NCBI GenBank assembly: GCA_964016885.1 | Contig: OZ024743.1 | Span: forward strand, 311,674,001 to 311,738,000 | From: Eledone cirrhosa | Lineage: Eukaryota | DNA length: 64,000 nt | Reading direction: 5' to 3' | Shown here: positions 1 to 64,000 of the stretch, piece by piece | Position numbering within the stretch: position 1 is the first letter of the stretch | Layout: each line of letters starts with the position of its first letter | Notes under the pieces: model-generated | Databases searched by the model: none | What the model was told of the DNA's origin: nothing | What the model saw: only the letters and a program-made list of their open reading frames with translations | Translations under genes and position numbers: made by a program

Positions 1-13
1 GAGTGGCTAACAG

Positions 14-124
14 GAAAACGTTCAGGACACCGACGGCAGAGCTCAAGCCGTTTCTATGGCTATTTCTGTAATCCAGAAATAGCCGTCGAAACGGCTTGAG
101 CTCTGCCGTCGGAGTCCTGAACAT

Positions 125-128
<4 letters not shown>
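14..128. mobile_element. Fold-back palindrome, PLE-terminal family E (3' half of hammerhead)
   Basis: ~55-bp arms around TAATC (69-73); right arm GAAA-CGGC-loop-GCCG-TC (88-110); related copies at 28624, 30354, 47806, 61978. Confidence 0.8.
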
Positions 129-172
<44 letters not shown>

Positions 173-178
<6 letters not shown>

Positions 179-437
179 AGATAAGCAGAACAAGTAAAAT
201 TCAACTAATTTTTCAAAATAAATCAAAATTAATATACAATTAAAATTAATCAAAATTAAAAAATATAATATAAATATTTACCTATTCAAATGGCCCTAAC
301 TGTACAGTTTCACGGTGCAAAACATTAAATATCACCAGGATATTAATGGAAAAGCAACGATCAATTTTAATTGTATATTAATTTTGATTTATTTTGAAAA
401 ATTAGTTGAATTTTACTTGTTCTGCTTATCTTGATAT
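173..437. repeat. Inverted repeat (~75-bp arms) enclosing a partial hammerhead on the minus strand
   Basis: 173-247 is the reverse complement of 363-437; spacer reads GAAACTGTACAGTT on minus. Confidence 0.7.
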
Positions 438-634
438 TATGTTCTGGTATATCAAATTATTACCATAGAACCACCTTAAATCATAGACACACTATATATT
501 TCCGGGGGTACATTGTACCCTCAGATATATATATAAATATATATATATATGTATATATATATAAAAACAAATAACGAAACGAAATTAAATTTCGTTTCGC
601 TTCTAACTCACTTTTGTATGACTGACGCTTAAAC

Positions 635-868
635 AATTAAGTTAAAGTGTACATCTACATATGTATACGGAAGTATTAGTATGCATATAAATACACACAT
701 GTATACATATGTACATGTACTCAGCTTTTCACTAGACACTTTACAGCTGACACTCACTGTAAAGTGTCTAGTGAAAAGCTGAGTACATGTACATATGTAT
801 ACATGTGTGTATTTATATGCATACTAATACTTCCGTATACATATGTAGATGTACACTTTAACTTAATT
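635..868. repeat. Fold-back palindrome (~110-bp arms)
   Basis: Arms reverse-complementary around CTGACACTCA (~748-757). Confidence 0.9.
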
Positions 869-925
869 ATATATTATATATATATATAATTAAGTTAAAG
901 TGTACACCGATTTAACTCACTCAAT

Positions 926-1000
926 ATGCAAATTAGGCTGCTCAGCCGTTAATTTTCATAAGGAAAGTATATACTTTCGAACGTTCAACTATCTGGCAGA
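926..1000 (+). promoter_or_regulatory. Putative octamer-TATA-initiator module, family A
   Basis: ATGCAAAT 926-933, TATATA 968-973, GC-A-G with A at 998; same spacing in three other copies. Confidence 0.5.
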
Positions 1001-1006
1001 TGGGTA

Positions 1007-1051
1007 AACGGTGCTGATGATAGCTAACAAGCTTGAAACTAGTACATCGTT
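1007..1051 (+). ncRNA. Minimal type I hammerhead ribozyme, family A
   Basis: ACGGTG-CTGATGA-T-AGCT-AACA-AGCT-T-GAAA-CTAG-TA-CATCGT. Confidence 0.88.
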
Positions 1052-1287
1052 CCTGTGTCAGTGTTGAACAAAAAGGTGACGTGGTTGCCTTAACACCGTA
1101 TGGCATAAATTCAGGCTGTTCAGTTTGTTTACAAACGAACAAAGCGACGTTAGCGCCGCTAAACTGATACGTGCATATATGTATGTGTACCTGTATGCAT
1201 ATGTATATATATATGTATATATATATATATATGTGCATGCTACTGTACGTCTGTATACATATATGTATGTACGTATACATGCATACT

Positions 1288-1404
<117 letters not shown>

Positions 1405-1405
1405 T

Positions 1406-1496
<91 letters not shown>

Positions 1497-1599
1497 ATAC
1501 ATATATATATATATATATATATCATTCCTTACACATTAAATATCTTAATTTAGTTTTGCACTGCACAATATACCTTATGTAGTAATATTCTAAGTTACC

Positions 1600-1960
1600 C
1601 GCGGGCTTGATTTAGTGGTTAAGAAGTTTACGTTGCAATCATGAGGTTGTGGGTTCGACCCCACTGCATGGTATCTTGGGCAAGTATCTTCGGCTCAAGT
1701 ATTGAGTGGAATTGCGTAAACGGATATTGTGTTTGAGCCCGTCAGGTGGTTTGTACCTGTAATTTAATGATTCAACCTTGTCAGACATTGTATCACACAT
1801 TGTGCCACACATTATGTCACGCCACTGATTCATCTTGGGGATTAGGTTAATGAGGCACGTGTCAGTGGAACAGTGAGCCGCTAACAAATTAATTCATCGA
1901 ATAACTGAATGTTCATCGTTGAAACCGACAGAGGATCCATCGCCAACATGTTAAAATACA
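1600..1960 (+). mobile_element. Degenerate tRNA-derived SINE
   Basis: TAGTGGTTAAG A-box and GGTTCGACCC B-box followed by CTTGGGCAAG. Confidence 0.6.
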
Positions 1961-3214
1961 TAAACTAGCAAGGATTAATATATTACATCATAATGAAATG
2001 GAATGGTCTTCCATTGGTTTCGACGATGAATGTTCAAGTACGACCAATGGAACAGTCTGCTCTTTACATTAATGTGCAAGTGGTTGAGTATCTCATAGAC
2101 ACATAATTCTCAAGACGAATTAGTGTGATAAGCCTGGGCCTTTGATTTACGGGTACAATTTCTCTAACGGTCTTTTATACAGTTTCCGTCTACACAGTTT
2201 CACTTACGATGCTTGTGTCGTCCTGTAGCTATAATAAAGACACTTTCCCGGCATACATTGGAATCAAACTCTGAACCTCAATACCTGTCCACAATACTTA
2301 CAATAGTGTATACAATGAAAAGATGTTAATCTAACAGAAGTTTATGTATACAATTCGATTTCTTTACAGAATATTTTTCTAAATGTACACTTGCAGGGAG
2401 AGTGTGTTTTCTTTCTGATTATATCAGAATTTTCATATATTTCATATGAAGTCGTATCTTTAGCATTTTTGCTTGGATTTTTGCTTGGATGACACGAGGG
2501 CATTTATATCAAATTCTGGCAGCAATTCTATAGTAAAAGATAAATTTATGAAAGCAATAGACCAATATTATGTTATTAATCTCATATGCCCTCTGAGATT
2601 TGAACTAAAATAAATCGAAAGTAGTTTGTATTTTTCTTTGACTTGAGATAACGTTTAGTATTTACTAATACACAAATGGGTCAAATGTTAATGCATTGTA
2701 CATTAGCAAAGTAAGGCAGAATCATTAGAAAGTCAAATAAAATACTTTGTGGTATTCGTTCCGACGTCTTGCGCTCTGAGTTCAAATTACGTCCAGCCAA
2801 CTTTGCCTTTCATCCTTTCATGGTCAATAAATGAAATACAAGTTAAGTACTGGGGTAGGTTCTTCCTTTCGACCTGAAAAGCAACAAGTTCTGCTAGGTT
2901 TAAAAAGTCCAAGACACGTCATGTGTCAGATGAGCACCCCTACGCATCCATTAACAGTTGAGTGTCCTTAATAAGAATACAATACAACCTAGTCCAGGAA
3001 TCGAACCCTTGACGTTATGATCGTAAGGCCAACACCCTTACCACATGACCGCGCGCCTCCACTGATTGGACTGAATCAACGTTAAATACCGTCTTCGTCA
3101 AAGGCTTCAACACACCAGCCGAAATCGAACATCCTAACCACGAAGTCACCTTTAGATAATATCCAGTAAAATTAAATAATAGACAGACAACTAATAGAAA
3201 AAAAAATCAAAAGT

Positions 3215-3430
3215 AATGGTTTCTGATTTAGGCACAACGCTAAGAATTTGGTGGAGAGGGGAAAGTCGATTAAATTGATCCCAGTGAGTTACTGATACTT
3301 TAAATTACTGACCCCTTAAGGATGAGAGGCAAAGCTAAGCACGGCAGGATTTGAACTCAGAATGTAAAGTGACGTAAATCTATGTCGCAAAGCATGTTGT
3401 CCGACGCTCTACCGACACCGCCAATCAACC
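3215..3430 (-). mobile_element. tRNA-derived SINE
   Basis: Minus-strand GAGTTCAAATCC B-box and GCCT(T/C)TCATCC body shared with other copies. Confidence 0.7.
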
Positions 3431-3546
3431 CCAGATATGTTTGTGTGTGTGTATGTTCGTGCGAGCGCGCGCTTAGTTATATGTGTATATGTGCGCATAA
3501 ACAAGGAGACATACAAAATCGAAAATATTAGAGCTGAATATATAAT

Positions 3547-3734
3547 TGTTTCTACTTTTGGCACAAGGCCAGCAATTACCCAGTGCATTACTGGTACTTT
3601 ATTTGATCGACCCCGTAAGGATGAAAGGCAAAGTTAACCTCAGCGGAATTTGAACTCAGACCGCAAAAGGCCGTAACTCCACACTGCAAATCATGGCACC
3701 CGACCCTCTACCGATACTGCTAATCCAACGCTAT
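3547..3734 (-). mobile_element. tRNA-derived SINE with 12-bp target-site duplication
   Basis: TGAATATATAAT at 3535-3546 and 3735-3746; similar to the 31252 copy. Confidence 0.85.
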
Positions 3735-4221
3735 TGAATATATAATACCGAAAATCTAGAGTGAATTGGGATTTTGATAACAGGAACAAAAATAGACGAA
3801 GAAACTGTTTTGACTATTTTGAAAAATACAGCTCAGGTGTATATTATGATTTCCACACTTATTAACTGTAGAAAATATGAATAAATTTGTGTGGGTATGT
3901 ATGGTTGTATGTGTTTGTGAACATTCGTGCATACGCGTATGTGTGCCTGTATATGTACACATATACACATGCTTAAACACTCGAACACACATACATTTAC
4001 ATACTGACATAAAATTATATATATATATATATATATATAGGTAGATAAATGTGTGTGTGTATATGTATGTGTGTCCATATTCGTGTGCGCATATACATGT
4101 GTTTGAATACACGCATACATTTACATACACATGTAATATATATATATTTATATATATGTGAAGTAATTTCGTCGGAAAGGTACAGGAAAAAAGATTGCTC
4201 TATGTAGGCTACAGAGCTTAT

Positions 4222-4476
4222 TAGTTATGTAATAAACAACATAAGATAATTATTTCATTTACTAGTGGTTTCTTGAAAGCAGATATTGTATCTGTTTTCA
4301 GTTGTCAGAATGAATAAAAAACATGGTGTTTTTATTAAATATGGATTTCAAATCCATATTTAATAAAAACACCATGTTTTTTATTCATTCTGACGACTGA
4401 AAACAGATACAATATCTGCTTTCAAGAAACCACTAGTAAATGAAATAATTATCTTATGTTGTTTATTACATAACTA
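4222..4476. mobile_element. Fold-back palindrome with a hammerhead in each arm
   Basis: 127-bp arms around the C at 4349. Confidence 0.9.
4384..4444 (+). ncRNA. Type I hammerhead ribozyme
   Basis: TTCATT-CTGACGA-long stem II-GAAAC-CACTA-GTA-AATGAA; mirror copy at 4254-4314 has CTGACAA. Confidence 0.75.
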
Positions 4477-4486
4477 TATATATATA

Positions 4487-5241
4487 CTAGCTGAGGTACC
4501 CGGTAATACCCGGGAGCTTGGGTATTCCCAGTTCCCATTAAAATGTCCAATGCCTCTCAGACTAAAAATAAATGAAACCAGAGAATATTAAGTTGATTTA
4601 TGGAGAACATTTTAAGCTCACAACAGCTGAAGCCAAATTTCGTTCATCAGTTAAACAAAAATCATCTTACGCTTTACTCGAGTGGTCTGGATAACTTTCC
4701 TTAGCAACAAGCCATCCTTAGCACATAATCTATCTGTGTTTCAAGTTGGAAGGAAATTGGTTGAGAGCTTTAAATGTTATGGCAGAAAATAACATTCATA
4801 TGAGCATTTTGCATACAAATTTCCTATTCATATTTTTAAAAATCGATGCAGACAGGAAATTATCGATTTTTTTAACTTCAAAGTAGGTAAGTAATCAAAT
4901 GGGCTTGAGCCCCACACACGTGTCAAGTTTCATCAACATCGGTTTGGTAGTTTCACAAACAAATCCACAAACAAACACACGCACAGACAGAAATTGCCAT
5001 TAGGGTGTCTTAATATTATTGAAATTTGCTGAAATTGTGTGAATAGACATCATATCTTGTCATTTACATATGGTTTAAATTTCATATAAATCTAAGGGAA
5101 AACATTTTTAGCGGGATTTTCAGCGGGGGTTTGAGCCCGCGGGGAACCCTTTGATTAAAATGAAATATACGTAAGAAATCAAATGGGCATGAGAGCCACA
5201 CGCGTGTCAAACAGACAGAAATTGACATTTATGTATATAGA
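4487..5241 (-). mobile_element. Non-autonomous Helitron
   Basis: Minus strand starts TCTATATAC and ends with a CCCGG hairpin and CTAG; shares internal sequence with 27390-28034. Confidence 0.75.
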
Positions 5242-5389
5242 TATTTATATACAAACGCGAACGCACATCAAACACTATACACACACGCAAACGCATGCGC
5301 AGAGAAGAAGACAAAAATAATTAAATAAATAAACAGATTAAATAAAGATGGCGTAGACATACAATACAACAGGAGGAAACATAATAGCA

Positions 5390-5429
5390 CCACTGACGAT
5401 GTTGCAGATGTGCAACGAAAGAACTTTGT
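5390..5429 (+). ncRNA. Minimal hammerhead, family D
   Basis: CTGACGA-T-GTTGCA-GATG-TGCAAC-GAAA-GAAC-TT; host island ~5330-5620 resembles 55375-55590 and 62132-62963. Confidence 0.7.
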
Positions 5430-5667
5430 TAGACTACGTGTCTATATTATATCTGTATTTTTGACCGTTGGTCAGTCAATGGTAAACATTGAGGACCAAA
5501 TAAATTAACTGATATGAAAGATACAGAAGCGAAAACCAACCAAACAGTGAGTGCGTTCTGTTATTAATTCTGGCAATATTATTACAACAATATGACCCTC
5601 CCCAAGTATAACGATATTTATATGTATATTTATATATGTATATATATTTTATTTATATATATATATA

Positions 5668-7085
5668 CTAGCAGAATGGCCCGGCGTTGCTCGGGCTTCT
5701 AAACATAGATTGGCATGTTTATTCCTCTTTTCTGAAACAGTACAGAGAAGTACAGAATACCTCGGCCGGGGGATGGTGTCTACATTTTGTGCTTAGGCAA
5801 ATAAGTTTTCATTAAGATTTTTCAAAAGCATGTAATTGCGTTCCCTCTCTTTTTTTGTTGTTGTTTTTGCTGCTGTTGGTGTGATAGCAGCCGTTGGTCG
5901 TACCACTAACACACTCTCGTCCTTCTTCAGCCAATCTTCCTCGCCTACCTAAACAATGATTGTAGCACTTCCTTGTACACAATGTTCCTTGTTCTTCCGT
6001 GCCGGACATATGCAAAGAGATTTGTCTTGCTTCTCACTCTTGAGCAGCCAACGTATAGTTGCCCGTGTGAAAAACATGATTCTTCCAAAAGAAGACCAAC
6101 AACAACTAGGGTCTGACCCTGGGATTTGTTGATAGTCATTGCAAAGCTGACATGATTCGTTGGTTGTCTGTTTCAAGTGCTCTTCTGGTGGCAGTACATT
6201 CAGCATCTTGCGACTGTCGAATAGCAGATTCCATTGACAATGCGTTTGCCCGCCTTGTTCTTTTTCTTGCCGCTTTCGCAGTATTCCGGCCAATGGAGTA
6301 TCTCTTCTTTCGAGGCATGACCTAAAAGCAGGACGAAGTACACTAAGACTAACTGGTAGAGTAAGGAGTAAACTCGTCAGTGATGCATGTGATTTCCGAA
6401 CCGTTGACTACGCAATTGCTGACCTTGTGCCAAAAGTAGTGGGACTTTTGGGGTGGAATATCGGCAGTAACAATGACGATAAGCCGTCTGTGCTTTCGTG
6501 ATATAATTACGTTTGTTTATATTTTGTTTTTGTGTATGCAAAAATATCTGTACACGAATATATAATTATATATATATATTAAAATAACATATTAAAGTTT
6601 AAGCAAAGAATCGCTGCTTTCACCCTTAACGGAATCTTCTGAAACTAAAAATATCAATCTGTGAACGCAGAAATAACTATTTCGAAAAACGTTGCAACCG
6701 AAGGAAAACAAGAAGGCAATACTTTGGTTCGTGAAGACGTTCCCTGGCAATGAACGGAAAATAGCGAAGATAATACGTCAGCAATGAGAACGGTATTTGT
6801 CATTATGTCGTAATGCCAGACATACAGACGTATATTATAAGGGCACGACGTTATAGCTATGTATCTATCTAAAAAGACAGTCTAAGAAAGAGAGAGAGAT
6901 CGTTAACCGGCGCCTAACAGCCCTTTTACAACAGAAAATTGAAAAATAAAAGCTGCAGTTAATATCTTTAGACCGCAAGGAATATATAAATGCAAGTTTG
7001 AAGTCAATCGGAGTAGAAATCTGGATTTGTATAGACTTTGCAAAAATGAGAACACACACAGACAATTTCAGTTTTGTATGTATGT
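5668..7085 (-). mobile_element. Internally deleted Helitron
   Basis: CTAG plus CCCGGCGTTGCTCGGG hairpin end at 5668; PIF1 helicase fragment inside; 5' boundary approximate. Confidence 0.8.
5945..6318 (-). pseudogene. Helitron Rep/Hel N-terminus joined to PIF1 helicase C-terminus
   Basis: MTINKSQGQTL...FSHGQLYVGCSRV (PIF1 motifs V-VI) directly after MPRKKRYSIGRNT. Confidence 0.85.
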
Positions 7086-7199
7086 TCTTCTGGTTTTATA
7101 ATTTCACAACGTTTTACCAATAGAGAGAGAGTCGGTTTCTAACATAGACACAAGACTCTCTCATTGGAATTTACACAACATCAACTAGGTAGATATGTA

Positions 7200-10100
7200 T
7201 GTATGCATGCATGTGTAGATATGGATGTTATTGTATGTGTGGATGTGTATGTTTTGCGTTGTATGGGTGCATGTGTATATGATTTGCATCTGTACATGTG
7301 TATATGCAGTTATTAGATGCAACATTTTTGGAATGTTTTACTGTTCCATTAATGGATTGTACTTGTAATTTCCTAACTAGTTGTGTTCTTTCAGTTCCTG
7401 TGAAGCCAAGCTTCTCAAGATTTGTATTGAGGCAGTTACTAACATACCCCAGTGCCCCAATAATCACAGGCATAAATCTGAGGGTGTAATCAGGGTGGAG
7501 AATCTGCAGATTGCTCATCAGTTCTGCATAAATATTCTCCTTTTCACTAATCTTTGATATTAATAGGCATCTGCTGGGCAGCTAATTTCCACTACTGTGC
7601 ATGCTTTCTTCTCCCTGTCCCATATCATAATATCTGGTCTGTTATGCTTGCATTTTATTGGGGTTTTTACTGGAACATTCCACCAATACTCTTTCATATT
7701 ATGTACATGGATGTCTTCCACATTGCTGTAGCTTTTAATGTGTTTATTATCGAGGCTATCTTTTTTACGAACTGCATTATACAGTGTTTTGGCCACTACA
7801 TCATGCCTCAGAGGTAGATAGTACCGCGATGACATCTATGGACAGCTGCTGACGACATGGGTGATATCCTCGATGTTAGTTCTGCAGAGTCTGCACTTGT
7901 TATCACATCTAGGTGTTTTGCCTGCATCCCTATCTCTTTTGTGAATCAGGTATTTCGTGTTAATCTCCTGTTCTTGGATTGCCAAAGCGCATCCTTCAAA
8001 TTGGGAGCCAATATAGCGGTTGTTGGTCCAAGATATACTACTTTCCTTATTTATATTACTCTCACTCTGGAGCTTCCTGGCAACATATCCATGCATGATT
8101 TTTTGCTGATAAGTATGCAGTTTTTTATCCATGGATTCACTGCGATACTGCTGAGCGACTTCCCTGGGTGAGAGTTTTTGATTATCACACAGGGAATATC
8201 TCTTGAAGGTTAAATGACATGATGAATAATATCACAGAGAGACTGTTTCCCTGAAATATACCCCTGCAATATTTTATTTTATCAGTGAAAATAGAGTCCT
8301 CCCTCTCTGTCTTTAACCTTAGGATAGTAGCCCAAGAAGAAGACAACCTCTATATGGCTCTGACAATAATGTCTGGGACTTTAGCAAGTTGGAGGGCCTC
8401 TATCATACAAGAGTGGGGAACAGAATCGGAAGCTTTCCTGTAGTCCAGCCAGACTGTAGCCATATTCCTCCTAAGTTGTCGCACCTTCAACATCGCAGTT
8501 TTGTTGATTAGGAGTTGTTCAGCACATCCCCAAACCCCTTTCTTTCCAGCTGCTTGTTCATCTGTAGTGATGTTATTATTTTCACAGTGATCTTGGAGTA
8601 ATAGGTTCAGGCAGGCTGTATATATCTTATACATCAAGTTCTGGCATGCAATGGGTCGGTAGTTTTTTGCCAAGTGGGTGTCTTTGTTCTTGGGGACCAG
8701 TAATGTTTGTGCTAATGTCAACCATTCTGGTATAAGTCTATCTCCCTTAAGAACTTGTTGGTAGAGGTCAGTAAGATACCTCCGATAGAATATCAGTTTT
8801 TTGTACCAGTAGCCGACAATCATGTCTCTTCCTGGTGTTTTCTTATCTTGGAGTTTTCCTATCACAGTCTCAAGGGTACCCTCACTTATTTCGTATGTTT
8901 TTGTTGTAGTGTAGGAGCAATAGTTCTTTCGGATTTCTCTTAACCACACTGCATCTTGGTTGAAATTCTTCTTTTCACCCTATATTTTGCTCCGAAAGGA
9001 ATCTATGTCTTTCTGGGATGGGACCTCAGTGACACTTATTATTTTGCCCTTTATATCTCTACCAACTGATGTTTGGTTTCGTCTGAATCTTTTATTAAGC
9101 ACTTTTCTCTCATCTACCTTCTTCAAGTATCGGCGTTTTTCGCTAACAGCTCTCAATTCTTGTTTGAGGGTGATCAGCTTATATTGGAGAGTTCTGGTTC
9201 TACTGTTACCAAACATCGTCTCTATTTTATTTTTCACTCTTTGTTGGTGAGGAGTGAGGTTTTTTTGTGTTTGTTTGCATGTAAGGAGCATTGTCACATA
9301 TCCTATGTTTTTTCGTAGGTCAGCAATCTTTTTTCCTATTTTAGTTATATATGATGGTATTTTTGGTGGTGTTCTGTTCTTGTTAATATTTCTGCTATCA
9401 CCAAGATAATGCTTCACTGTCGTAGCTAAGGCATATAAACAGGCGTTGATTTGCCAAAATGTTGGGGTTTTTATCCGTCGTAAATATTCATCCCCTATTT
9501 CGTCAAGAACACGTAATATTTCATTATTTGGGTTTTTATTAAATATTGTTGTCTTAATACGTTCAGCAAGAGAGATATTTATACATCAATTAATTTCTCT
9601 CTGGAAGATTTCGTTGAGGGAAAATTTCAATTGTTTATACTTTTGATTATTATCATTATCGATAGTATTTTCTACAACAGTCGAGGTAGACTCGGACGGT
9701 ACACGTGGTGTCAAATTTCTTCGATTATTATTATTATCGATAGTATTTTCCTCAGCATTCGAGGTAGATTTAGATGGTAGAGGTGGTGTCAAGTTTCTTA
9801 CAGGCATAGTTGTTTCAAGGCACTGTTTGACCTGGCTGCTTGGAAGTCTAGTAGCATGGCGACCTGTAGCACGTGTTGTTGATCACATGTTTGTTGTGGG
9901 GGACTTACAATTAATAATATTTATCTTATTTTTACGTTCAACAAACATCGCTTGTTGGCGTAATTGTTTCACTGTGAAATAATTTAGCTCTGAGTGTATT
10001 TCGTCCCAGTGTAGCTTCATTCTGTTCATATAGCCAATGGAGGGGTTGTTTTTTGCCATTTTATAACAATTAAATAAATCATTATTAAGTTCGCAACTCC

Positions 10101-10310
10101 AAGAGAAATGCGATTTATAATTTCGGTTTCTTCTGTAGCTACAACTGAATAAAGTTTGTTAACCTTCCTTATTATTTGTCTTCGGTACTTCCTTAATTTT
10201 GTTGTTGATGTTGTGTTCAGCCATGCTGTTTGTAGCAAATCCTTGTAAAACGAATTATGTATTTAGTCGGATATCTCTACGAATTCTAATGAAAGGTGTC
10301 TTCAGAAGAT
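7200..10310 (-). mobile_element. R4/Dong-type non-LTR retrotransposon, decayed
   Basis: RT motifs NYRPIAC and WLDYRKASDSVPH; CCHC CRLC..H..SSC; RHD and NRPDI..VVEISCP restriction-like endonuclease; part of RT core deleted near 8170-8220. Confidence 0.9.
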
Positions 10311-10357
10311 ATAGTTAGAAGAATAACCAGTTATTCAAGATGCGACTGATCGCGCAC

Positions 10358-10452
<95 letters not shown>

Positions 10453-10464
10453 GTGTGTGTGCGT

Positions 10465-10512
<48 letters not shown>

Positions 10513-10519
10513 TTCAATC

Positions 10520-11231
10520 AGGAGTTTTGCATAACTCACCTCATCCACCACCACTCTTGTTCCCTCACACACAACACACATTGTTGTTACTCGATCACCG
10601 AATCTACCTCTCTCAGAAGCCAATCGCTCCCTTCTCGGTAGTGGTTTACGCCTTCGCACCCATCACATCCACCTGCGACAAATTAGTTCTATTGTACACT
10701 GTCTTCATCGGCTTATTCTGACTACTTCACAAACCTCAGCAACCGACCATCACACTGGACGCCGGGCCCTAGCCACTTCTGTGGCCTTGACTCCTTCGCG
10801 TATTGAATCTCTTCAATTTCGGTAATCATTCTCAACGTACCAACATCCCCCGAGCTGGGCTCTTCGCTCTCCACAGCCTCCGTAGTCGCAATGACATCAT
10901 CTTTATACCTACCAATAAATGTGATGCTGTGGTAGTCACTCCACCAACTTCGCAATCCCCACTTTTACTGCCTTTTATCGTTTATCTTCTGACCCCACGG
11001 CACCCTACCAACAGCTCGTATCCCACACCATACGCCTACTTATCTCATCCTCTCTCCTCCCAAGATACACAAACCTAACAACCCTGGCCGTCCAATAGTC
11101 TCCACCTGCAACTGTTATATATTGATAATATTCTTGCAACTCTAGTCACTGCCTCACCCCATTCATAATATTCACCATGACCTGCAACTTTTCCACTCTT
11201 CTTCTTCTCTCCTGGTCCATCTCACCTCTTT

Positions 11232-11297
<66 letters not shown>

Positions 11298-11567
11298 ACT
11301 GTGATCCCATGTTGGGCTCCATCCTCTCCAAACATTTCTAGATCTACGCCTCACACATCTGCCCAACACTTTCACACTCATCCACGTTGTTGAACTCTTT
11401 CTCATACTGAACTATATGTTCTTTCTCTTCTGGTGTATTCTACTTGCAGGTCACTAGGTGATCACAAGAACTAGAATGGGACCCCATTTAACCATATTGT
11501 TCGTTGGCTACCTTGAGACCTTAATTTTCTCCCAATACACTGGATCCACTCTCTCTCTCTTTTTCTT

Positions 11568-11609
<42 letters not shown>

Positions 11610-11627
11610 ACTCTCTCTCTCTGTCTG

Positions 11628-11659
<32 letters not shown>

Positions 11660-11661
11660 TT

Positions 11662-11697
<36 letters not shown>

Positions 11698-12060
11698 TGT
11701 ATATACAAATATATATATCAACCAGTTTCACCGTACCCTCTTAATTTCCAATTTCTACAAGCCCACTGACTCCCACTCTTATCTCGATCTCACCTCCTCC
11801 CATCTCACCTCCTCCCATCTCACCCACACCAAGCATTCCACGCTCTACTCCCAATTCCTCCGTTTCATTCTGTTCAGCATACAAGACATTGATTTTGTGA
11901 CTCAGTCTCAACACAGCCTCTCTCGCTTATTCCGCCGTAGATACCTTGCTACAACCAACACCACCATCAATAACAACATCTTTATCCAACCAACCCTCAA
12001 CTGTGCCCGTGAAGTTGACCACATCTCAGCCATCTCACATACGATTGTTTCCTTGGTCCG
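10520..12060 (+). mobile_element. Highly decayed Neptune-type PLE
   Basis: PGRPIVSTCNC, TRMGP, YKPTDSHSYLD remnants; related to the 57122-58680 element. Confidence 0.75.
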
Positions 12061-12132
12061 ATTTGACGAGTTCCACCGCAGAGTGTGTGTATGTGTGTGT
12101 GTGTGTGTGTCAACCCGGTAACAGAATAACGA

Positions 12133-12907
12133 AATATATTATTCCAGTCTCCACCAATACACAGGAATGAAGGAATATATTATTCCAGCCTCCACCAATA
12201 CACAGGAATGAAGGAATATATTATTCCAGCCTCCACCAATACACAGGAATGAAGGAATATATTATTCCAGCCTCCACCAATACACAGAAATAAAGGAATA
12301 TATTATTCCAGCCTCCACCAATACACAGAAATAAAGGAATATATTATTCCAACCTCCACCAATACACAGGAATGAAGGAATATATTATTCCAGCCTCCAC
12401 CAATACACAGAAATAAAAGAATATATTATTCCAGCCTCCACCAATACACAGGAATGAAGGAATATATTATTCCAGCCTCCACCAATACACAGGAATGAAG
12501 GAATATATTATTCCAGCCTCCACCAATACACAGGAATGAAGGAATATATTATTCCAGCCTCCACCAATACACAGGAATGAAGGAATATATTATTCCAGCC
12601 TCCACCAATACACAGGAATGAAGGAATATATTATTCCAGCCTCCACCAATACACAGAAATAAAGGAATATATTATTCCAGCCTCCACCAATACACAGAAA
12701 TAAAGGAATATATTATTCCAACCTCCACCAATACACAGGAATGAAGGAATATATTATTCCAGCCTCCACCAATACACAGGAATGAAGGAATATATTATTC
12801 CAGCCTCCACCAATACACAGGAATGAAGGAATATATTATTCCAGCCTCCACCAATACACAGGAATGAAGGAATATATTATTCCAGCCTCCACCAATACAC
12901 AGGAATA
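12133..12907. repeat. 41-bp minisatellite, ~19 copies
   Basis: Unit AGGAATATATTATTCCAGCCTCCACCAATACACAGGAATGA; CCACC recurs every 41 bp from 12151 to 12889. Confidence 0.95.
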
Positions 12908-14095
12908 AATTTACTAATGAATACATGTTTATTTTCAATATAGAAATAATAAAAAAGAAGGGGGAAAGAAAAGAAAAGAAAGAATAGGGAAATATAGAAA
13001 GAAAAAAAAGGAGAGAACGAAAGAAGAAAAAGAACGGGAAGGGGGAGGGGATGGAAAGAGCTCTGGTGTCGCAGAAGAGAGGGGGTGAATGGGGGGTGAT
13101 TGGCTTTGGGCCTAGGGCAAGAGGGCAGAAGTTCTGTGCCCGCTGACATGACGGCAAAAGTATTTCCTCGGACTATGGCCAGTGACACCCGCTGCAACAG
13201 CCACCCAATCTGATGGGGCTCCCTCCTCAGATGGGCCGCCGATGCTCCGATCTTGCGGGGGAGATCGGCAGTACGGGGTCCAAGTACGCCTGAGGTCTCA
13301 ACGGCGACCGGTGCGAACAGGAAGAGGCCGGACAAACCCCGGTATTTGTTTATTTTCCGTTCTTCTCCAAGGCGGGCCGCGATGCCGGGGTTTGTGGCGG
13401 AGACGGTGTCGCAGTAGGTGGCGACCCAATTGAGGGATCTACCTCAATGGAAAGAGGGTGATTCCGTCGGGGCGCTTGCCATCTCCTCAGTCTAGGGCTG
13501 CTGGCTCCAGTTGAGATAGAAAGCCAGCTGCGTCCAGGCTTCTTCTTAATATGTCGTTGAGAGCGGCGTGTCGGGGGAACCAACCTGCGCTCTGGCGGCA
13601 AGACAGAGGGTGTAGGCCGAACTTGTCAACAACCGCCCCCAGTGGCATTTATGTGACTCACATACGCGGAGGCCAAGGCGTTGGTCTACTCCGATACGAG
13701 TGCACTCATCATCAAGAAGGGTACCGGTTGATGAGGAGGGCACCGAATTGAGCCACGCGCCGTTGTTGGGCTGAGAAGCGGAGCGGAGGCAGGCGAGGCG
13801 GTGTTGGTCCAAGCTAGACTCGATCCGCCTCACAGAGGACCTGCAATTGATGTCATTCCAGTTACGTTGGACCGTGGTATACTGGGGGTTAGAGAGGCCA
13901 GAGCCTGTTCCATCTCAGGGGCAGGTCAGGTTCGGCCGTCTGGCCTAGAACCTCGCTGACGAGGGCGCGACAGGAAGAGATAGAGGAGATGTAGGCGGGT
14001 AAAGCTAGATCCGAAGCTGATGGGAGGCCGAGGCTACCGAACCACGCTGGGAGTGTTGCCTGTTCCCAGCCTGCGCTGTCGAAACTGACGAAATT
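12908..14095 (-). mobile_element. CRE-clade non-LTR retrotransposon 3' fragment
   Basis: WEQATLP..GSLG, GAWLNSVP, FAPVAVETSGVLG and LQRVSLAIVRGN motifs, frameshifted; pyrimidine-rich 3' UTR with AATAAA. Confidence 0.8.
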
Positions 14096-31432: not shown

Positions 31433-32130
31433 GCTGTCTTCAGAAATAATGAAGTATATTTATTGATAATAACAACAATTCAAAATTACAGGTCTGTTTG
31501 GGAACAGATTTTAAATAGACAAATGAAATACATAAAAATTCATCAAGAAAATACAGTTAGGTGTGTGTATATATGTAAGTAACTTCGTTCACAGATATGC
31601 ATAAAAATGTATGTTCACATGCATACGCATGTCGAAAAAGTGTATGTAAATATAAAAATTTAGGGCTAATGTCTCTGTATGTTTATAATCCACAGACAAA
31701 ATATACATACATATACATATATATACATACATATATACACACATATACATACATTCATACACACACACGCATATATACACAAACACACACATACCTACGA
31801 ACACACATACATATATACACACACACACGCACACATACGTATATATTATTATTATAACTATATGGATATTGCGGCGCACACATAAACACGGCCACACACA
31901 CTTACATCTAGATGCAGAATTAAAAGGAGGTAAGGGAGTAAGTAATTAAAGGAGAGTGTCAAACTCGGCATATTTATAAAAATGTATCTATAAAGTTAGA
32001 AATAAAAAGAAATATAATAAAAGAAATATAATAAAAACATAAAAAAACATAAAAGAGAGACATAAAATATACATGCTTGTATGCATATACATAAAAACAA
32101 GTAAAACATATACTCATACATATAAATACA

Positions 32131-32222
<92 letters not shown>

Positions 32223-32305
32223 CACACACATACCCATGTATATATACACACAACCACACACACACACACACACACTCAGACCTACATAAATATAGAGACA
32301 TACAT

Positions 32306-32358
<53 letters not shown>

Positions 32359-32458
32359 AAATAAATACACACAGTCAGACAATTATGCACATATATACAC
32401 ATACATACACACATCTCTACAAATACATATACATACACATCCATACATACACATATAT

Positions 32459-32524
<66 letters not shown>

Positions 32525-33497
32525 TCATACACACTTATTTACATGCGCACATATGTATTTTTATACTCACATACAAACACACAAACATACATACATACTT
32601 ACATACACATACATACATCCACGCTTACAAATACGAATAATTATGGGGGGGGAGGGGGATTAAAATTATTAGTGGGAAATAGTAAATATAGGTTTCAAGG
32701 AACATATAATATTAATCTGCATTTAAATCATAATATGTGTTTACATAGTAGTGTCAGTATTAGGAAATGGTATTTGTAAGAAAGAAGGCTAAATTATGCA
32801 TTTTAATATAAGTAGACTATTAATTATAGGTTAATTAAAGTAAAAATAGTTAATATATTAATTTCTAAGGTGTATACTACTTAGGTTTATAATATTTAAA
32901 GCGGAATTTTGAAGTTAAACAGTAGTAGAGTATTAAAAAAAGTTCATTATTTGACGATCGTTTCTAGGACATATATGTGTTAGAATTGGCATGCATATTC
33001 AAAAGATCTATGTACAAAATTATACAAACTATCAAAGAGAATATACATACCATCACATATATATGCTGTCTTCACACACACACACACACATATACGGATA
33101 TATTATTATTATAACTAAATGGATATTGAGGCGCACACATAAACACGGCCACACACACTTACATCTAGATGCAGAATTAAAAGGAGGTAAGGGAGTAAGT
33201 AATTAAGGAGGGTGTCAGACTCAGCATATTTATAAAAATGTATCTATAAATTTAGAAATAAAAAGAAATATAATAAAAGAAATATAATAAAAACATAAAA
33301 AAACATAAAAGAGAGACATAAAATATACATGCTTATATACATACGCACATTTACACATCCATACGTTCGATACATACATACGTACACACACACACATACA
33401 TATACGTATATATACATACACACATATACCCATGTATATATACACACAACCACACACTCACACACACTCAGACACACATAAATATAGAGACATACAT

Positions 33498-33542
<45 letters not shown>

Positions 33543-33673
33543 CACATATATATATATACATATATATATAAAAAAAAATAAATAAATACACACAGTCAGA
33601 CAATTATGCACATATATACACATACATACACACATCTCTACAAATACATATACATACACATACATACATACAC

Positions 33674-33759
<86 letters not shown>

Positions 33760-35176
33760 TCATACACACTTATTTACATGCGCACATATGTATTTTTATA
33801 CTCACATACAAACACACAAACATACATACATACTTACATACACATACATCCACGCTATTATTAAAGAATTTTTTAGGTATATTATCCTTAATTTGTAAAT
33901 TAAATGGAGCATTATACCAAGTAACTCGTCTATTACGGTTTCTATGTTGTTTATTGTTTTTATAGGATGCATCGTGATGTTTACTAGGAGGATTAATGTT
34001 AATGACCTCACCAAGCACATTTTTAGTTAGATTTATTGATTTAGGTGTTTTAGCTTGTTTATTAGGTGTTTTATTATTAACATTTATTAGAGTTGTATGA
34101 TGAGTAGTTTTTTGAGAGTTACTATACTTTATCTTAGAGGAGTTAGAGAAATTTGGTTTTATGTTGGTATTTTGGGGTATAGTGTGAGTGGCATTTAGGT
34201 GTGTACTTTTCATTTGGTGTTTGTTGGTAATATTAGGTTGTATGTTTATAGTGTTATTAGTAGAAGGTATATATTCCAATCTATTTTTGTGGCCACTTCT
34301 ATCTAGAGCTTCGTTATAGAAGGTCGTATTTTTATCAAATACATCTTGGTTAGACGAAAGGTTAGAAATTCTAAGTGATATATTATATGCAAGGTTTTTA
34401 AGGATAGATTTAGGGTGATTAGATTGTGAGTGTATGTAGTGTAAGTTTTGGTTGGGTTTATGGTAAGGTTGGTAGATACCCGTAGCTAAGTCTAAAGTTA
34501 TATCTAGGAAATTAACTACTTTACTTGTGTTTTCAAAAGTAATATGAAGACTATAATAGTCTTTAAGGAAAGTTCTAATAAGTTTTTGTTTTTTTCTATT
34601 TCTGAGAGGCTAAGGTTGTTGGAAAGAAGAAGACAGTCATCACGATATAAACCACCTTTAAGGTGGGGAAAGGAAGCATTTATGTTAAAAAGAAGAAAGA
34701 GGCCCACAAAATCAGTAATTTGGGCAGAATCGCTTGAACCCATAGTAATATCAAATAGATTACTATATGTGTTTCTGGTCCAGCATTCATTCTGAAATTC
34801 AATAAGTGTTAGTCTAGCATGTGTAATAATATTAATGTCATCCAAAGTTAAGTTAGATCTATTTTTAGCAAATATCAAAGCTTTGTTCAGGAGTATAGGT
34901 GATATAGAAGAATAGTAATTATCTATATCAAATTGTAGAAATGAAGCAGAAGATTTACATCTAATATTTTTAAACAAGTTAATTACCTGGGAAGTGTTTT
35001 CCCAGAGTGGTAAATTAACATGTTTTCTTATTTGTGGGATGACTCTATCCAAAATTTTTTTGCTAATTATTACAATATCAGATTTGGAGGGACATATAAG
35101 TCTAATAGAAGGATTTGAGTTAAAGTTCCCAAACAGACCTGTAATTTTAAATTGTTGTTATTATCAATAAATATAC

Positions 35177-35319
35177 TTCATTATTTCTGAAGACAGCATA
35201 TATATGTGATGGTATGTATATTCTCCTTGATAGTTTGTATAATTTTGTACATAGATCTTTTGAATATGCATGCCAATTCTAACACATATATGTCCTAGAA
35301 ACGATCGTTAAATAATGAA
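35177..35319 (+). ncRNA. Type I hammerhead with 104-nt stem II domain, family C
   Basis: TTCATTATTT-CTGAAGA-[104 nt]-GAAA-CGATCG-TT-AAATAATGAA; minus copy at ~31115-31251. Confidence 0.8.
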
Positions 35320-35895
35320 CTTTTTTTGTTTAATATAAGGAACTGTTTCTTTGTTTTATTCATTATTTTTTTAATATTTTAATATTTTATATATATATAT
35401 ATATGTGTGTGTGTGTGAATGAAAAAAATGGCGTGCAGTTTGTTGCGAATATGAACATATGAATAAAAATAGACCGAGCAACAAGAAAAAGTCCGTCAAC
35501 AGTAGTCTGGTGATTCTCATTCGTATTTCTTCGCATTAAAGACTATAATACCTAAAATCAGTGCGAGCGATAACTCAATTAAGTTATCGGGACAGAGCAA
35601 AGTGAACAAACAACATGGTAGTAACGCAACGTAAAGAGAGGAAAAGAGAGACAAGTCAATGAATTGTGTGGGCTTAAGTCCGACAAATCAAATGACGAGA
35701 AGAATATAGTCGCGTCCGAGTACGAAAAAATTAGAGAGGCAAGAATTAACGCAGGTGAGACTGGAGGGAGTGAGAGATATTATATATATAATAATATATT
35801 ATATATATATTATATATATATTACATATATATAACTTTGATAACTTTGATAGGTTTCGGCTAGTGTTGGCCCAGGCCATGTCTAACGTAATATCA

Positions 35896-36044
<149 letters not shown>

Positions 36045-36046
36045 GA

Positions 36047-40528
<4,482 letters not shown>

Positions 40529-40682
40529 ATATATCATGACTCTGTTTTCCTTTTAATGTTTTATTGTTTTCTGAGATTTATCTTAACCTACAACATTTTC
40601 AACATATGAATTACATCGAGTTCTTCATACAGAATAGACCCCACAACTTACAGTGGATACCTCTGTGTATATATATATATAT

Positions 40683-41128
40683 ATAGAAATATTAAAACAA
40701 TGAAATTAAACACAAAACGGTTAATTCATAGTAAAACTCATTATTTTACGATCGTTTCTGGGGGGTAGTTCCCCGTATGTCCATTCAATTATTGATCTAT
40801 GTAAAATATTACAAAATATCGGCGGGTAGTGAAGACGTATGTATTTTTTCTTACTATGATATTTTGTAATATTTTACATAGATCAATAATTGAATGGACA
40901 TACGGGGAACTACCTCCCAGAAACGATCGTAAAATAATGAGTTTTACTATGAATTAACCGTTTTGTGTTTAATTTCATTGTTTTTATATTTCTATTTTTG
41001 TCTTTGCATCCACTGAATTATATCGTTTAAAATTTTGTATTTTAAACTTTGCTTCACGACATCTTCTACATACGGATTACATTGAGTTCTTCATACGGTT
41101 TAGACCCTACCATTGATTGGTAGATTTA

Positions 41129-41130
<2 letters not shown>
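40683..41130 (+). mobile_element. Family C fold-back (arms 40683-40995) plus tail
   Basis: Inverted arms each containing GAAACGATCGTA and TACATAGATC. Confidence 0.85.
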
Positions 41131-41186
<56 letters not shown>

Positions 41187-42589
41187 TGCATGTGTGTATG
41201 TATGCATATGTGTATGTGTTTGTGTATGTATGTATGTGTCTATGTATGTGTGTGTGTATGTATGTACGTGTCTAATAGGTGCAATAAATGCATTAAGTAC
41301 ACAAATTCGTATTGATCTACAGGGTCTTTTAATTGTAAAGTAACTCGTAAGAAATTATTGATTATTGATATTGGATATCGTTCAGCTTTACAATATCTAT
41401 AAGAACAACAACAATAATATATACAATAAACATGCTGTTTCTTTCGCTCATCAGAACAGGTATTTGTGCGTTTGTATGTGAGTGTGTGTATCCTTGCGTG
41501 TGTTGTGCATTATGAGTGTCTGTGTGTGTTTTTGTTTGCATACGCGTGTTTCTGTGTGTGCCTGTTTGTGTGTTTGTGCGGGTAAGTGATTCAGTGTATA
41601 TGTGTATATGCGTATTTTTATGCGTACGTTTTTTCTGGACATTAAAATCGTTTAATCTTTTTCTAAATATGTGTATTATATTGACTAATAAACCACAGAA
41701 TAGATTGATGCTGATGAAGATGGCGACAGCAGCAGCAGCAGCAGTAACAACAACAACAACAACAACAACGACAACGATGATGATGATGATGATGATGATG
41801 ACAACACACCAATGAGAGAACCAGCCTCTACTTCGTTGTTTGACATACAAGCAAAAACAACCAAATCGCCATCAAATCGGCTCTGGTGGTATTTATTCTA
41901 GATACATTATATTTGAATAAATGGTGAGGTGGTCACATCTGGAACACATTTGATAATTGTTTTAGGTGTATCTGGGACTATAAAACATAAACAACACCAA
42001 CAAAGATAGTAAGTTACCCATTCATTACCGTGGGTGTTTCCATTTCTTCTTTGGTTAAGCCATTAACCCTTTAATTACCATATTTCTAATGAAAGACACT
42101 GCCTATGATTCTTGAATATTTTTGAAAATAATCAACAATTTGGAGGAAATTATTAATATGGGAAAGAAAATGAGCCGCTCGCCAGATCGGGTTGAGGAAA
42201 GAATGTTTCCACTGGTTTTTCCATTGCTGATGTTATCAGCCAGTCGCATCTATTGGCAGAAAGAGTAATGTGAAATAAAGTATTTTGCTCAAGAAAACAA
42301 CGCACCGCCAAGTCCAGGAGTCGAACCTAGGACATTAAGATCGTGAGAATAACACGCGAACCACTAAGCCACGAAAATAACATTTTTATTGGATTTGTTT
42401 TGGGGATGTACCGCAAGGCAACACGTCCGACACTCTCATAATCCACTAATCCATTAAATTTTAAAAGGGCATCTACTGCACCTAGATTTCCCAAACAGTC
42501 AATCATCTAAGTATTAGCTAGAATCGATGTTGCTTTACTTCAGTGATTTCAATGTCATGTAATCGGAAACATACCGTAAATAAAAGTCT

Positions 42590-42850
42590 AAAGTCTGTCT
42601 CGAGCCCTGGAGGCTCATCAGGCCGGTGCTTAACCTGATTTTCGTGGCGTTAAGCGACTAAGATTATAGGACACCTCCCTGGACAAGACGCCATCCAACG
42701 CAGGGTTAAGCCCCCAGCTTTTGCTGGTACTCATTTTCAGATGGAGCAGCCTGAAGTGAAATGTTTTGCTCAAAAACACAACAAACAATCCAGTCCAGGA
42801 ATCGAACCCACGACATTATGAACATAGGTCCAACACACTAATCACTAGGC
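42590..42850 (-). mobile_element. tRNA-derived SINE with CORE/V-like body
   Basis: Minus-strand TAGTGATTAG..GGTTCGATTCC head; GCTGGTACTCATTTT central domain. Confidence 0.65.
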
Positions 42851-43511
42851 CTCCCGTATAATATCAACACTACTACTACTACTACAGTACACACTATGCT
42901 GCCATAAAGAACAAGATTGCGATATCTCCAGGCTCTTTGACTGATTAGCTAATAGTTGATGATATTTATCATTATATTGTTCTACTGAACAGAAAATATT
43001 AATGAAAATAATTAAGCAAAATGAAAGAAAATCAAACAAAAATTCTTTCTAAATTTTTAGTATCTCCTTAAAGGTCGAAGAATAAAAAAAAAACGATAGA
43101 ACGTTATACCAATATGGTTTTGTTTCTCTATTTTCTGTGATAAAAATCTAGCTTTTATCCTTCCGAAGCTTATAAAAGAGCTCGTTAGCATTTCTTCCTC
43201 TTCCCCGTTGATATCTTCTCTGGTTTTGATATTCTTGCCAAACCTTTCCTTATGTTCTTCACTGACATGGGTCCATTTACATCTTACATTGCATTACATT
43301 ATATTGTCAAAAAATGAAAAATGTGACAAGATTATGTTGAAAATTTCAAACGCCTGTATGATAAGGGAAAACGGATATCGTTTATTTTAATCTAACACAC
43401 TATATAGCTCTTAAAATTAAAAGATAATTATTGCCGGCCTTAAAAGTAAGTACTGGGGTATATATGATCGAAACACATTCCAATAACAGAAACCGGAGAA
43501 AGAATAACTAA

Positions 43512-43598
<87 letters not shown>

Positions 43599-43664
43599 CG
43601 TGTGTGTGCGTGTGTGTGTCTGTGTGTGTCTGTGTATGTGAGTGTGTGTGTGAGTGTGTAAAAG

Positions 43665-43864
43665 GCAAACAGAAACACCAACAAAATCGGTACAGTATAT
43701 GGAAGGGATATATTAGGTTAACGCTTGATATAGCAGGAAGAGGGTCTTAACGTTTCGGACGCTAGTGCTTCATCAGAAGAAAGAATGAGAAATAAGATAG
43801 ATTGAGGGGACGGGCGACTGGAATTGGGAAAATGTCTCTATTAAAAATGACACGTCTATTCATG

Positions 43865-43866
<2 letters not shown>
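43665..43866 (-). mobile_element. Solo PLE 3' terminus with minimal hammerhead (43745-43780)
   Basis: TCTT-CTGATGA-A-GCAC-TAGC-GTCC-GAAA-CG-TT-AAGA; near-identical to 56601-56815. Confidence 0.85.
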
Positions 43867-43957
<91 letters not shown>

Positions 43958-44190
43958 ACATTACAATTTAAAAAAATATGATCAACACTAATGTGTTTTT
44001 TTTTTTTGCAAAATGACAAGTTGCCATTTTACGTCTGTAAGTATAGATTTAATATTTAATATTTTCTAGATCGATACAGGCGGACTATATGTACTTGAAT
44101 TAAGGTATTTCTATCTGGCTAAAAAATTATTGTCATTTTGCAAAAAAAAAAACACATTAGTGTTGATCATATTTTTTTAAATTGTAATGT
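43958..44190. repeat. Inverted repeat, ~62-bp arms
   Basis: 43958-44019 is the inverse of 44130-44190. Confidence 0.85.
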
Positions 44191-44624
44191 AATGCTCAGA
44201 AGTATTTTCTTAGAGCTTAATAATTGTAATTGACTACTAAACTGTAATTGACTACTAAACTGAAATATATATATATATATATATTTTATCACTCCTGATC
44301 CTAACCAGAACGAAAACCTGCTGATAAACTGATTCCTCTGTTCAGTCACCAATACCATGAACTTGCCACTTCGGAGTCAGAGAAACATTTCAAACGCTCG
44401 TCTGATTTGTCCAGGTCTATTTTTCTCAACCTGATTAGTTTCTTCGTTACTTTGGTATGTATTGTGTGTTAGTTTAGCCTACCACAATGTCCGATTTGTC
44501 AAGCTATTTAAACGTATGTTATAACTCTGAGACCTATCTTATCGAGTGCTTCGCTAACCCATCACTTCATATAAGTAGGCCGAATTACTTGCAAACCGCC
44601 AGAGATTCGATTTTACTGATTCCC

Positions 44625-44710
<86 letters not shown>

Positions 44711-45465
44711 TATATATATAAATGTTGTTTATCTTAGTTGTTACGTAGTGACTTCCTGGTGATAAGCAGGTCCTATGATTATTAATTAATTAATAAATTA
44801 ATATACAGATAAATAGATGTAGTTTTTTTATTGTTCAAAGATAGATACATAGTTAGGTAATTATATGTAGTTGTTGTTCTATTGTTGACCATCTTGTAGA
44901 CTCAACGTGTAAGCCAGAGAAGTAGGGGAAGATAAGCACATTTAGGCTCAAATTGCCAGACAAATCAAACACAAAGAGGTAATCATGGAATTCAAGTGTT
45001 TTATTGGACGCAGCATGACAAAGTTGTTAAGACATTAACTTTTCAATCATTACGTTCCGGGTTCGATTCCACTGCGTGGCATCTTGGGCATGATTCATTT
45101 ACCGCAGTACGGGATCAACCTTTTGAGGGAAACTGGGGACAGGGAAGCTGTTTTATTATTTCAGTATCGTGAGGGTGGTGGATTGACATTATCGGTGAAA
45201 CGTCGGACAACATGCTTCGCAGCATAAAGTTACGGCCCTTTACGTTCTGACTTCAAATCCCGCTTTGGTTAACTTTGCCTTTACGGTGTTGATATGGAAT
45301 TTATTTAATCGGTTTTCCTCTTCCTTTTAAATTGCTGGCCTTGTGCCAAAATTATTTAGGCTACTTGTCCATAGTAAAAATAATTGATGAATTTCAAATA
45401 TTTGGCTCAACGTTTCTAAACACGTTTACACACGCACAATATATACATACATACATATACTCGTT

Positions 45466-45529
<64 letters not shown>

Positions 45530-45530
<1 letters not shown>

Positions 45531-46217
45531 AGATTTGAATGGATACAGTTTAGTTGAAAGGAATTTATTGGCACGTGTTTCTATAACAGTTACATAACCT
45601 GAAAACAGCTGCTATCTACAAAGTATTAGTTATGCAGACATTCAATATTTCAATGTTATTATTTACTGTCATTTCATCAGAATAATATTACTGAGGACCT
45701 GTTTGGTTTTTATAGAGAATATTAGGAGGGAGGCGTGAAGTTGTTAGAAGAATAGTTGAGGGGGTGGTTTTTTGATAGCAGTGAGAATTTTTGGTGGCAG
45801 TAAGTAATTAGATTCCCATCTGTTGTTTTGACATTTTTATAGAATATATTATTGGTTATTTTTCTAAATCTGTAGAAGGATTAGAGATAGTAAAGATATG
45901 CGTGGTTGGTTTTGTGTTTGCACTTAATTAACATTCAGACTTAAATTTTTCTTTCAAGTGTACGTATCCTTTCACCCACGCATTCACACACAAACATATT
46001 TGCACACCTCTACAAAATACATATACTCACATTCACATAGTAACATGTTCATACTTACATACATATACACATGCAAACATATATATATATACACACATGT
46101 ATTCATGTACATACATACGCGTTCATGTGTATACATTTTTATACTCAACTTATCTTTATATACACACGTATAGACACACACATATATACATACCCTAGTC
46201 TATGTGTACATATATAC

Positions 46218-46286
<69 letters not shown>

Positions 46287-47797
46287 CACTTTAATACATG
46301 AATACACTTACATCTAACTATACACATCAAACATATATATATATTTACTTATTTATATACATTTTCACATATATATACATACTTATGGTCGCTTTTAGAC
46401 ACATTCATTATCGCATTTTTGCACCTATTCTCATCAGCATATCTTTCCATTATTAGTGTGGTAATTTGAGGTTATTAATATACATATATATGTTGAGAAG
46501 AGATTGTTTTTATATTTTTCTAACTAGATTGAGGTTTATATAGTTGGGGGGATGTCCCTCTTTTATGTAATATTCGGCTTGTAGTGGGAAAAAAGGGTTT
46601 TAGTTCGGTGACGGCAGAATAATGTTCGTTCAATTCTGTTATTCAGCAATTTCTTCTTGTGTGTGATTATGTAATAAATCTCAAGATTACACAATTTGCA
46701 GAAATTTTGGCTCCTGGAAAAGCTTTGGGTTTTAGCTAATTTCTCCCATTTTAGGGTAAACTTTTGATCGCTATCCCTGAGCGTCCAAGCTTTTTCTGCT
46801 AAAGTTGTTACATTTCTTTGGCTCTGGTGTTTTATTGAGTAAGAATGCCTATATAATCGAGATTTAAACGATGTTGCCGTTGATCCCACGTAATACCACT
46901 CGTTGCCTCCGGATTTAATGGTACACTTATAAATAATATTTTTTTCCAGGCAGTTATTGCCGAGGGGGCAGTTGTCAGGATAGGTGCAGTTACAGTTGTG
47001 TACGTTGGGTTTTCTCTGGAGTAGTATTGCGGACGAACTTAGGTGTGGTTTATTTATGTTCTGTAGTGTATTGTCTACTGTTTTTTTTGTGTTCTTTGTA
47101 CTTAAGTTTTTAGTGTTTTCGTTTAACCTTCTATTATTGATTGTTTTATGTGTTGTTCAAGGTAGAGTATGACAGTCTTATAGTGGTAGGGTTTAGGATT
47201 TTGTGGTATTTGTGTGATGTAGGAAAATGTCTCTTAATTATTTTAAAGAAGAGTACTGGTAAATTTGTACTAATGGAACTATTGTATTCGGGGTTATACC
47301 ATAAGTACTCTTTGCATCGCTTTCTATTAGTTTTGTTTGTTGGTTTACTGGTGTGCATACTATGGTAGTAAGTGTGGTTTGGTGTTGTGTTATTATATCT
47401 ACCTATGTGGGATTTATTTTGGGTGTTTTGATTGTTCCCATCTATATACTCTATTTTGTTGAGGTAGCCTGCTTTACTAAGGGCGTTATCGTAGTACTCG
47501 GCGTGTTCTTTAAATACTTGTATGTTAGAAGATAGACCCGAGATTCTAAGGGAAATATTTTTAGGGATAGATTTAATTATGGAGATGGGGTGGTTAGACC
47601 CAACATTTACGTATTTAAGATTTTCATTCAATTTATGAAACGGTTTAATCAGACCAGAGTTTAAATTGAGTGTGACATCCAGGAAGTTAACTACTTTAAG
47701 GTTGTATTCATATGTTATAGTTAGTCCTATTTCGAGTAGTAGTTTTCTTATATCTTTGCGTAGTTTTTCTAGTTTTTGGTTATTTAGGTTTTTAACT
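45530..47797 (-). mobile_element. 5'-truncated PLE (Nematis-like): RT thumb plus GIY-YIG
   Basis: SNHP..IIKSIP, WYNPEYN, RLSYS, CNC..CPLG.NCL, IIYKC..YVGST motifs at 46563-47631. Confidence 0.9.
45565..45685 (-). ncRNA. Hammerhead with 92-nt stem II domain (U16.1 changed to C)
   Basis: TTATT-CTGATGA-A-ATGACAGT..ACTGTTAT-A-GAAA-CACGTG-CC-AATAA. Confidence 0.7.
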
Positions 47798-47805
47798 ATA
47801 TATAT

Positions 47806-48149
<344 letters not shown>

Positions 48150-48273
48150 ATGTATATATAATGTATTTTGCAATACACTTTATGCTTAATTAAAAGCATT
48201 TTGAAGACCGTATGCTATTGTTTTAGAGTAGTGACAAATTCACTTACTTTAATCTCAGCAAACAGGGGAGATA

Positions 48274-48318
48274 AGCCGACAAGGCCTTGTTTCGCTTTTG
48301 TTGAAGCTTATCAAGGCT
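48274..48318 (-). ncRNA. Type I hammerhead with U3-A8 core, family F
   Basis: AGCC-TTGATAA-GCTT-CAACAA-AAGC-GAAA-CAAGGCCTTG-TC-GGCT; lies inside inverted arms 48140-48440. Confidence 0.88.
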
Positions 48319-48461
48319 AACTACCCCTCCTGTATACTGAGATTACTGATGTTATATTCTTATAGAATTCGGTCTTCAAAATGCTTTTAATTAAGCATAA
48401 AGAGTATTGCAAAATACATTATATATACATCCATATATATATTGCTATTTCAGAGCTCCAA

Positions 48462-48544
<83 letters not shown>

Positions 48545-51032
48545 CGAATGTAGAAAAGTAACACATGAGTTGATATAAATAAAAACAAATAGTAGAAAGG
48601 AAAAAGATACTTTCAGTAGAAAATGTTGAAGAGATTTTTTTCAGTGAGCTATTAAAACATTAATTTATTTACAATACCGGTTTCAGCATTAAATGCATTG
48701 TCAATTGCGGATATGCAGAATATTGTTAAGTTGCATATTTGTACAAATAGTGATAATAATAATAACAATGAAGAGAATGAAAATAAACAGGGGAACAAAA
48801 GTTAATTTTCACATACATGTTCATTCAGAGAAGAGATGTAATTTCTCTGTCCATTCTACTCTGCTTACAGCTTGGTTGTGACAGGTAGAAGGAGAGGATA
48901 GAGGGAAGAGGGGAGAGGAGAAAGGGAAGGAGGACTGTTGGCAGGCTGCTGTTGAAGAGTGGATGCAAGTTCTAGCTGGGGTTGGTTCGAAAGGCTGGGT
49001 GACCTTAGGGTTGACCGGAGGAAGGGGGTGGGTGCTTCTTAAAATATCTATCTTGGTATTTTTTCTTACAAGTAATCATAAGCATTGACTTTGTTTTTTT
49101 GCCACAAAGAAGATTCAGGGTTATTGAAATACTAATTCCATCCCTAGCAGAAATTTCAGATTTAGGGGAATTGAGAAAATGTTGTCACAAAAAGGCGTTC
49201 AGAGCCATTGGAATCCCCTTTCTATCTTCAGCAGAAACTTCCAAATTCAGAGGAATGTAAAGCATTTAGTTTGACACCTAAATGCTTCCATTTATCCGAT
49301 TATCTTCGTGGAAGTCCTCCAGGGCTAGCTGATTTGGGTGTTTCTATATGGTTGCTTGGTCTGCATTATATGGTTGTCAGAGGTTGCTGGAATCTTGGAG
49401 AAAGATACATTGCTAAAGGGTTAATTTGTCTAGGTGTTAATTTTAAAGTGTGCCAACTTTAGTTTAGTCCGAAGTGGAAGCATTTAGAAGGGGTTCGTAT
49501 TTGGCGATAAATTGCGATTCCTTGCTAATGCGCTGGATGTAGGAAGCGTTGTCTTTAAATTTGTAGATGGGAAAAATTCTAAAATTGGGTTGTTGATCAG
49601 ATGCGCAGGTCGCGATGTATTCACTCAATGCTATATTTCTGTATTGCCGTATTTTTATTTGGGATCTATGGACGGTCATACGTTGTCGGAGGCTGTTTTT
49701 GGTCTGTCCTATGTAGTGCTCTCGAGAACCTGAGCAGGTCAAAACATAGATCAGATTTTCTGATGCATATGTGAAATAGTGTTTAACTGTAAAGTGTTGT
49801 CCTTGTTTGAAGTGGAACTCTAATCCCTCTATTAGATTGGTACATTTACCACAGTTGGATCTTCCGCATTTTTTACTGTGGGGTTCATTGGGGGTTCGGC
49901 TGGACTTTGGCATGTGTGAGGATGTTTTTTATTAATTTGGGTTGTCTTTTGCTCTTTATGATATTGTGCGTTTGGAGGATTTGATTCATTCTTAGGTCTC
50001 TTTTTAGTAAGGGTATGTTCTGGAGGATGGTGTCGAATGCCTCATTGTTAAGGGGATTGTGTGTGGACATGTATGGTAGAGTTTTCAGTTTGGCTATCTA
50101 AGTTCCTGGATGTTGAGTTTTAGGGCACGTTGGAATCCATTGTTGATAAGGGATGGTGGGTAATTCCTGCTAATAAGTGTATTTTTTAATTCTTCTAGTC
50201 GTATGTAGCATGTGTATTTATCAGATACTATTGTGCAGATCCTTTTGGCTAGGTTGTAAGGAATGCTCATATTGGTGTGTCTAGTGTGGCATGAGTTGAA
50301 TGGAAGATACTGTTTGGAGTCTGTGGGTTTATAGTACATATCTGTTTCTATTTTGTTGTTGGTCTTCTTCATAAGGATGTCGAGGAAAGGAAGTTGCTCA
50401 TGGCTGTATTCCATTGTAAATTGAATGTTTGTGTTGAGTCCATTTAGAAGTGTTTTAAATTTAATAAGTCTTTCAATACTTTCATGCAGAGGATGAAGCA
50501 ATCATCCAGATATGTCTTCCAGTTTTTTTCTATGTGGAGGTAGAAGGGGTTTCCGTATTTATCTAGTACTTTTCGGTAGAGGGTGATTTTCAAGTATCCC
50601 ATAACAAGGTTGGGGTAAGAGGGGGCCGTTTTCGTACTCATTTCGAAGTAGCTATTCTCCAAGATGAATTTGAACCCTTTTATTACGAATTCTTTTGAGT
50701 TCATTTGTGTAATTTTCTAACCAGAATTGGATTGCTTCTATTCCTAGGTTGTGTGGAATATTGGAATAAAGGTTGACTACATCAAAAGACACTAGTATGT
50801 TCATTATTAAGTGTTTTGGGGAGGTGGTTGAGCATATCAAGGTCGTCCCTTATGTAGCTTTTGGTGTGTTTCAGGAATGGTTTTAACAGGATATCTAGGA
50901 AGTTGCTCAGGCAATTGACAATGCATTTAATGCTGAAACCGGTATTGTAGATAAATTAATGTTTTAATATCTCACTGAAAAAAATCTCTCCAGCATTTTA
51001 TACTGAAAGAATCTTTTTCCTTTCTACTGTTT

Positions 51033-51035
<3 letters not shown>
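48545..51035 (-). mobile_element. 5'-truncated Neptune-type PLE with inverted terminal copy
   Basis: RT/GIY-YIG fragments 49464-50910 homologous to 19690-21200; 50911-51035 is the inverse of ~48585-48708. Confidence 0.92.
50911..50948 (+). ncRNA. Minimal hammerhead with U3-A8 core
   Basis: GCAA-TTGACAA-T-GCAT..ATGC-T-GAAA-CCGG-TA-TTGT; minus copy at 48671-48708. Confidence 0.8.
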
Positions 51036-51102
<67 letters not shown>

Positions 51103-51464
51103 GAGTGAGGAATAAGTAAGTAAAATAATTAAAATTTGGCTTTACTCCGGAGTAATCAAACCAACCTGCGTACTTCGTCGAGTGCTCCAATCTGCATACT
51201 GAGGTGTCGGTAAACAACCAACATATAGAGGAAATATTCTTTATATTAAAGAATAAAAAAAAAAAAAAGAAAGAAGAAATATTTTCTCCTTTCAAGAGCT
51301 CTCAATATATTTCTCTAGAATAGTTTATTATATTTATATCTATTTATATTTAGGAAGAAAAGTTATTTTTACTTGAGTGTATAATCAGTCAAAAAAAGAT
51401 GAAGGAATCTAATGATTTATCAACAGGTTCAATATATTAATAAAATTAATTAATTAATTATATA

Positions 51465-51760
51465 CTACATTTTGAATTTATATTTATATTTAAACGTTGA
51501 GTTTAATCTATGTCTGCAGCAACTGAATAAATTATTTCTTAAGTTCAGGGAATTTTTGGTCTTTAATATAAAGAATATTTCCTCTATACAAAGATCGCAA
51601 TTTTCTGAAGAGGAGTTAAAAGGAGTAGCTTTTGAAATAATATTCCAAATCAACGAATATTCAACGTTCTTTAGTTTTATGTCACATAATAGGCTAGATA
51701 GAGAAGTTGAAGATTTTTTTGTTTGGATCTGTAAAAGAATTTTTATGATTTTTATTGTTC
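51465..51760 (-). pseudogene. PLE GIY-YIG C-terminal fragment
   Basis: WNIISKA.PF..S..CDLCIEE.FFI...LN.R..L.SCCRH. Confidence 0.8.
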
Positions 51761-52174
51761 TGATAGCTTCTCCTATTTTCGGAATTTTAAGTTAAATATA
51801 CGTAAAATAAATTTCTATACTAAATCTATTAAACATACTATTATTTTGAAATTATAACTTAAAATATTCTATAATATTTTAAAATTATTCTATAATAATT
51901 TAAAATTATATTTCCAAATTGTAATATAATTCTTTTGCATTTTATGTACTCAATTATACTATGTACTGTATTTATATATACTTCTCTCTATATGTGAGTA
52001 TATATGTATATGTGTGTATTGACATACATGTACATATGTTTTATGCGTTTTTATGAATGTATGTCTGTCTGTATGTATGGTTGAGGGTACACATATGTAT
52101 ATATGTATATGTGGGAATTGTGTATATACATATGCGTGTATATCCATACAATTTGATTGCACTTATGTAATACA

Positions 52175-52229
52175 CATGTAAAGTTTGAAAAGAGTCGGTT
52201 GGGTATTTCTCGAGTTTTAGGGATTCAAA

Positions 52230-52267
<38 letters not shown>

Positions 52268-52550
52268 TCCTCAGGGAAGTGACGTAATGCAGACAGATAT
52301 TATAAGGGCGCGAAGTTATATGTATGTATCTATCTAAAAAGAGAAAGACTAAGAATTATAGAGAGAGATCGTTAAATCGCCTAATGCGGTCCCTAGAGCA
52401 TTGAAAATTTGAAATTTTCTTTCCTCGGAACACTTCCTGAAACATAAGTATTACATGTGTAAAGTTTGAAAACAGTCGGTTGGGTGTTTCTCGAGTTTTA
52501 GGGATTCAAACTCTCACACACACACAGACAGACATAATTAATTTTATATA
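52175..52550 (-). mobile_element. Helitron 5' fragment
   Basis: 52283-52385 matches 6810-6920; internal direct repeat. Confidence 0.6.
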
Positions 52551-52765
52551 TATATATATATTATTAGAAATATAAGCTATCGCCGTATTTTGACTAAAGA
52601 AATTAAAGAAATTATTTAGCCTGATAGTGGGGTTAAGAACCCTCGGAGAAATGGAAAAAGATGAGTATTGACGTACATGGGAGTCGAACCCACATCTTTG
52701 GTTATCCGGACCACTGTGATACCATTTACACCAACTCGCTGTTTCGAAAATATTCAAGGGGGACA

Positions 52766-52809
52766 ACCGTCTATGCATTTCAGGCTTAACTGGCCGTCAT
52801 CAGGACGGT
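52766..52809 (-). ncRNA. Minimal type I hammerhead, family B
   Basis: ACCGTC-CTGATGA-C-GGC-CAGTTAA-GCC-T-GAAA-TGCA-TA-GACGGT; octamer 52895-52902 and TATATT 52854-52859 upstream. Confidence 0.9.
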
Positions 52810-53024
52810 CCTTCCCACCGCTTGCGACTGCCGGACTAGAAGACAGGCGAGAAAATATACTTTTCTCGTCTCTGTAAATGAGGTGATTAATCTCATTTGC
52901 ATATGAAGCTGCATAAGTTGGCTCAACTTATAATAAAAAAAGAAATAGGATTCCGCTTCAAGCATAACTTTATACAATATGTATAAATATTTCGTATCTC
53001 CAAGGAAATACGGTTTTAGGAAAT

Positions 53025-53088
<64 letters not shown>

Positions 53089-53234
53089 TTATATATAAAT
53101 ATATATATAAAATATATATATATATATATATATATATTAGTAGAACACTGGAAGGTAATATCCGTAGTGGTAGAGCACTCAGTCCATGGGACGAGTTAGG
53201 TAGAAGTGGTTACACAACAGTTAGTTCCCCATAC

Positions 53235-53272
53235 CGAGAACAATTGTTTCACCTTAGCGGATCCTCAGCTCG
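53235..53272 (-). ncRNA. Minimal type I hammerhead
   Basis: CGAG-CTGAGGA-T-CC-GCTAA-GG-T-GAAA-CAATTG-TT-CTCG. Confidence 0.8.
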
Positions 53273-53321
53273 TAATGGACATGGTTATACGGAACAGGAA
53301 GGGCAACCGTATGTATATGTA

Positions 53322-53356
<35 letters not shown>

Positions 53357-53363
<7 letters not shown>

Positions 53364-53808
53364 GAATTGGTGCTCTGAAATAGCGATATATATATATGAA
53401 TGTGTATATAGTGTATTTTGCAATACACTGTATGCTTAATTAAAAGCATTTTGAAGACCTTATGCTATTGTTTTAGAATAGTGACAGTCTCACTTACTTT
53501 AAATTTTCAGCAAACATGGGGAGATAAAGCTGACAGAGCTCTGTTTCGTACTGTTTGGTACTTATCAAAGCTAAGTACTCCACCTGTTTGCTGAAAATCA
53601 CGAATGTTTGATTCTTATAGAATTCTAGTAATATTCAGGAACTGATTATACAGAGCGGTTGCCGGTCAAGCAGAAATTAAAAATTAGAATTGGTGCTCTG
53701 AAATGGCGATATATATATGAATGTATATATAGTGTATTTTGCAATACACTGTATGCTTAACTAAAAAGCATTTTGAAGACCTTACGGTATTGTTTTAGAG
53801 TAGTGACA

Positions 53809-53810
<2 letters not shown>
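53357..53810 (-). mobile_element. Family F unit with ~130-bp direct repeats and U3-A8 hammerhead (53528-53572)
   Basis: AGCT-TTGATAA-GTAC-CAAACA-GTAC-GAAA-CAGAGCTCTG-TC-AGCT; 53357-53487 repeated at 53680-53810. Confidence 0.88.
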
Positions 53811-53881
<71 letters not shown>

Positions 53882-53892
53882 ATAATTATTAT

Positions 53893-53938
<46 letters not shown>

Positions 53939-55425
53939 ATAATAATTTGAAGACTAAAATCCAAATATATATATATATTCAAGTAACGAAGGGAGGGGAA
54001 AATTAATTAAAATATTAATTAATTAATTATTTAATTCCAATCACTCATAGAGGTTACTAATTACATATAGCTATACTTAGGTAAAATATGCAGGTGGATA
54101 GTTGAAAGTAGAACTGAAATTAAAGATAAATTAAATTTGTAGCTATTATTGAATTGAGAAGTCGTAGAATATTATATTGTATTATATATGGAATGTATTA
54201 TGGGGTGTGGGATAATATAACATGTAATCTAATGCTGTTAATCTAATTAACTGCTATATGGTGAGATATGAAAATATTAAAATATAAAGAAATAGTGAAG
54301 AAATATTAAAATAGTATATAAAGGGCGATGCACCAGCATTGCCTCAGCCGGATAGCTGGAAAAGGTAAAAGAGTAAAAGAGTAATATAGTAATATAATAA
54401 ATAATAACAAAAATTATATAAAAATAAGGTGTTGGTGGAGTTAAACACTATATATATATAGTAATAATAATAAATTTGAAGACTAAAATCCAAAGAGAGC
54501 TCGATAAGGATAAATATATATCAAATATATAAGAACCATAGAGCAAATATTTATTAAAATAACAGATTAAAGTTTAAGCAAAAATCGTTTATATTTTTTA
54601 TAAATTTTGTAAAAAAAATCTTTAATCTTATAATTCTTATAATCCTTGCAATCTTTTAACCTTTATAATTTTTTATATCTGTTTATAACTTTTATTTTTG
54701 TTTTAATTAATTTTTATTATTTTATACAATTTATATAAATCAGTACTTCTCTCTAGCAATGTAACCTTTTAAGTCTCCACCGTTATCTGGTTTTCAGTCA
54801 ATGTCAATGCCCCATGGCCTCTGCGACAGTGGAATCCACGGTTGTGATTAATGAATGGCATTTTCTAACAACAGTAGAATTCCTGTCGTCATCTAGCAAC
54901 ACCTACACCTCCATCACGCCCACCAGCCTAAAATAGCATTAATACTTGAGATATTTGGGGATGGTTTGCCGTTACTATAACACTGAATTGGCATGCCATC
55001 CATGAATTGATTCGGTCCTCTATTTTCTATGTTCTGTTCTCTGCTTTCTTTCGCCGTAACCCTGTTGTCTTACGGAACTAATTCTTCAATTAACACCTGA
55101 TGAAATCGCCTGAGTTTTGCATCATGAAGCTGGGCCATCGATATATGTATAGAATTTTCCCCGAATTAAAACATTAAAGTAAATTTCCAGTCCGGCCTTC
55201 TGTTGTTTTTAATGAATATTTAACTCCGTTCCTGCACCAGCCACGGGATACCACATCTACGATGAATGATTTTCATAACGACGAGTGCTTAATTTATTGC
55301 GTCATCGTTTACTAACCGGAATCCCTATTTCCACCCATTGGTGAGCAACCTAAACAAATGGTATATATATATATAAACAAGATGGTGTAGGACAGAACAA
55401 AGGAGAGACACAAAATAACAAATTA

Positions 55426-55466
55426 GTCACTGATGAGGTCACAGATGTGTGACGAAAAGCTTTGAC
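55426..55466 (+). ncRNA. Minimal hammerhead, family D
   Basis: GTCA-CTGATGA-G-GTCAC-AGATGT-GTGAC-GAAA-AGC-TT-TGAC. Confidence 0.85.
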
Positions 55467-56166
55467 AATAGACAAATAAATAACCATTCAGTAATAAACT
55501 AACCAACTGGAAATTTATAATAAATTGAAATGAAAACCGACAGGTGCGTGTGTTTTATTGGCAGCATGACCCTCCCAAAGTATAACAATATATATATATA
55601 TATATGTGTGTGTGTATGTGTGTGTACGTATTTCTAAAGCCGGTAAGCGGATAGAAGGTTTTGAATTCAAAGTTAGTAACTTCAACGTTTTTCCAATGAA
55701 AAATAATCTAAGTTGGACACATAAGCCTCTGGGGACGGAAAACATTTATCCAGCGCCACCAGTGAGACACGAATTCGCACCTATAATACACCGTTTCACT
55801 GTGCTACTATTACACCAGCGCGCCAGCCAACGAATTTTCCGGCATATTGCAGGTGTGGATTCGAGTTCTACGAACGGCACTACACAAAGATTTTTTCCGT
55901 CTCCAAAGGTTTATATGCCCAAATTATTAGACTATTTTCTTATAGTCAAAAATATTAAAGCTACTAACTTTCAATTCAAAACTCCCTACCCGTTTTGCAG
56001 TTCTAAAATAAAGATTGTTTGCATATTTTCTGATTGAATGATAAGGTTTAAAATAACGGAAATTTTTTGTCAGCTGCTAACTGCCTTTGAATTCATAACA
56101 CACACATACTCACAACACAAACACATACACACACACTCATACATATATATATGTATGTATATGTAA

Positions 56167-56200
<34 letters not shown>

Positions 56201-56202
56201 AA

Positions 56203-56236
<34 letters not shown>

Positions 56237-56241
<5 letters not shown>

Positions 56242-56431
56242 AAAAGAAAAAACACAGGTAAGCATTAAAAAAAGGATTTTATCCAGGTATTTACGGCCGT
56301 TTCATTGGTAAGTGCAAACTTATATTGCTTTGCAGTATAGCAATATAAGGTTGCACTTACCAATGAAACGGTCGTAAATACCTGGATAAAATCCTTTTTT
56401 TAATGCTTACCTGTGTTTTCTCTTTTATTCT
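56237..56431. mobile_element. Fold-back palindrome centred in a hammerhead stem II
   Basis: ~93-bp arms; GAAA-CGG(T/C)CG-TA at 56365-56376 and in the mirror arm. Confidence 0.85.
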
Positions 56432-56558
56432 TTATACTCCAAGATTGAACGTGATTCTTACAAACTTGTGGAGTTACCCCTAACCGTACGTTGAAACCGT
56501 CCATGAAACTGGCTCTCTTAACCACGAACTGTATTACAATAAGCAATTGTTTGCTTCC

Positions 56559-56600
<42 letters not shown>

Positions 56601-56603
<3 letters not shown>

Positions 56604-58683
56604 AAAGGTAAACAGAAATAACAATACAATCGGTACAGTATATGGAAGGTATATATTAGGTTAACGCTTGATATAGCAGGAAGATGGTCTTAACGTCTCG
56701 GACGCTAGTCCTTCATCAGAAGAAAGAATGAGAAATAAAATAGATTGAGGGGACGGGCGGAATGGAATTGGAAAATAATGTCTTTAGATAGAAAATAACA
56801 GGTCCATTCATGTTGACATCTCTTGCAAAACTGTTGGTGCTGGCGTTTTTTGTATGATTTATTTTTTAGAAAAGTGGATGATGGAGCTGCAATGGAAAAA
56901 AAGCGTTTAGTAAAAAGAGCTATACTTGAGCACGTGCGTAAGCATGTGTTTGTACGTGTGTTTGTGTGTGTGTGTTATTATAGGTCTGTACGAAGGTAAG
57001 AAGAAATGTGTGTGTATATGTGAGTAAGAGAGTGTGTGTGTGCATGTAAGTACGAAGCTATGAGCAAAAGTATGTTAATATAAGGGTGTGTATAGGCATG
57101 TATTAGTTGTAAGAGAAGCTGCTAATGATCAAGAGAAAGCGATAGGAATCTAGGGGTGTGATAATGGACGGGGTATTTGAGAAATTGGGGAGGTGAGTTG
57201 AGTCCAAGAGGGGAATAGGACCGAAGACGGTGAATCGGACTTTGTCTGTGATCCATGACTGAAACACCCAGGACTGAAACATGTAGGGAAGAATGACCAG
57301 GAGAATAGAAATGACGAGTGACAGGAGTATCCAAACCGAGTCTGATGTCCCTCAAATGTTCGGCGAAATGGACCGCCATACGGCGTCCCGTTTGTCCGAT
57401 ATATAAAGACTCACAAAGGGAACACCGGAGCGCATAGACAACGTGGGTGGATGTGCAGGTGAAGGAATGGCGGATACGGAAAGACTCGTTAGGGCCTGTA
57501 AGAGTGGTGAGGGTGGAAATAAAGGGAAAAGTATTGCAGCGGGAACAGGAACAAGGATGAGAGCCGGGTAGAGTCGTGGGAGAGGACGAAAAGGAACTGC
57601 GAACCAGACGCGCTTAAAAGCAGTAATGGGTGGGTTTGAAAAAAGCGAGAAGTTACGGGTTCAGAAGAAAGGATACGGAAGGAACGGAGCATATGTCGCC
57701 GGAGTGGTAGGGTGATGGGTGGTAGGTGAGAGGGAAAGGAACACGGGTGTTGGGAGGGCGGAGTGAGGTGAGAGGGCTGTGGTGCGGTCTGTTTGATGGG
57801 TGCCGGTGAGAGCAGCTTGGATCAAGGTGGGGGGATATCCACGCTGGATGAAGCAGGAAGCCATGCGAAGGGAATGGGTTTCGAAATCGTCGTCCTGGCT
57901 ACAGAGTTGACGAAGACGGAGGAATTTGGAATAGGCTATGGAGTGTTTCGTGTGGGTTGGATAGGAGGGGGTGAAGTCGAGATAAGATTGGGAGTCTGTT
58001 GGTTTAATGTGGATGGAAGTAGAGAGGGTGTGGTGAGAGTGATTAATAGATAAAGAGATATCTAGATAAGCGACAGAAGAATCGGAGACAGAGGCGGTGA
58101 AATTGAGATCAGGATGGAAAGATAGGACAAAAAAAAGAAAACAGTCGAGCTGTTCTCGTGATAGAGAGGTGGCGCCGATACAGTCGTCGATATAACGACC
58201 GTATAGCTCAGGTGTCGGTCCAGCGTACTGGGAGAAGATCTGGGCTTCGACGTGGCCAACAAACAAGTTGGCATAGTTTGGACCCATTCTGGTTACCATC
58301 GCTACCCCAGAGACCTGATGGTAAAATTCACCCGAAAAATAAAATCCATTAAGGGCGAGAACAAGCTCCGCCAAACGGAGAAGAGTGGTAGTGCTGGGGT
58401 AAGGGGTAGGGCGTAAATCTAAAAAATGCTGAAGAGGGCGGAGGCCGTCATCATGAGGGATGACGGTATAGAGAGAGGTGATGTCCAGGGTAAAGAGAAG
58501 GCGGGAGGGACCAGGAGGGAAGGAGAAAGAGTTGAAGAGTCTAAGGGAATGATTTGTATCGTGGATGTGGGAGGGGAGATTTCTGACCAACGGGGCGAGG
58601 ATGGTGTCTAAATATTCTGAAACTATCTCGGTGGGGCAGTTGCACGCAGAAACGATAGGATGATTTTGTTTGTGTATTTTGGG
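56601..58683 (-). mobile_element. 5'-truncated Neptune-type PLE with 3' hammerhead (56688-56723, GAAA changed to GAGA)
   Basis: ORF 57661-58590 LDITSLYTVIP, TRMGPNYANL, RYIDD, KPTDS; GIY-YIG LYIGQTGR..FAEH. Confidence 0.93.
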
Positions 58684-58868
58684 ATATATATAGATAGATA
58701 GATAGATAGATAAATATACACGGGTGTGTATGATTGTGTATAGAAGATTATATTAATAAGAGGAATTCCAACTTTGTCTGATTTACTCGTTTTATTTACA
58801 ATCCTTTAAAATTTATAATGGTATTATAATGAAATAGAATGATAGAATATTAAATGTTAAGTGTTAAT

Positions 58869-58907
58869 TGAACAAGTACTTTCATGCTTTCGCAATCTTC
58901 AGGTTCA
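58869..58907 (-). ncRNA. Minimal type I hammerhead
   Basis: TGAAC-CTGAAGA-T-TGC-GAAA-GCA-T-GAAA-GTAC-TT-GTTCA; island bounded by inverted ends at ~58750 and ~58998 with a hairpin at 58925-58979. Confidence 0.88.
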
Positions 58908-58992
58908 TAATGTGTGGTGACAGTCAAGTTTGCAATTTTCAACTGTCAGTTCAACTGACAGTTGAAAATTGCAAACTTTGGAATTCCTCTTA

Positions 58993-59128
<136 letters not shown>

Positions 59129-59934
59129 CAGAGATTTACCCTAGATAATCATTACACTTAATCTAACTTCCTATCTTGTGCACTTAGTAACTGCAGACGG
59201 TAAACTATAATTGAACTTAGTCACTCCATTAACAGAGGTGATAATAACATTATTTACATAATGACTAAAATGTAGATTCTTTTGACTACACCGAGAGAAG
59301 TGAATGGCCTTAATGTTTCTGATAAAAATGAGATGTTATGTAACTAACAACATTATTTTTATATAGTGAGGATTCTTTATCTTAAATAAATACGACAACA
59401 CTCAGAGAGTGGCTTAGTGATTAGTGGATGCGGAATTGCGAAGTTGTGAATTCGATTCCCGGACCGGACGATGCGTTATGTCCTTGAGTAAGATACTTTA
59501 TTTCACGTTGCTCTTTCTGCCAAGAGTTGTGACCGGTAGATAGTATTAGCAATGGAAAGACTAGTGGAAACATTGTTTCTTTGGTCCGATTTGACTAGTT
59601 TCACCCCACTCGATAACTGAATGAGGTTTGCGATCTTGTTGATCGAGATACTCCTATTCCTTTGACAAACGTTACTCTTAGTATCATTTGAGGACAAGAA
59701 ATTTTACAATTGTGTGTATTTATGTTATTCTGATTAGATGTTCAGTTTTAATTTCTTATCAATAGAGAGTGGGCTGGTTTCTAACCCAGAAACAAGGCTC
59801 TAGGTAATTATGTATGTCTGCCTAAGTGTATGTGTATAGAAATGTATGGAAATGTATGTTTTGAATTATGTTTGTGCACATTTATATATGTTTCTATATC
59901 TGAACGTGTATACATCAGGAATTCGATCCCGTCA

Positions 59935-60218
59935 TAGGAAACACATGGTTCAGACAGAAGAACAAGTACAAAGAGGCCTGGATGCGCCCACGTTCACGTC
60001 ATTAGCATATTAGTGACTATGTGATTGTAAAATGTAACGATTTGCAGGATGTCAGTTATATCCATTGTATGAGAGGGGCAGAGTGTTGGACAGGCCACCG
60101 TCTCCTAAGAACAACTCTCCGAGTTCGTACACGGAAGAAGATGAAACATGGTGGTGTCAGAGTGCAGAGATATAAACTTCTCCCAATTGGCCAACCCATA
60201 AAAATGAAAAAATTTTAA
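59935..60218 (+). pseudogene. RTE-type LINE AP-endonuclease C-terminal fragment
   Basis: AWMRPRSRH*HISDYVIV..DLQDV..MRGAECWTGHRLL. Confidence 0.8.
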
Positions 60219-60442
60219 GTAAGCAATTTAACAAATTGAATTCACCAACGGTGATGATGTATGACTGTCTTTCAGCAAACAGCTTAATAAGGCAGTGACC
60301 ACGCCTTTGGGTTATGTAGAGAAAAGATATCAGGGCTGGTTTACTGCAAATGAACCAGTAGTGGAAAGCCTTCATGTAATGTTCGAAGGAAGGTACAGAA
60401 AGATCTCAGCTGGAGAAGGCTTTGAAAGAATGTCAGGCGTAG

Positions 60443-61260
60443 GTGCAACGTGAACTCCGGGCAACAAAAAATTCATGGTCGAACAATACAGCGCATCACA
60501 TACAAGACTCTCTTGCAATCCAAGAACAGGAAATAACAACAAAACACCTGATGCACAAAAGAGACAGGGATGCAAGCAAAACATCTAGATGTAACAACAG
60601 ATGCAGACTGCTGAATAAACACCAAGGATATCAGCCACTGCATAAGCAGCTGTGTAAAGTTGTCATCACAATACTATCCATCAATGAGGCATGATGTAGG
60701 AGCCAAAACTCCATACAACGCAATCTATAGAAAGGATAGTCCTGAGAATAAACATAAAAAGTTACAGCAATGTGGAGGATATATATATATATAATATGAA
60801 AGCGTACTGGTGGAATGTTCCAGTCAAAACCCCAATAAAATACAAACACAACAGACCAGATATAATGATATGGGATAGGGAAAAGAATACATGCAGGGTA
60901 GTGGAAATCAGCTGCCCAGCAGATGTGAATATATTGCTACCGATTAGGGAAAAAAGAACATTTATGCTGAACTAATGAGGAACTTGTAGATACATTCCTT
61001 TAGATTAGTATTGTGATCATTGGAGCTCAGGGATATGTTACTAATCGTTCCAGTACAAATCTTGAGAAGTTGGACTTCACAGAACCAGAAAGAACAGGAC
61101 TAGTTAGGAAGTTGCAAGCATATCCATTAATGGAACTGTAAAAATATGTAAAACTTTTCAGAAATTCAGCATGTAGTAACTGTATATATACATGTATAGA
61201 TACAAAATCATATGCAAGTGTATATATATAACTCAAAACATACCGATCAACGCTTGCAAT
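60443..61260 (+). mobile_element. R4/Dong-type LINE 3' fragment (second copy)
   Basis: LAIQEQEI and WWNVPVKTPIK.KHNRPDIMIWDREK..VVEISCP, homologous to 7228-8132. Confidence 0.9.
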
Positions 61261-61454
61261 AGCATTCATACCTGCGCGCACGCACACACACACACACACA
61301 CACACGCACACACACATACACACACAAGCACATAGAGACATACAGACGTATTTACCCCGTTGATGTTAAATTACAGCTAAAGAGTCTTGTATCAATGTTA
61401 GATCCCGGCTCTCTCTCACTCTATTAGTAAAATTTATAAAATAATATAACCAGA

Positions 61455-61499
<45 letters not shown>

Positions 61500-62031
61500 T
61501 ACATACATACATACATACATACATACATACATACATACATACATACATACATACATACATACATACATACATACATACATACATACATACATACATACAT
61601 GAGTGTGATTTGTCCTCTGGGAATGTGTAAGACGTTTTATTTAAAACTAACGTTCTTATTCTATACGATATATAATCGCTACGTAGAGATACATCTGTCG
61701 ATAACGAATTCTAAAGATCCTGTCTCACTAAGATAGAACAGTTTCTATTTGTAATGTTCTTATCTGTATTAACGTGTATTAACTTTTGTGTAAAATATTT
61801 AATGTATTAACTATGAATACAGCTTTGTTATATAAAAAAAATAACATAACGTCCGTATGTGACGTCTATTCGTATTGTAGCATTAACTTAGCGGTGGAAT
61901 ATGTATATATATATATATATATTTATATATAACAAAGAAAGTGTGGTAAGAAACCAGGTGAACCATAACGCACCAGAGTTCGGATCTAGCTGTCGAAACG
62001 AATGGAGCTCTGCCGTCGGGATCCTGACTCT

Positions 62032-62077
<46 letters not shown>

Positions 62078-62131
62078 CGTTTCTGAATTTGTTTACAAAG
62101 ATTCTTTATCTGAAGACGTGTGTTGAAACCG

Positions 62132-62963
62132 ATATTGTTATGCTTTGGGAGGGTCATGTTGCCAATAAGAAACACACGCACCAGTAGCTTTCATTCCAAT
62201 TTATTATACATTAAATTTATAAATCTAAGAATTTATTTATAAATTTCCGGGCGGCTGTTCATATATTGTCAAAGTTCTTTCGTCACACATTTTGTGACCT
62301 CTTCAGTGACTGGGGATTCTTTTCTTTGTTTTGTGCCTCTTCTTTGTTCTGTCCTACGCCATCTTGTTTTTGTGTGTGTTGTGTGCTTAGTTTGCGCATG
62401 TGTTACATCCGGGCGTCTCTGTGTGTTTTTATTTGTTTATTTATTTGTTTATTTACATGTTACTGGTTGGTTGTTTATTTTACGTTTGTGTTTTCCTTTT
62501 GTCCTTAATTGTAAGTTGTGATGTTGCTATTCCATTCATGAAGGGAATAGCAACATCACAATTAAGGACAAAATGAAAACACACACACACATAAAACAAA
62601 CAACCAACCAGTAACATGTAAATAAACAAATAAATAAACAAATAAAAACACACAGACACCCGGATGTAACACATGCGCAAACTAAGCACACAACACACAC
62701 AAAAACAAGATGGCGTAGGACAGAACAAAGGAGAGGCACAAAACAAAGAAAAGAATCCCCAGTCACTGAAGAGGTCACAGAATGTGTGACGAAAGAACTT
62801 TGACAATATATGAACAGCCGTCCGGTTATTGAACCAACCAACCAGCCGGAAATTTATGAATAAATTCTTAGATTTATAAATTTAATGTATAATAAATTGG
62901 AATAAAAGCAACTGGTGCGTGTGTTTCTTATTGGCAACATGACCCTCCCAAAGCATAACAATA
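62132..62963. mobile_element. Family D fold-back palindrome (~400-bp arms) with hammerheads at 62268-62310 (-) and 62762-62804 (+)
   Basis: Axis TTCATGAA 62535-62542; GTCA-CTGAAGA-G-GTCAC..GTGAC-GAAA-GAAC-TT-TGAC. Confidence 0.92.
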
Positions 62964-62974
62964 TATATATATAT

Positions 62975-64000
62975 TTGTCGAGCCGCTTACCAACTTAAAT
63001 GGGTGACCGCCATCAACAGCGCCACAGAAAATAACAGCGGCCACGCAACCCACCCCAAGTTCCCCACTTACCACCCCGACAACCCACTCCACCCCCACCC
63101 ACCAACCACGAACTCGACACTAAACTCATCAGGCTAAAACACTCCATCTCGGATATACTTCACAAACACACACACACACGCATAACACATAACCTCACCA
63201 AATCTCAACTCACCACTCTCTCCAACCTAAAATCGAAGAACCTCATCTATCTCCCCTCCGATAAGGGAAAAGAATTCTGCGTCATCAGCAGAGAGGCCTA
63301 CAACACCCTGGCTCTCCAACACCTTGACGATGACAACCTCTACTCCAAGGTCACGGGAATCACTCCCGCGCAGATAGAAGAGCACATCAACGCCGCCTGG
63401 ACCAACATCTGCGACCGGCAGAAGCTCCCGAAGAAGCTGAGATACAACCTCCTCACGAGGAACAGCAGACTACCCGCCTTCTACCACCTCGTGAAAACAC
63501 ACAAACAGGGACCCGACCTGAAGATCAAGCCCATCGTATCGAGCGTGGAGAGACCACTCTACAAAATTTCATGGCTCCTAGCCAGAATACTCAAACCCAT
63601 CTTAGACACCTTGCCGGGACACGTTAACAGCTCCGAGGAGGTGTTGAAGCGCCTGCATCAAATGGATCCCGGCACCAGAAGGAATAACAGATATGCCTTC
63701 AGCCTTGATGTAGTCGCTCTCTACACCTCGGTCCCGGCACTCCCGGCCGTCAATATACTGATGGAACGCGTCCAATCCACCGACCTACACTGCTTCGGGC
63801 TCACCACCACTGACATCAACCAACTCCTATCCATCGTCGTCGACAACACCTACTTCGGATTCCTTGACCAAACATACCAACAAACCTCGGGATTGCCCAT
63901 GGGATCAAGCCTATCAGGTGTGCTAGCGATCTCTTACATGGACAACCTTGAACGCAAGGCACTCAACGCCTGCCACCCCAACGCCGTAGCCTTTTTCTCA
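62975..64000 (+). mobile_element. Penelope/Poseidon-type PLE RT, open to the window end
   Basis: Frame open from ~63035: PSDKG, FYHLVKTHK, IKPIVS, SLDVVALYTSVP, GLPMGSSLSGVLAISYMD. Confidence 0.92.

What the first reader, a model, noticed from the sequence alone, without database searches (positions are those of the whole stretch)
48251..53597. U3-A8 compensatory catalytic core with three-stem covariation
Seen: the 48274 and 53528 copies both read TTGATAA instead of CTGATGA, yet differ by paired changes in stem I (AGCC/GGCT vs AGCT/AGCT), stem II (GCTT/AAGC vs GTAC/GTAC) and stem III (CAAGGCCTTG vs CAGAGCTCTG). Both have a long bulged stem I extension. The same double change occurs in two other families (TTGACAA at 48698/50915; TTGAAAA at 40355/36214). 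Established: positions 3 and 8 form a tertiary Watson-Crick pair and U3-A8 is a tolerated variant. This indicates selection on the RNA fold, and standard CUGANGA searches would miss these copies.
Basis: partly seen in the sequence, partly recalled or inferred. Interest (0 to 1): 0.72.

Follow-up and report, generated by a model that had tools for sequence, protein, structure and literature searches.

The report
Pair-activated variant hammerhead in a retrozyme
The two motifs are hammerhead-type RNA folds, predicted to cut themselves, inside a 320-base jumping repeat with thousands of copies; their unusual core letters are already published, but the repeat's subfamilies show paired changes that keep the fold, and a single unit is predicted to lock itself and cut mainly when two units sit side by side.

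Summary
Both motifs are real type I hammerheads on the minus strand (predicted cuts after 48278 and 53532). They are two subfamilies of one ~320-bp non-coding repeat: a non-LTR retrozyme with Penelope-type insertion ends in (TA)n. Genome-wide, one pattern gives 3300 U3-A8, 668 C3-G8 and only 98 + 97 mismatched cores. The C3-G8 copies belong to the same repeat family, on one side of one branch, so the core switch is a single event of unknown direction. Across subfamilies 12 of 29 pairs show two-sided changes. U3-A8 is known from nature (Perreault 2011) and from Penelope elements (Cervera 2014), and this scan noted U3-A8 retrozymes on other DNA. Of the two 'other families', 48698/50915 is one element's hammerhead plus its inverted copy, and 40355/36214 fails the hammerhead core. 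Added here, by prediction only: stem III is a 12-nt palindrome. Single units and circles fold with U3-U4-G5 paired to its 5' half (inactive), while tandem units fold as a double hammerhead (15 of 21). No cleavage or expression data.

The parts
48138..48370 (-). Retrozyme copy 1 (subfamily H1), direct arm: 5'-truncated, unit positions 228-320 then 1-142, 97.9% to the reference unit; 3' end at the 'short' start site, running into (TA)n 48016-48160
48252..48341 (-). Type I hammerhead 1 with extended bulged stem I: stem I 5' arm 48318-48315, core U3..A9 48314-48308, stem II 48307-48294, GAA 48293-48291, palindromic stem III 48290-48279, C17 48278 (predicted cut between 48278 and 48277), stem I 3' arm 48277-48274
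48362..48468 (+). Inverted arm of copy 1 (unit 60-168, no ribozyme), ending at the 'long' start site, into (AT)n 48467-48544
53354..53808 (-). Retrozyme copy 2 (subfamily H6): 453 nt, unit 42-320 then 1-174, one ribozyme; (TA)n on both sides
53503..53597 (-). Type I hammerhead 2: core 53568-53562, stem II 53561-53548, stem III 53544-53533, C17 53532 (predicted cut between 53532 and 53531), stem I 3' arm 53531-53528
48671..48708 (-). Separate family: minimal U3-A8 hammerhead (TTGACAA, 6-nt palindromic stem III) downstream of a broken Penelope-like RT/GIY-YIG element
50911..50948 (+). Inverted copy of the same minimal hammerhead at the 5' end of that insertion
49464..50501 (-). Longest open pieces of the broken Penelope-like ORF lying between the two retrozyme copies (GIY-YIG, Pfam E 3e-7); not part of the retrozyme
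40349..40390 (+). Hammerhead-like but core-defective motif (GATA for GAAA, G17, no stem II); duplicate near 36185-36226 (-)

Best explanation
The two motifs are type I hammerhead folds with a U3-A8 core, carried by two subfamilies of a ~320-bp non-coding repeat (a non-LTR retrozyme) that likely cuts its own tandem transcripts as a double hammerhead and is likely pasted into (TA)n runs by a Penelope-type enzyme. Shown: the motif, the repeat family, the covariation between subfamilies, one core switch between a U3-A8 clade and a C3-G8 clade, and the insertion anatomy. Predicted by folding: in a transcript of two tandem units the two 12-nt stem III palindromes pair with each other and both cores are free, releasing a unit-length RNA. 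In a lone unit or a circle, the stem I 5' arm plus U3-U4-G5 pairs with the 5' half of the palindrome, which would switch the ribozyme off. Inferred from published retrozymes and Penelope biochemistry: the released unit is circularised by a host ligase, and a Penelope (probably Neptune-type) RT-endonuclease starts reverse transcription at two internal sites 26 nt apart (unit positions ~142 and ~168). Selection acted on the few source copies that founded subfamilies. The two window copies each hold one ribozyme and are likely passive, decaying insertions.
For: Family: 1869 and 2446 first-look candidates, of which 40 were scored each at 97-100%. Unit 314-324 bp, GC 33-35%, no shared ORF. Core counts with backwards-pattern controls: U3-A8 3300 (53), C3-G8 668 (9), C3-A8 98 (29), U3-G8 97 (31). 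C3-G8 copies match the same unit at about 82%. They form one side of a 99/93 branch in a 129-copy tree of 3' flank sequence, with mismatched cores as scattered tips; support is 100/99 in the tree of 10 subfamily consensuses outside the ribozyme. Covariation in 14 rows: 97.8% of cells paired, 12 of 29 pairs with two-sided changes (all 4 of stem II), 0 of 500 shuffles as high, slid controls 0-1 pairs. Between the two window subfamilies, 12 changes fall as 6 whole pairs among 14 pairs (p about 1e-4 before asking for complementarity). The palindrome centre pair, which in a hairpin would close only a 2-nt loop, covaries A-U 8, G-U 1, G-C 5. Tandems: the double-hammerhead fold is lower in energy than two single folds in 19 of 21 genomic tandems, and inter-unit stem III has probability >=0.88 in 15 of 21. 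The gap of -19, -17 and -9 kcal/mol shrinks to -2 to -4 with non-palindromic loops. The locked fold has probability 0.95-0.99 in 6 of 6 U3-A8 circles and 0.71 in the one C3-G8 circle. Insertion ends: 151 of 166 segment 3' ends lie at ~142 or ~160-179; 103 of 166 are followed by (TA)>=7 against 7% background; 84 of 125 loci have an inverted part. Of 63 two-armed insertions, 48 have one short and one long end, 3 have two of the same kind, and 12 have an unclassified end. Literature.
Against: No cleavage assay and no RNA evidence here. Nearest-neighbour folding ignores tertiary contacts and Mg2+, and penalises three-way junctions, so the monomer could be active despite a predicted 2-7 kcal/mol deficit. 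The motif has an HH9-like loop 2 and bulged stem I, typical of monomer-active canonical hammerheads. Subfamilies H7/H7b break the palindrome at one pair (homoduplex -7.3 against about -20) yet amplified. The C3-G8 clade has a G.A centre and almost no lock (0.5-0.7 kcal/mol). 6 of 21 tandems did not fold as dimers. 5' ends do not pile up at the cut site, and the anole Penelope hammerhead was dispensable for insertion in vitro. No autonomous partner carrying this unit as its pLTR was found: PLE protein hits in 12 of 125 loci, only L034 within 30 nt. Subfamilies are related, so shuffle tests overstate significance (tool's own caveat).
Confidence: 0.62

Rival explanations
1. Same retrozyme, but each ribozyme works as a monomer, held by loop 1-loop 2 contacts; the palindrome and the 'locked' fold are by-products.
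For: Stem III can form 4 bp with a tetraloop, longer than in dimer-dependent amphibian motifs; loop 2 and the stem I bulge resemble Rfam HH9. Invertebrate retrozyme hammerheads cleave as monomers. H7/H7b and the C3-G8 clade have imperfect palindromes. The lock exceeds random-palindrome nulls at p<=0.05 in only 5 of 12 representatives.
Against: The loop pair covaries through a G-U intermediate, which a monomer hairpin does not need. The H1 stem III has no stable hairpin on its own (0.0 kcal/mol) but a -19.5 homoduplex.
Confidence: 0.27
2. The fold is kept for a non-catalytic role, such as a binding or folding element for the Penelope protein, and cleavage is weak or irrelevant to spread.
For: In the anole element, cleavage needed protein and was dispensable for insertion, and no RNA-seq ends lay at the cut site. 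No 5'-end pile-up at the cut site here.
Against: All listed core positions and the GUC site stay at consensus in the recurrent haplotypes, and the 3-8 pair stays Watson-Crick in both clades; that pattern fits selection on catalysis.
Confidence: 0.08
3. Chance or neutral drift: decayed C3-G8 hammerheads hit by two independent transitions.
For: C-to-T and G-to-A are common transitions in an AT-rich genome.
Against: Single mutants are about 3% of cores while double 'mutants' are the majority; copies are only 3-5% diverged from their subfamily consensus.
Confidence: 0.01

Closest known systems
Metazoan non-LTR retrozymes (Cervera and de la Pena 2020, PMC7229834; passages and section 14 read)
   Same: About 300-bp, low-GC, non-coding tandem unit with a type I hammerhead; thousands of copies; axolotl members cleave better as dimers through a palindromic loop 3.
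   Different: U3-A8 core in most copies, with a C3-G8 sister clade; a 12-nt stem III palindrome; mostly 1-3 units with inverted arms in (TA)n, not long arrays; RNA circles not shown here.
U3-A8 minimal hammerheads of Schistosoma Cercyon Penelope-like elements (Cervera and de la Pena 2014, PMC4209133; parts 1-2 of 4 read)
   Same: Same core swap (about 1,300 hits there), palindromic 15.2-16.2 region, proposed dimeric action. The 48698/50915 family fits this class directly.
   Different: The 48314/53568 motifs are not minimal: they have a long stem III, a 6-nt HH9-like loop 2 and a long bulged stem I, and lie in a unit without an ORF.
Natural U3-A8 core variants and palindromic stem III repeats (Perreault et al. 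2011, PMC3088659; passages read)
   Same: C3-G8 to U3-A8 covariation in nature, earlier shown active in vitro; Aedes repeat hammerheads with a 10-bp dimer stem III.
   Different: Here both core states occur in one repeat family with a resolved subfamily tree.
Penelope-like element insertion mechanism (Frangieh et al. 2024, PMC11167929, main text read; Craig et al. 2021, PMC8557442, passages; Li et al. bioRxiv 10.64898/2026.07.22.740005, abstract and results part 1 of 2)
   Same: Two internal RT start sites bounding an optional tail, AT-rich targets, partial tandems with an inverted 5'-truncated arm; retrozymes as non-autonomous PLE derivatives.
   Different: The tail is about 26 nt here, against 30-40 nt; the partner enzyme is not identified.

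Membership tests
Type I hammerhead ribozyme | Core N3-U4-G5-A6-N7-N8-A9, G12-A13-A14, A15.1-U16.1, H17 | tested here: met
   All present, with Watson-Crick U3-A8 in place of C3-G8 and C17
Type I hammerhead ribozyme | Three helices around the core, helix I open-ended, with covariation | tested here: met
   12 of 29 pairs with two-sided changes, 97.8% of cells paired
Type I hammerhead ribozyme | Reaches an Rfam hammerhead gathering score | tested here: not met
   HH9 23.9 and 21.5 bits against 52; 3 of 8 further loci matched HH9 below the cut-off. HH9 is a narrow amniote family, so this bears on HH9 membership only.
Type I hammerhead ribozyme | Self-cleavage after H17 | not testable with these tools
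   Needs an assay
Non-LTR retrozyme | 150-450-bp low-GC non-coding unit with a type I hammerhead, in tandem copies | tested here: met
   314-324 bp, GC 33-35%, no shared ORF, 21 tandem pairs
Non-LTR retrozyme | Expressed as unit-length linear and circular RNA | not testable with these tools
   Needs RNA data for this organism
Penelope-mobilised element | Two fixed 3' ends (tail), partial tandems, inverted 5'-truncated arm, microsatellite target | tested here: met
Penelope-mobilised element | Homology to the pLTR of an autonomous PLE | tested here: inconclusive
   None among 125 loci; one near-direct junction with a Neptune-like RT (L034); no genome-wide search was made for this
PLE minimal hammerhead (48698/50915) | Core plus short palindromic 15/16 region, in the terminal repeat of an RT/GIY-YIG element | tested here: met
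   note a U.U mismatch at 10.1-11.1 and fold z of only -0.4
Hammerhead (40355/36214 motif) | G12-A13-A14, H17 and stem II | tested here: not met
   GATA, G17 and no stem II in all 20 loci

The most novel reading that the evidence does not exclude
The family encodes an evolved safety catch. One 7-nt segment (stem I 5' arm plus N3-U4-G5) has two mutually exclusive jobs: the active core, or a helix with the 5' half of the stem III palindrome. Subfamilies changed positions 2.1, 3, 15.4 and 15.5 one at a time through G-U wobbles without passing a C-A state, so the lock survived together with stem I, the palindrome and the 3-8 pair. The U3-A8 clade would be a monomer-locked, dimer-only ribozyme that protects its circular RNA from re-cutting, and the C3-G8 sister clade a partly monomer-active one. 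That makes a natural paired series for testing how a catalytic base pair switches and how cleavage is gated by copy number.
Probability: 0.27. Interest if true: 0.58.

Novelty: new member of a known kind. Interest (0 to 1): 0.36.

Why it matters
The core variant is not news. What the locus adds is a natural series: about ten closely related subfamilies (7-12% apart outside the ribozyme between the main groups) with both core states and graded stem III palindromes. They allow direct comparison of U3-A8 with C3-G8, and of monomer with dimer cleavage, in near-identical backbones. The fixed 142/168 ends give a short non-coding substrate for testing trans-mobilisation by a Penelope enzyme.

Tried and rejected
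Expression: the one run search listed 3 runs of one study and no RNA holder; no reads were laid, and this is no evidence either way. Direction of the core switch: unresolved. Midpoint rooting nests C3-G8 among U3-A8, while C3-G8 copies are slightly more diverged (median 5.0% against 4.3%, p 0.04, 45 and 88 copies); no outgroup. Other stem III starts: only 53 matches with non-A at 15.3, looking like single mutants. Repeat finder on the window was swamped by microsatellites. The circular and tandem folds used wrong coordinates and are discarded; replace them (one search stopped with an error after its table). The (TA)n test (122 of 128) may be inflated by the unit's own AT tract, so the stricter test is cited. 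The lock helix as a covarying structure is weak evidence: 92.9% paired, 2 of 7 pairs two-sided, only about four events on a ladder, and it was found after the fact. Naiad as partner: considered and not favoured, because nearby PLE pieces have the endonuclease C-terminal; 'Neptune-type' is my recalled reading of motifs, not a database call. Przybilski and Hammann 2007 was not held and is cited only through Perreault 2011. Not-in-print check: five paper searches returned lists, and I saw no description of this family or of this lock in the listings or passages read. Supplements were not opened and subscription papers are not covered, so this is weak. 'Octopus' and 'cephalopod' as search words were my guess at the host, not a result.
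Full report
1. Observation. A structure scan of both strands found the two motifs exactly as described, on the minus strand: U3 at 48314 and 53568, predicted cuts after C17 at 48278 and 53532. The relaxed scan gave 12 motifs in the window against 0.77 in shuffled windows, and 0.03 at the score of these two (30 shuffles). The extended hairpins have z = -5.7 and -6.6. Rfam reports no hammerhead at gathering level and HH9 at 23.9 and 21.5 bits; the HH9 alignment matches stem II, loop 2 and the bulged stem I.

The side claims are weaker. 48698/50915 is a real minimal U3-A8 hammerhead, fixed in its family (20 loci), but the two copies are the direct and inverted ends of one broken RT/GIY-YIG element. 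40355/36214 is one inverted duplication, and its family has GATA, G17 and no stem II, so it fails the core consensus used by Perreault 2011.

2. What it is. Each motif has thousands of first-look candidates in the 3.0-Gb genome. The shared sequence is a 314-324-bp unit of 33-35% GC with no shared ORF, found as single units, partial tandems and inverted arms. The two window copies belong to two subfamilies 12% apart outside the ribozyme (26 of 216 sites). Each window insertion holds only one ribozyme.

Not all matches are family members, but most of the listed U3-A8 and C3-G8 ones are. C3-G8 copies share the unit. A tree of 129 copies (kept from 159 parsed motifs by homology of the 3' flank) puts them on one side of a 99/93 branch, with mismatched cores as scattered tips. 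The tree of 10 subfamily consensuses outside the ribozyme gives 100/99. So the double change happened once in this family, and its direction is unresolved. The mismatched share of about 3% fits neutral decay of copies that are 3-5% diverged.

Among 231 copies covering the ribozyme (211 parsed) I defined 12 recurrent haplotypes and aligned one representative of each plus the two window copies. Twelve of 29 pairs change on both sides, including all four of stem II, one in stem I, four in the extension, two in the palindrome and the 3-8 pair; slid controls give 0-1. Rows are related and were chosen by motif, so this overstates significance. The pairwise count between the two window subfamilies (12 changes as 6 whole pairs, p about 1e-4) does not rest on shuffling.

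3. Mechanism. Stem III is a perfect 12-nt palindrome in the main U3-A8 subfamilies (homoduplex -18 to -20 kcal/mol, hairpin 0 to -1.8). Its inner pair covaries A-U, G-U, G-C. In genomic tandems the double hammerhead beats two single folds in 19 of 21 cases and dominates the ensemble in 15 of 21 (some tandems share a unit); the L002 minimum-energy structure is the double hammerhead with both cores unpaired. Non-palindromic loops remove most of the advantage. Single units and circles instead pair the stem I 5' arm and U3-U4-G5 with the 5' half of the palindrome, 2-7 kcal/mol below the active fold in U3-A8 subfamilies and 0.5-0.7 in C3-G8 ones. These are thermodynamic predictions without tertiary contacts. 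Against them: H7/H7b break the palindrome, the lock beats random palindromes at p<=0.05 in only 5 of 12 representatives, and its own covariation is thin.

Insertion ends do not lie at the cut site. The 3' ends cluster at about 142 and about 168 nt after it (151 of 166), next to (TA)n (103 of 166 against 7%), and 5' ends are spread out. Two-armed insertions use one end of each kind in 48 of 63, and in 48 of the 51 with both ends classified. I tested this rule after seeing it in an earlier scan note on another family. It matches the two internal RT start sites and tail of a purified Penelope enzyme and the known tandem/inverted layout. The partner is not identified; L034 joins the unit to a Neptune-like RT within 30 nt. 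Circularisation by a host ligase is taken from published retrozymes.

4. Comparison. It works like, and meets the sequence criteria of, a non-LTR retrozyme of the Penelope-dependent kind; expression and cleavage are untested. U3-A8 was reported in nature in 2011, as active in vitro by earlier work, and in about 1,300 Schistosoma Penelope motifs in 2014. Dimer action through palindromic stem III is also published. The scan has noted U3-A8 retrozymes before, in this genome (a 591-base family) and in others; none matched this sequence or place.

5. Verdict. A real, selected ribozyme fold; a new member of a known kind. The most novel open reading is a conserved self-lock that makes the U3-A8 clade dimer-only (probability about 0.27). 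Interest 0.36.

Noticed in passing
window 52760-52810 (-) and 52669-52740 (-): A C3-G8 minimal hammerhead lies about 20 nt upstream of a tRNA-like sequence (Rfam tRNA 31.2 bits) on the same strand; possibly a SINE-like unit headed by a ribozyme.
   Followed up: no
window 1014 (+), 24539 (+), 4390 (+)/4308 (-), 16117 (+)/15908 (-), 58902 (counted on +): Several further C3-G8 hammerhead-like motifs with 6-9-nt stem III; 1014 and 24539 are relatives that differ in stem I and stem II. The 58902 hit was not verified in context.
   Followed up: no
window 40349-40390 (+) and duplicate near 36214 (-): The core-defective motif (GATA, G17, palindromic CAGCTG in place of stem II, 6-bp stem I) is fixed in a family with about 1000 candidates at a pLTR-like position; either a vestige or an untested atypical fold.
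   Followed up: partly
window 19170-21200 (+), 33770-35157 (-), 38526-39191 (-), 46563-47853 (-), 57122-58752 (-): At least five more Penelope-like RT/GIY-YIG pieces in 64 kb, all broken or truncated.
   Followed up: partly
L034:1368-3106: Retrozyme tandem joined within 30 nt to a Neptune-like RT fragment in the opposite orientation, with no (TA)n between; a possible template-switch chimera.
   Followed up: partly
L211 (G000:C1:82390100-82396300): A longer, decayed tandem array of the unit with at least 6 pattern matches over 6 kb, unlike the usual 1-3 units.
   Followed up: no
C3-G8 subfamilies H8/H9 (e.g. L237:302-399, L078:1471-1568): The stem III centre is GA and loop 2 is one base shorter; in a dimer the centre would be a tandem G.A pair.
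   Followed up: partly
window 12133-12906: 41-bp tandem repeat, 18.9 copies, 97% matches.
   Followed up: no
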